Below the pieces are notes generated by a model. The model was not told the origin of the DNA. It ran no database searches and was given only the letters and a program-made list of their open reading frames with translations. Below, in pieces: positions 1-64,000 of a stretch of 64,000 nucleotides of DNA. Every line of letters begins with the position of its first letter. The stretch's first letter is position 1. The position numbers and the translations under genes are program-made. The stretch covers positions 177,842 to 241,841 of the forward strand of contig JAKLGA010000011.1 of NCBI GenBank assembly GCA_022710975.1, given 5' to 3'. The stretch comes from Myxococcota bacterium. GTDB lineage: Bacteria; Myxococcota; B64-G9.

Positions 1-91
1 GCGGACGAGCCGCCGCGCGGTCGAGGCTCGGGGCGCCGGGGCCTGCATGCGGGGGAGACTATCAACGTGACGGGCCAGGGACAAGGAGGAC

Positions 92-149
92 CGTGCTTCG
101 TTCATCGTGCGTCGTGCATCGAGGCACCCCGCACCCCGCACGAAGCACG
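92..149 (-). terminator. Candidate structured 3' end / terminator of the lipoprotein gene: perfect 10-bp inverted repeat
   Basis: CGTGCTTCGT (92-101) is the exact reverse complement of ACGAAGCACG (140-149). It lies 19 nt beyond the stop (168-170) of the minus-strand CDS. The 38-nt spacer is long and there is no U-tract, so it is weak as an intrinsic terminator. Confidence 0.25.
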
Positions 150-167
150 AAGCAAGCAAGGCCGGGC

Positions 168-1058
168 TCAGCTCTCGCTGGGGACGGGCTCGGCGGGCGC
201 GGGTTCAGCCGGGGTGACCACGGGCGGCTCGGGCGCTGGCGCCGCCACGGCCGGGGCGGGCCTGGCGGCCTCTGGCCGCGGCCGGGAGGCCACCAGGAAG
301 CGGGTCTTGGAGACCACCGCCCGGGAGAGCGCGTCGGCGGTGTCCCGCATCAGCTTCTCCTGCATGCCGCGCAGCTTCTGCTCGTTGTGCCACACGTTGA
401 ACTCGTCGCGCGCCTTAACCCGCTCGAAGACCGTGTACAGGATGGTCCCGGTCTTCACGTCGAACAGCGTCGCCTCCATGACCCCGGCCGTCTCCGTGGT
501 CTGGGAGGGCACGAAGAAGGCCGGCAGCACCAGCATGTACATCCAGCCCCAGCCGTTGGTCCAGGTCTCGTCCACGAAGCGGTGGCGGTAGAGCAGCAGG
601 TACTCGACCCGGTAGCGGGCCGCCAACTCGCGCAGGCCCGAGACGCCGCTGTCCGCGGGCCAGTCGCTGGACACCTCGGTGGCCACCTCGAACATGCCCG
701 ACTTCTCCAGGGCCTCGGTCAGCCCGGCCGGCACGTCCACCACCGGCAGGCCGGCGTCCGGCTCGTAGCCCGAGGCCACCTGGATCACCCCCACCCGGGC
801 GTTCGGCTCGAGGAACACCGGCGCGGCCAGCACCTCGCGCAGCCCCTCCTCGGTGATGCTGCCCGAGCGGTCGCGCTGGAAGTGGTTGCGCTCGAGCGCC
901 GCCGGGGCCGCCCGCTCGAGCGGCAGTGGCTCCATGGCCACGGGCCCGAGCGCCTTGCCGGCCGCGCAGCCCCCCAGGCCCGCCAGCCCCGTGCCCAGCG
1001 CCAGGACCAGCGCCAGCGTCGTCAGCCTGCCGACCGTGAGTTCGATCACCTTGCGCAT
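168..1058 (-). CDS. Hypothetical lipoprotein with Pro/Ala-rich C-terminal tail (296 aa)
   Basis: Starts at an internal ATG of track ORF 168..1799. MRKVIELTVGRLTTLALVLALGTGLAGLGGC is a signal peptide plus lipobox. GGAGGAG lies immediately upstream of the ATG. The upstream part of the track ORF is Arg/Gly/Pro-rich junk. Confidence 0.8.
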   Translation of the reverse strand: MRKVIELTVGRLTTLALVLALGTGLAGLGGCAAGKALGPVAMEPLPLERAAPAALERNHFQRDRSGSITEEGLREVLAAPVFLEPNARVGVIQVASGYEPDAGLPVVDVPAGLTEALEKSGMFEVATEVSSDWPADSGVSGLRELAARYRVEYLLLYRHRFVDETWTNGWGWMYMLVLPAFFVPSQTTETAGVMEATLFDVKTGTILYTVFERVKARDEFNVWHNEQKLRGMQEKLMRDTADALSRAVVSKTRFLVASRPRPEAARPAPAVAAPAPEPPVVTPAEPAPAEPVPSES

Positions 1059-1090
1059 GGCTCCTCCTCGTGTTCGACTGCCTGCGTTCT

Positions 1091-1171
1091 GCCGATCCAA
1101 CGCCGCGCGGTCCGCCGGGCTTACACCCGGCCGGGGTGTAAGCCGGATCACAACCGGCGCGTTGGATCGGC
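1091..1171. promoter_or_regulatory. 81-bp nested palindrome in the divergent lipoprotein / ECF-sigma intergenic region
   Basis: The outer arms GCCGATCCAACGC (1091-1103) and GCGTTGGATCGGC (1159-1171) are exact reverse complements. An inner hairpin pairs GGCTTACACCC (1118-1128) with GGGTGTAAGCC (1134-1144) around a 5-nt loop. The right arm ends 1 nt before AGGAGG (1173-1178). Confidence 0.5.
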
Positions 1172-1187
1172 GAGGAGGCAGGCGCCC

Positions 1188-1778
1188 TTGCCCTCGCCGT
1201 TCGCCGACCCGATCTGGCGGGCCGAGGAGGCCCGGGTGGTCGCGCGGGTGCGCGCGGGGGATCGCCTGGCCGGAGAGCAGCTCTACCGGGCCTACGCCGG
1301 GCCGCTGCTCAGGCTGGTGCTGCGCCCGAGGCTCGGCGACCCGGCCGCGGCCGAGGACGCCCTGGCCGAGACCTTCATCGCGGCCTTCCGCGCCCTCGAC
1401 GGGTTCGAGGATCGCGGGGCCGGGCTGTGGCCTTGGCTGGCGCGCATCGCGGTACACAAGGCCATGGACGTGCACCGCGCCCGGGCGCGCGCGGCGCGTG
1501 GCTGCGAGCGCCTGGAGGCGCAGGCACCGCCGCCGCCGCCGGAGACCCCGGCCGAGGCGCTGGAGGCGCTGGACGAGGCGGAGCTCCAGGCGGCCCGGGT
1601 GCGCGCGGCGCTGTCCGGCCTGCACGCGCGCTACCGGGAGGCGCTCGAGCTGCGCTTCCTCCAGGGCCTGGGGCGCGAGGAGTGCGCCCGGCGACTGGCG
1701 GTGAAGCTGGGGACCTTCGACGTGTTGCTGTTGCGGGCGGTGCGGGCCTTCGCCCGCGCCTGGGAACCCGAGGAGTGA
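1188..1778 (+). CDS. ECF-type RNA polymerase sigma-70 family factor (about 196 aa)
   Basis: Tail of track ORF 93..1778. It has a region-2-like LWPWLARIAVHKAMDVHR and a region-4 HTH YREALELRFLQGLGREECARRLAVKLGTFDVLLLRA. There is no in-frame ATG; TTG at 1188 sits 9 nt after AGGAGG. The exact start is uncertain. Confidence 0.8.
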   Translation: MPSPFADPIWRAEEARVVARVRAGDRLAGEQLYRAYAGPLLRLVLRPRLGDPAAAEDALAETFIAAFRALDGFEDRGAGLWPWLARIAVHKAMDVHRARARAARGCERLEAQAPPPPPETPAEALEALDEAELQAARVRAALSGLHARYREALELRFLQGLGREECARRLAVKLGTFDVLLLRAVRAFARAWEPEE

Positions 1779-1781
1779 GCC

Positions 1782-2231
1782 ATGAGCGACCTGCGGCATG
1801 CTCCCGATCCGGACGCGCCCCCCACCCCCGAGGAGGAGGCCGCGGCCGCGGCCCTGGCCGGTGCGCTGGAGCCACGCGCGCCCCAGGCGGTCCCGCCCGA
1901 GCTCGCGGGCGCGCTCGCGGCGCTGCGCGCGGCCGCGCCCGCCGCGCCGGGACAGGCCGCGCCCGCGCGCGTGCTCGCCGCGGTGCCCAGACCGGCCCGG
2001 TGGCGCTGGCTCCTGCCCGTGGGCGGGCTGGCGACCGCGGCGGCCGCGGCCGCGCTGGTGCTGCTGGTCGCGCCCCCGCGCCCGGCCGCGTTGCCCGCGC
2101 CCGGCCGCGAGCTGCTCCTCGCCCAGGCCGAGGCCGCGCGCGGCTCCCCGCGGCCGCTCGAGCGGGCCATGCGCGGCTACCGGCGCGAGGTGTACGCCGC
2201 GCTGCGCACGCGCTACGGGGAGGCGCCATGA
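1782..2231 (+). CDS. Putative anti-sigma factor, single-pass membrane protein (149 aa)
   Basis: The ATG lies 3 nt after the sigma gene stop. It has one hydrophobic helix (WRWLLPVGGLATAAAAAALVLLVA) and an Ala/Pro-rich sequence. Its position directly after an ECF sigma is the main argument. No zinc HxxxCxxC motif is present. Confidence 0.65.
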   Translation: MSDLRHAPDPDAPPTPEEEAAAAALAGALEPRAPQAVPPELAGALAALRAAAPAAPGQAAPARVLAAVPRPARWRWLLPVGGLATAAAAAALVLLVAPPRPAALPAPGRELLLAQAEAARGSPRPLERAMRGYRREVYAALRTRYGEAP

Positions 2232-2728
2232 GCCGGACCGCCGCGCTGGTCGCCGGCCTGCTCCTGGCCGCGTCGCTGCCCGGCTGCGGCCAGGCCGGGG
2301 CGGGCCGCTGGGTGGCCGCGGCCGAGGCCGCGCTCCAGCGCGCGGACGCAGCGCTCGGCCGCGGGGACCTGGACGGCGCGCGGGCGGCGATGCTAGAGAT
2401 CGTGCGTGCCCCGGCGCCCGACGGCGTGGCGCCGGCCGATGCGCGCGCGATCCGCCAGGACGCGGGCTACCTCCTGGCGGGGCTCGAGCTCGAGGCCGGG
2501 CGGCCCGCCGAGGCCCTGGCCGCGGCCGAGCAGGGCCTGGCCCTGGGGCGCGCCGAGGAGGGCGGAGCCGACGTGTTCGAGGCCAACCTGCACATCGTCC
2601 GCGGCCGGGCGCTCGAGGCGCTCGGCCGGCCGGGGGACGCCGCCGCGGCCTACCACCGCGCGCTGCTCATCCAGGAGCGGCTGCTGGCCGAGGCGCTGGG
2701 CCCGGACGCCGGGGGAGGCGCGCCATGA
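2228..2728 (+). CDS. TPR-like lipoprotein (166 aa)
   Basis: The ATG overlaps the upstream stop (ATGA). MSRTAALVAGLLLAASLPGC is a lipobox signal. Helical Ala/Leu-rich repeats end in a TPR-like ...GRPGDAAAAYHRALLIQ. Confidence 0.75.
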   Translation: MSRTAALVAGLLLAASLPGCGQAGAGRWVAAAEAALQRADAALGRGDLDGARAAMLEIVRAPAPDGVAPADARAIRQDAGYLLAGLELEAGRPAEALAAAEQGLALGRAEEGGADVFEANLHIVRGRALEALGRPGDAAAAYHRALLIQERLLAEALGPDAGGGAP

Positions 2729-3138
2729 GGGCGCCCGGCCTGCTGGCCTGGGCCGCGCTCTGCCTGGCCGGCTGCGCCGCGGGCAAGGTGGCCCCGCCCG
2801 GGCCGGGGCCCGAGCCGGCGCGCGCGGCCCGGGACGAGGCCCGCGCGCTCATGGAGCAGCTCAAGGCCCCGGACGGCTACCTGGCGTCGCTGCGGCTCGG
2901 CGCGCTCGAGCCCGAGGATCCCGCCGTGCGCTGCGAGGAGATCTGCACGGCCGCGGGCCAGGTGTGCGAGCTGGCCGGCCGCATCTGCGGCCTGGCCACG
3001 GAGAACCCCGACGAGGGGAGCATCCGCGAGCTGTGCCAGGACGCCGGCCCGCGCTGCGACCACGCCCGCGTGACGGCCTGGAGGGCTTGCGCGTGCGAGA
3101 TTCCGCGGCCCGCTTCCGTCCCTCCCTACTCGGGATGA
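2725..3138 (+). CDS. Small Cys-containing lipoprotein (137 aa)
   Basis: ATGA overlap with the upstream gene. MRAPGLLAWAALCLAGC is a lipobox signal. The mature part carries 7 Cys (CEEICTAAGQVCELAGRICG...CQDAGPRCD...CAC). Confidence 0.75.
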   Translation: MRAPGLLAWAALCLAGCAAGKVAPPGPGPEPARAARDEARALMEQLKAPDGYLASLRLGALEPEDPAVRCEEICTAAGQVCELAGRICGLATENPDEGSIRELCQDAGPRCDHARVTAWRACACEIPRPASVPPYSG

Positions 3139-3440
3139 TTCGGCTCCTGCCCATCGCGCTGCTCGGCTTGCTCGCCTGGGGCGCCTGGATCCTCTTGCGT
3201 CGGCGCAACCGGCTGTTCGAGCTGCGCGTGGAGCGCGGCGGCGGGCTGCGCGTGCGCGGGCAGGTCCCGGGCCGGCGCCTGCCCGACGTGGTGGAGTTCG
3301 TGGCCTCGCTGCGCCTCCGGCCGGGCGCGTGCCTGTGGGGCGTCAAGAGCGACGAGCCGGCCGGCTTCCGGGTGCTCGTCTCGGACGACGTGCCCATGGG
3401 CGTGCAGCAGCAGATCCGGAACTACCTCTACTCGCGGTAG
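3135..3440 (+). CDS. DUF3634-like small membrane-anchored protein (101 aa)
   Basis: ATGA overlap with the upstream gene. It has an N-terminal TM helix (MIRLLPIALLGLLAWGAWILL), then RRRNRLFELRVERGGGLRVRGQVPGRRLPDVVEFV..., which resembles the DUF3634 pattern from memory. Confidence 0.65.
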   Translation: MIRLLPIALLGLLAWGAWILLRRRNRLFELRVERGGGLRVRGQVPGRRLPDVVEFVASLRLRPGACLWGVKSDEPAGFRVLVSDDVPMGVQQQIRNYLYSR

Positions 3441-4183
3441 CCGGCCCAGGGAGCCAGCAGGCTCGGGCCAGGCCAGGAGAAGAGCCGCCGGAGGGCGGCC
3501 TCGGCCTCCAGGTGAGCGCGGATGGCCGAGGCCAGCGCGGACGCCAGGTCCTCGATTCGCCGCGGGTCGGCGAGCAGCCTCTCCTCCTCGGGGTGCACCA
3601 GCACCCCGGCCTCCAGGAGCACCGCCGGCACGTCCGCCTGGGCGAGCTCCCGGACCAGCCGGATGTAGCTGCCCTCGTGGATGCCAGCCGGCCGATCCAG
3701 CCAGGGCCTGCCCTCCCCGGGGATGGGCATGGCGTGGTGCTCGGTGGGCACGCGGCCGTCCTCGCGGAGCGCCCGCGACAGCCTGCGGGCCAGGCGGAAG
3801 GCGATCTGGGGGCGGCGCCCCTGCCAGGACACGAACAGGGAGAAGCCCCTGAACCTCGAGCAGACCGGGCGGTCGCTGGCGGGCTCCAGGAACCCGGGCT
3901 GGACCGAGTCGTGGTGCAGCGAGAGCACGAGCGCGGGGCGCGCGGCCAGCGCGGCCGCGAGGCGGGCCCCGGGCGTGAGCTCCATGCCCGGCTGGCGGGT
4001 CAATGATGTCGGCAGGTCCCCGAGCCGGGCGGCCAGGGCGGCGGCCAGGCGGTCGTTGTACCCGACCTCGTCCTGGCCCGCGGCCGAGCGCGCCCCCGGA
4101 GTGGACGGGGTGTGGCCGGGATCGAGGACCACGCTGGCCGCGGGCGCGACCTGGGCGAGGAGCACGAACAGGACCAGGACCAT
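3428..4183 (-). CDS. N-acetylmuramoyl-L-alanine amidase (Amidase_3 family)
   Basis: Signal peptide followed by VVLDPGHTPSTPGA, LSLHHDS and LLEAGVLVHPEEERLL, as in AmiA/B/C-type zinc amidases. The gene is convergent with the upstream operon and overlaps it by 13 nt. Confidence 0.85.
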   Translation of the reverse strand: MVLVLFVLLAQVAPAASVVLDPGHTPSTPGARSAAGQDEVGYNDRLAAALAARLGDLPTSLTRQPGMELTPGARLAAALAARPALVLSLHHDSVQPGFLEPASDRPVCSRFRGFSLFVSWQGRRPQIAFRLARRLSRALREDGRVPTEHHAMPIPGEGRPWLDRPAGIHEGSYIRLVRELAQADVPAVLLEAGVLVHPEEERLLADPRRIEDLASALASAIRAHLEAEAALRRLFSWPGPSLLAPWAGYRE

Positions 4184-4323
4184 GCGACCAGGATACCCCG
4201 CGCTCGGCCTGCGCGCCAGGCGGGGGAGGCAATCCGCGCCTTTCTATGCTAGAGATCGCTCGTGTGAGGTGGATACGGCTCCGGCCCCCTGCAGGTGGTG
4301 GGCGCGAGCCGGGGAGGCGGATC

Positions 4324-5676
4324 ATGAAGAAGCTGGGCCTGATCCTCGCGGTGCTGCTGGCCTCTCAGCTCGGTGGCTGCTTCTGGTGGGACGAGAACTA
4401 CGACGACGACCGCTGCCTCGATCCCTCGCGCTACCCGGCCTGCACCCCGGACGGCCACGCCTACGCGGAGTGCGTGGACGGCGTGGCGGTGGAGTTCGAG
4501 TGCGGCTGGGAAGAGCTGTGCGTGCAGGGCGAGGACCCGCGCGGGCGCTGGACGGTGTGCCTGCCCGAGGGCGAGGAGCTGTGCGATCCGGCCGACCAGG
4601 AGGCGAGCTGCCACGGGGAGGCCGCGGTGCGGGTGTGCCTGTCGGGCGGCGTGACCAGGACCTACGAGTGCGGCGACGAGGACGTGTGCCTGGTGGGCCC
4701 GCTGGGGGCGGTGTGCGTGCGGCCCGGCTCGGTGCCCTGCGATCCGGAGGACGGCGCGCAGGTGTGCCACGAGGGCGTGCGAGCGAGCTGCAGCCCGCAG
4801 ACCGGCTTCCTCACCCTGGCGGAGGCGTGCGAGGAGGGGCTCACCTGCCGGCTGGGCGCGAGCGGCGCGGTGTGCGCGGAGCCGGACGCGCTGGAGTGCG
4901 ACTACCTGTCCTTCCACTCCAGCTGCACGGACGAGAGCACCTACCTGGGCTGCTCGGCCATGAACGGCTTCACCCAGCACTGGGACTGCGCCGTCGGCTG
5001 GCGCTGCCGCCAGGGGCCGAGCGTGGCCGGCTGCTTCCCCCCGGATCAGCCCGACTGCGATCCGGCCACCTTCATGGCCCGCTGCGAGGGCCCGGACCGG
5101 CGGGTGTGCGGGAACTACGGGGTGGAGGAGACGCTCACCTGCCCGTTCGAGCTGCCCTGCCAGGAGGGGGCCTACGGCCCGGTGTGCGTGGATCCCGAGG
5201 CGGAGGCCTGCAACCCGGCCCTGTTCGAGCCGGTCTGCGACGGGGCGGATCAGGTGCTGTGCGCCTCCGGCAGCGGCTTCACCACCCGGCTCACCTGCTC
5301 GGCGGGCGAGATCTGCGTGCCGGACGCCGGCCCCTGGAGTTTCACCGGGCTGACCTGCGTGGACCCCGGGAGCCCGACGTGCGACCGGCCGGGTGAGTTC
5401 TGGTGCGAGGTGGACCGGGCGGTGATCTGCTCGGGTGGCTACCGCCAGGAGGCGATGTGCGATCCGGGCCGGGTGTGCGTGGCGGACGCGGAGCTCTACC
5501 TGTGCCTGCCCGCGGACTCGCCCACCTGCGACGTGGCCAGCTACAGCCCGCACTGCGAGGACAACGCCGCGCACACCTGCTTCGGGGGGCCCGGCCGAGA
5601 GATCATCTGGCCCTGCGGGGACGCGGCCACCTGCGCGGTCCTGCCCGACGGCACCCTGACCTGCCAGCCGATCTGA
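4324..5676 (+). CDS. Cys-rich repeat lipoprotein (450 aa)
   Basis: MKKLGLILAVLLASQLGGC is a lipobox signal, and GGGGAGG lies upstream of the ATG. The mature protein consists of eight roughly 50-aa six-Cys modules. Confidence 0.85.
   Translation: MKKLGLILAVLLASQLGGCFWWDENYDDDRCLDPSRYPACTPDGHAYAECVDGVAVEFECGWEELCVQGEDPRGRWTVCLPEGEELCDPADQEASCHGEAAVRVCLSGGVTRTYECGDEDVCLVGPLGAVCVRPGSVPCDPEDGAQVCHEGVRASCSPQTGFLTLAEACEEGLTCRLGASGAVCAEPDALECDYLSFHSSCTDESTYLGCSAMNGFTQHWDCAVGWRCRQGPSVAGCFPPDQPDCDPATFMARCEGPDRRVCGNYGVEETLTCPFELPCQEGAYGPVCVDPEAEACNPALFEPVCDGADQVLCASGSGFTTRLTCSAGEICVPDAGPWSFTGLTCVDPGSPTCDRPGEFWCEVDRAVICSGGYRQEAMCDPGRVCVADAELYLCLPADSPTCDVASYSPHCEDNAAHTCFGGPGREIIWPCGDAATCAVLPDGTLTCQPI
4414..5673 (+). 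repeat. Eight tandem, degenerate six-cysteine coding modules (about 50 aa each)
   Basis: Modules start at CLDPSRYP, CDPADQEA, CDPEDGAQ, CDYLSFHS, CDPATFMA, CNPALFEP, CDRPGEFW and CDVASYSP. Each has 6 Cys with similar spacing. Confidence 0.75.
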
Positions 5677-5935
5677 GCGCCGCCGCGACTCCCGAGTGAC
5701 CGCTCTGAGCGAGGTCCGCCTCGATGGCTTCGGGCATCACTGAGGCCCCCTCTTGGTGCCAGGGATTTCTTGAAGCCCCCGAAGAATAGCTTGCTGGCCA
5801 GCGCCATGCCTTCGTCCCGCATACAGTGTTGCCGACCAGAACGAAGTCGGGTGGGGCGGGACAGCTCCGCTGCACTCGCTCTCCCCTTCGGGAACTGGTT
5901 TCCTGGCTACGCGGCGCTCGTTTGCTCCGCTGCTC

Positions 5936-6040
5936 CGCGGTCCTCCTCCGTCGAGGGCACCTGACACCAACGACCAAGGTGCCCTCTCTGGACGAGGACC
6001 GCTCCGCCTACGGCTTGTGCCATTCGCAGGTTCCGTAGGC
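5936..6040. other. Two adjacent stem-loops inside a lower-GC 570-bp intergenic island (possible ncRNA or gene relic)
   Basis: Hairpin 1 has the core GAGGGCACCT (5953-5962) / AGGTGCCCTC (5977-5986) with a 14-nt loop, extendable imperfectly to about 5936-6004. Hairpin 2 pairs GCCTACGG (6006-6013) with CCGTAGGC (6033-6040). Confidence 0.35.
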
Positions 6041-6245
6041 ATCTGGGACCTCGTCGCGGGATCCAGGCTCCTGGTGCAGGTTCATCGAGGCAGGGCAAGA
6101 CGGAGATGCAGCCAGGTTCCCTCCCTCGAGGAAGGCCCGGAGCGATTCACACACGGAGGATCGGCCAACGTCCCCGCCGCGGCCGAGGCGTCCTGCGCGC
6201 CTGGTTCAAGGGGGACAGGGAACTGCTGGGGCAACTGATGGGGGC

Positions 6246-6629
6246 TCAGCCGTCCTGGCTCGTGGCCTGGTCGGCCCAGGCCCGGATGGCCGCGGCGCTC
6301 TGGAAATCGAGGTCCACGAAGCGCAGGCCCATGCCAGGCGTGAAGCGCGCGGCCGGGGAGTACAGCCGCCGCCAGACCACCTGGCAGGTGCAGCGCACCA
6401 CCCGGTCCGAGTCGGGCAGCGCGAACTCCACCTCGAGCTCGCTGCCCTTCTTCGGCGCGTTCATGGTGGCGACGAACAGGCCGCTGCGGCTGAGGTTGTG
6501 CAGGTGGCCGAGGAAGGTCTTGCGCCCGTCCTCGACCCGGATCTGGCGGACGACGACCGTGGAGCGCGGGCTGCGGCGGCGCTCGGGCTTGGCCTTCCTG
6601 GCGGGCGGCGGGGCGTCGTCCTTCCCCAT
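6246..6629 (-). CDS. PilZ domain protein (c-di-GMP receptor family)
   Basis: RRRSPRSTVVVRQIRV plus ...NLSRSGLFVAT... matches the RxxxR ... (D/N)xSxxG PilZ signature. Length is 127 aa. Confidence 0.85.
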   Translation of the reverse strand: MGKDDAPPPARKAKPERRRSPRSTVVVRQIRVEDGRKTFLGHLHNLSRSGLFVATMNAPKKGSELEVEFALPDSDRVVRCTCQVVWRRLYSPAARFTPGMGLRFVDLDFQSAAAIRAWADQATSQDG

Positions 6630-6690
6630 GTGGCCATGATTCGCCGGCGCCGTGGCCGCGTCAAGTCGCTCGCGCCGGACGCGGGTCGGC

Positions 6691-8925
6691 TCAGGGCAGC
6701 CACAGCTCGGCGCGCGCGGCGTGCTCGTGGCCGGGCTCGTCCGCGTACGGGCAAAGGTGCGCCTCGACCTCCTCGCGCTCGAGCCACACCCGCCTGGGCT
6801 CGCGGCGCACGTAGGCGTCGATGCACTGCCCGACGTGGGGCGAGCCCGGGTGCACCGCGTCGGACACTTGCCCGAAGGGCGGCAGGACGCGCACCTCGAG
6901 GCCGGCCTCGGTGTAGGCGGTGAGCTGCAGGAGCGCGCTCCCGCCGTGGCTGTCCGGATCGCCCCGGTGCGTGTCCGGGTCGGCGGAGAAGCTCGTGGGG
7001 AACAGGGTGACCAGCCTGCCCACCACCATGCCCGGCAGGCCCACCTCGCGCCCCGCCACCCGCGCGAAGTTGAGGTAGCCCCAGGGGATGCGCAGCGGAT
7101 CCGGGCGGTCGGGGTAGGTCGTCCGCAGGTAGGGCGCGAGCGAGTCGCGCAGCGCCGCCCCGGCGAACGCGTCGAGCTGCTCGCGGGTGAGGCACGCGCC
7201 CGCGGCCGGGTAGCCGAGGGTGGGGAAGGCCGCCTCGACGAGCGCGGCCAGCGTGGCGCCCACGCTCTCGGGGGTCGCCAGGTAGCCCTCGTCGCGCCAG
7301 GCGAGCAGGTCGACCAGCATCCGGCCGCCGTCCCCCCACGTCTGCACCGGGTCGAGCCCCAGGGCGTCGAGCCCGCAGTCGATCGCCTCGACCAGCTCGG
7401 GCCAGAAGGGTACCCGCAGGTCGGTGGCCAGCTCGGCCAGCGCGTCCAGGTCGAGGTCGGTCCGGTCCCGGACGAGCTCGAGCATGCGCCGGTCGCGCTG
7501 GGTGGGCGCGCTCCAGCGCTCGAGGGTGGCCGGGACGTCGCCGATCTGCCCCTCGGGCAGGGTCCCGTAGCGCGGGCTGCCGTTGCAGTTCAGGAAGAAG
7601 CCACCCGCGGGGTCGAAGACGTGGGGCAGCTCGGGCCCGGCGCCGTCCAGGTTGTGCCAGCGCGCCCCTCCGAGATCGCTCCAGTCCCGCGAGGTGGTCC
7701 AGGAGTCGATGCGCGCGTCGGTGCTCGACAGCCGGCGCGCCCAGTCGAGGGCGGGGTCGAGCACCGGCGTGCTCGCGCCCAGGACGCCGCCCACGCGGTG
7801 CTGGCTGTCCCCGAGCGCGCGGTACTGGGCGTCCTCGGGCGGGGTGGGCCCGGCGAACAGCGCGGCGAACTCCTCCACGCTGCGCGCGAGCCCCATGCGC
7901 ACCCGGTAGTCGATCGCGCGGACGTCCGCGGCGGCGAACAGGTGGATGAAGGTGGCGCTGTCGGGGTGGCCGTCGCCGTCCTCGTCGGCGCCGAGCTCGG
8001 CCAGCGGCCCGAAGCGCGACTCGTAGAGCCAGACACCGTCCCCGGACACCTCGACGCAGCGCATGTCGAGCGGGGCGTAGCCGCTCGCGGCGGCGTGGTC
8101 GGCGTGCTCGTAGCGCGGGGCCGCAGCGCAGGCCCCCTCGGCCGGGCGCTCGTCCAGGCTGCGCAGGGCGGCCTCGACGCGCAGCCCGGTCACCGGGCCG
8201 GCCCGGGTGCAGCCGAAGGCCAGCGCCTCGTTCGAGCCGCAGCCCATCACCCCGAGCGAGAAGTTCCCGAACAGGTCGAAGCCGGCGATCGACACGTGCG
8301 CGTAGCGCTGGGAGCGCTGCCACGGGTTGTGGGGATCCTTGAGCACCAGGGTGGCCTGCCCGCGCGTCCGCTCCCCGCTGATCGCCAGCTGGTTCGAGCC
8401 GCCGGTCTCGGCCACGCCGCGCTCGAGCTCCGAGAGCGCGTGCGCGGCGCGCCCGGCCAGCAGGCTCATGGCCAGCGCGCGGCCGGTGGGCGGATCGGCC
8501 GGGTCGAAGGCCGCGGGCGGCGAGGGGAGCGAGCCGAAGTAGGCCGTGAGCCCCTCGGCGTAGGCCTCGAGCCACTCGCGCGCGTCGGGCGCGATGCGCT
8601 CGTAGCCGAGCCCGACCGCCTCCGGCAGGCGGTAGGCCAGGCTGAAGAGATCCATGCCCGCGCACCGCTCGCAGCCCGGCCCCATGCGCAGCGCGCTCTC
8701 GCCCGTCCCCAGGAAGGCGAGCTCCAGCGCCTCGACCCCCAGATCCTCCCCGTCGATCCAGCCCAGCGCGTAGGCCGCGGCGCGCGGGCTCCCGGCGAAG
8801 ACGTGCGGCACGCCGAACTCGTCGCGGAGCAGGGTGATCTCCCGGGGGTCGCCCGGGCCGGCCTCTCCGCCGCCGCACCCGGCGGCGAGCAGGCAGGCGA
8901 GGGTGAGCCAGCGCGCGACGCGCAT
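6691..8925 (-). CDS. Penicillin acylase (S45 Ntn-hydrolase) family lipoprotein, AHL-/penicillin-acylase-like
   Basis: Internal ATG (MRVARWLTLACLLAAGC, lipobox). DEFGVPHVFA lies near the N-terminus. TGGSNQLAISG provides the Ser-Asn nucleophile junction. The protein is 744 aa and family-typical throughout. Confidence 0.88.
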   Translation of the reverse strand: MRVARWLTLACLLAAGCGGGEAGPGDPREITLLRDEFGVPHVFAGSPRAAAYALGWIDGEDLGVEALELAFLGTGESALRMGPGCERCAGMDLFSLAYRLPEAVGLGYERIAPDAREWLEAYAEGLTAYFGSLPSPPAAFDPADPPTGRALAMSLLAGRAAHALSELERGVAETGGSNQLAISGERTRGQATLVLKDPHNPWQRSQRYAHVSIAGFDLFGNFSLGVMGCGSNEALAFGCTRAGPVTGLRVEAALRSLDERPAEGACAAAPRYEHADHAAASGYAPLDMRCVEVSGDGVWLYESRFGPLAELGADEDGDGHPDSATFIHLFAAADVRAIDYRVRMGLARSVEEFAALFAGPTPPEDAQYRALGDSQHRVGGVLGASTPVLDPALDWARRLSSTDARIDSWTTSRDWSDLGGARWHNLDGAGPELPHVFDPAGGFFLNCNGSPRYGTLPEGQIGDVPATLERWSAPTQRDRRMLELVRDRTDLDLDALAELATDLRVPFWPELVEAIDCGLDALGLDPVQTWGDGGRMLVDLLAWRDEGYLATPESVGATLAALVEAAFPTLGYPAAGACLTREQLDAFAGAALRDSLAPYLRTTYPDRPDPLRIPWGYLNFARVAGREVGLPGMVVGRLVTLFPTSFSADPDTHRGDPDSHGGSALLQLTAYTEAGLEVRVLPPFGQVSDAVHPGSPHVGQCIDAYVRREPRRVWLEREEVEAHLCPYADEPGHEHAARAELWLP

Positions 8926-8931
8926 GAGGAG

Positions 8932-8961
8932 ATTGAACCGCCCCGGGGGCGACCCTGTCAA
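8932..8961 (-). promoter_or_regulatory. Sigma-70-like promoter candidate; would give a leaderless acylase mRNA
   Basis: Minus strand reads TTGACA (8961-8956), an 18-nt spacer, TTCAAT (8937-8932), then 6 nt and the ATG (8925). There is no SD before this ATG (sequence ctcctc). Confidence 0.35.
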
Positions 8962-9001
8962 CGCCGCGGCGCGGGGACTCGCTTGCCGGATCACGCCCGG
9001 A

Positions 9002-10240
9002 TCACTCGAACGAGTAGCGGAAGCCGGGCTGGCCGAAGCGACCCTCGACGATGCCGAGCGTGTCCTCGGCGATGACCAGCTCCTCGTTGGTGGGGATGAC
9101 CAGCACCCGCACCCGGCTGCCCGGGGCGGCGATGTCGAGCTCGGCCTTGCCCCCGCGGGCGGCCTGGTTCTTCTCCTCGTCCAGGCGGACGCCCAGGAAG
9201 CCGAGCCCCTGCAGGGCGCGCGCGCGGATGAGCGCCGAGTTCTCGCCCACCCCGGCGGTGAACACGACCGCGTCCAGGCCGCCCATCACCGCCGCGTAGG
9301 CCCCGATCGTCTTCGACAGGGCGCGGCACTCGAGCTCGATCGCCAGGCGGCAGCCCTCGTCGCCCTGGGCGGCCGCGGCCTCGATGTCGCGCCGGTCGTT
9401 GAAGCGGCCGGTCAGCCCCAGCAACCCGCTCTGCTTGTTGAGCTGCTTGTCCATCTGCGCCACGCTGAGCTGCTCGCGCTCCATCACGTACAGCGGGATG
9501 GCCGGATCGATCGAGCCCGAGCGGGTGCCCATGACCAGCCCCTCCAGCGGGGTGAACCCCATGGAGGTGTCCACCGAGCGGCCGCCCAGGACCGCCGCGG
9601 CGCTGGCCCCGTTGCCGATGTGCAGGGTCACCAGCCTGAGCTCCGCCAGCGGCCGCCCGAGCACGACCGCCGCCCGGCGCGAGACGTACAGGTGGCTGGT
9701 GCCGTGGAAGCCGTAGCGGCGGATGCCGTGCCGCTCGTACCAGGCCAACGGCAGGGCGTACAGGTAGGCCGCGCGCGGCATGCTCTGGTGGAAGGCGGTG
9801 TCGAACACCGCCACCTGGGGCACGCCCGGCAGGAGCGCCTGGGCCGCCCGGATGCCCGCCAGGTTGGGCGGGTTGTGCAGCGGCGCCAGCACCGAGAGCT
9901 CCTCCAGCGTGCGCACCAGCTCGTCGGTGATGAGCGCCGACTGCGCGAAGCGCTCCCCGCCGTGCACGGCCCGGTGCCCGACCGCGCGGATGGCCCGGGG
10001 ATCCCGGGCCGGCGCGTCCTCGCCCTCGCCGAGCGCGCGCAGCACCAGGCGCACGGCCGCCACGTGGTCGGGGGCCGCCTCCTCGAGGCGCAGCTCGCGC
10101 TCGCCGCGCTTCTCCTTGAGGAAGGCGTCGGCGCTGCCCACGCGCTCGACCACGCCGCGCGCCAGGAACGCGCGCCGGGCGGGCTCGTAGACCGAGTACT
10201 TGACCGAGGACGAGCCGCAGTTGAGCGTGAGCACGCTCAT
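9002..10240 (-). CDS. ackA: Acetate kinase
   Basis: MSVLTLNCGSSSVKYSVY..., GHRAVHGG, FDTAFHQSMP, RRYGFHGTSH and VFTAGVGENS are canonical AckA motifs. The rest of track ORF 9002..12154 is out-of-frame overlap with the OPT gene. Confidence 0.95.
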   Translation of the reverse strand: MSVLTLNCGSSSVKYSVYEPARRAFLARGVVERVGSADAFLKEKRGERELRLEEAAPDHVAAVRLVLRALGEGEDAPARDPRAIRAVGHRAVHGGERFAQSALITDELVRTLEELSVLAPLHNPPNLAGIRAAQALLPGVPQVAVFDTAFHQSMPRAAYLYALPLAWYERHGIRRYGFHGTSHLYVSRRAAVVLGRPLAELRLVTLHIGNGASAAAVLGGRSVDTSMGFTPLEGLVMGTRSGSIDPAIPLYVMEREQLSVAQMDKQLNKQSGLLGLTGRFNDRRDIEAAAAQGDEGCRLAIELECRALSKTIGAYAAVMGGLDAVVFTAGVGENSALIRARALQGLGFLGVRLDEEKNQAARGGKAELDIAAPGSRVRVLVIPTNEELVIAEDTLGIVEGRFGQPGFRYSFE

Positions 10241-12540
10241 GGCTTGCCCTCCGGCGGGCCTGCGCCCGGCGGCGCGGCCGCGAGCTGCCAGCGCGCGCCC
10301 AGCCGGGCGAGCAGGAAGCAGACCAGCCCGAGCAGCACGAGCATGCCCAGGCCCAGCCCCTGGCCCAGGCCGCCCACGTACCAGGGGTGGCGGGGTTGCG
10401 GCTTGCCGTCCGCGCCGAGCACGGGCCTGCAGCTCGCGTCCTCGACGAACTCGAGCTCGCGCAGGTTCTCGTTGCACTCCTTGCCCGCGGGCAGCTGGAG
10501 CTCCTCGCAGGTGTGCTTGCCGCACTGGAACTTGGCGTCCACCACGGCCTCGACGGTGAAGTCCTTGCCCACGCTGAGGTGCTGGATGGGGGCGCCGATG
10601 GGCGCCAGCCTGAGCACGGCGCCCAGGATGCCGAAGATGGCCGCCCCGGCCATGAGCCCCGAGGCGATCAGCGTGCCCTGCTCGGCCCGGGCCGCGCGCA
10701 CCTCGGGGCGGCCGCCGGTCCTGGAAATGAGCCAGGCGCAGAAGGCGCCGGCCAGCACCGCCATGTTGATCGAGATGGGCAGGTACATGCCGAGCGCGAA
10801 GGCCAGCATGGGCACCCCGGCCATGAACAGCAGCACGGCCACGATGCCGCCCAGGCCGTACAGCAGCCAGGGCTGGCTGGCCGGGTCCGACATCAACCCC
10901 TTGGACACGGCCGCGATCATGTTGGCCTGGGGTGCAGGCAGCACGGCCTCGTTGGAGATCTTGAGCCCCTCGGGCGTGGTCACCAGGAAGTGGTAGGCGC
11001 TGTCCATGAGCGGGATGATGAAGGCGATCACCAGGGCCGCCACCGCCATGCCCAGGAACTTCCAGCGCTCCTGGTTGCGCGGGGTGGAGCCGATCCAGTA
11101 GCCGATCTTGAAGTCGGTGATGAGCGCCCCGGAGGTGGACAGCGCGGTGCACACCGCGGTGCCGATGATGAGCGCGATGATCAGCCCGGCGTTGCCCTTC
11201 AGGCCCGTCAGCAGCATGGCGCCGATGCTGAGCGCCACGGTGATGAGCGTCATGCCCGAGACCGGGTTGGTGCCCACGATGGCGATGGCCTGGGCCGCCA
11301 CCGGGGTGAACAGGAAGGACAGCAGGAACCCGACCACCATCCCGACCACGGCGAAGAGGAGCGCGTCCGAGGCCGGATAGGAGGCGCCGGTCGCGTCCAT
11401 GGGGGTGACCAGCGAGACCACCAGGAAGAGCACCCCCATCAGCAGCGCCAGCCCGAGCTGCAGCAGGAGCACCTTGCCCGGGGAAAGATCGCGCTGGGTG
11501 CGCTCGTCGACCGCCACCTCGCCCCGGCGGGAGAGCCCCTTGAAGCCGAGCGACACCGAGGAGGCCACGATCTTGCCCATGCGCAGGATGCCGATCAGCC
11601 CCGAGACGGCGATGGCGCCGATGCCGATGGGTTTCACGAAGGCGCTGAAGATGGCCCCCGCGCTCAGCTCGGAGATCTGGAAGCTCTTGCCGGCGAAGTC
11701 GAACTCGGCCAGGCCCTTGCCGAACAGGTACACCAGCGGCACCAGCACCAGCATCGACAGCACGCTGCCGGCCGCGATGATCGAGGCGTACTTGATCCCG
11801 ATGATGTAGCCCAGCCCGAACAGGGCGGCGATGCCGGCGAGCTGCACCTCGAGCCGCACCCCCCGCATGGCCTCGCCGATGCCCGCGGGCAGGAAGCTCG
11901 TGGAGAGCCCGGCGTTCCACAGGTTGAGCGTCTCCACAGAGAAGTCGAACAGCGCGCCCAGCCCGAAGGCGATGAGCAGGATCTTGCCCGCCCCGGCCGC
12001 GGCGCTCTCGCCGGTCACCAGGATCTCGTTGATGGCGGTGGCCTCGGGGAAGGGCAACTCGCCGTGCAGGTCCTTCACGAAGTACTTGCGCAGCGGGATG
12101 ATCAGCGCCACCCCCAGGCAGCCGCCGATGCCGGTCGCCAGGAAGATGTGCCACCAGGCCACGGGCTGCTCGTTGATGTACAGCGCCGGGATGACGAAGG
12201 TGGCCCCGGCCGCCACCACCCCGGCGGCCTGGCCCACGCTCTGCACCATCACGTTCTCCAGGATGGTCGAGCGGATCTTCTTCATCTTGCCGAAGAAGAT
12301 GGCCAGGATGGCGATGGGGATGGAGGCCTCGATGGCGTTGCCGGCCCGCAGCGCCATGTAGGCGCAGGCGCCGGTGAAGACCACCACCATGATCAGCCCC
12401 AGGCCGATCGACCAGGGGGTGACCTCGGCCCGCCCGTCCCCGGCCGGGACGATGGGCTGGTAGGTCTCGCCGGGCTGGAGCCGGGTGTAGGCGTTCGCGG
12501 GCAGCAGTTTCGAGCCTGGGCTGGGGCTGGGTGAGTGCAT
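10237..12540 (-). CDS. OPT-family oligopeptide transporter
   Basis: A 767-aa polytopic protein with ...AGNAIEASIPIAILA..., ELPFPEATAINEILVTGE and other OPT-superfamily signatures. AGGAGG lies 9 nt before the ATG at 12540. Its stop overlaps the ackA start by 4 nt. Confidence 0.9.
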   Translation of the reverse strand: MHSPSPSPGSKLLPANAYTRLQPGETYQPIVPAGDGRAEVTPWSIGLGLIMVVVFTGACAYMALRAGNAIEASIPIAILAIFFGKMKKIRSTILENVMVQSVGQAAGVVAAGATFVIPALYINEQPVAWWHIFLATGIGGCLGVALIIPLRKYFVKDLHGELPFPEATAINEILVTGESAAAGAGKILLIAFGLGALFDFSVETLNLWNAGLSTSFLPAGIGEAMRGVRLEVQLAGIAALFGLGYIIGIKYASIIAAGSVLSMLVLVPLVYLFGKGLAEFDFAGKSFQISELSAGAIFSAFVKPIGIGAIAVSGLIGILRMGKIVASSVSLGFKGLSRRGEVAVDERTQRDLSPGKVLLLQLGLALLMGVLFLVVSLVTPMDATGASYPASDALLFAVVGMVVGFLLSFLFTPVAAQAIAIVGTNPVSGMTLITVALSIGAMLLTGLKGNAGLIIALIIGTAVCTALSTSGALITDFKIGYWIGSTPRNQERWKFLGMAVAALVIAFIIPLMDSAYHFLVTTPEGLKISNEAVLPAPQANMIAAVSKGLMSDPASQPWLLYGLGGIVAVLLFMAGVPMLAFALGMYLPISINMAVLAGAFCAWLISRTGGRPEVRAARAEQGTLIASGLMAGAAIFGILGAVLRLAPIGAPIQHLSVGKDFTVEAVVDAKFQCGKHTCEELQLPAGKECNENLRELEFVEDASCRPVLGADGKPQPRHPWYVGGLGQGLGLGMLVLLGLVCFLLARLGARWQLAAAPPGAGPPEGKP

Positions 12541-12666
12541 CGCGCCACGTCCTCCTGCTGGATTCTCCCGCGGTTTCGCCATAGCACAGGGGGCGGCCGG
12601 AAGCTACCCAAACGCGCGGCGCTGTGTCAGGATGGGGCCCTGGGCGGGATCGAAGGAGAGCGAACC

Positions 12667-15600
12667 ATGCGGCAGAGTCTCGTGCGCCTGGAGGTGCTCC
12701 TGGTGTTGTGCGGCCCCCTGGCCCTGGCGGGGAGCGGCTGCGGGGACGGGGCGAGCTGCCCGGCCGGGCAGGCGGCCTGCGGCGGGACGTGCGTGGACGT
12801 GTTCTCGGACCGCGACAACTGCGGCTTCTGCGGCTGGGCCTGCCTGGACGGCCAGTTCTGCGTCACCGGCCAGTGCATGCCCTGCCAGCACCAGTGCATG
12901 CTGGGCCAGAAACAGTGCGCCCCGGGCTCCAGCCTCGAGTTCCAGGTGTGCGGCGACAGCAACGGCGACACCTGCCTGGACTGGACCCCGGCCCAGGTCT
13001 GCCCGAACGGCCAGATCTGCGAGGACGGCGACTGCCAGACGGGCTGCCTGGACGACTGCAGCCGCGAGGGCTCGACCACCTGCGACTCGAGCGGCGCCAA
13101 CGGGGTGCTGAGCTGCGGGGAGTTCGACGGGGACCCCTGCCTGGAGTGGGGCGGGTTCGCCGCCTGCGTGGGGGCCGAGACCTGCTCGGCCGGGCTGTGC
13201 TCCACCACCTGCCAGGACGAGTGCGCCAGCGGCAAGACCCAGTGCGCCACGCCCGCCTCGGCCGGGGTGCAGACCTGCGGCCAGCACGACGCGGACGCCT
13301 GCCTGGACTGGGGCCAGGCCGAGGCCTGCCAGCCGGGCCAGAGCTGCGTGGACGGCGCCTGCACCGGGGGCTGCAGCGACGAGTGCGCGGGAGACCAGGT
13401 GCGCTGCGCCGATCCGCCGCTGAACGCCGTGCTGACCTGCGGCAACTGGGACGCGGACGCCTGCCTGGAGTACGGCGGCGCCCAGGCCTGCACCGCGCCC
13501 GCCACCTGCTCCGGCGGGGTGTGCTCGACCAGCTGCCAGGACGACTGCGACGTGGGCGAGCGGGAGTGCGAGGGCACCGCCTGGAAGCAGTGCGGCTACT
13601 ACGACGGCGACGCCTGCCGGGACTGGTCCGGGCTGACCGCCTGCGGCCCGCAGCAGACCTGCGTGAGCGGCCAGTGCCAGGCGACCTGCGCGAACGAGTG
13701 CCCGAGCGCGGGCGACCGGCAGTGCTCGGGCTCCGGGGCCACGCTCGGCACCGACCAGTGCGCCGACTGGGACGGGGACGGCTGCCTGGAGTGGGGCGGG
13801 CACACCAACTGCCCCGCGGGCTACCGCTGCGAGAACGCCGAGTGCGTGGAGGACTGCACCGACGACTGCGACACCCCGGGCGAGCAGACCTGCGAGGGCG
13901 CGGGCTACAAGGTGTGCGGCGACTCCGACGCGGACGACTGCCTGGACTGGAGCGGGATCACCGCCTGCGGGGCCGGCGAGACCTGCTCGGCCGGCGTGTG
14001 CTCCGCCACCTGCGCGGACGAGTGCGCCAGCGGCCAGCGCGAGTGCTTCGGCACGGGCTGGCGCGAGTGCGGCGAGGCCAACGACGGGGACGCCTGCCGC
14101 GACTGGCTGGCGGTGCACCCGTGCGCCGCCTGGGAGGCCTGCCCGGCCGCGAGCCCCTCCTGCGTGGTGACCTGCAGCAACGACTGCCCCACCCAGGGCG
14201 CGGCCGGCTGCACGCCCGATCTGACCGGCACGCGCACCTGCATCGCCAACGGGGACGCCGATCCCTGCCTGGAGTGGAGCGGTGCCACAGCCTGCGGCGC
14301 GGGCCGGGTGTGCGATCCGGCCACCAGCCAGTGCGTGCTGGCCTGCTCCGACGAGTGTGACACGCCGAACGAGCGGCGCTGCACCGGCGATGGCCTGGGC
14401 TACGAGACCTGCGCGACCAACGTGGACGGGGACGCCTGCCTGGAGTGGGGCTTCCCCACGAGCTGCCCCGCGCCCCAGACCTGCTCGGGCGCCGGGGTGT
14501 GCTCGCTCAACTGCACGGACGACTGCTCCCCGAGCGGCGCCCTGGTGTGCGACGCGGCCGACCCCAGCCACAAGGCCTACCGGCTGTGCGGCAGCTACGA
14601 CGGGGACGCCTGCCTGGACCTCGGCAGCCCGGGCTCGTGCGGCTATGGCCAGCAGTGCCTCGCCGGGGCCTGCAGCGTGGTGTGCGCGGACGGCTGCGCC
14701 ACGCCCGGGGAGGTGCGCTGCGGCGGCAACGCGGTCGAGGTGTGCGCCGCCAACCACGACGCGGACGAGTGCCTGGAGTGGGGCACCCAGACCGCCTGCC
14801 TGGCAGGGGAGCTGTGCTGGCGCGGGGGCTGCGTGAGCCAGACGCCGCCGGCCACGCTGCTGATCAACGAGATCCTGTACGACGACGCGAGCACGGACGG
14901 GGAGCAGGTGTTCATCGAGCTGTGGGGCCCGGGCGGGTTGTCGCTGTCCGGCTACTACCTGCTGGCGGTGAACGGGTCCGGGGGCGCCGAGATCAGCCGC
15001 ATCTACCTCGACGGCCGGCAGCTCCCGGCCGACGGACACTTCGTGATCGCCACCGCGAGCGCGGACGCGGCCCTGGCGCCCGAGGTGGACATGGTCAGCT
15101 CCTACGCCGATCTGCAGAACGGGCCGGACAACCTGCAGGTCGTGTGGGCCGGCGGCCAGGTGGTGGACGCGCTCGGCTACGGGGCCTTCACCGTGAGCAA
15201 CGTGTTCGCCGGCGAGGGCGCGGACTACACCCAGGCGGCCGGCAACGCGGGCTACGACGCGACCTGGGGCACCTTCTGCCTGAGCCGCTCGGCCGATCAT
15301 GCCGACAGCGGGGTGAACCTGAACGACTTCTTCCTGCGCACGGCCTGCTCGCCGGGCTGGGAGGGTCCGGGCAAGGTGCTGTGGCAGCTCGCCGCCTACG
15401 GCGGCACGTCCTCCCCGGCCCTGGACGCCGGGGGCAACATCTACACCGTGGACTCCTGGGGCGATCTGTACAAGGCCAGCCCGGACGGCGTCCGCGTGTA
15501 CAACCCCCTCTTCAGCTTCCTCAGCTCGGTGGCGCTGTCGAACGACGAGACCACCCTGTACGTCGGCTCGGACACCGGCGTCTACGCCCTGAGCGCCTCG

Positions 15601-16545
15601 ACCGGCATCACCATCGGCGGCTGGCCCGTGGAGACCGGGCAGGACGTGTACTCCACCCCGGCGGTCGGGGCGGACGGGTCCATCTACTTCGGCAGCCGCG
15701 CGGGCGGGCTGTACTCCTACAGCGCCGCGGGCGCGCTGCGCTGGCGCTACGGCCCGGCGGGCTGCGCCGCGGGGAGCTGCCCGGCCCTCGACTCCTCCCC
15801 GGCGGTGGCCCCGGGCTGGGGGCCGGGCGGGGCGGACCTGGTGGTGGTGGCCATCGGCGGCGTGGGCCACGGCGAGCTGGCCGCGGTGAACGGCTCGACC
15901 GGGGCCGAGGTGTGGCGCTGGACCCAGGGCACCGAGGCCTGCCTGAGCTCGCCGGCCATCGGGCCGGACGGGACCATCTACTTCGCCTGCGACGACGGCT
16001 TCCTGGACGCCCTGGATCCCGCCACGGGCACCTCGCGCGCCGGCTTCCCCGTGGACATCGCTCCCGACGCCACCTCCGTGTTCGAGGTCAAGGGCTGCTC
16101 GGCCAGCGTGCTGCTCCCGTCCTACGGCGGGGTGGAGATCTACGCCACCTCGCGGGCGGACGCGTCCAACGCCTTCATCTTCGGCGCGGACGGCAGCGAG
16201 CTGTGGCGGGCGACCCTGTTCGAGGGCAACTCCAGCTTCAGCCTGGCCGCCAACGGCGCCTTCCACGTGCACTCCGTCGACAGCGCCGGGGGCACCGGGT
16301 ACCTGCTCGGCTACAGCGCGGCCGGCACGCTGGAGTGGTACACGGTCCTGGAGGAGAGCGCGGTGGACTGGATCTCCTCCTCCCCGGCCATCAGCCCCGC
16401 CGGGGTGGTGTACGTGGTGGCCCACAACGGCGCTTCGAGCTCGGGCTACCTGTACGCGGTCCAGGGCGTCGCGGGCCTGAACACCGAGCCGGGCGGGTTC
16501 CCCCGCTTCCACGGCAACGCCCGCAACGCGGGCCGTGGCTACTAG
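12667..16545 (+). CDS. Giant surface/secreted lipoprotein: Cys-rich repeats, lamin-tail domain (LTD) and PQQ-like beta-propeller (1292 aa)
   Basis: AAGGAGAG lies before the ATG, and ...LALAGSGC is a lipobox. It has twelve six-Cys repeats and an LTD signature (LLINEILYD...QVFIELWG...YYLL). The C-terminal half has repeated ...G.IY.GS.DG.LYA... blades like BamB/PQQ propellers. Confidence 0.9.
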   Translation: MRQSLVRLEVLLVLCGPLALAGSGCGDGASCPAGQAACGGTCVDVFSDRDNCGFCGWACLDGQFCVTGQCMPCQHQCMLGQKQCAPGSSLEFQVCGDSNGDTCLDWTPAQVCPNGQICEDGDCQTGCLDDCSREGSTTCDSSGANGVLSCGEFDGDPCLEWGGFAACVGAETCSAGLCSTTCQDECASGKTQCATPASAGVQTCGQHDADACLDWGQAEACQPGQSCVDGACTGGCSDECAGDQVRCADPPLNAVLTCGNWDADACLEYGGAQACTAPATCSGGVCSTSCQDDCDVGERECEGTAWKQCGYYDGDACRDWSGLTACGPQQTCVSGQCQATCANECPSAGDRQCSGSGATLGTDQCADWDGDGCLEWGGHTNCPAGYRCENAECVEDCTDDCDTPGEQTCEGAGYKVCGDSDADDCLDWSGITACGAGETCSAGVCSATCADECASGQRECFGTGWRECGEANDGDACRDWLAVHPCAAWEACPAASPSCVVTCSNDCPTQGAAGCTPDLTGTRTCIANGDADPCLEWSGATACGAGRVCDPATSQCVLACSDECDTPNERRCTGDGLGYETCATNVDGDACLEWGFPTSCPAPQTCSGAGVCSLNCTDDCSPSGALVCDAADPSHKAYRLCGSYDGDACLDLGSPGSCGYGQQCLAGACSVVCADGCATPGEVRCGGNAVEVCAANHDADECLEWGTQTACLAGELCWRGGCVSQTPPATLLINEILYDDASTDGEQVFIELWGPGGLSLSGYYLLAVNGSGGAEISRIYLDGRQLPADGHFVIATASADAALAPEVDMVSSYADLQNGPDNLQVVWAGGQVVDALGYGAFTVSNVFAGEGADYTQAAGNAGYDATWGTFCLSRSADHADSGVNLNDFFLRTACSPGWEGPGKVLWQLAAYGGTSSPALDAGGNIYTVDSWGDLYKASPDGVRVYNPLFSFLSSVALSNDETTLYVGSDTGVYALSASTGITIGGWPVETGQDVYSTPAVGADGSIYFGSRAGGLYSYSAAGALRWRYGPAGCAAGSCPALDSSPAVAPGWGPGGADLVVVAIGGVGHGELAAVNGSTGAEVWRWTQGTEACLSSPAIGPDGTIYFACDDGFLDALDPATGTSRAGFPVDIAPDATSVFEVKGCSASVLLPSYGGVEIYATSRADASNAFIFGADGSELWRATLFEGNSSFSLAANGAFHVHSVDSAGGTGYLLGYSAAGTLEWYTVLEESAVDWISSSPAISPAGVVYVVAHNGASSSGYLYAVQGVAGLNTEPGGFPRFHGNARNAGRGY
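12883..14841 (+). repeat. Twelve tandem 51-57-aa six-cysteine coding repeats
   Basis: Consensus read by eye: C.(D/N)(E/D)C..G...C......(Q/V).CG..D.D.CL(D/E)W......C..G..C..G.C.... The repeats cover residues 73-725 of the CDS. Confidence 0.85.
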
Positions 16546-18289
16546 CCCCTCGCCACAGGCCGGCCCGGCCGGGGCCCGCGCCCCGCGCCTGCGGCTGCTG
16601 CTCGGCGCGCTCGCGGCGGCCGGGCTGGGCGCGCTGGCCCTGGTCTGGCAGGGCGGGGCGGCCTGGGCTGGCTTGCTCGGTCAGGCCGGCACGGCGCACG
16701 CGATCGAGCTGGCCGGCTTCCTGCTGGCGCTCGGCCTGCTGGTCGGGCCGGTGGCCTCCAGGCTGGCCGAGCGGCCGCTGCTCCCGTTGCTGGTGGGCCT
16801 CGGCCCCGTGGGCCTGGGGGCGCTGCTGGCCGCGCTGAGCGCGGGCAACCTGCCCGGGGTGGCCGATCTGAAGGGCCACTGCGATCTCCTGCTGGCGGTG
16901 GGCTGCGAGGCCGTGACGCTGTGGGCCCTGGGGCTGCTCGGCACGGCCGCGCTGTGGCTGGGCTCGCTCCCGGCCCTGCTGCCGCTCCTGCCGGCCGGGC
17001 CCGAGGGGCCGCTGCGGGGACGTGCGACCCTGGGGGCGGCGCTCGCCCTGTGGGCCGCGGCGGCGGCGGTGGCCTTCCTCGACGGGCTCATGCCCGAGCG
17101 GGGCGCCGTGGGCGGGGCCGCGGTGCGCGGGCTGTGGCCGCTGGCGCTGGGGCTGCCCGCCCTGGCGCTGGCCGCGCACGCGCTGCGCCGCGCGGGCGGG
17201 CCACGCCAGGCCGGGGCGGCGCTGGCCGTGGCCTGGGCCGCGCTCGGGGGGCTCCTGTGCCTGGCGCTGGCCGCCTGGCTGGGCGCCCGCGCCTGGGGCC
17301 TGGAGGTGATGGCCTTCGAGCTCGAGGGGCTGGGCGCGCTGCCGGCCTGGCCCGGGGACGCCCTGGAGGCCAGCCTGGTGGCCGCGACCGCGCTCGGCGG
17401 GCTGGGGCCGGCCCTGGCGCTGGCCCTGGCCTTCTCGGCCGGGCTGGCCGGCTGGCGCGCCTCACGCTCCGGGCGGCGCCAGGCGGTGGGCCTGCTGGGC
17501 GGATCGGCCACCGCCGCCCTGCTGGCGGCGGCGCTCCTGGTGGAGCAGGCGGGGGGCTTCGAGGAGCGCTGCCGGGGGCTGCGGGCCCCGGGCCTGGAGC
17601 TCGGCCTGGCCGGACCCGATCTGCCCTGGGCGGAGGAGGAGGCCCGGGTGCTGTGGCTCCTGCCGCAGGCCGTGGCGCTCGACGACCAGGTGCTCGACCC
17701 GCGCGCGCCGGTCCTGCCCGGGCCCGGCCAGCCGGGCGCGCGCCTGCTCGTGGCCGTCGATCGCGCAGCCCGGGCGGGCCGGCTGCTCGACGCGCTGGCG
17801 GCGGCCGGGCGGGCCGGCTGGCGGCGCTTCGGGCTGCTGCTGCAGCCGGCGCCGCCCGACGAGGCGCGCTGCGCCCTCGAGCGGCGGGCCTTCGGGCTGT
17901 GCCTGTCCGCGCGGGTGGAGGGGCTGCGCGCCCTGACGTTCGCCGGCCCCGGGCCGGGGGCGAACCCCGCGCCCGGCGCCCTGCTCGCCAGCGTGCTCCT
18001 GGGGGCCGAGGAGCTCGAGCTCACCTTCGGCGGCTTCGGGCCGGGCACCGCGCCCGCGGAGCTCGCGCCGCTCGGCGCCCGGGTGCCGCGCTCCGGGCCG
18101 GACGGCGGCCGCGCCCGTCTGGCCGAGGCGCTCGGGGCGGCCCGGGCCGCGTTCCCGGACAGCCGCGTGGCGGAGATCGTGGTGGAGGATCGGGAGCTCG
18201 CGCTGGCGGAGCTGCTGCTCTGGCTCGAGGCCGTGCGGGGCGAGGGGGCGCGCTTCCCCGAGCTCGTGCTGGGCGGCTCGACGCGCTGA
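16535..18289 (+). CDS. Polytopic membrane protein of unknown function (584 aa)
   Basis: The GTG start overlaps the upstream stop by 11 nt. The first ~330 aa have about 8-10 Leu/Ala/Gly-rich hydrophobic segments, followed by a soluble ~250-aa C-terminal part. No family was recognised, and the start is uncertain. Confidence 0.6.
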   Translation: MATSPSPQAGPAGARAPRLRLLLGALAAAGLGALALVWQGGAAWAGLLGQAGTAHAIELAGFLLALGLLVGPVASRLAERPLLPLLVGLGPVGLGALLAALSAGNLPGVADLKGHCDLLLAVGCEAVTLWALGLLGTAALWLGSLPALLPLLPAGPEGPLRGRATLGAALALWAAAAAVAFLDGLMPERGAVGGAAVRGLWPLALGLPALALAAHALRRAGGPRQAGAALAVAWAALGGLLCLALAAWLGARAWGLEVMAFELEGLGALPAWPGDALEASLVAATALGGLGPALALALAFSAGLAGWRASRSGRRQAVGLLGGSATAALLAAALLVEQAGGFEERCRGLRAPGLELGLAGPDLPWAEEEARVLWLLPQAVALDDQVLDPRAPVLPGPGQPGARLLVAVDRAARAGRLLDALAAAGRAGWRRFGLLLQPAPPDEARCALERRAFGLCLSARVEGLRALTFAGPGPGANPAPGALLASVLLGAEELELTFGGFGPGTAPAELAPLGARVPRSGPDGGRARLAEALGAARAAFPDSRVAEIVVEDRELALAELLLWLEAVRGEGARFPELVLGGSTR

Positions 18290-18335
18290 GCTCCCACGGA
18301 GTACAATGCCGCCGGACTGGGGAGGCGGGTGGAGC

Positions 18336-19190
18336 ATGGTGGCCCCGAAGATTCCGCGCGTGACCCGGGTCAACTCCGGCCGGGAGACCCTGCGCTTCCT
18401 GGTCGTGGACGACGAGGACGTGGTGCGCGGCGTGGTGCGCTCGGCGCTGGAGCGTCCGGGCGTCTTCCTGGTCGAGGCGGCGGACGGCGAGGAGGCCATC
18501 CGGCTGCTGCTGGCCGAGCACTTCGATCTCATCCTGGTGGACAAGAACCTGCCTGGCATCACCGGGCTGGACGTGATCCGCCGGGCCCGGGCGGTGCACC
18601 CCAGGATCGGCACCCTGCTCATCACCGGCTTCGCCTCGCGCGAGTCCGCCGAGGAGGCGCTGGTGCTGGGGGTGGACGCGTACCTGGTCAAACCCTTCGA
18701 CATCGCCGAGCTCCAGGAGAGGGTGGACGAGACCCTCGGGCGCCGCTCGACGCCCGTGGAGGCCCCGCCGCCCAGGGTCGGGCTGCGGATCAGCCGGAGG
18801 CGGGTGCTGGTGTGCGATCCCTCCCCGGCCTCGGCCGAGATCCTGCGGGTCGGGGTGGAGATGCTCGGGCACCAGGCCGAGCTGACCATGGACATGTCGC
18901 GGGTGATCCAGGCCATCCGCGACAAGCGCCTGGACACCCTGGTGTGCGACCTGGAGCTGATCAGCCGCAACGAGGCCAGCGCCTGCTTCCTGCGCTCGGC
19001 GCTGTGGACCGCGCCCCAGGTCGGCTTCGTGGCCGTGGCCGCCCAGCGCGGCCTGGACGGCGCCATCCAGGCCATCCAGCGCGGCGCCACCCAGGTCGTC
19101 TACCGCCCGCTGGGCACGGCCTCGGACGTGGCCCGCAACCTCGAGCCGTTCCTCGGGAGGGCCGCCCCCAACCCGCGTGGCCGCGTGTGA
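18336..19190 (+). CDS. Dual-receiver response regulator (REC + degenerate REC, no output domain)
   Basis: REC1 has LRFLVVDDEDV, DLILVDKNLPGITG and AYLVKPF. The second REC-like half (RRVLVCDPSP...LDTLVCDLEL...VVYRPL) has the conserved Lys replaced by Arg and only one N-terminal acidic residue. GGAGG lies before the ATG at 18336. Confidence 0.85.
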   Translation: MVAPKIPRVTRVNSGRETLRFLVVDDEDVVRGVVRSALERPGVFLVEAADGEEAIRLLLAEHFDLILVDKNLPGITGLDVIRRARAVHPRIGTLLITGFASRESAEEALVLGVDAYLVKPFDIAELQERVDETLGRRSTPVEAPPPRVGLRISRRRVLVCDPSPASAEILRVGVEMLGHQAELTMDMSRVIQAIRDKRLDTLVCDLELISRNEASACFLRSALWTAPQVGFVAVAAQRGLDGAIQAIQRGATQVVYRPLGTASDVARNLEPFLGRAAPNPRGRV

Positions 19191-19230
19191 GTCCGGGCGC
19201 GGCGGGGTGGGCCGGTCGCGGAGGTGTCTC

Positions 19231-19614
19231 ATGCCCGGTTCGTGGAAGAAGGTCTGGGAGGTCCGCTCCTACCCCGAGGCGATCCAGCGCATGTTGCTCG
19301 CGCTGCCGGCGGTGTACGACGGGGCGGCCGAGAAGGGCATGCTGGGCTGGGTGGGCCGCACCTTCGCCCACCAGCGCAAGGACGTGCGCCCCAAGGCCCC
19401 CCGCCTGATGGCCCAGCGCGAGGATCGGCTGGTGTTCCAGCACGACCTGGTCACCCCCTTCACCTACAGCGTGGATCTGCAGGCCGTCGAGGACCTCACC
19501 CGGGTGACGCTGGAGGTGCGCACCACCGAGCTGGTCAAGGACACCAGCCCCGCCGATCAGGTCACGCTGATCGCCTTCGCGCTCAGCAAGGCCCTCGAGC
19601 CCCCCGCCGACTGA
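19231..19614 (+). CDS. Hypothetical protein (127 aa)
   Basis: GAGG lies 6 nt before the ATG at 19231. The composition is non-repetitive and protein-like (MPGSWKKVWEVRSYPEAIQRMLL...). No family was recognised. Confidence 0.6.
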   Translation: MPGSWKKVWEVRSYPEAIQRMLLALPAVYDGAAEKGMLGWVGRTFAHQRKDVRPKAPRLMAQREDRLVFQHDLVTPFTYSVDLQAVEDLTRVTLEVRTTELVKDTSPADQVTLIAFALSKALEPPAD

Positions 19615-19623
19615 CCCGCCGGC

Positions 19624-20700
19624 CTAGCGCGACGGCTGCGCGTGCCGGGCCTGCGCGCCCGCGTGCAGCTCGGCGAAGATGGCGTCGAGGTCGTGGCGCT
19701 GGCGCCAGGCGGGGTAGTGGCGCTCGAACTTGGACACGTCGCTCACCCACCAGCGGTGGTCGCCCTTGCGCGGGCGCGGGTCCTCGCGCAGCGACATGGG
19801 CCGACCGGTCAGCGCCTCGCAGCGCGCGATGGCCTCGCGCACGGAGCAGCTGCGCTCCCGGCCCCCGCCCAGGTTGTACACCTCGCCGGGGCGCGGCGCG
19901 GCCTGGAAGCACTCGAAGGCCGCCGCCAGATCGGCGGCGTGGATGTTGTCCCGCACCTGCTTGCCCTGGTGCCCGTAGATGGTGTAGCCCGCCCCGCCCA
20001 CGGCGCAGCGCATCAGGTAGGCCAGGAAGCCGTGCTGCTCGGCGCCCGCGTGGGCCGCGCCCGTGATGCACCCGCAGCGGAAGCAGCCGGTCTTCAGGCC
20101 GAAGTAGCGCCCGTACTCCTGGACGTAGGCGTCCGCGGCCAGCTTCGAGCAGCCGAACAGGCTGTGCAGGCATTGATCCACGCGCATGCTCTCGTCGATA
20201 CCGCGCGCTGCCCAGGCGTGGGAAGGGTCGAGCTCCAGGCGGGTGGCCCGCTCCACCAGGGGCAGGTGGTTGGGCGTGTCCCCGTAGACCTTGTTGGTCG
20301 AGACGAAGACGAACACCGCCTCCGGGCAGCGCCGACGGCAGAGCTCCAGCAGGCCGAGGGTCCCCCGGGCGTTGATGTCGAAGTCCTCCAGGGGCGCCGT
20401 GGCCGCCCAGTCGTGCGAGGGCTGCGCCGCGGCGTGCACCACGAGCTCGAAGGGCTCGGCCTGGCCGGCGAACAGCGCCTCCAGCCCGGCCGCGTCCCGG
20501 AGATCCAGCGCGTGGTGGGTGTACCCTGGTAGCTCGGCCTGGAGCGCCGCGCGCGTCCCGGCGGTCGAGGCCTCCGGCCCGAAGAACCGCCGGCGCTGAT
20601 CGTTGTCGAGGCCGCTCACCCGCCAGCCGCGGGCCGCGAAGTGACGCACCGCGGCCGAGCCCACCAGACCCGCCGCTCCGGTGACCAGCATGCTCGGCAT
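19624..20700 (-). CDS. NAD-dependent epimerase/dehydratase (SDR; CDP-paratose-2-epimerase-like)
   Basis: MLVTGAAGLVGSA is a Rossmann GxxGxxG motif, and ...STNKVYGD... with YGCSKLAAD-like (LFGCSKLAAD) gives the catalytic YxxxK context. Length is 358 aa. Confidence 0.9.
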   Translation of the reverse strand: MPSMLVTGAAGLVGSAAVRHFAARGWRVSGLDNDQRRRFFGPEASTAGTRAALQAELPGYTHHALDLRDAAGLEALFAGQAEPFELVVHAAAQPSHDWAATAPLEDFDINARGTLGLLELCRRRCPEAVFVFVSTNKVYGDTPNHLPLVERATRLELDPSHAWAARGIDESMRVDQCLHSLFGCSKLAADAYVQEYGRYFGLKTGCFRCGCITGAAHAGAEQHGFLAYLMRCAVGGAGYTIYGHQGKQVRDNIHAADLAAAFECFQAAPRPGEVYNLGGGRERSCSVREAIARCEALTGRPMSLREDPRPRKGDHRWWVSDVSKFERHYPAWRQRHDLDAIFAELHAGAQARHAQPSR

Positions 20701-20704
20701 GGCT

Positions 20705-22975
20705 TCACCCGTCCTGGCGCGCGAACTCGCGCGCGAGTTCGAAGAGGACGTTGTAGATGTCCAGGTGCTCCCGGGCGAAGGCCACGCCGCGCTCGGCGAG
20801 CGCGTCGATCTCCGCGCCCCCGCGCAGCACGCGCTCGAGCTGGTCGAAGAGATCCGTCCCCGAGTCCGGGTCGTAGAGCACCAGCGGCGCGTCCTCGGCG
20901 AGGATGCGCTCGGCGCCCGGGTGGCGGCAGGTGACCAGCGGCAGGCCGGACGCCAGGGCGTCGTTCACCGACAGCAGCACGTTGCGGGTGGTGGACTTCA
21001 ACGGCAGCAGGACGCAGCGGGACAGGGCCAGCAGCCGGGCGTACACCCGCTCGTCCACCCGGGGCGCGATGAACACGTCGTTCCGCCGGGCCAGCTCGCC
21101 CAGGCTCGAGACCGGGTTCGCGCCCTGCATGAGCAGGATCTTCCTGCCCGCGAGCCGGTCGGAGTCGAGGGCCGCGAAGTCCCGCCCGGCGTAGCCCAGC
21201 AGCGCGATGTCGAACAGCTTGGCCTGGCTGCGGTAGAAGCTGGCGTAGTCGAAACCGATGGGGATGTAGTTGAACCAGCGCCGCTCGAGGAACTGCCGCG
21301 GGAAGTAGTGCTCGATGTCGCTGAGGATCTTCGCCTCCGGCTGGCAGGAGCGCAGGGCGATCGAGTTGTGGAAGCGGAGCTCCGGCCACAGGCTGACCCT
21401 GTGCGAGAGGGCCCGGCTGTCCAGCTCGAGCAGCTGGTGGAAGAAGGCCAGGTCCAGGCACACCAGCGCGCTGCGCAGGCCCTCCACGGACATGGCGTGC
21501 GCCATGGCCTGGCTGGGTCCGACGAACAGGATCCGGTCGAAGACGTTGAGCCGGGCTGCGTCCCAGGTCAGCAGCTCATCCACGGGCAGATCCTCGAGCC
21601 CCTTGGCCACGACGCCCTGGTGGAACTCGTGGATGTCGAAGTAGCTCGCGCAGGTGACCCGCAGGCCGGGCTGGAGTCGCTGGAGCGCGCCGAAGAAGTC
21701 GGTGATCGAGGGGTAGAACTGCTGGCCCTTGATGGCGTTCACCAGCAGGAGCCTCCGGCCCGCGGGGAAGCACAGCGCCGCGAGCTGCTCGTCCCGGGCC
21801 GCTCGCCGTCGGGGCAGCCAGTCTCGGTGGACCCCGGGCAGCCGCAGGCCGGCGATCCGGGTGAGGAACTGCTCCTTGCGGCCGGAGGGCGCGTCCACCT
21901 GCCCGCCGAGGCGGGGCGCGCTCTCCGGCGCCAGCATGCGCCCCAGGTTGGTGACCAGGTCCATGTTCTGGCGCGCGAACTCGGCGGCGTTCCGCTCGAG
22001 GCGTTCTCGCAGGGCGCCGTCGCTCAGGAGCCGGAGGATCGCCGCGCGGAGCGGCAGCGCCTCACCCGGAGGCACCAGCAGGCCGGTCAGGCCGTCCTGG
22101 ATGTAGCCCTGGGTGGAGCGGCACTCGGTGGTGAGGATCGCCTTGCCCAGCGCCAGGGCGTGCGCCAGGTAGGACAGGCCGCAGGAGACGTGCTTCTCCT
22201 GCACCAGCGGCAGGAGCACGAACTTCGCCGCGGCGGTCTCCTCGATGAACTCGAGGTAGTCGAGATCACCCAGCACCTCGACGCCCCGCTCCGCGAGGAA
22301 CTGGAGCGGGCGGGGGTCGATGGCCCGCACGCGGATGGGCACGTAGATGTCGCGGGTGGCCTCGTGCAGCAGGGGGTAGTCCCGCATGCGGCTGCCCGCC
22401 ATGTGGGCGAAGGGCAGCGGGGCCGGTCGCACCTGGTACAGCGGACGGTAGAAGCTGTAGTGACAGAAGGCCAGCATCGAGGCGGGGATGCCGTAGTTCC
22501 TGTACAGGTACTCGAAGCCCGGGAAGATGTGGAACACCTTGAGCCGCGGGGCGCGCTCGAGCAGCAGGGCCGCGAGGTCCTGCGGCCCGAGCCCGGCCCG
22601 CTCCACGAAGGCCTGCATGCCGTTGAGGATGTGGATGTCGTACAGCACGTGCGGCAGGTCCCGGTGCCGCTCGAGCAGGCTGGAGAAGAACAGCTCGCTG
22701 GTCTCGATGAAGCACAGCTGCTCGGTCCGCTGCGCGGCCCGGACCTGGTCCAGCGCAGCGGACAGCTCCGGCACGCTGCCGACGTAGGTGAGCTGATTTT
22801 CGCCCTGGAGACAGTGGCCGACCCGCGCGAGGGTGGTGCGCAGGTCACCCTGGGGATCTCGCACCAGCACGCGCGGAGCGAGCCTGCCCTGCCGGCCGAG
22901 CTCGCCGATGGCGCAGATGAAGTTCAGCGCGAACTCCACCTGCGGGTTCTCGATGACGAACAGGGCGCGCTTCAT
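20705..22975 (-). CDS. Large two-module glycosyltransferase (GT-B / GT4-like halves, 756 aa)
   Basis: Both halves end in GT4-type motifs: ...SYLAHALALGKAILTTECRSTQGYIQDGLTGLLVPPGE... and ...SVNDALASGLPLVTCRHPGAERILAEDAPLVLYDP.... The stop lies 4 nt upstream of the epimerase start. Confidence 0.8.
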   Translation of the reverse strand: MKRALFVIENPQVEFALNFICAIGELGRQGRLAPRVLVRDPQGDLRTTLARVGHCLQGENQLTYVGSVPELSAALDQVRAAQRTEQLCFIETSELFFSSLLERHRDLPHVLYDIHILNGMQAFVERAGLGPQDLAALLLERAPRLKVFHIFPGFEYLYRNYGIPASMLAFCHYSFYRPLYQVRPAPLPFAHMAGSRMRDYPLLHEATRDIYVPIRVRAIDPRPLQFLAERGVEVLGDLDYLEFIEETAAAKFVLLPLVQEKHVSCGLSYLAHALALGKAILTTECRSTQGYIQDGLTGLLVPPGEALPLRAAILRLLSDGALRERLERNAAEFARQNMDLVTNLGRMLAPESAPRLGGQVDAPSGRKEQFLTRIAGLRLPGVHRDWLPRRRAARDEQLAALCFPAGRRLLLVNAIKGQQFYPSITDFFGALQRLQPGLRVTCASYFDIHEFHQGVVAKGLEDLPVDELLTWDAARLNVFDRILFVGPSQAMAHAMSVEGLRSALVCLDLAFFHQLLELDSRALSHRVSLWPELRFHNSIALRSCQPEAKILSDIEHYFPRQFLERRWFNYIPIGFDYASFYRSQAKLFDIALLGYAGRDFAALDSDRLAGRKILLMQGANPVSSLGELARRNDVFIAPRVDERVYARLLALSRCVLLPLKSTTRNVLLSVNDALASGLPLVTCRHPGAERILAEDAPLVLYDPDSGTDLFDQLERVLRGGAEIDALAERGVAFAREHLDIYNVLFELAREFARQDG

Positions 22976-23065
22976 GGGGCCAGGAGTACCACCGCTCGCC
23001 GCGGGCCCACAAGGGCCGCCGGGGCGCTGGCGCGCGCGGCCGGGCGCGGGCGGAGGGCGCCCGGC

Positions 23066-24544
23066 TCACAGGGGCCGGGTGGTCTCCTCGAGGGCGATGC
23101 CCAGGCGGGCGAGCTCGGCCAGGATGGGCAGGTACAGCTCCGGTACGACCGGGATCTGCACCCCGCGCAGCCGGATCTTGCCCTCCAGCGCCATGCGCAC
23201 GCCGATGGCCGCCGGCAGGCTGACCGCGCGGGCCATGGACGAGTCGCCGTGCGGGATGCCGTAGTCCTCCATGATCGCGGTCACCCGCTTGCGCTGGCCG
23301 CCGCGCTCGAACACCAGATCGTGGCGCATGAGCAGCATGTCCCGCTCGCCTTCCCCGTAGGCGAGCGCCGCGGCCATGCGGTGAGCCATCACGTCGATCG
23401 GCGCCCCGCGGGGGATCTCCACCGGCTTGTCGTCCAGCATGCCGATGAAGCGCAGCGCCTCCAGGGCGCGCGGGGTGGGCTGGCCCAGCCGGGAGGGGAT
23501 GGTGGCCTCGGGCGGGCCGCCCAGCAGTTCCTCGAGCAGCTTCCGGTAGGTGAGTCCGGCCAGCTCGCGCACCGGCTCCTGCACCAGCAGGCCCAGCTTC
23601 ACGATCTGGGTGTACAGCTCGCAGTGGCCCGGGTAGCGCAGCGTGCCGCGCAGGATGGTGCGCACCTGGCCGCGGCTGAGGCCGTAGGTGTCCAGGTAGG
23701 AGACCGAGTCCCGGTTGGGGTAGCCCTCGAACACGCCCACCCCGGGGATCTCGATCTGGGCGGGCCTGGAGAACAGCCGCTCGGGCGGGATGGTCACCAG
23801 CTGCCCGTCCTCGAGGTACTCGGCCTGGTTGCCGGCCGCCGTCAGCACCCCGCGAGGGGCCCAGGAGAACTTGTAGCGGAAGGGGTCGGTGCGCGAGATC
23901 TCGGGGGCCGGCAGGCCGCCGCACCACGAGGTGAAGCTGGTGAGCGTCCAGCCCTGCCGCTGCTCCGCGTGCACCACCTTCATGGCCGACATGTGGTCGA
24001 TGCCCGGGTCCAAGCCCACCTCGTTCAGCAGCAGCAGCCCCTTTGCGCGCGCCTCCGCGTCCAGGCCGCGCATGGCCGGGCTCACGTAGGAGGCGGTCAC
24101 CATGTGCTTGCCCTGGGCCAGGCAGGCCCGGGCCACCACCGGGTGGAGCTGGGCCGGCAGCAGGCTGACCGCGAGATCGGCCTGGCCCACGAGGTGACGG
24201 ACGGCCTGGGCGTCCTCGGCGTCCACGGGCGCAGCCTTGCCCAGGGGGTGTCCCTGGACGAGCGCCTCGGCCTTGGCCACGACGGCGTCGGCGACCGTGA
24301 CCTGGAGGTCGTGCTCGAGCAGGTAGCGGACCATGGGCCGGGCCACCAGCCCGGCGCCGAAGATGACCACCTTGCCCCTGGGCCTGACGACCGGCGTCGG
24401 AGCGATCTGCGCGGGCTCGAGGATCTTCTGCGGGGCCTTCTTCTCGGTGATCTTCTTCGGGGCCTTCTTCCTGAGGATCTTCTTCGGGGCCTTCTTGACG
24501 ACCTTCTTCTGGGTCTTGCGGGCCTTCTTCTTCATGGCCGTCAT
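23066..24544 (-). CDS. Saccharopine dehydrogenase / reductase-type enzyme (LYS9 / AASS-SDH-like) with a Lys-rich N-terminal tail
   Basis: GAGGAGG lies before the ATG at 24544. The Rossmann motif is KVVIFGAGLVARPMV. Other family motifs are ASYVSP, NEVGLDPGIDHM, FKFSWAPRGVL-like (YKFSWAPRGVL) and EGYPNRDS. The first ~45 aa are KKAPKK-type repeats. Confidence 0.88.
   Translation of the reverse strand: MTAMKKKARKTQKKVVKKAPKKILRKKAPKKITEKKAPQKILEPAQIAPTPVVRPRGKVVIFGAGLVARPMVRYLLEHDLQVTVADAVVAKAEALVQGHPLGKAAPVDAEDAQAVRHLVGQADLAVSLLPAQLHPVVARACLAQGKHMVTASYVSPAMRGLDAEARAKGLLLLNEVGLDPGIDHMSAMKVVHAEQRQGWTLTSFTSWCGGLPAPEISRTDPFRYKFSWAPRGVLTAAGNQAEYLEDGQLVTIPPERLFSRPAQIEIPGVGVFEGYPNRDSVSYLDTYGLSRGQVRTILRGTLRYPGHCELYTQIVKLGLLVQEPVRELAGLTYRKLLEELLGGPPEATIPSRLGQPTPRALEALRFIGMLDDKPVEIPRGAPIDVMAHRMAAALAYGEGERDMLLMRHDLVFERGGQRKRVTAIMEDYGIPHGDSSMARAVSLPAAIGVRMALEGKIRLRGVQIPVVPELYLPILAELARLGIALEETTRPL
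24422..24502 (-). repeat. 3 x 27-nt perfect-phase tandem repeat encoding (K)KAP(K/Q)KI(L/T)(R/E)
   Basis: The units are 24422-24448, 24449-24475 and 24476-24502 (gatcttct[t/g]cggggccttctt...). They are in frame within the 5' end of the saccharopine dehydrogenase gene. Confidence 0.9.
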
Positions 24545-24555
24545 GGGGCACCTCC

Positions 24556-25857
24556 TCACTCGTTCAGGAACTCCTGCAGGTAGCGGTAGGCGGGCGTGAG
24601 CTGGCCCTGGTGGGCGACCACGGCCCGCTTGATCTCGGGCGGGAGCTCGAGCCGCTCGAAGGGCGCGCCGTAGTCGGCCCTGGCCAGCGCCTCGACGAAG
24701 GGCAGCAGCGCCCGCCCGAAGTCCAGGGAGGCATCGACCGGCAGCTCGCAGGGCAGGTTGTCCACCGCCAGCACCACCGGCCCGTGGCCCTCGACCCCGG
24801 AGACGATCTCGTCGTCCTGGACCAGGTAGGTGAACACCGGGTTGCCCGGGTCGGTGCTCTCCAGGGTGCACTCGATGGCCCCCTCGATGTCGCAGGAGAT
24901 GTCGCCGATCACCCGCAGGCGCGGTTTGGCCCCGGCGCCGTACAGCCCGTGCAGGAGGTCGCGGGTCACCAGGCGCGGGTAGCGGGGGGCCCAGTAGATG
25001 CAGTTGACCAGCACGGTCAGGTACGGCACGTACATGGCGAAGTCGCCCCGGTAGCGCTCCGGGTGCGAGAAGTAGTCCTGCAGCTCGAAGGCGCCCGACA
25101 GCGGGGCGACCATGTGCTCCTCGCGGAACACCACCTTGACCAGCTCGTGCGGGTTGGGCGTGGCCACGGCCTCGGCGACCTCGTGCGGCTGGACGCTGCG
25201 GATGGGCAGCAGGTCGAAGATCTCCTGGGCGCCCTGGGACACGTTGCCGTACCCGGTGAGCCCGACCACCACGGTGCCCAGCGCCGGGGGCAGCCCCTCC
25301 GTGGCGATGCGCTCGCCCACCTGGCGGATGCCCGCCTTGGCCGCTTCCAGGTTGGCGTAGGCGTGGGTGCGCTGGACCGCGCTGAACGGGGAGGGGAGGC
25401 CCTCGTGCTCCAGCCTGCGGCCGAGCGCCCACAGGGTGTCCAGCATCCCGGCCAGCCCGGCGTGGCGGCCGAAGAAGATCAGCCGCTTGCCCTTGTCGTC
25501 GGTCACCTTCTCGTAGTCGATCAGGGTGCACTTGAGGTCGAGCAGGCGCTGCAGCATGGGCATGTTGTGGGACTGGCCCTTGATGGTGTGGGAGAAGAAC
25601 ACGTAGGTGCGGTTGGGCTGCAGGTACTGGAGCGGGATCTCCTTGACCGCGAACACCGTCTGGCAGTCGGCCAGGTCCTTCTGGATGACCGCGCCCGCGT
25701 CCTGGTAGGCCTGGTCCTTGAAGGCCCGGTGGGCCGACGGCTGGACCGCCACGCCGATGCCCAGCCCGGCGAGGTGCTTGACCTGCTCCGGGGTGAGCGG
25801 GGCGCGGCGCTCCCAGATGTTCTTGTCTTCCTTGCGGATCCCGATCTTGGCTGGCAT
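24556..25857 (-). CDS. Lysine-ketoglutarate reductase-like enzyme (AlaDH/PNT fold; LYS1 / AASS-LKR-like)
   Basis: IGIRKEDKNIWERRAPLTPEQVKHL, ...FSHTIKGQ..., IDYE and GLTGYGNVSQGA closely resemble the LKR half of bifunctional aminoadipate-semialdehyde synthase. Confidence 0.82.
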   Translation of the reverse strand: MPAKIGIRKEDKNIWERRAPLTPEQVKHLAGLGIGVAVQPSAHRAFKDQAYQDAGAVIQKDLADCQTVFAVKEIPLQYLQPNRTYVFFSHTIKGQSHNMPMLQRLLDLKCTLIDYEKVTDDKGKRLIFFGRHAGLAGMLDTLWALGRRLEHEGLPSPFSAVQRTHAYANLEAAKAGIRQVGERIATEGLPPALGTVVVGLTGYGNVSQGAQEIFDLLPIRSVQPHEVAEAVATPNPHELVKVVFREEHMVAPLSGAFELQDYFSHPERYRGDFAMYVPYLTVLVNCIYWAPRYPRLVTRDLLHGLYGAGAKPRLRVIGDISCDIEGAIECTLESTDPGNPVFTYLVQDDEIVSGVEGHGPVVLAVDNLPCELPVDASLDFGRALLPFVEALARADYGAPFERLELPPEIKRAVVAHQGQLTPAYRYLQEFLNE

Positions 25858-25969
25858 GGCGTGGCCTCCACGACAGGGCTGGTCCCCTCGCTGGGGATGC
25901 CTCGTGTATGTCAGAAGCGCCCCTGGGTGTCAACCCCGGCCAGGCGATAAATGCCTACGGACCGGAGGG

Positions 25970-27430
25970 TTAGGACCGGAACAGGACCTGCTCCCGCCGG
26001 AACCACCAGGCCGCGGCCCACAGCAGCAGGCCGGCGCACACCGAGGTGGACAGGAAGATCAGCCCCATGTGCCCCCAGTGCTGGTCCAGGTTGCCGGTGA
26101 AGATCTCCTTGAGCGCCAGCGACACGTTGACCACCGGCATGGAGGCCATGAACCAGTCCAGCTCCACCCCGGGCAGGAAGGAGACGAAGGCCGGCATGAT
26201 CACCACGAGCTGCAGCGGGCCGGCGTAGGACTGGCCCTCCTTGAAGCTCTTGGCGAAGATGGACAGCGCCAGCAGCAGGGCGGAGAAGATGCAGCTCACC
26301 GGCAGGATCATGGCCAGCGCCATGGCCCCCTCCAGGAAGCTGAAGCTGAAGGTCCCGCCCGACAGGAGCGACAGCTCGGCCAGGAAGCCGATCTGCAGGC
26401 TGAGCCCCAGGCTGACGGTCGCCAGGACCGCGGACACCAGGGCCGCCAGCAGCACCACCAGGAACTTGCCCAGCACCAGCGACAGGCGGCTGACCGGCGC
26501 CACCAGCAGGGTCTCCAGGGTGCCGCGCTCCTTCTCGCCGGCCCCCAGGTCGATGGCCGGGTAGAGCGCCCCCAGGAAGGCGAAGATCAGGATCATGTAG
26601 GGCAGGAGCTGGCCCATGATCTTGATGAGCAGCCCGGGGCCCGGCAGCCGGGTGGGCTTGAGCTTGAGCGGCGAGGCCAGGCCCGGCGGGAGCTGGCGCT
26701 CGGCCAGGCGCTCGGCGGTGATGCGCTTGCCCATGGAGCGGAAGATGCCCTCCAGGCCCTTGAAGGCCAGCGTCGAGCGGTCGGACGAGTCCAGGTAGAA
26801 GACCTGCAGCTCGGCGGTGTCCCCGCGCGCCAGCCGCTCGCGCGCGTCCGCGGGCAGCAGCACCGCGGCCCCCAGCCGGTCCGTGCGCACGGCCTGCAGC
26901 AACACGGCTTCGCGCTGCGCGGGATCGCGCGGGTCGCCCAGGTCCTTGTCCAGCTCGGTCACCACCCGGAAGTTGGGCGGGAAGGCGCTGCCGATCAGGC
27001 TGGCCACGTTGGGCTCGAACTCCTGCGCCCCCATGAGCCCGCGCACCTCGCCCATGAGCTCGTCCCGGTCGATGCCGCGCGCCGTGAGCAGCCGCTCGAA
27101 GGCTCGCGGGTCCTCGCCCTTGACCAGGCTCAAGTCCTTCTCGGTCAGGCCCCTGGACTCGAGCAGCCGGCTGAGCTGCAGCGCGAGCCCCATGGGGTTG
27201 GAGCGCTGGCGGAGCTCCTCCACCAGGTCCGGCGCGGCCTCCGCGTTCAGCACCAGCACGTCCACCTGCTTGCGGGCCATCTTCTCCATGAAGGAGGTGA
27301 CCAGGTCGGCGGTCAGCCACATCATGAGCGGGATGGAGAGCGTGGGGATGACCAGCATGAACAGCAGCGTGCGCCGGTCGCGCAGCACGTCCAGCAGCTC
27401 CTTGCGGAACACGGTCCCCACGGCGCTCAT
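25970..27430 (-). CDS. ABC-2 type transporter permease (NatB-like)
   Basis: MSAVGTVFRKELLDVLRDRRTLLFMLVIPTL..., a large extracytoplasmic loop, and a C-terminal 5-TM bundle with GEKERGTLETLLVAP. Its start overlaps the ATPase stop by 4 nt. Confidence 0.85.
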   Translation of the reverse strand: MSAVGTVFRKELLDVLRDRRTLLFMLVIPTLSIPLMMWLTADLVTSFMEKMARKQVDVLVLNAEAAPDLVEELRQRSNPMGLALQLSRLLESRGLTEKDLSLVKGEDPRAFERLLTARGIDRDELMGEVRGLMGAQEFEPNVASLIGSAFPPNFRVVTELDKDLGDPRDPAQREAVLLQAVRTDRLGAAVLLPADARERLARGDTAELQVFYLDSSDRSTLAFKGLEGIFRSMGKRITAERLAERQLPPGLASPLKLKPTRLPGPGLLIKIMGQLLPYMILIFAFLGALYPAIDLGAGEKERGTLETLLVAPVSRLSLVLGKFLVVLLAALVSAVLATVSLGLSLQIGFLAELSLLSGGTFSFSFLEGAMALAMILPVSCIFSALLLALSIFAKSFKEGQSYAGPLQLVVIMPAFVSFLPGVELDWFMASMPVVNVSLALKEIFTGNLDQHWGHMGLIFLSTSVCAGLLLWAAAWWFRREQVLFRS

Positions 27431-28194
27431 GGCTGCACCCCCGCGCTCTCGACCAGGGCCACGAAGGCGTCGCCCACCCGACGGCTGGGGGCGCGGGCGC
27501 GCAGCGCGTCCAGCGGCTCGCAGGCCAGCAGCCGCCCGGCGTGGATCACCCCCACCCGGTCGCAGAGCTGGTCGACCTCGTCCATGATGTGGGTGGAGAA
27601 GATCACGCACTTGCCGCGCGCGCGGCAGTCCTGGACGAAGGCGACGATGGTGCGGGAGGTGAGCACGTCCAGGCCGGCGGTGGGCTCGTCGAAGATCATC
27701 ACCTCGGGATCGTGCAGCACCGAGCGCACGATGCTCACCTTCTGCTTCATGCCCGTGGAGAGCTTGTCGCAGCGCACGTCCGCGAAGCTCTGCATGCCGA
27801 AGAGCTCGAACAGCTCCTGCCGCCGGGCCTCGAGCGCCGCCGGCGCCATGCCGTGCAGGCGGCCGAAGTAGATCACCATCTCCCGGGCCGTCAGCCGGCC
27901 GTACAGGCTGGTCGCGGTCGACAGGAAGCCGATCCTCCGGCGCACCTCCTCGGGCCTGCGGACCACGGAGAAGCCGCACAGGCGCGCGTCCCCGGCGGTG
28001 GGGGACAGCATGGTGGACAGCACCCGGAGCGTGGTGGTCTTGCCGGCCCCGTTGGCGCCCAGGAGGCCGAAGATCTCCCCCGCGTGCGCGGTGAAGGACA
28101 CGTCGTCCACCGCCTTGATCTGCTTGTGCTTCGGGCCGCGGAAGACCTTGCTCAGGCCCTCCACCTCCACCCTGGCCGGCGTGCTCGCGTCCAT
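27427..28194 (-). CDS. ABC transporter ATP-binding protein (NatA-like)
   Basis: Walker A is GANGAGKTT, the signature is LSTGMKQK, and Walker B is VMIFDEPTAGLD. Confidence 0.92.
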   Translation of the reverse strand: MDASTPARVEVEGLSKVFRGPKHKQIKAVDDVSFTAHAGEIFGLLGANGAGKTTTLRVLSTMLSPTAGDARLCGFSVVRRPEEVRRRIGFLSTATSLYGRLTAREMVIYFGRLHGMAPAALEARRQELFELFGMQSFADVRCDKLSTGMKQKVSIVRSVLHDPEVMIFDEPTAGLDVLTSRTIVAFVQDCRARGKCVIFSTHIMDEVDQLCDRVGVIHAGRLLACEPLDALRARAPSRRVGDAFVALVESAGVQP

Positions 28195-28304
28195 GGGGCC
28201 TCCCAGCGAAGTTCGTACCCGAGCGGAGCGGAGCTGTCAAAGGTCGCGCCGCCTGTCCGTCCAATGGGTTGGAAAGTCGGCTGTTTTGTCGGCACCCGGA
28301 TCGG

Positions 28305-28331
28305 TGAAAACCTTTCGGCCCATCGGTCGTC
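28305..28331 (+). promoter_or_regulatory. ECF-type promoter candidate upstream of the second ECF sigma gene
   Basis: TGAAAAC (28305-28311), a 16-nt spacer, then CGTC (28328-28331), 35 nt before the GTG start. This resembles the GGAAC-N16-17-CGT pattern of autoregulated ECF promoters. Confidence 0.35.
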
Positions 28332-28365
28332 AGAGAACACCTAGAGGCCTGGAGGTGCCTGGCAG

Positions 28366-29043
28366 GTGGAAAAGCTGGCCTACGACCCGCCCGAGCTCGC
28401 CAGCGATTCGCTCGGCCCCCACGAACCGCGCTCCGCGCGGGCGCTCCTGGGCGACGAGACGCTGCTGCTCAGGCACGAGGCCGGGGACCCGCGGGCCTTC
28501 GACGAGCTCTTCCGCCGCTACCGCCAGCCGCTGTTCCACTTCATCCTGCGCTTCCTGCGGGACGAGTCGGCCAGCCAGGACGCGGTGCAGGACGTGTTCC
28601 TCAAGGTGCTGCGCCACCCGGGCTCGTTCGAGGCCCGCTCGCGCTTCTCGACCTGGCTGCACGCCATCGCCCGCAACCTGTGCCTGGACATGCTGCGCAA
28701 GCGCCGCCTGCGGAACCACCCCTCGCTCGACCAGCAGCTGCCCAACGAGAGCGGCGAGGCGAGCGGCCCCCCGCTGGTCGAGCGCCTGCGCGCGGACGGG
28801 CCGCCGCCCGACGAGGACGCCGCCCGCGGGCCGCTCCGGCTCAAGCTGCTGGTCGCCATCCGGGCCATCCCGCCCGAGCAGCGGCAGGTGTTTTTGCTGC
28901 GCGAGGTGGCCGGGCTGTGCTTCCAGGAGATCGCCCAGGAGTCGCGCATCTCGGTCAACACCGCCAAGAGCCGCATGCGCTACGCGCTCGGCAACCTGCG
29001 CCGCGCGCTGGACGCCCAGGGCGTGGACGCGGACGCGCTCTAG
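28366..29043 (+). CDS. ECF-type RNA polymerase sigma factor (225 aa)
   Basis: Region 2 reads FDELFRRYRQPLFHFILRFLRDESASQDAVQDVFLKV...FSTWLHAIARNLCLDMLRK. Region 4 reads EQRQVFLLREVAGLCFQEIAQESRISVNTAKSRMRYA. The start is GTG and there is no obvious cognate anti-sigma downstream. Confidence 0.85.
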   Translation: MEKLAYDPPELASDSLGPHEPRSARALLGDETLLLRHEAGDPRAFDELFRRYRQPLFHFILRFLRDESASQDAVQDVFLKVLRHPGSFEARSRFSTWLHAIARNLCLDMLRKRRLRNHPSLDQQLPNESGEASGPPLVERLRADGPPPDEDAARGPLRLKLLVAIRAIPPEQRQVFLLREVAGLCFQEIAQESRISVNTAKSRMRYALGNLRRALDAQGVDADAL

Positions 29044-29112
29044 CGGCTCCCCCCTGTCCACTCCGTCCACTTCGTCCACCGGGTCCACTCGATCGAGTTA
29101 CAATCCCTGTCC

Positions 29113-29850
29113 ATGGAACGCTGCACCGTCTACTTCGACACCGGCTTCTACCGGGACCTGGCCGCCCTGCCGGAGGCGGAGGCCGGGCCGGTGCTGGCCA
29201 GCCTGGACGAGCTCGGCGTCCGCACCGTGCTCTCCCCGGTGGTGCTCGAGGAGCTGCTCCAGGACGGGCGCGAGCCCGCGCTGGATCGGCGCCTGGCCGA
29301 CGCCCTGCTGTTCCTCCGGGAGCCGAGCCTGCGCCTCGCGCCTGACCTCAGCTGGGCCATGCTGAAGCTCGGGCCCGCGGAGCGGCGCGCGCTGGTCGCG
29401 CTGCACCGCCGGACCGGTCCGGTCCAGGCGCTGGGCGACGCGCTCGCCCTGCTGCCGCGCGCGGAGGGGACCGCCGCCGAGCGCAAGAAGCTCCAGGCCC
29501 AGCTCGACCGGAGGATCGCCCAGCTCGGCTTCGACGCGCTGCAGGGCTTCGGGGACGCGCGGGTGGACTGGCTGCTCGAGGCCGCGGGCCTGCTGCTGAA
29601 GGGGGCGGGCAAGGACCTGGGCGCCAGGGCGCCGGGCGGCCTGAAGCTCCGGGACCTGCGCCGGCAGGCCGAGCTGGTGCGCCACGCCGCCGAGATCGAT
29701 CTCTACCAGGCGGACCTGGCCGAGCTCGGCGCCCTCGCCCGCCAGGGCCCGGAGCACCCGCTGATCGCGGCCGGGCTCCTGCCGCGCTGCTTCGCCGTGG
29801 AGCCGGGCCAGCCGCTGGAGGCGCTCGCCGAGGTGCGCCGCCGAGGCTAG
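29113..29850 (+). CDS. Hypothetical cytoplasmic protein (245 aa), N-terminus faintly PIN-like
   Basis: ATG at 29113. VYFDTGFY...SPVVLEEL is reminiscent of the first two PIN-domain motifs. The rest is Ala/Leu-rich, helical and unrecognised. Confidence 0.55.
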   Translation: MERCTVYFDTGFYRDLAALPEAEAGPVLASLDELGVRTVLSPVVLEELLQDGREPALDRRLADALLFLREPSLRLAPDLSWAMLKLGPAERRALVALHRRTGPVQALGDALALLPRAEGTAAERKKLQAQLDRRIAQLGFDALQGFGDARVDWLLEAAGLLLKGAGKDLGARAPGGLKLRDLRRQAELVRHAAEIDLYQADLAELGALARQGPEHPLIAAGLLPRCFAVEPGQPLEALAEVRRRG

Positions 29851-29932
29851 GCGCGGTCTCGCTCGAGCCGGCTTGACATCCCTGACCCGCTCGTGGCTAA
29901 TGGCGCCTCCTTTATCCGGAGGATGGTGCGGC

Positions 29933-31033
29933 ATGCAGTTGTTCCAGCGGTTCCTGGGATTGGCACTGGTCGGGCTCCTCGGCACGGGTTGCGCGGCCTT
30001 CGATGGCAAGATCGCACCGATCGAGGTGTATGACTTCATGATCGAGGAGCACCCGGTCCAGAAGGCCGTGGTCACGGTGTTCTTCGAGAAGCCCGAGGTG
30101 GTGGACAACGACGAGGAGAAGGACTTCACCCCGATCGCCGACGCCTTCGCGCTCTCGCTCCGCCAGCGGCTGAGCGAGTACCTGTGCGCGCGCAGGCAGG
30201 TCATGGACCGCTGCATCGACCGGCCGGCCGAGGGGGCCTACCGCATGACCTCCAAGGTGGTCATGCGCGACTACCGGGCCGCGCACGGCGGTGCCCTGAT
30301 GTTCATCTTCGGCAGCCTGCTGCTGCCCCCGCTCCTCGGGGTGGCCTGGGCGTTTCCGGTCGCCCTGGGCAGCTGCGACTGGAGCCTGGAGCTCGCGCTG
30401 TACGCTCCCTCGGGCGAGGAGCTCTGGAAGAAGAGCATGATCCCCTCGGATGGGTCGTGGAGCTGCAGCGAGGGCGCAGACATCGCCGTCAGGCTCAACG
30501 AGGAGCTCGAGGAGGTCATCAGCGAGCTCTCCCAGACCGCGTCGACCTACGAGGAGGTGGCCGCCCGCGCGCGCGCGGCGGAGGCCAGGAAGCTCGCGGC
30601 CGCGCCGGCGCCCGCGCCCGGCAAGGCGTTCATCATCGCGGTGTTCACCCTCGAGGACCGCGGGGCCAAGCTCGGGGAGGACGTGCAGGAGCGCCTGAGC
30701 GAGTACCTGGCGTCCGCCATCGCGGCCTCGGGGCGTTACCAGGTCATCCCCCGCGTCCAGCTCAAGGAGCGGCTCGGGCTGCAGAAGACCGAGTCCTACA
30801 AGGTCTGCTACGACCAGAACTGCCAGATCGAGCTGGGCAAGGAGCTGGCGGCCGAGAAGTCGTTGTCCACCCAGGTCATCAAGCTGGGCGCGCGCTGCAT
30901 GGTGACGGCGGTGATCTTCGATCTCAAGACCGCGGCCAGCGAGGGCGGGGCGAGCCAGGAGGGCGGCTGCGGCGAGGACGAGCTGGCGGAGTCCATGAAG
31001 GAAGTGGTCGGCAAGCTCACCCAGGCCAGGTGA
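29933..31033 (+). CDS. Hypothetical lipoprotein (366 aa)
   Basis: GGAGGATGG lies upstream of the ATG at 29933. MQLFQRFLGLALVGLLGTGC is a lipobox signal. It has an internal hydrophobic segment, an Ala-rich linker and a C-terminal alpha/beta-looking domain (FIIAVFTLEDRG...RYQVIPR...). Confidence 0.8.
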   Translation: MQLFQRFLGLALVGLLGTGCAAFDGKIAPIEVYDFMIEEHPVQKAVVTVFFEKPEVVDNDEEKDFTPIADAFALSLRQRLSEYLCARRQVMDRCIDRPAEGAYRMTSKVVMRDYRAAHGGALMFIFGSLLLPPLLGVAWAFPVALGSCDWSLELALYAPSGEELWKKSMIPSDGSWSCSEGADIAVRLNEELEEVISELSQTASTYEEVAARARAAEARKLAAAPAPAPGKAFIIAVFTLEDRGAKLGEDVQERLSEYLASAIAASGRYQVIPRVQLKERLGLQKTESYKVCYDQNCQIELGKELAAEKSLSTQVIKLGARCMVTAVIFDLKTAASEGGASQEGGCGEDELAESMKEVVGKLTQAR

Positions 31034-31093
31034 CCGGGCTGGCCGCGCCCCCGCTCCCGGTCCACCTCCCCGCTGCCTTGGCGATCGCCTGCG

Positions 31094-31122
31094 TTGACAG
31101 GCCGGGCCGCCCTCAATACCAT
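31094..31122 (+). promoter_or_regulatory. Sigma-70-like promoter candidate for the FadL-like porin gene
   Basis: TTGACA (31094-31099), a 17-nt spacer, then TACCAT (31117-31122), 30 nt before the ATG at 31152. Confidence 0.4.
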
Positions 31123-31151
31123 GGCCGAACCGTCTGCGATTGGGGGTCTAC

Positions 31152-32657
31152 ATGCGCTCGCGTCTCGTCCCCGTGGCCCTGGTCCTCACTGCCCTCAGCC
31201 TGCCCGGCCTCGCCCTGGCCGGGCCGTTCCGCATGCTCGGCTTCGACACCCTGGCGCTCTCGCAGGGCGGCAGCGAGTCGGCCTACGGCCGGGGCATCGG
31301 CGTGCTGTACTCGAACCCGGCCCTGCTGGTGGACGTGCGGCCGGGCTTCAGCGTGAACTACATGTTCTTCCAGCCGTTCCTGAAGGTCGAGCTGATGGAC
31401 CGGCCGGCCAACGCGGACATCCCGCTCACCTTCTACGACTCCGACGTGGGCATCGAGGGCACGAACCTCGACCGGCCCCTGCCCACCGCGGAGCTCAGGC
31501 TGGCGCGCCACGACAACCAGGTGGACCAGACCTCCATGTACCTGAGCCTGGGCTTCGTGCACGACTTCGGCGTGGAGGACTTCCGCCTGGGGCTCGGGCT
31601 GTGGGTGCCCACCAGCGGGCTGCTGAACATCGAGAGCCAGTTCCCGGACGAGCGCGAGCAGTACTTCTCGAACACGGTGCACTTCACCCGCTTCGGCGAG
31701 TGGAGCGAGGTGCTGTCGCTGCTGCTCGGCCTGGCCTACCAGCCGCTCCCGTGGCTGGCCGTGGGCGCCTCGGCCGAGGTCGCGCTCGACATCGGCGCCA
31801 GCATCGACATGTACATCCCCGAGGCCACCGTGCAGGACTACGCCCTGGTCAACGCCGGCTTCGACGCCAAGCCCACCGTGCGGGCCATCGTGGGGATCAC
31901 CGGCCGGCCGCTCGACTGGCTCAGCTTCTCGCTCACCTGGCGCGACCGGCGCTTCTCCAAGGTGGACGCCACCGCCATGCTCAACCTGTGGAACTACCAC
32001 GAGGCCGGCGACGAGACCCTGCCCAAGCGGGTCGAGCAGCGCCACCTGATGGCGCTCGACTTCGAGCCCATGGAGATCGCGCTGGGGGCGGGCCTGCACC
32101 TCGGCGACTTCACCGGCCAGGTGTCGGTCACCTGGAACCACTGGGCGGACTTCCTGGACACGCACCACAAGCGGGCCCAGGAGAACGCCGTGTTCGAACC
32201 GGTGAACGAGGGCGACCCGACCATCGATGGCAGCGACTTCGCCTTCTCCGACACCTGGTCCCTGGTCGTGGGCGCCACCTACGAGTACCTCGAGGGCTTC
32301 ACCCTGGCGGCCGGCTTCAGCTACCGGCCGACCCCGGTGCCGGCCCAGGTGGGCCGCACCAGCTACGTCGACGCCGACCTGTTCATGGGCTCCCTCGGCC
32401 ACCGCTTCGAGTTCTCGCTGTGGGAGCAGAGCTTCCGCGCCGAGCTGGGCTTCCAGCTCTGGGGCATGCCACGCACCACGGTGTACAAGGATCCCGCCCT
32501 CATCAAGGACGAGTTCCCCGACCGGGCCAGGACGCTCATCGGCGGCCAGCCCATGCCCGAGGCCGAGGGGCTGCAGACCAACAACCCGGGCTTCCCCGGC
32601 TACGAGTTCGGCGGCCTGGCCCTGGCCGGTTCCCTCAGTTTGGCCTATCTTTTCTGA
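31152..32657 (+). CDS. Outer-membrane beta-barrel, FadL/TodX/OMPP1-like transport protein
   Basis: Signal peptide ...LPGLALAG. The N-terminus FRMLGFDTLALSQGGSESAYGRGIGVLYSNPALL is like the FadL hatch. Alternating beta-strand patterns follow, and the C-terminal ...LSLAYLF ends in Phe. Confidence 0.75.
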   Translation: MRSRLVPVALVLTALSLPGLALAGPFRMLGFDTLALSQGGSESAYGRGIGVLYSNPALLVDVRPGFSVNYMFFQPFLKVELMDRPANADIPLTFYDSDVGIEGTNLDRPLPTAELRLARHDNQVDQTSMYLSLGFVHDFGVEDFRLGLGLWVPTSGLLNIESQFPDEREQYFSNTVHFTRFGEWSEVLSLLLGLAYQPLPWLAVGASAEVALDIGASIDMYIPEATVQDYALVNAGFDAKPTVRAIVGITGRPLDWLSFSLTWRDRRFSKVDATAMLNLWNYHEAGDETLPKRVEQRHLMALDFEPMEIALGAGLHLGDFTGQVSVTWNHWADFLDTHHKRAQENAVFEPVNEGDPTIDGSDFAFSDTWSLVVGATYEYLEGFTLAAGFSYRPTPVPAQVGRTSYVDADLFMGSLGHRFEFSLWEQSFRAELGFQLWGMPRTTVYKDPALIKDEFPDRARTLIGGQPMPEAEGLQTNNPGFPGYEFGGLALAGSLSLAYLF

Positions 32658-32703
32658 TAGTTCCGTGGCAAACTCCTGCCGTGCCGGGAGGAGGATGGTC
32701 CCC

Positions 32704-34980
32704 ATGAAACGCTCGGCGTGGGGGGTCTGTACGCTGATCCTGGGGTGCGCCGGCCTGGTCGGCTGCGGCGAGCCGGGCATCCCTGCCCTGGACGAGACCG
32801 ATCCCGCGGACTACGTGGAGCCGTTCATCGGCTCGGGCGGCCTGTACTTCGGCTACGGCAGCGCCTTCGTGGGTCCCAGCCGCCCGTTCGGTCTGGCCAA
32901 GCCGGGGCCGGACACCGTGGGCGACAACGGCATGGTCGCCTTCCACCACTTCAGCGGCTACCACCCCGACGACAGCCTGGTGCACGGCTTCTCGCAGGTG
33001 CACATCTCGGGCACCGGCGCGACGGACTACGGGGCGCTGCTGCTGGTGCCCGCCCTGTTCTTCGGTCCGGACAAGGTGCGCGAGAGCGGCTACAAGACCC
33101 GCATGGACAAGTCCACCGAGGTGGCCTCGCCCGGCTACTACGCGGTGACCCTGTCGGAGCTGGGGGTGCGGGCCGAGCTGACCGCGACCGAGCGCGTGGC
33201 CGTGCACCGCTACACCTTCCCGCCCGAGGCGGCCGGGCCGGTGCTCATCCTGGACGCCTCGCACGCGCTCCCGGACTGCAGCGTGGAGGACGCGCGGGTG
33301 GAGGTGGCCGGCGACGGCAGCGCGGCCAGCGGCTTCGTGCACTACCGGGGCGCGTTGACCGGACGCTCGGGCGGCTTCCGCCTGTACTTCGCGCTCCTGC
33401 TGTCGCAGCCCGCCGCGGGCTGGACCGCCTTCCAGGGGGACGAGCTCACCGACGGCGCGCCGCTGGCGCTGGGGAGCGAGGCGGGGGTCGCCTTCCGCTT
33501 CGGCGCGCTCGAGGCGCCGCTCACGGTCAAGATCGGCCTGTCCTACGTGGACGTGGAGGGCGCGCGCGCGAACCTCGAGGCCGAGGTGGCCGGGCGCGGC
33601 TTCGACGAGCTGCGGGACGAGGCGCGCGGCGCCTGGAACGGCATGCTCTCCCGCGTGCGGGTGGCGGGCGGCACCGAGCTGGAGCGGCGCAAGCTCTACA
33701 CGGCGCTGTACCACGCGCTGCTGCACCCGACCCGCTTCCAGGACGTGGACGGCCGCTACACCGGCTTCGATCTCCAGATCCACCAGGCCGAGGGCTTCAC
33801 CTACCACACGGACTTCTCGATGTGGGACACCTACCGCACCCTGCACCCGCTGCTCGGCGTGCTGTACCCGGAGGTGGAGCGCGATCTGGTGCTCTCCCTG
33901 CTCGCCATGCGGGCGCAGGGCGGGTTCCTGCCGCGCTGGCCGGCGGCCACCGGCTACACCGGCTGCATGATCGGCACCCCGGCGGACGTGGTGCTGGCCG
34001 ACAGCTACCTCCGGGGCGTCGAGGACTTCGACGTGGAGTACGCCTACCAGGCCGTGGTGGAGAACGCCACCCTGCCCATGGAGAAGATCGGCCGGGACGG
34101 CGTGGAGCGCTACCTGGAGCTCGGCTACGTGCCGGCGGACGAGTTCGGCGACTCGGCCGCGCTGACGCTCGAGTACGGGGTGGCCGACGGGGCCATCGCC
34201 ACCTGGGCCGAGGCGCTGGGGAAGGCCGACGACGCGGCGGCCTTCCGCGCGCACGCCAGGGGCTACCAGGCGCTGTGGGATCCCGACACGCAGTTCCTGC
34301 GCGGCAGGAACGCGGACGGGAGCTGGGCCGCGGACGAGGGCGGGGTGTTCAACCCCCTGGACTGGGCCGCCCCGTACTACGTCGAGGGCACGGCCTGGCA
34401 GTACCTGTGGCTGGCCCCGCACGATCCCGCGGGGCTGCTGGGGCTGTTCCCCACGCCGGAGGAGGCGGCCGCCAAGCTCGAGGCCTTCTTCGCCACGCCC
34501 GAGCCCGAGAACCCGCTGTCCGAGTTCCTGCCGAAGATGTACTACTGGCAGGGCAACGAGCCGGACATCCACGCCGCCTACCTGTTCAACGACGCGGGCC
34601 GGCCGGACCGGGCCCAGTACTGGGTGCGGCACGTGCTGGCCACGAGCTTCGGCGACGGGCCCGACGGGCTGCCGGGCAACGACGACCTGGGCACCATGTC
34701 GGCCTGGTACGTGTGGAGCGCGGCCGGCATCTACCCCAGCGCCGGGCAGGAGTGGTACTGGGTGGGCAGCCCGCTGTTCGAGCGCTTCGTGTTCGAGCCC
34801 AGCCCGGAGACCCGGCTCGAGGTGCGCGCCCTGGGCGCCTCGGCCACCCGCATGTACGTCAGCGCCGCCCACCTGAACGGCCGGCGGCTGGACGCGCCGC
34901 GCTTCAGCCAGCGGGACATCCAGCAGGGCGGGCGGCTGGACCTCGACCTGCAGGACCAACCGGCCGAATGGGGCCGCTGA
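32704..34980 (+). CDS. GH92-family alpha-mannosidase lipoprotein
   Basis: GGGAGGAGG lies 9 nt before the ATG. ...LILGCAGLVGC is a lipobox. VEPFIGSGG...PFGLAKPGPDT, FSMWDTYRTLHPL, GNEPDIHAAYLFN and PGNDDLGTMSAWYV are GH92 hallmarks. Confidence 0.9.
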   Translation: MKRSAWGVCTLILGCAGLVGCGEPGIPALDETDPADYVEPFIGSGGLYFGYGSAFVGPSRPFGLAKPGPDTVGDNGMVAFHHFSGYHPDDSLVHGFSQVHISGTGATDYGALLLVPALFFGPDKVRESGYKTRMDKSTEVASPGYYAVTLSELGVRAELTATERVAVHRYTFPPEAAGPVLILDASHALPDCSVEDARVEVAGDGSAASGFVHYRGALTGRSGGFRLYFALLLSQPAAGWTAFQGDELTDGAPLALGSEAGVAFRFGALEAPLTVKIGLSYVDVEGARANLEAEVAGRGFDELRDEARGAWNGMLSRVRVAGGTELERRKLYTALYHALLHPTRFQDVDGRYTGFDLQIHQAEGFTYHTDFSMWDTYRTLHPLLGVLYPEVERDLVLSLLAMRAQGGFLPRWPAATGYTGCMIGTPADVVLADSYLRGVEDFDVEYAYQAVVENATLPMEKIGRDGVERYLELGYVPADEFGDSAALTLEYGVADGAIATWAEALGKADDAAAFRAHARGYQALWDPDTQFLRGRNADGSWAADEGGVFNPLDWAAPYYVEGTAWQYLWLAPHDPAGLLGLFPTPEEAAAKLEAFFATPEPENPLSEFLPKMYYWQGNEPDIHAAYLFNDAGRPDRAQYWVRHVLATSFGDGPDGLPGNDDLGTMSAWYVWSAAGIYPSAGQEWYWVGSPLFERFVFEPSPETRLEVRALGASATRMYVSAAHLNGRRLDAPRFSQRDIQQGGRLDLDLQDQPAEWGR

Positions 34981-34994
34981 ACAAGGGACTTCCC

Positions 34995-37064
34995 ATGAGA
35001 ACCAGTGTCGTGGCCTGGCTCGGGGCGAGCGCCGTGGGCCTGCTGGGGCTCGGCTGCGAGCAGGACGAGGCGCGGGAGCTCGTGCCCACCATCGCCAGGG
35101 CCCCCGCGGATCCGCTGGCCGGCAGCGAGCTCGCGAGCTGCGCGGTCTACCTCGAGGAGCGCTGCCAGGCCGGCCGGCTCGAGCGCTGCGCGCTCTACGC
35201 TCCGCAGGCCGGGGAGTTCGTGGCCCAGCCCGATCCGCTGCTGCGGCGCGTGCTGCTCTACGACCGCTGGTACGATCTCTACATGTCCCCCAACGGGCTG
35301 ACCGCCGAGCGCACCTTCAACCGCGCCATGCCCGGCGACGCCCCGGAGGAGGAGTGGGGGGCGCTGGACTCCTTCGGTGGCTACGCCGGCGAGGGCGACG
35401 CGGCCATCTGGACCGGCACGGCCCTGGTGGCCGACGCCTTCCGCTACGCCGCGACCGGCACCGAGGCCGACTACCAGCGCATGGAGGACAAGACCCGCGC
35501 GATGCTCCGGGACTTCGAGGTGACCGGGGTGCCCGGCTACCTGGCCCGCTTCCACTTCCTGGTGGTCCCGCCCGGCACCCCGCTGGCCGACCGCATCATG
35601 ATGCGCGCCGTGGATGTGGCCGCCATGGGCGGACGTGACCTGCCCGTGGAGGCGCCCGAGGCCATCGCCGGGCTGCCTGCGGAGTACGCGACCGGCGTGC
35701 CCGACGGCGCGGGCGGCACGGTCCCGGGCGAGGTCTGGTGGCACGGCCACCCGTCCATCGACCAGTACACCGGGCCCATGACCGCCTTCCCGCTGGTGTA
35801 CAACCTGCTGCGGGACGAGGAGCTCAAGGCCGCCATCGTCCAGCACATGACCTGCTACCTGAAGCGCCTGCGGCGCCTGGAGGTCCGCAACCTGCACGAC
35901 AACCCCGAGGTGCTCGCGGAGCTGACGGGCTTCTTCGCCGGGGCCGACGCCAACTTCGATGCGGACGACATCGACCTCACCCAGCTCGACACCCTGGTGG
36001 CCTACTACCTGCCGGACCTCAACCGGGAGAGCGCGGCCGGGTTCGACCGCACCTGCCCGGAAGACCTGGCCTGGACCGCCACCCGGGTGCTCGACGCCAG
36101 CTCCCAGACCTTCATGACCGACATGCTGGACCTGGCCGGCGACATCAGCACCACCGGCGACACGCCGATGCCGAACGGCATCGCCCACTTCTACATCGTG
36201 AACGTGCGCGGCGGGGACGCGAGCCACATGATCCACCTGGCGGCCATGGCGTACTACTTCACCGGCGACGAGCGCTACCGCCGCTTCCTGCACGAGGAGC
36301 TGATCGGCCGGCTGCGCGCGCCCGAGGTGGCGCTGACCATGATGGCCTTCCGCCTGCCGGACTGGTGCTTCCGCTACTACGGCGATCACATCACCTACAA
36401 CACCCACTGGCAGCTCCTGACCCTGCTCGGCGACTCGCCCTTGAGGGACACCATGCTGCGGGTCATGGAGGAGGAGGCCTGGCAGAAGGCACTCTCCAAC
36501 CACAAGAGCGCCAAGTTCAACGCCATGTACGCCTCGACCGTGCCGGCGGGGCTGGCCACGGGCCGCGACCAGGCCCTGGCGGAGCTCATGGCCCAGCTCC
36601 AGGACTTCGGCGGGAACGGCGGCAGCCTGGACGCCCCGCGCCGCACCTACAGCCGCGACCGCCAGGCCATCATCGACGCCCTGCCGGCCGGGAACACGCT
36701 GCGCTGCCCGAGCGAGGACGAGCGCCGCCGCTGCGAGGAGGCCGGAGACATCTTCGGCGTGCCGCTGGAGAGCGAGGACATCTCGTACGCCTGCGACGGG
36801 CGGCCCGGGGAGTGCCAGCTCGAGACGGGCGAGTGCGCGGACGCGCTGGCCTCGGAGGGGCTGCCGCCGAGCCTGCGGCGCTACGCGGACTTCATGTGGC
36901 AGCGGGGGCCGTTCGAGCTGGGGGAGGGCGTGGCCGTGGAGGGGCAGAAGCAGTCCCCCGGCACGGACCTCAGCGAGCCCTACTGGATGTCGCGCTACTA
37001 CCGCTTCCTGACCGAGGGCGAGGGCCAGGTCCTGGCCTGGCAGGACCTGGGCGCCTGCCCCTGA
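34995..37064 (+). CDS. Lipoprotein of unknown function (689 aa)
   Basis: It starts 14 nt after the GH92 stop. MRTSVVAWLGASAVGLLGLGC is a lipobox signal. The sequence is complex and non-repetitive with several Cys pairs. No family was recognised by eye. Confidence 0.8.
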   Translation: MRTSVVAWLGASAVGLLGLGCEQDEARELVPTIARAPADPLAGSELASCAVYLEERCQAGRLERCALYAPQAGEFVAQPDPLLRRVLLYDRWYDLYMSPNGLTAERTFNRAMPGDAPEEEWGALDSFGGYAGEGDAAIWTGTALVADAFRYAATGTEADYQRMEDKTRAMLRDFEVTGVPGYLARFHFLVVPPGTPLADRIMMRAVDVAAMGGRDLPVEAPEAIAGLPAEYATGVPDGAGGTVPGEVWWHGHPSIDQYTGPMTAFPLVYNLLRDEELKAAIVQHMTCYLKRLRRLEVRNLHDNPEVLAELTGFFAGADANFDADDIDLTQLDTLVAYYLPDLNRESAAGFDRTCPEDLAWTATRVLDASSQTFMTDMLDLAGDISTTGDTPMPNGIAHFYIVNVRGGDASHMIHLAAMAYYFTGDERYRRFLHEELIGRLRAPEVALTMMAFRLPDWCFRYYGDHITYNTHWQLLTLLGDSPLRDTMLRVMEEEAWQKALSNHKSAKFNAMYASTVPAGLATGRDQALAELMAQLQDFGGNGGSLDAPRRTYSRDRQAIIDALPAGNTLRCPSEDERRRCEEAGDIFGVPLESEDISYACDGRPGECQLETGECADALASEGLPPSLRRYADFMWQRGPFELGEGVAVEGQKQSPGTDLSEPYWMSRYYRFLTEGEGQVLAWQDLGACP

Positions 37065-37065
37065 A

Positions 37066-38001
37066 ATGACCGGCGCCATGGAGCAGGCACAGTCGACCCC
37101 CCCGAGCGCTCCCGTCCGCTGGCGCCGCGTCCTGCTCTACTACGCGGCGGTCTACGTCCTCACCTACGGGCTCCTGGGGGCCTTTTTCCTCTCGGGCGGC
37201 AGCTTCCAGCACCCGTCCTGGGTCTTCTTCGCCATGGCGACCTCCCTGATCCCGGCCGGCCTGGCGATCGCCCTGACCCGCTGGCTGTGGCGCGCCCCGG
37301 TGGTCGCCTCGCTCGCGCTCAAGCCGCGCCGGGATCGCTGGCTGCTCATCGCCTGGCTCGTGCCCTGGGCCCTGTCGCTCCTGGCCCTGCTGCTCGGCTA
37401 CGCCACGCCGGAGGTGCGCTGGGACGCCTCGCTCCAGCCCGCGGTGGACCGGGTCATCGTGTCCCAGGAGCAGCTCGACCTGCTGCGGCAGTTCGCCGCG
37501 AAGAGCGGCCTGCCGCCGATCCTGCTCCTGGTGCCCATGGGGATCGTGGCCAGCCTGACCCTGTCGCTGCTGGCCGGCTGCGGGGAGGAGATCGGCTGGC
37601 GCGGGTTCGTGTACGGCCAGCTCCGCCCCCTCGGGTTCCGCCGCGGCGCGCTCTTCACCGGCCTGCTGTGGCTGGGCTGGCACCTGCCGCTGCTCGCCCT
37701 CGGCTACGGCTACCCGCAGCACCCGGGGCTCGGGGTGGCGCTGATGGCGGTCCACATCCTGGTCATGGCCTTCTGCGTGGCCTACGTGCGGGAGCGCTCC
37801 GGCTCGTCGGTGACGGCGGGGCTGTACCACGGCACGACCGAGGCGGTCGCGCTGCTCGCGGTGGCCCCCCTGGCCGGCGGCTCGGACGTCACCGTGGGAA
37901 TCGGCAGCCTGAGCTGGATCGGGGCGAACCTGGTGGTGCTGCTGGGGTTCCTGGCGCACGACCGCTTCGTGGCCGAGGAGTCGCTCTTCTGGCGTCGTTG
38001 A
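37066..38001 (+). CDS. CPBP-family intramembrane glutamic endopeptidase (CAAX protease / Abi-type)
   Basis: It starts 1 nt after the upstream stop. It is a multi-TM protein with the GEEIGWRGFVYG (EExxxR) motif and downstream GWHLP and YHGT motifs. Confidence 0.85.
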   Translation: MTGAMEQAQSTPPSAPVRWRRVLLYYAAVYVLTYGLLGAFFLSGGSFQHPSWVFFAMATSLIPAGLAIALTRWLWRAPVVASLALKPRRDRWLLIAWLVPWALSLLALLLGYATPEVRWDASLQPAVDRVIVSQEQLDLLRQFAAKSGLPPILLLVPMGIVASLTLSLLAGCGEEIGWRGFVYGQLRPLGFRRGALFTGLLWLGWHLPLLALGYGYPQHPGLGVALMAVHILVMAFCVAYVRERSGSSVTAGLYHGTTEAVALLAVAPLAGGSDVTVGIGSLSWIGANLVVLLGFLAHDRFVAEESLFWRR

Positions 38002-38052
38002 CCCTCCCAGCCACCCGCGTCAGGAGGCGTCGGCCGTGCCTGCGCCCGGTTT

Positions 38053-38071
38053 GCAGGTGGCTGGCACCTGC
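38053..38071. terminator. Small hairpin between convergent genes
   Basis: GCAGGTG (38053-38059) pairs with CACCTGC (38065-38071) around a 5-nt loop. It lies between the CPBP stop (38001) and the small-ORF stop (38079). There is no U-tract. Confidence 0.3.
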
Positions 38072-38078
38072 CTGTGGG

Positions 38079-38273
38079 TCAGGACTCGAGGATGCGCGAG
38101 ACGGTGTGGAGCGCGTACCAGGCGGCGGCGGGCTCCGGCTCCTCCTTGTTGATCATCTTGATGTAGTTGAACTGCGGATCGAACGCCACCACCTCGCACT
38201 TGAAGTACGACCCGTCGAACCACGCGGTCACTTCCTTGCCCACCAGGTCCATCAGCTTCGTCGAGCCCGCCAT
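38079..38273 (-). CDS. Small protein (64 aa), SH3/Tudor-like by eye
   Basis: GGGAGG lies 5-6 nt before the ATG. The composition is protein-like and lower in GC (MAGSTKLMDLVGKEVTAWFDGSYFKCEVVAFDPQFNYIKMINKEE...). Confidence 0.6.
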   Translation of the reverse strand: MAGSTKLMDLVGKEVTAWFDGSYFKCEVVAFDPQFNYIKMINKEEPEPAAAWYALHTVSRILES

Positions 38274-38304
38274 CTCTGCCTCCCTTCCCCCCGGGTTGTG
38301 ACAC

Positions 38305-38324
38305 GGGCAGGGCTCGCCCTGCCC
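38305..38324 (-). terminator. GC-rich palindrome abutting the stop of the PHP-domain gene
   Basis: GGGCAGGGC-TC-GCCCTGCCC (38305-38324) lies directly 3' of the stop at 38325-38327. The usable stem is about 6-7 bp once a real loop is allowed. There is no U-tract. Confidence 0.3.
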
Positions 38325-39833
38325 CTACTCCGCCACGCACAGCGCGGCCGAGCCCAGCGCGCCCATGCACCAGTCGGTGATCTCACCGTCCTCCAGCACC
38401 ACGTTGAGGGTGCGGTCGAGGAAGTCCGGCAGGTAGAAGGTGGCCAGCCCGTCCGGGTCCTGGGGCATGCACTGCATCCTGTCGGGCGACCAGCTCCGCG
38501 GGTTGCACAGGCTCGAGTCCACCAGCACCGCGGTGTCCACGTACTTCAGCATGATCTGCCCGAGCGCGGTGAACTCCTCGGCGCCCGTGGCCGCCACCTG
38601 GCGGGCGATGTCGCGCACCTCCGCCGCCTGCGCGGCGTCGAGCCCGGGCGCGACCAGGGGCTCGAGCACCACCGGGTAGAACCAGGTCCCGGGCCGCGCC
38701 TGCAGCGTCACCCGGGCGGTGAACGGATCGGAGCGGACGGACTCCTCGAGCGCCACCCGGCCGAGCTCGGCCGTGGCCAGCTCCTCGTCGCTCGCCACCG
38801 CCTCGCCGGCGATGAGGCGCACCAGGCCGCCCTGGGCCCGGCCGACCCGCACCACCACCGTGAGCTCCTCGCCCGCCGCGGCCACCGGGATCTCGTCTCC
38901 CAGCCCGTAGGTCCGGCCGCCCGCCCTGACCTCGAGCAGCACCTGGGCCGCGGCCGGGTTGCGGGACACGAAGGAGTGGCGCGCGCGGAGGCCCGCCAGC
39001 ACGCCCTCGAGATCCGCGCTCGGGGCCTGGCTGTAGGTGGCCGGGAAGCCGGGCAGCAGGAAGGCGTGGCGGTCGCTCCCGCCCACCAGCGCCACGTGCT
39101 CGCCGCGCGCCAAGAGCGCTTCGTACAGCACCAGGTTCTGGCGGGAGCACAGCCCGCCCTGGAGCTGGGCCGCCCGACGGACGAACGGGTTGGCCGGGCC
39201 GTGGGACGCCTCCCAGGCCTCGATGTCCGCCTGGGTGAGGGCCGGATCGCCGATGCCGAAGCCGCTGTTCCACACCTCCATCCCGTCCATCCCGCGCGGG
39301 TCCCACAGGAAGGGGTTGCTCTGCAGCATGGGGTGGTTGATGGACATCAGCCCGCCCTGGGCGTGGGCGTGGGCCAGGGCCGCGTCCACGTCCGCCTGGC
39401 TCTTCCCGTCGCCGTCCGGATCCTTCACCACCAGCTCGTGGATGCCCCAGCAGCCGGCGTGGCCGTCGCCGCTCCACTCCTCGCCGCCCACCAGGGTGAG
39501 CTGGTCGCTCACGAAGTCCGGGTCCGAGAGCGCGGCCACGCTGTCGTGATCGGTGATGGCCAGGTAGTCGAGCTGGTTGCCCTCGTAGGCCGGGTTCATC
39601 CACAGGAACATGTCCGCGGCCAGCCCCTCGGCCAGGTCGATGGTCGAGGCCAGGGTCTCGAAGCCGCCCTGCACGTTCGTGTGCACGTGCAGATCGCCCC
39701 GCAACCAGCCGTCCTCGCGGCTGGCGATGCCACCGGGCCGGTCGCCTCCGCCGCCCGAACCGCAGGCGGGCAGCCAGCCCAGGCAGAGGACGGAGGAGAG
39801 CAGGAGGCCTTCGAGGGAGGGGTGGCGTGTCAT
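38325..39833 (-). CDS. PHP-domain (CehA/McbA-like) metal-dependent phosphoesterase lipoprotein
   Basis: ...LCLGWLPAC is a lipobox. GDLHVHTN, ITDHD, INHP and GGSDRH are PHP-type His/Asp clusters. A C-terminal ~200-aa extra domain is present. Confidence 0.82.
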   Translation of the reverse strand: MTRHPSLEGLLLSSVLCLGWLPACGSGGGGDRPGGIASREDGWLRGDLHVHTNVQGGFETLASTIDLAEGLAADMFLWMNPAYEGNQLDYLAITDHDSVAALSDPDFVSDQLTLVGGEEWSGDGHAGCWGIHELVVKDPDGDGKSQADVDAALAHAHAQGGLMSINHPMLQSNPFLWDPRGMDGMEVWNSGFGIGDPALTQADIEAWEASHGPANPFVRRAAQLQGGLCSRQNLVLYEALLARGEHVALVGGSDRHAFLLPGFPATYSQAPSADLEGVLAGLRARHSFVSRNPAAAQVLLEVRAGGRTYGLGDEIPVAAAGEELTVVVRVGRAQGGLVRLIAGEAVASDEELATAELGRVALEESVRSDPFTARVTLQARPGTWFYPVVLEPLVAPGLDAAQAAEVRDIARQVAATGAEEFTALGQIMLKYVDTAVLVDSSLCNPRSWSPDRMQCMPQDPDGLATFYLPDFLDRTLNVVLEDGEITDWCMGALGSAALCVAE

Positions 39834-39893
39834 GAGCGCATCCTAACCGATTTCTCCCTGGGGATGGAGCCCGTTCCATGGCATGGTGGAGGC

Positions 39894-40892
39894 ATGCAGA
39901 GCACTGGCCTGCCCGGCGCCCTCGCCCTCGCGCTTGTTTTCGCAGGCCTGCCTGCCGCCGGGGGCGAGCTCCCGCGCCTCGACCCCGGGCGCGCCCAGGA
40001 GCTCCTGTTCGGGCCGCTCCCGGATCCGAAGGCCGAGGCGAGCTGCGTCCAGACCGTGGACGTGGACGCGGCCGGCCGGATCCGCTGCCTGCTGGCCCGG
40101 CGCTACGCCAGGGATCCCGAGGCCTTCAGGCTGGCGGCCGAGCTCTACCGGCGCACGGGCAGCGTGGCCGGGCTGCTCCCGGAGCAGGACTTCGACGGCG
40201 GCTACCGGGGCATCATCCACCTGGTGCCGCACGTGCCGCAGGGCGAGACGCGCAAACACCTGGCCTGGGTCTCGGCCGCGCTGCTCGGGTTCGACGACTT
40301 CTTCGCGGCCATCGAGGCGCAGGCCGGCGCGCCGGCCCGCTACCGCTGGCGAGCCCTGTCGCTCCGTTTCTACCGCTCGGTCAGGAAGCGCACCCCGGCC
40401 GCCTTCGCCCACGGCTGGACGGTCTCCTACAACGTGAACGGCACCCTCAACCACGGGCCGGGCGTGGTGCGGGACCTCCTGTTCCACGAGATCTTCCACC
40501 TCAACGACTTCGACCACGACGGCTGGTCCTCCAGCGCGCTCGGCGACATCTTCGACGGCATCGTGGCCCGCTGCGGGACGCGCATCGCCTGCCTCGCGCC
40601 CTACGCCCCGGGCTGGCTCAAGGTGCGCGGCGGCACCTACTACGCCTTCATGCCCGGGAACGGGGTGGGGGAGTACGCGGCCGAGCTGGCCATGAACTAC
40701 CTGCGCGAGCAGCTCGCCGTGCAGGCCGGCCGCGGGGTGAAGCGGCCCTTCAAGTGCGGGCCGCCGGAGAACGCCCGGGCCTGGAGGCTCCTGGTGGACG
40801 AGTTCTTCGCCGGGGTGGACCGGGTGCCCGCCTGCCCGCCCGCGCCGGGGTCTGGGCCGGAGCCGGAGGCCGCCCGGCCGAAGCCGCCTTGA
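39894..40892 (+). CDS. Secreted HExxH protein (putative zinc metallopeptidase-like, 332 aa)
   Basis: GGTGGAGG lies before the ATG at 39894. It has a signal peptide (MQSTGLPGALALALVFAGLPAAG) and a single LLFHEIFHLNDFDHD motif. No specific family was recognised. Confidence 0.72.
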   Translation: MQSTGLPGALALALVFAGLPAAGGELPRLDPGRAQELLFGPLPDPKAEASCVQTVDVDAAGRIRCLLARRYARDPEAFRLAAELYRRTGSVAGLLPEQDFDGGYRGIIHLVPHVPQGETRKHLAWVSAALLGFDDFFAAIEAQAGAPARYRWRALSLRFYRSVRKRTPAAFAHGWTVSYNVNGTLNHGPGVVRDLLFHEIFHLNDFDHDGWSSSALGDIFDGIVARCGTRIACLAPYAPGWLKVRGGTYYAFMPGNGVGEYAAELAMNYLREQLAVQAGRGVKRPFKCGPPENARAWRLLVDEFFAGVDRVPACPPAPGSGPEPEAARPKPP

Positions 40893-40908
40893 CCGGGGCC
40901 TGGGTGAC

Positions 40909-40936
40909 TTGACAGCCCGGTCCGGGTGCTTACTGT
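40909..40936 (+). promoter_or_regulatory. Sigma-70-like promoter candidate for the hsp20 operon
   Basis: TTGACA (40909-40914), a 16-nt spacer, then TACTGT (40931-40936). This would give a ~95-nt leader before the ATG at 41038. Confidence 0.45.
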
Positions 40937-41010
40937 TTCCCGTGCGAGAGTTGGAAGGAACCCCAAAGTTACGAGGGGTTGAGGTCGCCAGGGCCCTGGC
41001 ACAGGTGTGG

Positions 41011-41032
41011 ACTTTTTCGATTCGCAGGAGGT
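41011..41032 (+). promoter_or_regulatory. FourU-like RNA-thermometer candidate sequestering the hsp20 SD
   Basis: ACUUUUU (41011-41017) can pair with AGGAGGU (41026-41032) through A-U, C-G and U-G/U-A pairs. An apical CG/CG stem (41018-19 / 41023-24) has an AUU loop, and C41025 is bulged. Confidence 0.4.
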
Positions 41033-41037
41033 GCGAC

Positions 41038-41490
41038 ATGGCACTCATTCGTTGGTTCGGCGAGAGCGATCCGTGGAGACTGATGGAGCGGCAGGCGGAG
41101 CAGGCGCAGCGCGAGTTCCAGCGGCTGTGGGGCAACCTGGGCATGTCCCAGGCCCGCAGCTCGCTGTTCCCGGCGCTCAACATCTACGACGACGGCGAGA
41201 GCTTCATCGTGCGCGCCGAGGTGCCGGGGGTGGACCCGAAGAACCTCGACGTCAGCGCCACGGGTGACACCCTGACCATCCGCGGCAAGCGCGAGATCGA
41301 GCCGGCCGGGAAGGAGTGCTCCTACCACCGGCGCGAGCGCTCGGGCGGCGAGTTCCGCCGGGCCTTCAGCCTGCCGGACAGCGTGGACACGTCCAAGGTG
41401 ATGGCCATGGTCAAGGACGGGATCCTGGAAGTCCGCCTGCCGCGGGCCGAGGCGGCCAAGCAGCGGAAGATCCAGATCCAGGCCAGCTGA
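41038..41490 (+). CDS. Hsp20 / alpha-crystallin small heat-shock protein
   Basis: FPALNIYDDGESFIVRAEVPGVDPKNLDVSATGDTLTIRGKRE...GEFRRAFSLPDSVDTSKVMAMVKDGILEVRLPR is a canonical ACD domain. AGGAGG lies 6 nt before the ATG. Confidence 0.92.
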   Translation: MALIRWFGESDPWRLMERQAEQAQREFQRLWGNLGMSQARSSLFPALNIYDDGESFIVRAEVPGVDPKNLDVSATGDTLTIRGKREIEPAGKECSYHRRERSGGEFRRAFSLPDSVDTSKVMAMVKDGILEVRLPRAEAAKQRKIQIQAS

Positions 41491-41507
41491 GCCCAAGGAG
41501 GTGTGTC

Positions 41508-41915
41508 ATGAGCAGCGAGCAGAAGAAGGAGATCACCGTCAGCGCCAAGAAGGAGATCCAGCCCGGGAGCGGGGAGCCCATCACCCAGGGCGTGCTGTTC
41601 GTGCCCGAGGTGGACATCACCGAGAACCAGGACGGCGTCACCCTGACGGCCGACCTGCCGGGTGTGCGCAAGGAGGATCTCGACATCGACTACCGCGAGG
41701 GCGTGCTGACCCTGACGGCCAAGGTGGAGCCTCCGCCCACCCATCACCGCCTGACCTACCAGGAGTACGAGGTGGGCGGCTTCCAGCGGCGCTTCACCGT
41801 GGGCGAGCGGGTGGACATCGCGAAGATCGAGGCCAACCTGAAGCACGGCGTGCTCAGCCTGTTCTTGCCGCGGGCCGAGGAGCACAAGCCGCGCAAGATC
41901 GAGATCAAGGCCTGA
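41508..41915 (+). CDS. Hsp20 / alpha-crystallin small heat-shock protein (second copy)
   Basis: FVPEVDITENQDGVTLTADLPGVRKEDLDIDYREGVLTLTAK...GFQRRFTVGERVDIAKIEANLKHGVLSLFLPR. AAGGAGG lies 6 nt before the ATG. Confidence 0.92.
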   Translation: MSSEQKKEITVSAKKEIQPGSGEPITQGVLFVPEVDITENQDGVTLTADLPGVRKEDLDIDYREGVLTLTAKVEPPPTHHRLTYQEYEVGGFQRRFTVGERVDIAKIEANLKHGVLSLFLPRAEEHKPRKIEIKA

Positions 41916-41932
41916 GCCGGCAGGCGCCGCGC

Positions 41933-41961
41933 GAGGCGGGTCGGGCCCCCCGACCCGCCTC
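41933..41961 (+). terminator. Intrinsic-terminator-like GC hairpin after the hsp20 pair
   Basis: GAGGCGGGTCGGG (41933-41945) pairs with CCCGACCCGCCTC (41949-41961) around a 3-nt loop, followed by cgccgTTTcc. It lies 18 nt after the stop. Confidence 0.5.
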
Positions 41962-42016
41962 CGCCGTTTCCAGGCAGCCCCGGTTCGGGTAGCATGGGTG
42001 GCCGAGGAGGGCAGGC

Positions 42017-42682
42017 ATGCAGACCAGGGACTTCTACGTGGTCCTGGGCGTGTCGCGCGACGCGGACCCCGGCGAGATCAAGACCGCCTACCGCCGGCTG
42101 GTGAAGCTCTACCACCCGGACGCCGCGCCCTGCGCGCCGGTGGACAAGTTCATCGAGGTGCAGGACGCCTACGACTGCCTGTCGGATCCCGAGACCCGCG
42201 GCCAGCACGACCAGGCGCTGGAGGGCAGCGGGGCGCAGGCCGGGGACCGGGTGCGGGTGAAGAAGCGGGCGGCCACCCGCGCGCGGGAGGTGCCGCGCGG
42301 CGAGCCCCCCGGGCCCTCGGTGTGGTCGGAGCTGGACGACTTCTTCGCCGGCTGGGTTCCGGGGGTGTTCGGCGCCGGGCCGGACGCGGCCCGCGAGAAG
42401 GACCTGTACGCCGAGCTGGTGCTCTCCCGCCAGGAGGCCCGCGCGGGCGGCATGCTGCCGCTGCAGATCCCGGTCGAGCAGGGCTGCGCCGAGTGCAGGG
42501 GCACGCTGGCCGGCCCGGTGGGCTGCCCCGTGTGCCACGGCCGCGGCCGGGTGGTGGATTACCACACCATCGAGGTGAGCGTGCCCCCCGGCGTGGACGA
42601 CGGCACGCTGGCCCGCATCCCGCTCACCGACCTGGGGCTGCGCAAGGTCAGCCTGCTGCTCCTGGTCAGCATCCAGCCGTGA
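42017..42682 (+). CDS. J-domain (DnaJ-like) protein with a single CxxC..CxxCxGxG zinc-finger unit
   Basis: DFYVVLGVSRDADPGEIKTAYRRLVKLYHPD contains the HPD motif. It has one Cys cluster (CAECRG...CPVCHGRG) instead of the four CxxCxGxG units of DnaJ, and a short C-terminal domain. Confidence 0.85.
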   Translation: MQTRDFYVVLGVSRDADPGEIKTAYRRLVKLYHPDAAPCAPVDKFIEVQDAYDCLSDPETRGQHDQALEGSGAQAGDRVRVKKRAATRAREVPRGEPPGPSVWSELDDFFAGWVPGVFGAGPDAAREKDLYAELVLSRQEARAGGMLPLQIPVEQGCAECRGTLAGPVGCPVCHGRGRVVDYHTIEVSVPPGVDDGTLARIPLTDLGLRKVSLLLLVSIQP

Positions 42683-43840
42683 TCACGGCTTCCAGTCGAT
42701 GATCCACTGGTCGTCGCGCAGCAGCGCCTCGCGCTGGCCGCCGGGCAGGATCAGCTCGGCGGAGGAGATGTGCACCTTGGGCTGGAGCGCGGGCCCGTAC
42801 ACCCGATCGATGTGCACCACCGCCGCGGGGGAGCTGAAGTCCCTCGCCCCCACCTGGCCGCCGAAGTGATCGCTGCGGCCGAAGGCGATGTGCAGCCCGA
42901 GCTTCTCGTCCAGCAGCAGCTCCCCGGTGGGCTCGAGCCCGAGATCCGAGAGCACCCCCAGGCCCAGCTCGGCCAGGTTGCTGTAGCCCGGCTCGCGCAG
43001 GATGAGCGCCGCCTCGGCCGCGGCGCGCGGACCGCTCCCCGCGACCGCGCGGGCGCGGTTCCGCTCGATCCGGTAGACCACCAGCTCGTCCCCGAGCTGC
43101 ACCGGCAGCTCGCCCGCCGAGCGGCTCGGGTCCTCCGGGCGCTCGCCCTCGTAGGGTACGATGTAGGCCTCGCCCGAGGGCAGGTTGCCGGCCACGCCGG
43201 GCGAGGGGAACTGTCCGCTCGAGGCGTGGGCCTTGCGGTGGCGCAGGTCGAGCGTCAGGTGGTGCTCGTGGCCCTCGGCGCGGAAGGCGATCTCGCAGGC
43301 CTCGGCCGGGTCGAGCAGGGCCCGCAGGCGCTCCACCCGGCGGGCGATCTCGGCGTAGTCCAGGCGCAGCGCCGGGATGAGGGCCGGGCTGAACCCGGGC
43401 ATGGTGGCCGCGCGGAAGCCGAGCTTCGGCGCCAGCAGCTTCAGCGGCGCGGTGGTGGAGAACTCGGTCGGCGCCATCACCAGCCGGTGGGCCGAGAGCA
43501 CCTCGACGAAGGGCACCTGGGCGGCCGGATCGAGCTCGTCCGCGCTCGCGGGCAGCGGCCCGTCCGGGTGCAGCCAGCAGCGCTCGGGCAGGTCGGCGTT
43601 CGAGGCCCGCACGTTGCGGTACAGCACCAGCGCGATCGCGCGGCCCTGGGCGGCCAGGCGCGGCGAGAGCTGCGCGACCCAGTCCGCGGCCAGCTCGCGG
43701 CGCTCCCGCCAGGCCGGGTTGTCCGGGGTGTGACCGTCGGGCAGGTCCACCAGCACCGCCAGGGCGCGATCCTCGGGGCCGGGCTGGAAGACGCGCTCGA
43801 CGAGCCTGTGCAGCTCCTCTGCGCTGAGTCGTTCGGACAT
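42683..43840 (-). CDS. M29-family (aminopeptidase T/S-like) metallo-aminopeptidase
   Basis: GGAGGAG lies before the ATG at 43840. GNLPSGEAYIVP and LGLHIAFGRSDHFGG resemble M29 motifs. The upstream part of track ORF 42683..44269 is not protein-like. Confidence 0.75.
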   Translation of the reverse strand: MSERLSAEELHRLVERVFQPGPEDRALAVLVDLPDGHTPDNPAWRERRELAADWVAQLSPRLAAQGRAIALVLYRNVRASNADLPERCWLHPDGPLPASADELDPAAQVPFVEVLSAHRLVMAPTEFSTTAPLKLLAPKLGFRAATMPGFSPALIPALRLDYAEIARRVERLRALLDPAEACEIAFRAEGHEHHLTLDLRHRKAHASSGQFPSPGVAGNLPSGEAYIVPYEGERPEDPSRSAGELPVQLGDELVVYRIERNRARAVAGSGPRAAAEAALILREPGYSNLAELGLGVLSDLGLEPTGELLLDEKLGLHIAFGRSDHFGGQVGARDFSSPAAVVHIDRVYGPALQPKVHISSAELILPGGQREALLRDDQWIIDWKP

Positions 43841-43970
43841 GGGTCGGCTCCTCCAGGCCCGAGGATGCCAGAGCCCGGCAGAGGTCGCAAGCGGGCCGGC
43901 CGAAAAATTGACCCTCCCGGGGGCCGGCGGCATTGTGGATGAGGCCATTTCACCACGAGGTGCGCGTCCC

Positions 43971-44396
43971 ATGGCGGACTGTCCCATGCAGAAGGTCGGC
44001 AACGGCGCCCGCAAGCTGTACGGCCCCAGGGCGCTGCTGGTGGTCGGCTTCCCGCCCGACGAGCAGGACGCCATGCTGGGCCTGGCCGAGGGGCTCAGCG
44101 AGGGCGAGGCCGAGCCGCTGCCGGTCGTGTTCGCCACCGACGGGGACAGGCGGGCGAAGCTCGGGAGCCTGGTCACCCGCGCGGGCGGGACCGGCCAGGG
44201 CCAGGGCTCGGGCCTGCGGCGCGCGGTGATCGTCTCCGGGATCGCCGAGGCCGAGCTGCACCTGCTCATGGCCGTCTACCGCCGCCTGGACCTCCCGCGG
44301 CCGATGTGGGCCACCCTCACGCCCACCTCCGAGGGCTGGACGCTCGAGCGCCTGCTCGACGAGCTGGCCGCCGAGGATGACGCGGTCCGTCACTGA
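43971..44396 (+). CDS. DUF3783-like small protein (141 aa)
   Basis: ATG at 43971. ALLVVGFPPDEQDAMLGL... and the C-terminal ATLTPTSEGWTLERLLDELAAED resemble the DUF3783 pattern from memory. Confidence 0.6.
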   Translation: MADCPMQKVGNGARKLYGPRALLVVGFPPDEQDAMLGLAEGLSEGEAEPLPVVFATDGDRRAKLGSLVTRAGGTGQGQGSGLRRAVIVSGIAEAELHLLMAVYRRLDLPRPMWATLTPTSEGWTLERLLDELAAEDDAVRH

Positions 44397-44477
44397 GCTC
44401 GTTCCCCGGTTTCGTGCTTGCGCTGGCCTCGGCGCCGGGCTACCCTGCCGGGCGAAACCTTTCCCAGGAGATGAACC

Positions 44478-45458
44478 ATGGCCGAAACCCTCGAGACCGT
44501 CCTGCTGCTGGCGCTGCCCGCCTCGGGCAAGAGCGAGGTCCGCCGCTACCTGGCGAACCTGTCCCCCAAGGAGTGCAGCCAGGACTTCCACATGGGCCCC
44601 ACGGTCCAGCTCGACGACTTCCCCTACGTGCACCTGATGCGGCGCATCGACGACGAGCTGGCCGCGCTCGGCAAGCCGCGCATCTTCTTCCTCGCGCCCG
44701 ACAAGCCCTTCCAGGACACCAAGGACTGGGGCACGCTCATCCAGCTCATCAACGAGGACCACGAGGACCTGGTGGCCAGGAAGCGCCGCCGGCCGAAGTC
44801 GGCCGCGGTCCTGCTGATGGAGCGGCTGGACGCGGCCGCGGTCAAGTGCGGCCTGCCCGCGCGTCTGGCCGCGCTGGACGAGGGCACCCGCACCGGCGTG
44901 GCCCGCAAGCTCGAGGAAGAGGCCAAGAAGATGCTCCAGGAGAAGCACGCGGGCTACCCCAAGAGCCTGGCGGGCAAGACCCTGGTGATCGAGTTCGCCC
45001 GCGGCGGGCCCCAGGGCTCGAGCTTCCCGCTGCCCAAGGAGTACGGCTACCAGTACTCGCTGGCCCAGCTCAGCCCGGCCATCCTCGAGCGGGCCTCCAT
45101 CCTCTACGTGTGGGTGACTCCGGAGGAGTCGCGCCGCAAGAACGAGGCCCGCACCGATCCCAACGATCCGGGCTCCATCCTGCACCACGGCGTGCCCATC
45201 GCGGTCATGCTGGGCGACTACGGCTGCGACGATCTCGAGTACCTCGAGAGCCACGCCGAGCAGCCCGGCACGGTGACCGTCGCGGCCCACGGGCGCAAGT
45301 TCCACCTGCCGGTGGGGCGCTTCGACAACCGCGTGGACAAGACCAGCTTCATCCGCAACGACAAGAGCGCCTGGAAGCCCGAGGAGGTGCAGGCCGTGCA
45401 CCAGGGGTTGAAGGGCGCGCTCGGCAAGCTGCACGCGGCCATGCAGGCCCGCAAGTAG
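44478..45458 (+). CDS. P-loop NTPase/kinase-like protein of unknown function (326 aa)
   Basis: AGGAG lies before the ATG. It has a Walker-A-like LLALPASGKSEV near the N-terminus. The sequence is complex and no precise family was recognised. Confidence 0.7.
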   Translation: MAETLETVLLLALPASGKSEVRRYLANLSPKECSQDFHMGPTVQLDDFPYVHLMRRIDDELAALGKPRIFFLAPDKPFQDTKDWGTLIQLINEDHEDLVARKRRRPKSAAVLLMERLDAAAVKCGLPARLAALDEGTRTGVARKLEEEAKKMLQEKHAGYPKSLAGKTLVIEFARGGPQGSSFPLPKEYGYQYSLAQLSPAILERASILYVWVTPEESRRKNEARTDPNDPGSILHHGVPIAVMLGDYGCDDLEYLESHAEQPGTVTVAAHGRKFHLPVGRFDNRVDKTSFIRNDKSAWKPEEVQAVHQGLKGALGKLHAAMQARK

Positions 45459-45465
45459 GCCGGGC

Positions 45466-46638
45466 TCAGCGCAGCCGGTTGCGGCGGAAGTGGGGCCCCG
45501 TCCAGGCCAGGTACACCACCCCCGCCAGCGCGGTCAGCCCGGCCGACAGCCAGTACACCCCCGCCCGCCAGCCGGTGTGGCTCACCATCAGCCCGAAGCC
45601 CAGCGCCCCCAGCGCGATGCCGACGTCGAAGGCCGAGAAGATGGTGGCGTTGGCCGCCCCGCGCCGGCCGGGGGGCACCAGATCCATGGCCATGGCCTGG
45701 TAGGCCGGCATGAGGGCGCCGAAGCCCAGGCCCATGCCGGCCGAGGCGGCCAGCGCCCCGAGCGGCTCGTGCGCCAGGCCGAGCCCGACCCAGGAAAGCG
45801 CCAGCAGGAGCGTGCCGCCGAGCGCCGGCCAGCCCGGCCCGGCGCGATCGTACCAGCGGCTGGTGAAGAGCCGCGCGCCGACCGCGCCCAGCGCGTAGGC
45901 GGTGAACAGGCCCCCGGCCGACTCCAGGCCGACCCTGGCCGAGTCGAGCGGCGCGAAGCTGATCAGCCCGCCGTAGGCCACGCACAGGGGTAGCATGTAG
46001 CCAAACAGCGGCAGGGTCTTCGGCTCGAAGGCGGTGCGCCAGGTGTAGCGCGCGGCCGGATCGCTCATCCGCGGGGTGCGCACGCAGGCGAACAGCGCCC
46101 AGGCCATGACCGCCAGGGCGCCCGCGCACAGGAACAGCAGCCGGAAGCGGCCCCCGGCCACCACCAGGGTGCCGAGCATGGGCCCCACGCTCAGCGCCAG
46201 CGGCATGGCCGTGCCGTAGAAGCTCATGCCCTCGCCCCGCCGGGCGGTGGGCACCAGGTCGGCCGCCACCGTGGCCGAGGCCACGCCCACCATGCCCCAG
46301 CCCAGGCCCTGCAGCAGCCGGAGCGCGACGAGCGCCCCGAAGCCCGGCAGCAGCGCGTGGCCGAGCAGCGCCAGGGTGAACACGGCCGAGGCGCCGAGCT
46401 GCCAGGCGCGCCGGCCGAAGCGGTCCAGCAGGAACCCCACCGCGGGCCGGGTGGCCATGGCGGTGATGCTGAACACCGCGATCGCCAGCCCCACGCTGTC
46501 CTCGGCCCGCCCGAGCGGGCCCACCACGTACAGCGGCAGCGCCGGCAGCAGGAGGTAGAAGGCCACGCCCTGCAGCAGCGCCCCGGCCAGCAGCAGCCCG
46601 AAGTCACGCGTCCACAGGGGTCGAGGTCGATCGTTCAA
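45466..46638 (-). CDS. MFS transporter
   Basis: 12-TM pattern. GFLLDRFGRR is MFS motif A, and LRLLQGLGWG and further family features are present. Confidence 0.85.
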   Translation of the reverse strand: MNDRPRPLWTRDFGLLLAGALLQGVAFYLLLPALPLYVVGPLGRAEDSVGLAIAVFSITAMATRPAVGFLLDRFGRRAWQLGASAVFTLALLGHALLPGFGALVALRLLQGLGWGMVGVASATVAADLVPTARRGEGMSFYGTAMPLALSVGPMLGTLVVAGGRFRLLFLCAGALAVMAWALFACVRTPRMSDPAARYTWRTAFEPKTLPLFGYMLPLCVAYGGLISFAPLDSARVGLESAGGLFTAYALGAVGARLFTSRWYDRAGPGWPALGGTLLLALSWVGLGLAHEPLGALAASAGMGLGFGALMPAYQAMAMDLVPPGRRGAANATIFSAFDVGIALGALGFGLMVSHTGWRAGVYWLSAGLTALAGVVYLAWTGPHFRRNRLR

Positions 46639-46647
46639 GCGGTGAGG

Positions 46648-47364
46648 CTAGGCCCGGGCCAGGACCGGGCCCGAGAAGGCGGAGGCCAGGCGGGCGGCCA
46701 GCGCCGGCAGATCCAGCCCCGGCAGGGCCGGCAGCCCTGGCTGCGCGGCGTTGCAGCGCTGCAGCACCAGCGGGTGCCCGCCGGTGGAGGCCCCGTCCGC
46801 GCGGAGCTCGCCGGCCATGCGCTGCAGGCAGCCCTCGTCGAGCAGGCGCGGATCGACCGTGGTGCGCAGCTCGAAGGGCACGCCGCTCCGCACCAGGCTC
46901 TCCAGGGAGCGGCGTGCGCGCGCGCCCGCGTCCTCGCGGCCGGTGATGCGCGCGTAGTCCCCGAAGGGGCCCTTCACGTCGAAGCCCACCCAGTCCACCA
47001 GCCCGCGCGCGAGCAGCCCGGCCAGCGCCTCGGGGTAGGCGCCGCCGGTGTGCAGCGCGGTGCCGAAGCCGAGCGCGCGCACCTCGGCCAGAGCGTCCCC
47101 CAGCGCGGCGTGCGCGGTGGGCTCGCCGCCCGAGAACACCACCCCGTCGAGCAGGCCCTGGCGCAGCGCCAGCAGCTTGAGCAGCTGATCCCAGCCCGGG
47201 CCGGCCTGGCCCGGCCGGGCGGCCTGGCGCAGGTCCGGGTTGTGGCAGTAGCCGCAGGCCCACGGGCAGCCTCGCAGGAACACCACCGCCGCGAGCCGGT
47301 CCGGCCAGTCCACGGTGGACAGCGGCACCAGGCCGCCCACGGGCAGGGCGCCAGGCCCGCTCAC
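46648..47364 (-). CDS. nrdG: Anaerobic ribonucleoside-triphosphate reductase activating protein (radical SAM)
   Basis: GCPWACGYCHNP is a CxxxCxxC cluster, and VVFSGGEPT is present. The GTG start overlaps the nrdD stop (GTGA at 47361-47364). Confidence 0.85.
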   Translation of the reverse strand: MSGPGALPVGGLVPLSTVDWPDRLAAVVFLRGCPWACGYCHNPDLRQAARPGQAGPGWDQLLKLLALRQGLLDGVVFSGGEPTAHAALGDALAEVRALGFGTALHTGGAYPEALAGLLARGLVDWVGFDVKGPFGDYARITGREDAGARARRSLESLVRSGVPFELRTTVDPRLLDEGCLQRMAGELRADGASTGGHPLVLQRCNAAQPGLPALPGLDLPALAARLASAFSGPVLARA

Positions 47365-49496
47365 GGCTCCGCCTCCGGCGCGATCAGGTAGGGCTCGCGC
47401 TCGCGGTACTCGGACTTCTTGCCGATGTTGAACTCGCTGACCGGGCGGTGGTAGCCCATCACCCGGGTCCACACCTCGCACACCGCCCCGCAGGTCGGGC
47501 AGCTCGGCTGCTCGCCGACCAGGTAGCCGTGGTGCGGGCAGACGGAGAAGGTCGGCGTCACGGTCAGGTAGGGGATGCGGAAGCGCTCCAGCACCTTGCG
47601 CACCAGGCGCTTGCAGGCCTCGGCCGAGCCCACCCGCTCGCCCAGGTACATGTGGAACACGGTCCCGCCGGTGTACTTGCGCTGCAGCTGCTCCTGCATG
47701 CCGAGCGCCTCGAAGGGATCGCGCGTGGCGTGCGGGGGGAGCTGGGTCGAGTTGGTGTAGTAGGGCGCCTCCGGCGTGCCGGCCTGCAGGATGCCCGGCA
47801 GGCGCTTGCGGTCTTCCTTGGCGAAGCGGAAGGTGGTGCCCTCGGCCGGGGTGGCCTCCAGGTTGTACATGTGGCCGGTCTCCTCCTGGAAGGCGACCAG
47901 CCGCGCGCGGATGTGGTCGAGCAGCTGCCCGGCCAGGCGGCGGCCCTCCGGGTCGGCCAGGGTGAGGGTGTCGGCGCTGAAGTTGCGCACGCACTCGTTC
48001 ACCCCGTTCACCCCGATGGTGGAGAAGTGGTTCTTCAGCGTGCCCAGCCAGCGGTGGGTGTAGGGCAGCAGCCCCTGGTCGATCAGCCGCTGGACCACCT
48101 TGCGCTTGATCTCCAGGCTGGTCTTGGCCAGCTCCAGCAGGTGATCGAGCCGGTGCTCGAGCCCGGGCCAGTCGCCGCGGAACAGGAAGCCCAGCCGGGC
48201 GCAGTTGAGCGTCACCACCCCGATCGAGCCAGTCTGCTCGGCCGAGCCGAACAGGCCGTTGCCGCGCTTCATCAGCTCGCGCAGATCGAGCTGCAGCCGG
48301 CAGCACATCGAGCGCACCTGGTGCGGGCTGAGATCCGAGTTCAGGAAGTTCTGGAAGTACGGCAGGCCGTACTTGGCCGTCATCTCGAACAGCCGCCTGG
48401 TGTTCGGGTGCTGCCAGTCGAAGTCCGGGGTGATGTTGTAGGTCGGGATGGGGAAGGTGAAGATGCGCCCGCGCGCGTCGCCCTCGGTCATCACCTCGAT
48501 GTAGGCCTGGTTGATCGAGTCCATCTCGGCCTGCAGCTCGCCGTAGGTGAAGTCCATCGGCTCCCCGCCCAGGAAGGGCACCTGGTCGCGGAGATCGGGC
48601 GGGCAGACCCAGTCGAAGGTCAGGTTGGTGAACGGGGTCTGGGTGCCCCAGCGCGAGGGCACGTTGAGGTTGTAGATGAACTCCTGGATGTGCTGCTTGA
48701 CCTCGGCGTAGCTCAGCCGGTCCTTGCGCACGAAGGGCGCCAGGTAGGTGTCGAAGGAGGAGAAGGCCTGCGCGCCGGCCCACTCGTTCTGCAGGGTGCC
48801 CAGGAAGTTGACCATCTGGCCGACCGCGCTGCCCAGGTGGCGCGGGGCCTGGGCCTCGATCTTGCCCGGCACGCCGTTGAAGCCTTCCTGGAGCAGGCTG
48901 CGCAGCGACCAGCCCGCGCAGTAGCCGCTGAGCATGTCGAGATCGTGGATGTGGTAGTCGGCCTCGCGGTGCGCCTGGCCCACCTCGGGCGGGTAGACCT
49001 GGTTGAGCCAGTAGTTGGCCACCATCTTGCCCGAGATGTTCAGGATGAGCCCGCCCAGGCTGTAGCCCTGGTTGGCGTTGGCCTGGATGCGCCAGTCCTC
49101 GCGGTTGAGGTACTCGTCGATGGTGCGGCCCACGTCGAGCAGCACGCGCTGCTCCTCGCGCAGCCGGGCGTGCTGCTCGCGGTAGACGATGTAGGCGCGC
49201 GCGGTGCGCAGGTGGTTGGCGGTGATGAGCACCTGCTCGACCACGTCCTGGATGGTCTCGATGTGGGGCTGGCCCTCGCCGTGGCGGTAGCCGAGCACCT
49301 TGAGCACCTGCGCGGCGAGCAGCTCGGCCTCGGCCGCGTCGAACTCGCCGGAGGCCGCGCCGGCGCGGGCGATGGCCGAGCGGATGCGGGCGGGGTCGAA
49401 GTCTGCCAGCCCTCCGTCGCGGCGTACGACCTTGGTCAGCGGGCGGCTGGCTGGGCGGCTGTCGGTGTCGAGATTCGGACGCGCAATGGTCTGCAT
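47361..49496 (-). CDS. nrdD: Anaerobic (class III) ribonucleoside-triphosphate reductase
   Basis: It has an N-terminal ATP-cone-like VVRRDGGLADFDPARIRSAI, a C-terminal Cys cluster (CPHHG...CPTCG..C) and the glycyl-radical motif TRVMGYHRPV. GAGGAG lies 9 nt before the ATG at 49496. Confidence 0.92.
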   Translation of the reverse strand: MQTIARPNLDTDSRPASRPLTKVVRRDGGLADFDPARIRSAIARAGAASGEFDAAEAELLAAQVLKVLGYRHGEGQPHIETIQDVVEQVLITANHLRTARAYIVYREQHARLREEQRVLLDVGRTIDEYLNREDWRIQANANQGYSLGGLILNISGKMVANYWLNQVYPPEVGQAHREADYHIHDLDMLSGYCAGWSLRSLLQEGFNGVPGKIEAQAPRHLGSAVGQMVNFLGTLQNEWAGAQAFSSFDTYLAPFVRKDRLSYAEVKQHIQEFIYNLNVPSRWGTQTPFTNLTFDWVCPPDLRDQVPFLGGEPMDFTYGELQAEMDSINQAYIEVMTEGDARGRIFTFPIPTYNITPDFDWQHPNTRRLFEMTAKYGLPYFQNFLNSDLSPHQVRSMCCRLQLDLRELMKRGNGLFGSAEQTGSIGVVTLNCARLGFLFRGDWPGLEHRLDHLLELAKTSLEIKRKVVQRLIDQGLLPYTHRWLGTLKNHFSTIGVNGVNECVRNFSADTLTLADPEGRRLAGQLLDHIRARLVAFQEETGHMYNLEATPAEGTTFRFAKEDRKRLPGILQAGTPEAPYYTNSTQLPPHATRDPFEALGMQEQLQRKYTGGTVFHMYLGERVGSAEACKRLVRKVLERFRIPYLTVTPTFSVCPHHGYLVGEQPSCPTCGAVCEVWTRVMGYHRPVSEFNIGKKSEYREREPYLIAPEAEP

Positions 49497-49545
49497 CGGC
49501 AAGGGCTCCTCACCGAACGGAGACAAGTCCACGAATCAAAGTGGG

Positions 49546-49561
49546 CACAATATATGGGTGT
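49546..49561. promoter_or_regulatory. NrdR-box-like AT-rich palindrome overlapping the nrdD -10 element
   Basis: CACAATATATGGGTGT has ACAC..ATATAT..GTG arms like the NrdR box. However, arm spacing is one nt longer than the 16-bp consensus, and no well-spaced second box was seen. Confidence 0.3.
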
Positions 49562-49577
49562 GGTCAGACGCAGTCAA
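49549..49577 (-). promoter_or_regulatory. Sigma-70-like promoter of nrdDG
   Basis: Minus strand reads TTGACT (49577-49572), a 17-nt spacer, then TATATT (49554-49549). The -10 element lies about 52 nt upstream of the nrdD ATG. Confidence 0.5.
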
Positions 49578-49716
49578 TACGCGGGATGGGGGTCGACCGG
49601 GTCCGGCCACCGCCTTGAATGCCGAGCTTTCCCGGGTCGTTGGGTGACCGGCGACGATTTCGCTTGGCAAACCAGGCCCCGCTCCGGTATCCTTCAAGAT
49701 TCTCGGAGGGACCACC

Positions 49717-50151
49717 ATGGCGAAAAAGGAAAAGCCAGCCCCTGCGCGCAAGAGCACGTCCGCGAACGGCCTGACCCCGACCCAGGCCAAGGAGCTGCAC
49801 CACGAGCTCATCCTCAAGCGGAACGAGCTGAAGCGCTCCATCGCCGAGCGGCGCGAGCGCGACTCGGCCATCGACCCGAGCGAGATCATCGAAGATCTCG
49901 AGCAGGCCTCGGCCGGCCAGACCCAGGACGTGGCGCTGCGCATCCTGGACAAGGAAGTGAAGCTGCTGCGCGAGATCGAGCGCGCGCTGAAGAAGTTCGA
50001 GAGCGACGAGTACGGGCTGTGCGAGGCCACCGGGGAGCCCATCTCCTATCCGCGGCTCAAGGCGCGCCCCTGGGCGCGCTACTCGGTGACGCACAAGGAG
50101 GAGCTGGAGCGCCAGCAGCGCGAACAGTCCACCCTCCGCCCCGGTCGCTGA
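49717..50151 (+). CDS. DksA/TraR-family protein lacking the Cys4 zinc finger (DksA2-like)
   Basis: GGAGGG lies before the ATG. It has a coiled-coil region, then YGLCEATGEPISYPRLKARPWARYSVTHKE. This is the DksA C-terminal motif with only 1 of 4 Cys retained. Confidence 0.85.
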   Translation: MAKKEKPAPARKSTSANGLTPTQAKELHHELILKRNELKRSIAERRERDSAIDPSEIIEDLEQASAGQTQDVALRILDKEVKLLREIERALKKFESDEYGLCEATGEPISYPRLKARPWARYSVTHKEELERQQREQSTLRPGR

Positions 50152-50205
50152 ACCCCGCGCCCTCCCGGGCGCCTCCCCCCCAGGCCGTCCGGCAGGGCGG
50201 AAGCC

Positions 50206-52038
50206 ATGGCCAAGCCAGCCAGAGAGGTGGGCCGCGCGCGCAGGGCCCTCGTGGCCTGCGCCTGGCTGCTCGCGCTCGGCGCGCAGGCGGGCGCCTGGCC
50301 CGCCCGGGCCGGGGAACCCGGCGATGCCTCCGAGGCGGTGCTGGACGCCGAGCGCCAGGTGTTCGAGCGCGACATGATCCTGCGCGCCCTGGCCCAGGAG
50401 GGGCTGGAGCTCGACGAGGCGCCCGAGGGCAAGCTCATCGAGCGGGTCGCGCTGGTGCGCCTGCCGATCGTCGAGGCGGCCGATCCCTGGCCGGACTTCG
50501 TCAACCTGTTCCACGTCACCACCCGCGAGCACATCGTGCGGCAGGAGCTGCTGTTCGCCGAGGGCGAGCCGTACGACGCCCTGGCGGTGCAGGAGAGCGC
50601 GCGCAACCTGCGCGCCCTGCCGCTGGTCTTCTCCACGGTGCGCATCGTCACCGCGCGCGGCTCGCGGCCGGACCGGGTGGTGGTGGTCGTGGTGACCAAG
50701 GACCTGTGGAGCATCCGGCTCAACACCAACGGCAACTTCGGCGGCGGGGTGTTCAACTTCTTCTACGCCACCCCCTCGGAGCAGAACTTCCTCGGCCTGA
50801 ACCAGCAGCTCAGCCTGCACGTGGCGGTCGACCGCGAGGTGCTCACCCTGGGCGAGATCTACCGCGTGCCGCGCCTGGCGGGCACCCGGCTCGCGCTGAC
50901 CGAGGCCGCCTACCTGTACGTGAACCACCACAGCCAGGGCGTCGAGGGCGGGGCCGGGTTGCTGCGCCTGGAGCGCCCGCTCTTCTCTCGCCTGACCGAG
51001 TGGGCCTTCGTCACCGAGGCGCTGCTCGATCTCGGCATCACCCGCCACTTCCAGGGCGCGGGCTACCGCCAGCTCCGCGCCGAGCTGGACGGGACCACGT
51101 ACCTGCTGCCGGATCTGCACGCCTACGAGCGGGTCGAGGCCCGGGCGCAGGTCACCCGCTCCTTCGGCGAGCGCTGGAAGACGAACCTGAGCGCGGGCTG
51201 GCGCCTGCGCTGGCGCCGGTACGAGCTCACCCCGGGGCTCGCGCTGCTGCCCGAGGAGCTCCGCCGGGCCTACCGGGACCAGGTCATGCCGCTCGACGAG
51301 AGCTCGGGCGCGGCGGTGGTGGGGCTCACCTTCTACGAGGCGGACTACCGCCGACTGGAGAACGTGCAGACGCTCGGGCTGAGCGAGGACTTCCGCTTCG
51401 GCCCCTCGGCCTGGGCCGAGCTGGCCTGGGCCAACCCGTCCTTCGGCCTGTCCGAGCGCTCGCTGCGCCTGGGGGTCGGGGCGGGCTACTCGCTCCTGTG
51501 GGGCGGCGACATCCTGGCGCTCGAGGTCTCGGGCGGGGCGCGCTACATGCCGTCCCACGGCCTGGCCGGGGTGGAGGGCGGGCTGATCGACCGCAGCCTG
51601 GAGGCCTCGCTGGAGAACGTGAGCCCGGAGCTCTTCGGGCTGGGGCGGCTGTTCGCCCGGGTGCGTTACGCCTACACCCAGTTCAGCCGGGATCGCGCCC
51701 TGTTCTCGCTGGGCGGGGACAGCACGCTGCGCGGGTTCGCCTCGGGCTTCCGGGCCGGGCCGCGGCTGCTCAACGTGAACGTCGAGTTCCGCTCCCGGCC
51801 CTGGGTGTTCTACACGGTGCACCTGGGCTTCGTGGCCTTCTACGACGGCGGCGACGCCTACGGCTTCACCCGGGACACCGACTTCCGCTACCACCAGAGC
51901 GCGGGCGTGGGCCTGCGCGGGCTGGTGCCCCAGTTCGACCGGGTGGTGTTCCGCCTGGACATGGGCATCCCGCTCGGGGCCGACTTCCACACCCGCGCCC
52001 TGGAGTGGTTCACCCTGTCGGTGGGGCAGGCCTTCTGA
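50206..52038 (+). CDS. Omp85/BamA-superfamily outer-membrane barrel protein, short form (610 aa)
   Basis: Signal peptide (...LLALGAQAGA). It has a POTRA-like segment (IERVALVRL...HVTTREHIVRQELLFAEGEPYDALAVQESARNLRALPLFS.VRIV). The surface-antigen-type barrel ends ...FTLSVGQAF. Confidence 0.82.
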   Translation: MAKPAREVGRARRALVACAWLLALGAQAGAWPARAGEPGDASEAVLDAERQVFERDMILRALAQEGLELDEAPEGKLIERVALVRLPIVEAADPWPDFVNLFHVTTREHIVRQELLFAEGEPYDALAVQESARNLRALPLVFSTVRIVTARGSRPDRVVVVVVTKDLWSIRLNTNGNFGGGVFNFFYATPSEQNFLGLNQQLSLHVAVDREVLTLGEIYRVPRLAGTRLALTEAAYLYVNHHSQGVEGGAGLLRLERPLFSRLTEWAFVTEALLDLGITRHFQGAGYRQLRAELDGTTYLLPDLHAYERVEARAQVTRSFGERWKTNLSAGWRLRWRRYELTPGLALLPEELRRAYRDQVMPLDESSGAAVVGLTFYEADYRRLENVQTLGLSEDFRFGPSAWAELAWANPSFGLSERSLRLGVGAGYSLLWGGDILALEVSGGARYMPSHGLAGVEGGLIDRSLEASLENVSPELFGLGRLFARVRYAYTQFSRDRALFSLGGDSTLRGFASGFRAGPRLLNVNVEFRSRPWVFYTVHLGFVAFYDGGDAYGFTRDTDFRYHQSAGVGLRGLVPQFDRVVFRLDMGIPLGADFHTRALEWFTLSVGQAF

Positions 52039-52141
52039 TCGAGTCCTCCCTCACCCCGGGTGAGGGGTGGGAGGTTCCGGTCGAGCCCTGGACGGGATTT
52101 CCGGCTCGGTTTAGGCTACCGGTGAACCCGGAGGTGAAGCC

Positions 52142-55780
<3,639 letters not shown>

Positions 55781-55792
55781 GGGAGGCCGGCC

Positions 55793-58700
55793 ATGCTGAA
55801 GCGAACGCCTGTCTCCCTGCTGACCGGCCTGCTGCTCGCGGGGCTGTGCGCCCTGGGCTGCGGGCGCGACTGGCTGGCCGGACCGGCCGGCGCGTGCGTG
55901 TTCGATCGCGACTGCCGCGAGGGGCTTCACTGCGTGGACGGGCGCTGCCTGGAGCTCGAGCTGTACGAGCCCGAGGACGGCGGCGCGCGCCTGCGCGGCT
56001 TCGGCGAGCCTTGCCGGGCGAACGAGGAGTGCGAGAGCACCTACTGCCTGCCCCACCCGCGGGGCGCCTTCTGCACCCGGCTGTGCGGCCAGGGCTGCCC
56101 GGAGGGCTGGACCTGCCAGCAGGTGGCCGATCCGCACGGCGGCCCGGACCCGGTGGGGCTGTGCGCCGTGGTGGTCAGCGCCCTGTGCGCGGGCTGCCAG
56201 GACGACCGGTCCTGCAACCCCACCGGAGCCGACCGCTGCCTGGAGATTCCCGCGGGCGGCGGGGCCACCTTCTGCGCCGGGGACTGCACCTACGCGGCCT
56301 GCCCCGCGGGCTACGCCTGCCAGGCGCTCGCGCTGCCCGACGGCCCGGCCCGCCAGTGCCTGCCCGAGCGCGACACCTGCAGCTGCGGCCCGGACAACGC
56401 GGGCCAGGTGCGCGGCTGCGCGCGCGAGAACGCCTTCGGGGTGTGCGGCGGGTTCGAGACCTGCCTGGGGGCCGAGGGCTGGGGCGCCTGCGCGGCGCCG
56501 GAGCCCGCGCCCGAGGAGTGCAACGGGCTGGACGACGACTGCGACGGGTTCTTCGACGAGGAGCTGGTGGGCAGGGCCTGCCGCGCCGAGAACGAGCACG
56601 GGGCCTGCGACGGCGAGGAGGTCTGCCGGGGCGAGGAGGGCTGGAGCTGCGGCGCGCCCGTGCCCGCGCCCGAGGCCTGCAACGGGCTGGACGACGAGTG
56701 CGACGGCCAGATCGACGAGGACTTCCGCGACGCCGCCGGGCGCTACGTGCACGTGGAGCACTGCGGGGCCTGCGACGCGGACTGCCTGGCGCTCGTGCCG
56801 CACGCCACCCGCGCCGAGTGCCGGCTCGAGGACGGCGCGCCGGGCTGCCGGGCGCTCGAGTGCGAGCCGGGCTACTTCCCCTACGCCGACGGGCGGGTAT
56901 GCATGCGCCTGCCCGACAACCTGTGCCAGCCGTGCTCCGCGGACGAAGACTGCCTGGCGCCCGGCAGCCGCTGCGTGGCGGATGGCCCGGAGCAGTTCTG
57001 CGGCCGCGACTGCGGCCCGGACTCGCCCTACGGCGCCGGCTGCCCGGGCGGCTACGCCTGCCTGGCCTACCTGGACGGCACCCAGTGCTGGCCGGAGAGC
57101 GGCACCTGCCTGTGCACGGCCGCGACCGCCGGTCTGGTGCGCTCCTGCCTGGTGGAGACCTGCGCCGGCTACCAGGTGTGCGCCGAGGAGGCGGGCGCGT
57201 GGGCCTGGACCCCGTGCAACGCCGAGGACTACAACGTCGAGATCTGCGACGGCCTGGACAACAACTGCAACCACCTGGTGGACGAGGGCTTCCTCAACCC
57301 CGTCACCGGGCGCTACGACACCCCGGCGCACTGCGGCTTCTGCTTCAACGACTGCAGCCACTACTGGAGCCTGGAGCTGCACCACGTCGAGGGCGTGTGC
57401 GACGCCGCGGCCGAGCCGCCGGTGTGCGCCATGGGGCCCTGCCAGGTGGAGGTGGTGGGCGGGGAGCGCTTCGAGTGGGTGGACGTGAACGGCGACCCGG
57501 ACGACGGCTGCGAGTGCCGCCGGCGGCTGGGCAACACCGGCGTCGATCCACCCGATCTGCTCGAGCTGCCCGAGCCCGGGCTCACCTACGTGGACGAGAA
57601 CTGCGACGGCGTGGACGGGGTGGCGGCCCGCGCGCTGTTCGTGCGCGCCGGGGCGGTGGGCGGCGACGGCAGCCAGGCGCGGCCCTACGGCTCGCTCGGC
57701 CAGGCGCTGGCCGCCTGGCCGGCCGCCGGCAAGGACGCGCTGCTGGTGGCCGAGGGGCGCTACGACGAGGACCTGACGCTCCCCGCGGGCGTCGAGCTCC
57801 ACGGCGGCTACGCGCTCGACTTCCTGAGCCGCGACGTGGTCCAGCACGCCTCCATCCTGACCGGCCTGTCGGCCGAGGCAGCGCTCACCGCCCGCGGCGT
57901 GCGGGTGCCGAGCGTCGTCTCCGGCCTGGTGCTGCGCGGCCGCGCGGCGCCGGGCGCCTCGGCCGCCGATCAGGACGGCGGCAGCTCGCTGGTCCTGCGG
58001 CTGGAGGACTGCGACGCCAACCTGGTCCTGCGCTCCAACGTGATCGAGGCGGGCCGCGGCGGCGACGGCGGCCGGGGGCACAGCGGCGGGGCCGGCTGGG
58101 GGCGCCAGTCGAGCGAAGAGGTGGACGGGCTGGCGGGCATCGAGGGCATCCGCTCGTTCGGCGCCTGTTACGGCGCGGGCCGGCAGGGCGGGCGCGCCGG
58201 CGGGAACTCCCGCTGCGCCGAGGCCGCCGGCCGGCGGGGCGGCGGCACGAGCTGCCCGGACTTCGACTGGGGCTCCGAGCCGGTGCGCGGCGCCCAGGCC
58301 GAGTTCGCCAGCGACGTCGCCGGCGACGGGCTGGGCGGCTACGACTGGAGCTTCGACTGGATGAGCGGGGCGAGCTGCTCGCACGCCACCGAGTCCGGCT
58401 ACCCGAGCGACATCCAGCTCAACGTGGGGCAGGACGGGCTGGACGGGCGGGACGGCGACGGTGGCCTGGGCGGCCGGGGCGCCAGCGGGGCCGCGGGCTC
58501 CCTGCGCGCGGGCCTGTGGGTGCCCTCCCCGGACCGCGGGGCGGCGGCCGGCGCGACCGGGCTGGCGGGCACGGGCGGGGGCGGCGGCGGGGGTGGCGGC
58601 GGCACGGCCTACGAGTCGAGCGGCGGCTGCCAGGAGCACGAGGTCGGGCCCTCGGGCGGGGGTGGCGGCGCGGGCGGCTGCGGCGCCGAGGGCGGCGCGG

Positions 58701-59230
58701 CCGGGCGCGCGGGCGGGGCCTCGCTGGGGGTGCTGGTGGTGCGCACCGCGGCCGGGCCGGCCGGCGGCCCCGCGCTGCTCTTCAACAGCCTCCGGCGCGG
58801 CACCGGCGGCCGGGGCGGGGACGGCGGCTTCGGCGGCCAGGGCGGGCTGGGGGGGCTGGGCGGCTTCGGCGGCGGCCCCCCGCCGGGCTCCTGGCTGTCC
58901 TCGCTGGCCGGCAAGGGCGGTGACGGCGGCAACGGCGGCCCGGGCGGGGGCGGGGGCGGCGGCCCGGGCGGGCCGTCCTTCGATCTCGTGTGCCTGGACG
59001 TGGACCCGGCCGCCTACCTCGGCCAGAACGTGTTCGAGCTGCCGGCCGATTCATCCACCGGGGGCGCGGCGGGCGACGGCGGGGCCTCGGTCGGGCCCGG
59101 CGCCACCGGCGCGCCCGGCGTCGCCGGCGCCTACGGCCTGAGCCTGCACCTGCGCTCGTGCGCGGGCGGCGCGGCCTGCCCGGCCGGCACCCGCTGCGAC
59201 GCCAACCAGATCTGCGTGCCGGATCCCTAG
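55793..59230 (+). CDS. Giant Cys-rich / beta-helix / Gly-rich lipoprotein, paralog 2 (1145 aa)
   Basis: GGGAGG lies before the ATG, which is 12 nt after the paralog-1 stop. ...LCALGC is a lipobox. It has the same motif order as paralog 1 (CNGLDDDCDG, CNGLDDECDG, CDGLDNNCNH, DENCDGVDG, RPYGSLGQAL...AEGRYDEDLTLPAGVELHGGY, Gly-rich tail). Confidence 0.85.
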   Translation: MLKRTPVSLLTGLLLAGLCALGCGRDWLAGPAGACVFDRDCREGLHCVDGRCLELELYEPEDGGARLRGFGEPCRANEECESTYCLPHPRGAFCTRLCGQGCPEGWTCQQVADPHGGPDPVGLCAVVVSALCAGCQDDRSCNPTGADRCLEIPAGGGATFCAGDCTYAACPAGYACQALALPDGPARQCLPERDTCSCGPDNAGQVRGCARENAFGVCGGFETCLGAEGWGACAAPEPAPEECNGLDDDCDGFFDEELVGRACRAENEHGACDGEEVCRGEEGWSCGAPVPAPEACNGLDDECDGQIDEDFRDAAGRYVHVEHCGACDADCLALVPHATRAECRLEDGAPGCRALECEPGYFPYADGRVCMRLPDNLCQPCSADEDCLAPGSRCVADGPEQFCGRDCGPDSPYGAGCPGGYACLAYLDGTQCWPESGTCLCTAATAGLVRSCLVETCAGYQVCAEEAGAWAWTPCNAEDYNVEICDGLDNNCNHLVDEGFLNPVTGRYDTPAHCGFCFNDCSHYWSLELHHVEGVCDAAAEPPVCAMGPCQVEVVGGERFEWVDVNGDPDDGCECRRRLGNTGVDPPDLLELPEPGLTYVDENCDGVDGVAARALFVRAGAVGGDGSQARPYGSLGQALAAWPAAGKDALLVAEGRYDEDLTLPAGVELHGGYALDFLSRDVVQHASILTGLSAEAALTARGVRVPSVVSGLVLRGRAAPGASAADQDGGSSLVLRLEDCDANLVLRSNVIEAGRGGDGGRGHSGGAGWGRQSSEEVDGLAGIEGIRSFGACYGAGRQGGRAGGNSRCAEAAGRRGGGTSCPDFDWGSEPVRGAQAEFASDVAGDGLGGYDWSFDWMSGASCSHATESGYPSDIQLNVGQDGLDGRDGDGGLGGRGASGAAGSLRAGLWVPSPDRGAAAGATGLAGTGGGGGGGGGGTAYESSGGCQEHEVGPSGGGGGAGGCGAEGGAAGRAGGASLGVLVVRTAAGPAGGPALLFNSLRRGTGGRGGDGGFGGQGGLGGLGGFGGGPPPGSWLSSLAGKGGDGGNGGPGGGGGGGPGGPSFDLVCLDVDPAAYLGQNVFELPADSSTGGAAGDGGASVGPGATGAPGVAGAYGLSLHLRSCAGGAACPAGTRCDANQICVPDP

Positions 59231-59231
59231 C

Positions 59232-60674
59232 CTACCTGATCCTGCCGGCGGCGCGCAGGCGCTCGAGCACCTGCTGGGCCTCGCCGCTGCCGTCGCCCTC
59301 CCGTCCGGCGATCTCCTCCAGTTTCCGGGTGAGCTGCGGGGTCAGGTGCTCGCGCAGCGCCCGGTCGAGCGACTGGCGGGCGAAGCCCGGGTCCTCGAGG
59401 GCGCTGGCCAGGTGGTCCACGGCCCGACGGTCGCCCAGGCGGATGAGCGCCACGGTGGCCGCGCCGCGCGCGCGCGGGCAGCGTCGGGCCAGCGCCGCGG
59501 CGGTCTCGGCCGCCTCCGTGGTGCCCACGAAGCCCAGCAGCTCGATGCGATCCTGGTCGCCGAAGTCGCCCCGGCAGAACGCGGCCTGGTCGATCACCTG
59601 CCAGGCCTGGGCCTGGCCCTGGCGGGCGGCGGCCTCCAGGTACTCCTCCTGGGCGAAGGGATCCTCGGCGTTGTAGGTCACCAGGTGCGCGCACCGGCCG
59701 CCGGCGTTCACCAGGCGGGCGGCCTGCTGGTTGCGCTCGTCCGCGGGGAAGAACACCACGTCCCGCTCGGCCCGCTGCAGGGCCTCCTGGCGATCGCGCG
59801 GGTCGAGCGTCAGCTCCTCGACGAAGGGCATGATCAGCCCGGGCAGGTAGCGCTCCTGGCGCCTGGCCGCGTCGTACAGCTCGAAGGCGCAGCGCGGGCT
59901 GAGCAGCACCCGCACCCCGTCGGGCATGTGGATCAGGATGCTGAGCTCGTTGCTCGAGCGCTGCCAGCCGTTGGCGCTCACCTTGCCGGCGATCAGCCCG
60001 TCCAGCACCGGCCCCATGCTGAAGCCGGCCTCCTCGCAGCGGGTGGGCGGCAGCATCTCCTCGCGCTTGGCCCGGGTCCGCAGCGAGGCCCTGGTGAGCG
60101 CCAGGATGAGCTGCTCGTCGCCCCGGGCCTGGAGGCTGGCGCAGGGCACCACGCCGCGGGCGAACTCCACCACGCTGGTGTCCTGTTCGGCCTGCAGCCC
60201 CTCCAGGGCGGGCACCAGGCGCTCCGGGGCCGACACCAGGCCGAGCAGCCCGAGCTTGCGCTCGAAGACCACGGGCGACCCGAGCAGCCCGGCGGCCAGC
60301 TCGGGGTCCTGGAGCATCAGCTCGGCCAGCACCTTGGCCGCGGCGTGGGCCGAGGCCATGGGGGAGCTGGGGTAGGACCAGGTCGGCCCGCCGCCGAAGG
60401 ACAGCATGGGGCAGTGGAGCTCTCGGGCCAGGTTGGGCAGGGCCGCCTCGCCCAGCATGCGGGTGGCGAGCAGCGTCACCTGGAAGCCCGCCGGGCCGGC
60501 CTCGAGCAGCCGCTGCCGCGCCGCGGCGCGGGACGGCTCGTCCGGGTGGCCCAGGGCGAGGACGGCCTCCCACAGCTCGTCGGCCCCGGCCCGGGCGGGC
60601 AGAGGCCCCGCCAGGAAGGCGAACAGGAGGACAGACATCGCCCCGGCCCGCACGGGTGGATGCGCGGTTTTCAT
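59232..60674 (-). CDS. Secreted HEAT-repeat-like protein of unknown function (480 aa)
   Basis: N-terminal signal peptide (...LLFAFLAGPLPARAGA). It has helical repeats, including a PBS-lyase/HEAT-like ...ALIRLGDRRAVDHLASALEDP.... The start codon choice (60674 or 60638) is uncertain. Confidence 0.68.
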   Translation of the reverse strand: MKTAHPPVRAGAMSVLLFAFLAGPLPARAGADELWEAVLALGHPDEPSRAAARQRLLEAGPAGFQVTLLATRMLGEAALPNLARELHCPMLSFGGGPTWSYPSSPMASAHAAAKVLAELMLQDPELAAGLLGSPVVFERKLGLLGLVSAPERLVPALEGLQAEQDTSVVEFARGVVPCASLQARGDEQLILALTRASLRTRAKREEMLPPTRCEEAGFSMGPVLDGLIAGKVSANGWQRSSNELSILIHMPDGVRVLLSPRCAFELYDAARRQERYLPGLIMPFVEELTLDPRDRQEALQRAERDVVFFPADERNQQAARLVNAGGRCAHLVTYNAEDPFAQEEYLEAAARQGQAQAWQVIDQAAFCRGDFGDQDRIELLGFVGTTEAAETAAALARRCPRARGAATVALIRLGDRRAVDHLASALEDPGFARQSLDRALREHLTPQLTRKLEEIAGREGDGSGEAQQVLERLRAAGRIR

Positions 60675-60768
60675 GGTCCCAGGATACCGGAGGGCGCCCC
60701 CGGGGTTCCATCCGCCATCCGCCGGACCCCGCCATCCGCCGGTCTCCGGCCTCCAGCCGCCGGGCTGT

Positions 60769-62400
60769 CTACGCCTGCTTGTTGAAACCGTAGGAGAAGT
60801 CGGTCGGGGGCAGGAAGTTCTCCTTGATGGTGCGCACCGACACCCAGCGCTGCAGGTTCAGCGGGCTGCCGGACTTGTCGTTAGTGCCGGAGGCCCGCCC
60901 GCCGCCGAAGGGTTGCTGGCCCACCACGGCCCCGGTGGGCTTGTCGTTCACGTAGAAGTTACCGGCCGCCTCCGCCAGGCGGTCGCAGGCCAGCGCGATC
61001 GCGCGCCGGTCGGTGGCGAAGAAGGAGCCGGTCAGCGCGTAGGGCGAGGTCTGGTCGCACAGCTCGAGCGTCGCCTCGAACTCGCGATCCGGGTACACGA
61101 ACACGCTCAGCACCGGGCCGAAGATCTCCTCGCGCATGACCCGCGCGCGCGGATCGTCGACGCGCAGCACGGTGGGCTCGATGAAGTAGCCCGGCTCGTC
61201 CCGGCTGCCGCCCCCGGCGACCAGCTCCGTCCCGGGCGTGGCCCGCGCCTCGGCGATCGCCGCGCGGATGCGCTCGAAGGCGCGCCGGTCGATCACCGCG
61301 TTCATGAAGTTGGAGAAGTCGCGCGGATCGCCCAGGCGGACGCGCGCGAGCTGGGCCAGCATGGCCTCCCGCAGCTCGGGCCACAGGCTCTCGGGCAGGT
61401 AGGCCCGCGAGGCGGCCGAGCACTTCTGACCCTGGTACTCGAAGGCCCCCCGGGTGAGCGCGGTCACGGCCTCGTCCAGGTGGGCGCTGGGGTGCACGAA
61501 CACGAAGTCCTTGCCGCCGGTCTCGCCCACCAGGCGCGGGTAGCGGCGGTAACGCCCGAGCTGCCCGGCGATGGCCTGCCACAGGTGGTTGAACACCTCG
61601 GTGGAGCCGGTGAAGTGCAGCCCCGCCAGCTCGGGGTGGGGCAGCACCACCTCGCCGAGCTCCGCGGCCGGCGCGGGCACGAGGTTGATGACCCCCTCGG
61701 GCAGGCCGGCCTGGTGCAGCAGCTCCATGATGAAGTGGGCCGGGTAGACCGCGCTGGCGGCGGGCTTCCACACGACCGTGTTGCCCATGAGCGCCGGGGC
61801 GGTGGGCAGGTTGGCGGCGATCGAGGTGAAGTTGAACGGGGTCACCGCCAGCACGAACCCCCCCAGGGGGCGGAGCTCGACCCGGTTCCACACCCCGGGG
61901 GCGCTCTCGGGCTGCAGCTCCATGAGCTGGCGGGCGAAGTGCACGTTGAAGCGCAGGTAGTCCACCAGCTCGCAGGCCGCGTCGATCTCGGCCTGGTGCG
62001 CGCTCTTGGACAGGGCCAGCATGCTGGCCGCGTTCAGCGTGTCGCGCAGGGGACCGGCCAGCAGCTCGGCGGCCTTGAGGAAGACGGCCGCGCGGTGCTC
62101 GAAGGGCATGCGGGCCCACTCGTGCCCGGCCCCCAGGGCCGCGGCCACGGCCCACTCGAGCTCGGTCCGCCCGGCCAGGTGGGCGAGCCCCAGCCGGTGG
62201 GCGTGCTCGTGCGGGCAGGTGAGCGCGGCGGTGCGGGAGGTGCGCACCCTCCGGCCGCCGATGATCGGCAACACCTCCAGCTCGGTGCGGTACAGCTCCT
62301 CCAGGCGGTTCTTGAGGTGCGTGCGCTCCAGGCTGTCGGGCGCGTACTCGCGCACCGGCTCGTTGCGCGGCGGTGGGGTGCGGTAGATGCCCGTGGCCAT
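60769..62400 (-). CDS. pruA: L-glutamate gamma-semialdehyde (1-pyrroline-5-carboxylate) dehydrogenase
   Basis: GGGAGGGAG lies before the ATG at 62400. FNFTSIA, VVWKPA, GETGGKDF, FEYQGQKCSAASR and EEIFGPVL are the PruA/RocA-type ALDH signature. Confidence 0.92.
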   Translation of the reverse strand: MATGIYRTPPPRNEPVREYAPDSLERTHLKNRLEELYRTELEVLPIIGGRRVRTSRTAALTCPHEHAHRLGLAHLAGRTELEWAVAAALGAGHEWARMPFEHRAAVFLKAAELLAGPLRDTLNAASMLALSKSAHQAEIDAACELVDYLRFNVHFARQLMELQPESAPGVWNRVELRPLGGFVLAVTPFNFTSIAANLPTAPALMGNTVVWKPAASAVYPAHFIMELLHQAGLPEGVINLVPAPAAELGEVVLPHPELAGLHFTGSTEVFNHLWQAIAGQLGRYRRYPRLVGETGGKDFVFVHPSAHLDEAVTALTRGAFEYQGQKCSAASRAYLPESLWPELREAMLAQLARVRLGDPRDFSNFMNAVIDRRAFERIRAAIAEARATPGTELVAGGGSRDEPGYFIEPTVLRVDDPRARVMREEIFGPVLSVFVYPDREFEATLELCDQTSPYALTGSFFATDRRAIALACDRLAEAAGNFYVNDKPTGAVVGQQPFGGGRASGTNDKSGSPLNLQRWVSVRTIKENFLPPTDFSYGFNKQA

Positions 62401-62459
62401 GGCTCCCTCCCTGTGGGCGTGGTCGCTGGCCTCCAGCGAGAGCTTACCTCGGTCGCCGC

Positions 62460-63812
62460 TCACTCGCGCGGGCGCACCCGCCAGGTGGCCAGCGCCAGCA
62501 CCAGCGACAGCACGGACGCGCCCGTCCAGACGGCGAAGGCGGCGTGGAAGTCGTAGGCGCCCTGGCCGGGCGCCCCGGCCGCGGCGGGCGCCTCGACCAG
62601 CAGGCCGGTGGCCACGTCCTGGACGCCGGCGCCCAGGTACGAGCACAGCCCGATGAAGCCCATGGCCGCGCCGGTGGCGCGCCTGGGCACGATGTCGACC
62701 GCCAGCAGCCCGCCCTGGTACACGAGCAGCCCGCCCGTGGCGAAGCCGAACAGGCCGAGCGCCAGCGAGTCCAGCCAGGGCTCGCCCGGGGGCACCAGGC
62801 GCAGCAGGACGAGCGCGCCGATCTGGATCAGGCCGTAGCCGAGCAGCAGCGGGTGGCGCCGCGAGCCGAACAGGCGATCGGACAGGACGCCCGCGCCCAG
62901 CGTGCCCAGGATGCCGAGCAGCGGACCGGCCGCGGCCAGCGCGCCGGAGGCCTCGAGGCTGTAGCCCTTCTGCAGCTGCAGGTAGGTCATGGCCCAGTGG
63001 TTGATGCCGTAGCGCGAGACGTACAGCAGGAAGGCGCTCAGGCCCAGCACCCAGATCCAGGGGTTCTTGAGCACCTCCAGCTGCAGCGCGCCCAGGCTGC
63101 GCTCGTGGCTGGCCGGGTCCGGCGGCGGATCGGCCACGTGCCGCCAGATGGGCGGCAGGCCGAGCGTCTGGGGTCGGTCCGCGTGGGTCCGCAGCAGCAC
63201 CAGCCCGCCCAGCAGGCACACCAGCCCGGGCACCCACAGGCCCGCGCGCCAGCCCCAGGCCGCGGCCACCAGCCCGATGCCGGCGAAGGAGAGCGCCTCG
63301 CCCAGGTTGTGGGCCAGGCTCCACAGGCTGTAGGCCGAGCCCCGCTCGCGGCGACCGAACCACTGGGAGATGCTCACCACGCTGGGCGCGGCGCCCATGG
63401 ACTGCAGCCAGCCGTTCAGGCCCCACAGCAGCAGGAACACCATGAAGCCGCTGGAGAAGCCCAGGGCCAGGTTGACGATGGCCGTGCCCAGCAGGCCGGC
63501 CGACATGAAGCGGCGCATGTTGCAGCGGTCGGCCAGCACCCCGTTGAGGAAGCGGCCCACGGCGTACACCCACAGCAGCCCGGCGCTGATGACGCCCAGC
63601 TCGGTCGGGCTGAACAGGCCGGCCTCGATCAGCGGGGCCTTCACCACCTGGAGGCTCAGCCGGGTGACGTAGTACAGCCCGTAGCCGAGCGTGATGCTCA
63701 GCAGCACGCGCCAGCGCAGCCGGCGGTAGCGCCGCCGCACCTCCTCGGGGTCGGCCGAGCAGCTGGGCTGATCGGGGCCCGTCAGGAAGAACTGGGCGAT
63801 GCGCCTCCACAC
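62460..63812 (-). CDS. MFS transporter, organophosphate:Pi antiporter (GlpT/UhpC)-like
   Basis: 12-TM pattern with YGLYYVTRLSLQVVKAPL, GVLADRCNMRRF and QWFGRRERGSAYSLW, as in the OPA family. Confidence 0.82.
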   Translation of the reverse strand: MWRRIAQFFLTGPDQPSCSADPEEVRRRYRRLRWRVLLSITLGYGLYYVTRLSLQVVKAPLIEAGLFSPTELGVISAGLLWVYAVGRFLNGVLADRCNMRRFMSAGLLGTAIVNLALGFSSGFMVFLLLWGLNGWLQSMGAAPSVVSISQWFGRRERGSAYSLWSLAHNLGEALSFAGIGLVAAAWGWRAGLWVPGLVCLLGGLVLLRTHADRPQTLGLPPIWRHVADPPPDPASHERSLGALQLEVLKNPWIWVLGLSAFLLYVSRYGINHWAMTYLQLQKGYSLEASGALAAAGPLLGILGTLGAGVLSDRLFGSRRHPLLLGYGLIQIGALVLLRLVPPGEPWLDSLALGLFGFATGGLLVYQGGLLAVDIVPRRATGAAMGFIGLCSYLGAGVQDVATGLLVEAPAAAGAPGQGAYDFHAAFAVWTGASVLSLVLALATWRVRPRE

Positions 63813-63827
63813 GGCCGGGCTCCCCGC

Positions 63828-64000
63828 TCACCCGCCGAACCGGTGGGCGAGCTCGTTCTCCACCACCCGCCGGAGCCTGCGGGCGCTCCAGTCCACCACC
63901 GCCAGCGAGCCGTTGGGCAGGAAGCGGTTCTCGCCCAGCGCGCGCGTCAGCGCGCGGATGGCCCCGCCGTGGCTGAACACCAGGTGGCGGCCGGGCTGGA
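63828..64000 (-). CDS. Histidine phosphatase (phosphoglycerate-mutase-like) family protein, C-terminal fragment; 5' end lies beyond the window
   Basis: Manual translation gives ...QPGRHLVFSHGGAIRALTRALGENRFLPNGSLAVVDWSARRLRRVVENELAHRFGG*. The SHGGxIRA motif is typical of the family. Confidence 0.55.
   Translation of the reverse strand, partial: QPGRHLVFSHGGAIRALTRALGENRFLPNGSLAVVDWSARRLRRVVENELAHRFGG

Follow-up and report, generated by a model that had tools for sequence, protein, structure and literature searches.

Four genes, A to D, lie in a row on the forward strand of a 64,000-nucleotide stretch of DNA (the window) from an uncultured myxobacterium from sludge, and their arrangement raises the question of whether they form one device or several independent units. 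The first-pass annotation proposed a cell-surface sensing or adhesion device wired to a phosphorelay, with a lipoprotein and a membrane protein produced in equal amounts. Gene A (12667–16545) encodes a 1292-aa lipoprotein, gene B (16535–18289) a predicted 584-aa orphan inner-membrane protein, gene C (18336–19190) an orphan response regulator, and gene D (19231–19614) a 127-aa protein of unknown function. The open reading frames and the codon-position GC pattern (GC3 of 0.95–0.97; 0.97 for A and 0.95 for D) confirm the four same-strand genes. The GTG start codon of B overlaps the TAG stop codon of A by 11 nt (16535–16545), as read directly in the sequence, and C follows B after 46 nt when its start is placed at the ATG at 18336. 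The cluster is bounded on the left by a divergent OPT transporter gene (10237–12582, reverse strand) and on the right by a convergent epimerase gene (19624–20700, reverse strand). No histidine kinase gene was found within approximately 8 kb on either side, in agreement with the first-pass annotation, and no che genes lie near C. On balance, the evidence described below slightly favors two units, namely an A–B envelope gene pair and a separate C–D orphan regulator unit.

The A protein carries a signal peptide and a lipobox (LAGSG/C25), and the lipobox pattern is found in 11 of 12 orthologs. It contains 113 Cys residues, 106 of which precede residue 723. The region spanning residues ~25–722 comprises a Cys-rich N-terminal segment followed by approximately 12 repeats of ~54 aa with eight Cys each, and almost all of the repeat Cys residues are invariant across the 12 orthologs (45–80% identity), consistent with its initial description as a giant Cys-repeat lipoprotein. 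The 54-aa module has no match among Pfam repeats or PDB sequences. The N-terminal part weakly resembles the MXAN_6577-like Cys-rich proteins (NCBIfam NF041328; E value of 1e-6), with a score of 28.7 bits that falls far under the cut-off of 100 bits. The stalk is followed by a probable lamin-tail domain (LTD; residues 725–839). Its match to the family profile, spanning positions 2–108 of 109, scores 19.9 bits (E value of 1e-3) and remains below the Pfam cut-off of 34.3 in A itself; the earlier lamin-tail call gains support from the detection of the domain in 6 of the 12 orthologs, with a best E value of 3e-6.

The C-terminal ~400 residues (~900–1292) correspond to a PQQ-like β-propeller, and the previously suggested search for PQQ_2 (PF13360) gave a match above the Pfam cut-off (53.7 bits, E value of 3e-14). 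This region strongly resembles PQQ-like propeller surface proteins (PF13360/PF13570), matching PDB 3hxj, the Methanococcus maripaludis propeller from which the designed "Cake" propellers took their template, as well as the Cake propellers themselves, with E values of 1e-24 to 1e-79. In such proteins the propeller usually heads a large exported multidomain protein, as it does in A. BamB is likewise a lipoprotein with a PQQ-like β-propeller, and the Pfam model matching A is named after it; however, BamB consists of a propeller only (~390 aa), whereas A adds a ~900-aa stalk and LTD region in front. Identification of A as BamB was rejected, given its score of 35.6 bits against the BamB equivalog cut-off of 285. 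The full combination of lipobox, twelve 8-Cys modules, LTD, and propeller was found in only about a dozen protein clusters; in other relatives, the propeller is paired with Ig, PKD, FN3, or β-helix domains instead. Among 18 genomes of the family, 15 have A, which in 13 of them is an intact open frame of matching length (1184–1398 aa); in the other two, the match runs off the end of a contig. RNA contigs map onto A without mismatches. These findings support the export of A as a lipoprotein rich in disulfides, in which the LTD and the PQQ-like propeller together form a head of the binding type.

The B protein had been described as having about 8–10 hydrophobic helices and a soluble C-terminal part of about 250 aa, which the topology prediction bears out with nine transmembrane helices (residues ~16–345) and a soluble part of ~245 aa. 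The predicted topology is N-in and C-out, and the loop charges obey the positive-inside rule. The cytoplasmic loops are short and contain no recognizable signaling domain. B of the window has no match in Pfam or NCBIfam, and its transmembrane part matched no PDB fold in Foldseek searches. A profile search of 1.84 billion representatives recovered a family of 17 clusters, 11 of which have E values below 1e-30. The long forms are well conserved, with E values down to 1e-213, and the homologs are open frames in genomes of 54–73% GC. The AF2 model built from the 17-sequence alignment is confident (pLDDT of 86.2, pTM of 0.82). Judged by this conservation, B is a genuine, non-canonical polytopic membrane protein belonging to a very small orphan family. 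Its conserved features include four Cys residues placed in the periplasm (Cys116, Cys346, Cys446, and Cys456), which are kept even in short forms of ~360 aa, and a loop motif, FLDPLxP...VGGxAVRGLW.

The tail of B appears to consist of two ExbD/TolR-like α/β domains (residues ~350–445 and ~465–584). The ExbD family (PF02472) is matched by 4 of the 17 family members, and one of them (P0013) passes the gathering score with 27.8 bits against a cut-off of 25.4, whereas B of the window reaches no Pfam threshold. Comparison by hhalign with the ExbD proteins of the same genome gave a probability of 91% for the ninth helix (TM9) plus the first domain and 69% for the second domain, and the B profile reciprocally retrieved ExbD ORFs in 18 of 18 family genomes. 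TM9 and the α/β domain align with these Ton/Tol stator subunits, including the "LxLP" motif. Since the tail of ExbD/TolR also resides in the periplasm, the C-out topology of B agrees with the homology. Foldseek searches returned no ExbD/TolR structures for this tail; the best PDB match for B (E value of 0.06) involved only the small α/β domain, and the top hits were uS11-type folds. Unlike ExbD/TolR, B has eight extra transmembrane helices in front, its α/β domain is duplicated, and no Asp is seen in the aligned part of TM9. No ExbB/TolQ, TonB, or TolA gene lies beside B. An energized Ton/Tol-type motor was rejected as a role for B in view of the missing adjacent ExbB/TolQ gene and ExbD-type Asp. 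The Tol–Pal system (TolQRA, the β-propeller protein TolB, and the lipoprotein Pal) offers a loose functional analogy rather than a group to which A and B belong, in that the gene for an inner-membrane protein with a periplasmic domain of TolR type stands beside an envelope β-propeller and lipoprotein; however, A is not homologous to TolB or Pal, neither TolQ nor TolA is present, and the A–B pair is restricted to one family, where it is dispensable. Taken together, B is a membrane protein of nine predicted helices that had not been described before, and its periplasmic domains are ExbD/TolR-like.

The distribution of the genes differs between A and B. The transmembrane domain of B is present in 12 of the 18 family genomes. 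B is absent after A in three genomes (G001, G003, and G013), and three others (G006, G014, and G017) have internal deletions in it, which gives a series from 584 aa through ~390 and ~270–315 aa to complete absence while A stays intact; the short forms have lost the ExbD/TolR-like domains. This observation suggests that B is an accessory rather than an obligate partner of A. Where present, B always follows A directly and in the same orientation, both in the two metagenome contigs and in the genomes of the 11 relatives with contigs that show the A–B context, and it was not seen anywhere else in the genomes searched. The intergenic distance ranges from −11 to +80 nt; the overlap of 11 nt is shared by the window and its closest relative (82% identical) alone, with gaps of 14–80 nt elsewhere. 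The proposed stoichiometric co-production of A and B is thus not upheld, as the overlap is confined to these two and B is truncated or lost in many genomes where A is intact.

The genomes with the A–B pair all belong to a single Myxococcota family, whose uncultured members come from activated sludge, digesters, and sediments. Consequently, the adjacency could be inherited synteny, as with the OPT and lysine-ketoglutarate reductase/saccharopine dehydrogenase (LKR/SDH) genes. For the link to the regulator, the ackA–OPT genes on one side and the LKR/SDH genes on the other are equally conserved, plainly unrelated neighbors, which indicates that the synteny of C with A–B reflects descent rather than function. 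Of 80 OPT loci, 76 lack adjacent A and B; the other four, which carry A, come from Myxococcota MAGs and include two contigs of the family genomes examined. The compact, same-strand A–B–C–D order with short spacers is seen in the window and its two closest lineages. Wherever C is seen (seven genomes and two metagenome contigs), it shares the strand of A and lies downstream of it, directly following A in G003, which has no B. In more distant relatives, unrelated, variable genes of ~1–7.5 kb separate B from C (G002, G007, G009, G011, and G015), and in three genomes D is encoded on the opposite strand from C. The identified inserts encode a matrixin-type Cys-rich protein, a GGDEF protein, and a spermine-synthase-like protein. 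A Cys-rich protein of 1650–1710 aa is encoded in this neighborhood in relatives, and the copy in G009 combines the Dicty_CTDC domain of other myxobacterial Cys-rich repeat proteins with CARDB and matrixin domains. Accordingly, of the four-gene order put forward initially, the A–B adjacency holds wherever B exists, while the B–C inserts and the inversion of D break the remainder.

Response_reg is matched in C by two stretches (108 bits in Pfam). The first receiver domain (REC1) is canonical, with the DD pair, the Asp in LILVDKNLPG, the Thr in LLITGF, and the Lys in YLVKPF. REC2 is degenerate, with D-P in place of the acidic pair (VCDPS), Ala for Thr/Ser, and Arg for Lys; the orthologs (47–53% identity) share the Arg substitution, and CheY/Spo0F structures align to REC1 only. 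FrzZ, which belongs to the Frz chemosensory pathway of Myxococcus xanthus, carries two receivers that can both be phosphorylated, and its gene is part of a che-type cluster. Both FrzZ and C possess two receiver-fold domains and no output domain; however, the conserved Lys, the Thr/Ser, and the second acidic residue are all missing from REC2 of C, and its neighborhood contains neither che nor kinase genes. A FrzZ-like dual receiver is therefore not supported, although the two receiver folds and the lack of an output domain in the original description stand. PleD likewise combines a canonical first receiver with a degenerate second one, its adaptor REC, but only PleD has a GGDEF output. From its motifs, C is an orphan regulator of REC plus pseudo-REC type; Myxococcota have very many orphan response regulators. 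D has no Pfam, NCBIfam, or PDB match; its ortholog in L116 gives a weak AHSA1/SRPBCC hint (E value of 0.0066) below the cut-off.

A sigma-70-like promoter candidate (TCGACG-18-TACAAT; 18278–18307, forward strand) lies between the B stop and the C start. It is the sole such site in 12300–19800, where shuffled sequences give an expectation of 0.0. A second, upstream ATG of C at 18306 falls inside the −10 element. A metatranscriptome contig on C starts at 18326, just downstream of this site, and the C–D spacer is bridged by RNA contigs at 19142–19636 and 19126–19611, showing that D is co-transcribed with C in the window organism. No metatranscriptome contigs cover B or the A/B and B/C junctions, and B is absent from the RNA runs; its high GC content (82%) may alone depress Illumina coverage. 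In L116, a hairpin-forming repeat sits in a spacer of 117 nt, which also favors a separate C–D unit. These observations speak against the single operon originally assumed, and C–D looks like a separately transcribed neighbor with its own promoter.

These data bear on three other explanations. A single surface sensing or adhesion device, in which A senses a ligand or surface, B transmits, and C relays with a kinase encoded elsewhere, accords with the compact arrangement in the closest lineages and with the constant position of C downstream of A, immediately so in G003. It nevertheless appears improbable, considering that 1.2–7.5 kb of variable genes intervene in five genomes, that D is inverted in three, that unrelated housekeeping neighbors are equally conserved, and that C has its own promoter-like site with an RNA contig beginning beyond it. 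Moreover, B offers no cytoplasmic signaling domain and is lost in G003, which keeps A and C, REC2 is degenerate, and a kinase is absent within ~8 kb. The phosphorelay wiring of A–B to C is not supported.

Alternatively, A and B may be unrelated neighbors, with B a decaying, lineage-specific gene kept beside A by vertical inheritance of a block that also retains the plainly unrelated ackA–OPT and LKR/SDH genes. The stepwise reduction of B beside an intact A, the RNA contigs and runs without B, and the poor conservation of the start/stop overlap would all be expected in this case. We regard this explanation as rather unlikely, since B stays right after A despite downstream insertions, deletions, and the D inversion, and its conserved features face the compartment that receives A. 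In addition, the conservation of its long forms and their confidently modeled fold argue for selection in those lineages. A role for B in the biogenesis of A, as a thiol-disulfide or export/assembly helper for a stalk of ~50 disulfides rather than a structural anchor, would account for its four retained Cys residues, the 106 largely invariant stalk Cys of its partner, and the tight spacing of the two genes. It seems very improbable, however, because B lacks a CXXC motif, a fold match, and any similarity to DsbB, VKOR, DsbD/CcdA, or other such Pfam families. Furthermore, all Cys residues of A are kept in genomes without B, implying that the general Dsb machinery suffices.

Under the favored two-unit arrangement, A would be the Sec-exported, lipidated, and conserved core of the A–B pair. 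Its stalk of ~650 aa, built from twelve 8-Cys modules with roughly 50 disulfides, would present a non-enzymatic binding head formed by a lamin-tail-type β-sandwich and the PQQ-like propeller. We infer an outer-membrane anchor for A and a role as an adhesin or ligand-binding protein. B would be an accessory inner-membrane protein whose most conserved features, the four Cys residues and the FLDPL...VGGxAVRGLW loop, face the periplasm, and whose last helix and duplicated tail are probably homologous to ExbD/TolR. A possible contact of these domains with peptidoglycan, or with the part of A that lies in the periplasm, may help to position or stabilize A in the envelope. B is dispensable, having shrunk stepwise and then been lost in lineages with intact A. 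C–D, probably transcribed from its own promoter, would neighbor A–B by descent and lie outside the A–B device. The interest of the region rests mainly on B as a new protein family.

Codon-position GC singles out four plus-strand genes in the window: a 1292-aa lipoprotein gene (A, 12667–16545), a 584-aa membrane protein gene (B, 16535–18289), a two-receiver regulator gene (C, 18306 or 18336 to 19190), and a gene for a 127-aa protein (D, 19231–19614). The block is bordered by a divergent OPT transporter gene (10237–12582, minus strand) and a convergent NAD-epimerase gene (19624–20700, minus strand). The GTG start of B overlaps the TAG stop of A by 11 nt. Because the window has a GC content of 73% and a GC3 near 0.97, long spurious ORFs are abundant. 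An opposite-strand ORF (16681–18306, minus) shares its third codon position with the B frame; it was rejected as a real gene because it would require an implausible GC2 of 0.88 and because the homologs back the plus frame. The B frame itself shows GC1 of 0.88 and GC2 of 0.61, with the strong T-over-A skew expected for a membrane protein. The DNA of this region (16500–18300) reaches 82–83% GC with an AT skew down to −0.48, and Ala, Leu, and Gly make up 58% of the B protein.

The A protein begins with a signal peptide ending in CGPLALAGSG before Cys25, which identifies it as a lipoprotein and signal peptidase II substrate. The lipobox pattern, which we take to be of the PROSITE PS51257 type, is present in 11 of 12 A orthologs, and Cys25 is invariant. 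Residues ~25–722 contain 106 cysteines, arranged as a Cys-rich N-terminal piece followed by about twelve modules of ~54 aa with the form C-x3-C-x3-C-x6-8-C-x7-12-C-x7-8-C-x8-C-x5-C. A tandem-repeat finder detected no repeats at the DNA level, and the modules therefore appear old and diverged. Nearly all of these cysteines are invariant among the 12 orthologs, at 45–80% identity, which fits a putative disulfide-locked extracytoplasmic stalk. A PDB sequence search with the stalk gave no match. The stalk is followed by a lamin-tail (LTD)-type segment at residues 725–839, which scores 19.9 bits (E 1e-3) against PF00932, below the gathering cut-off of 34.3 bits, and spans profile positions 2–108 of 109. 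An LTD match at E 0.01 or better occurs in 6 of the 12 orthologs (best 3e-6), and precomputed PF00932 matches are on record for some A relatives. The PQQ-like propeller is recognized by PF13360 (PQQ_2) at 53.7 bits and E 3e-14, above the cut-off of 27.6 bits, and the match recurs in all 12 orthologs. Up to seven stretches match PQQ-like propellers of the PDB, both natural and designed; the nearest solved relatives are the archaeal cell-surface protein 3hxj and its designed derivatives, the 'Cake' proteins. Most of the domain description in the first-pass annotation thus stands, with PQQ_2 over its cut-off and Response_reg found in two stretches of C; the LTD assignment is a full-length match that falls under its cut-off. 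In contrast to BamB, which consists of a propeller of ~390 aa only, A carries extra domains in its 1292 aa. It was accordingly rejected as a BamB, scoring only 35.6 and 32.7 bits against the equivalogs TIGR03300 and NF008351, whose cut-offs are 285 and 423 bits. The full-length architecture is found in only about a dozen 90%-identity clusters; the other matches comprise the propeller alone or the LTD alone, and a literature search retrieved no description of it. A represents a new architecture, although propeller-headed surface proteins as a class are very common.

Homologous open frames to B follow A in genomes of 54 to 73% GC. A word-based homolog search for B yielded only five hits, swamped by low-complexity Ala/Leu/Gly words, and a model built from a five-sequence alignment had an unreliable transmembrane part (pLDDT 52) and no Foldseek match. 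A B profile searched against 1.84 billion representatives retrieved just 17 clusters, and the AlphaFold model from the 17-sequence alignment, with which Foldseek was rerun, reached a pLDDT of 86.2 and a pTM of 0.82. The 600 pattern matches from one B-alignment search of related loci included no true relative. Taken together, the homologous frames and the predicted structure indicate that B is a genuine protein. Neither B nor D has a match in Pfam or NCBIfam domain searches. The AlphaFold model and hydropathy define nine transmembrane helices in B, and the alternating Arg-rich loops, on a positive-inside reading, predict an N-in/C-out topology. P81, P91, C116, G133, G143, D183, P187, W201, and C346 are invariant in the family, and G193, G194, C446, R451, and C456 are nearly so. 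The cysteines and the FLDPLxP...VGGxAVRGLW loop map to the predicted periplasmic side. A role of B as an oxidoreductase of the DsbB, VKOR, or DsbD/CcdA type was rejected, since B has no CXXC, none of the 17 members has a Pfam match of that kind, and no fold match was found. The Foldseek comparison of the 17-sequence model with the PDB revealed nothing significant, the best hits being uS11-like alpha/beta folds at E 0.06; the transmembrane module had no match, and ExbD/TolR was not among the listed matches.

Sequence-profile evidence suggests that the soluble tail of B consists of two alpha/beta units of the ExbD/TolR type, a family (PF02472) in which one transmembrane helix is expected to precede a periplasmic alpha/beta domain. 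The B protein of the window has no hit to PF02472. Another member of the 17-cluster family, P0013, scores 27.8 bits, above the cut-off of 25.4 bits, at profile positions 36–126, straight after its last transmembrane helix, and ExbD matches occur in 4 of the 17 members. An hhalign comparison of the family alignment with the genome's own 12 ExbD proteins gave a probability of 91% for the last helix (TM9) plus domain 1 and 69% for domain 2. In the reverse check, the B profile retrieved small ExbD ORFs in all 18 genomes of the Myxococcota family examined, including the genome's best canonical ExbD. The own genome encodes 13 canonical ExbD/TolR paralogs over the Pfam cut-off (contigs C1, C7, C23, C25, C26, and C29), several of them in tandem pairs. 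ExbD/TolR subunits of the Ton/Tol motors possess a conserved transmembrane aspartate and an adjoining ExbB/TolQ (MotA_ExbB) gene. In contrast, TM9 of B (VGLLGGSATAALLAAALLV) lacks an Asp, and the neighborhood contains no PF01618-type gene, the flanking genes being A and C. B was therefore rejected as a Ton/Tol motor subunit, and also as an ExbB–ExbD fusion, because neither a MotA_ExbB signal nor a fold match was found. Profiles and model together suggest that B represents a very narrow family not described before, in which a fold-orphan eight-helix module is joined to ExbD/TolR units.

The organism belongs to an uncultured Myxococcota MAG lineage, and none of the family genomes or metagenome records considered is from a cultured member. 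The stretch occurs in DNA runs sampled from anaerobic digesters, activated sludge, and sediments. Using the neighboring OPT gene as a handle, we collected 80 loci from Myxococcota, Acidobacteriota, and Planctomycetota. The A–B pair is missing beside 76 of them; the four with A are Myxococcota MAGs (labelled Myxococcales, Deltaproteobacteria, or Myxococcota), two of which are contigs of the family genomes. Within these 18 genomes, A is present in 15, as 13 intact open frames of 1184–1398 aa and two cut by a contig end, and the transmembrane module of B in 12. B always lies directly 3' of A on the same strand, both in two metagenome contigs and in the 11 genomes of relatives whose contig shows the context; the spacing ranges from −11 to +80 nt. 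Its length is graded. Nothing is missing from the long form of ~520–600 aa (G000, G002, G009, G010, and G011). The short form of ~390 aa (G007, G015, G012, and G016) is without the ExbD-like domains and retains the three tail cysteines, and the very short form of ~270–315 aa (G006, G014, and G017) is without both these domains and the D183–W201 loop. In G001, G013, and G003, the whole gene is undetected after A; G003 has C directly after A, and the other two have a secreted protein of ~190 aa followed by a Cys-rich protein of ~1700 aa. This reduction series beside a retained A argues for A as the conserved core and B as an accessory. It also contradicts the stoichiometric co-production suggested earlier on the basis of the overlap, insofar as an obligate pairing was meant. 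Secreted ~190-aa and Cys-rich 1630–1710-aa proteins follow A or A–B in several relatives (L013 11427–16978; L014 11406–16295; L102 5683–11339; L099 8282–8863), and the G009 copy of the giant protein has Dicty_CTDC, CARDB, and C-terminal matrixin domains. The 198-aa secreted protein that comes after B in relatives was looked for in the own genome and not found, so that its gene is probably absent rather than moved. Giant Cys-rich exported proteins may have been more numerous in the ancestral cluster.

The order A-B-C-D is compact in the closest lineages, namely a contig with an 82%-identical B and locus L116, with a B of ~50% identity. Farther out in the family, 1.2–7.5 kb of variable genes separate B from C, including those for a 1650-aa Dicty_CTDC/CARDB/matrixin protein, a GGDEF protein, and a spermine-synthase-like membrane protein, and D lies on the opposite strand behind the lysine-ketoglutarate reductase and saccharopine dehydrogenase (LKR/SDH) genes. 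D is inverted relative to C in L011, L013, and L014 and on the same strand in the window's clade; in L013, it follows LKR and SDH as the third gene and is convergent with C. The flanking ackA–OPT and LKR/SDH genes are conserved as faithfully as the A–D block, so that function cannot be read from neighborhood conservation within the family. In the window, the NAD-epimerase and a 755-aa GT4 glycosyltransferase gene (19624–22975, minus strand) separate D from the saccharopine-pathway genes. Both are missing from L116, where D directly abuts SDH/LKR, which indicates that this segment is a local insertion. The B–C spacer of L116 (9620–9670) contains a direct repeat of GTCCCCGGGGCGGGTCT that could form GC-rich hairpins and, from its sequence, might be a terminator or attenuator.

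The C protein matches PF00072 at 108 bits and is thus a receiver protein. Its first receiver (REC1) is canonical, with the acidic pair in VVDDED, Asp in LILVDKNLPG, Thr in LLITGF, and Lys in YLVKPF; it aligns to CheY and Spo0F and is the only C receiver that aligns to PDB receivers. REC2 is degenerate, retaining one acidic residue (VCDPS), with Ala at the Thr/Ser site and Arg in place of Lys (VVYRPL), a substitution also found in the G003 ortholog. FrzZ-type proteins carry two receivers, each with a complete phospho-acceptor pocket, and are encoded inside a CheA/CheW/MCP chemosensory cluster. C differs in its incomplete REC2 pocket and in having no che genes or kinase within about 8 kb, so that the label 'FrzZ-like' has to be withdrawn; the reported lack of a histidine kinase in the cluster was borne out by domain searches over the same distance. 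A GGDEF-domain gene lies close to C in two relatives (L013 10309–11364; L011 10740–11711) and divergently adjoins C in G009, recalling a split PleD-type arrangement (REC, adaptor REC, GGDEF); in the window, no GGDEF gene adjoins C. An RNA contig from the metatranscriptome run X6 has T in place of the base C at three positions within REC2 (19009–19012), which more likely reflects strain differences within the sludge population than editing. For D, a PDB sequence search gave no match, and one ortholog only showed a weak SRPBCC/AHSA1 hint.

The sole sigma-70-like site in 12300–19800 (TCGACG-18-TACAAT; 0.0 expected from shuffles) is located at 18278–18307, which points to the ATG at 18336, behind GGAGG, as the start of C. 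Exact-match contigs from three activated-sludge metatranscriptomes lie on OPT, on A as far as 16518, on C from 18326 onward, and on D; two of them bridge the C–D spacer. None covers B, the epimerase gene, or most of the GT4 gene, and a search of RNA runs with B alone found no run. An apparent RNA joint over B consisted of 20-nt chance matches of foreign contigs and was disregarded. Coverage this uneven speaks against DNA carry-over. The lack of contigs over B (16518–18326) may reflect low expression or bias at 82% GC, and it therefore shows neither absence of B nor operon structure.

Considering these results, we lean, somewhat beyond an even chance, toward two units: an envelope pair of A and accessory B, and an independently transcribed C–D regulator unit. 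In the first, A would be an exported stalked binding protein or adhesin, probably anchored in the outer membrane, and B an accessory partner in the inner membrane, with periplasmic ExbD/TolR-like domains and Cys-stapled loops that may face A or the cell wall. The second would comprise an orphan REC/pseudo-REC regulator and a small protein with transcription of their own. Here we infer the localization of A, its contact with B, and every functional role. The graded loss of B beside A could also be viewed as the decay of a gene held there by pure synteny; set beside the invariant residues and fixed position of B, this reading appears rather unlikely.

The first-pass annotation had joined all four genes into one surface sensing or adhesion device wired to a phosphorelay. 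The compact order in the closest lineages agrees with such a device, but its link to the regulator dissolves on the distant relatives and the RNA data, and we consider it improbable. A dedicated helper role of B in folding or export would suit its place directly behind A and sits poorly with the genomes that retain A alone; this proposal is very improbable. A further, likewise very improbable reading takes B as the founder of a new class of inner-membrane proteins, with a fold-orphan eight-helix module fused to a duplicated ExbD/TolR unit. A and B would then constitute a passive tether across the envelope, related to Tol–Pal but lacking a motor, that connects the inner membrane or the peptidoglycan with a binding head exposed at the surface. 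Mechanical or ligand signals could also pass inward to the adjoining orphan REC/pseudo-REC protein C without a classical kinase.

The two-unit reading carries a caution against taking conserved same-strand neighbors within one family for an operon-level device. A, which is expressed in wastewater communities, offers a clean example of a surface protein whose long, invariant disulfide stalk carries a head made of a probable lamin-tail domain and a propeller. B suggests that recruitment of ExbD/TolR-type domains outside the Ton/Tol/Agl motors is possible. With no Pfam or NCBIfam model, 17 clusters worldwide, a confident predicted structure, and a membrane module without a PDB relative, B is a sensible choice for structural studies and for envelope biology in Myxococcota, a phylum with many giant Cys-rich surface proteins that await explanation.
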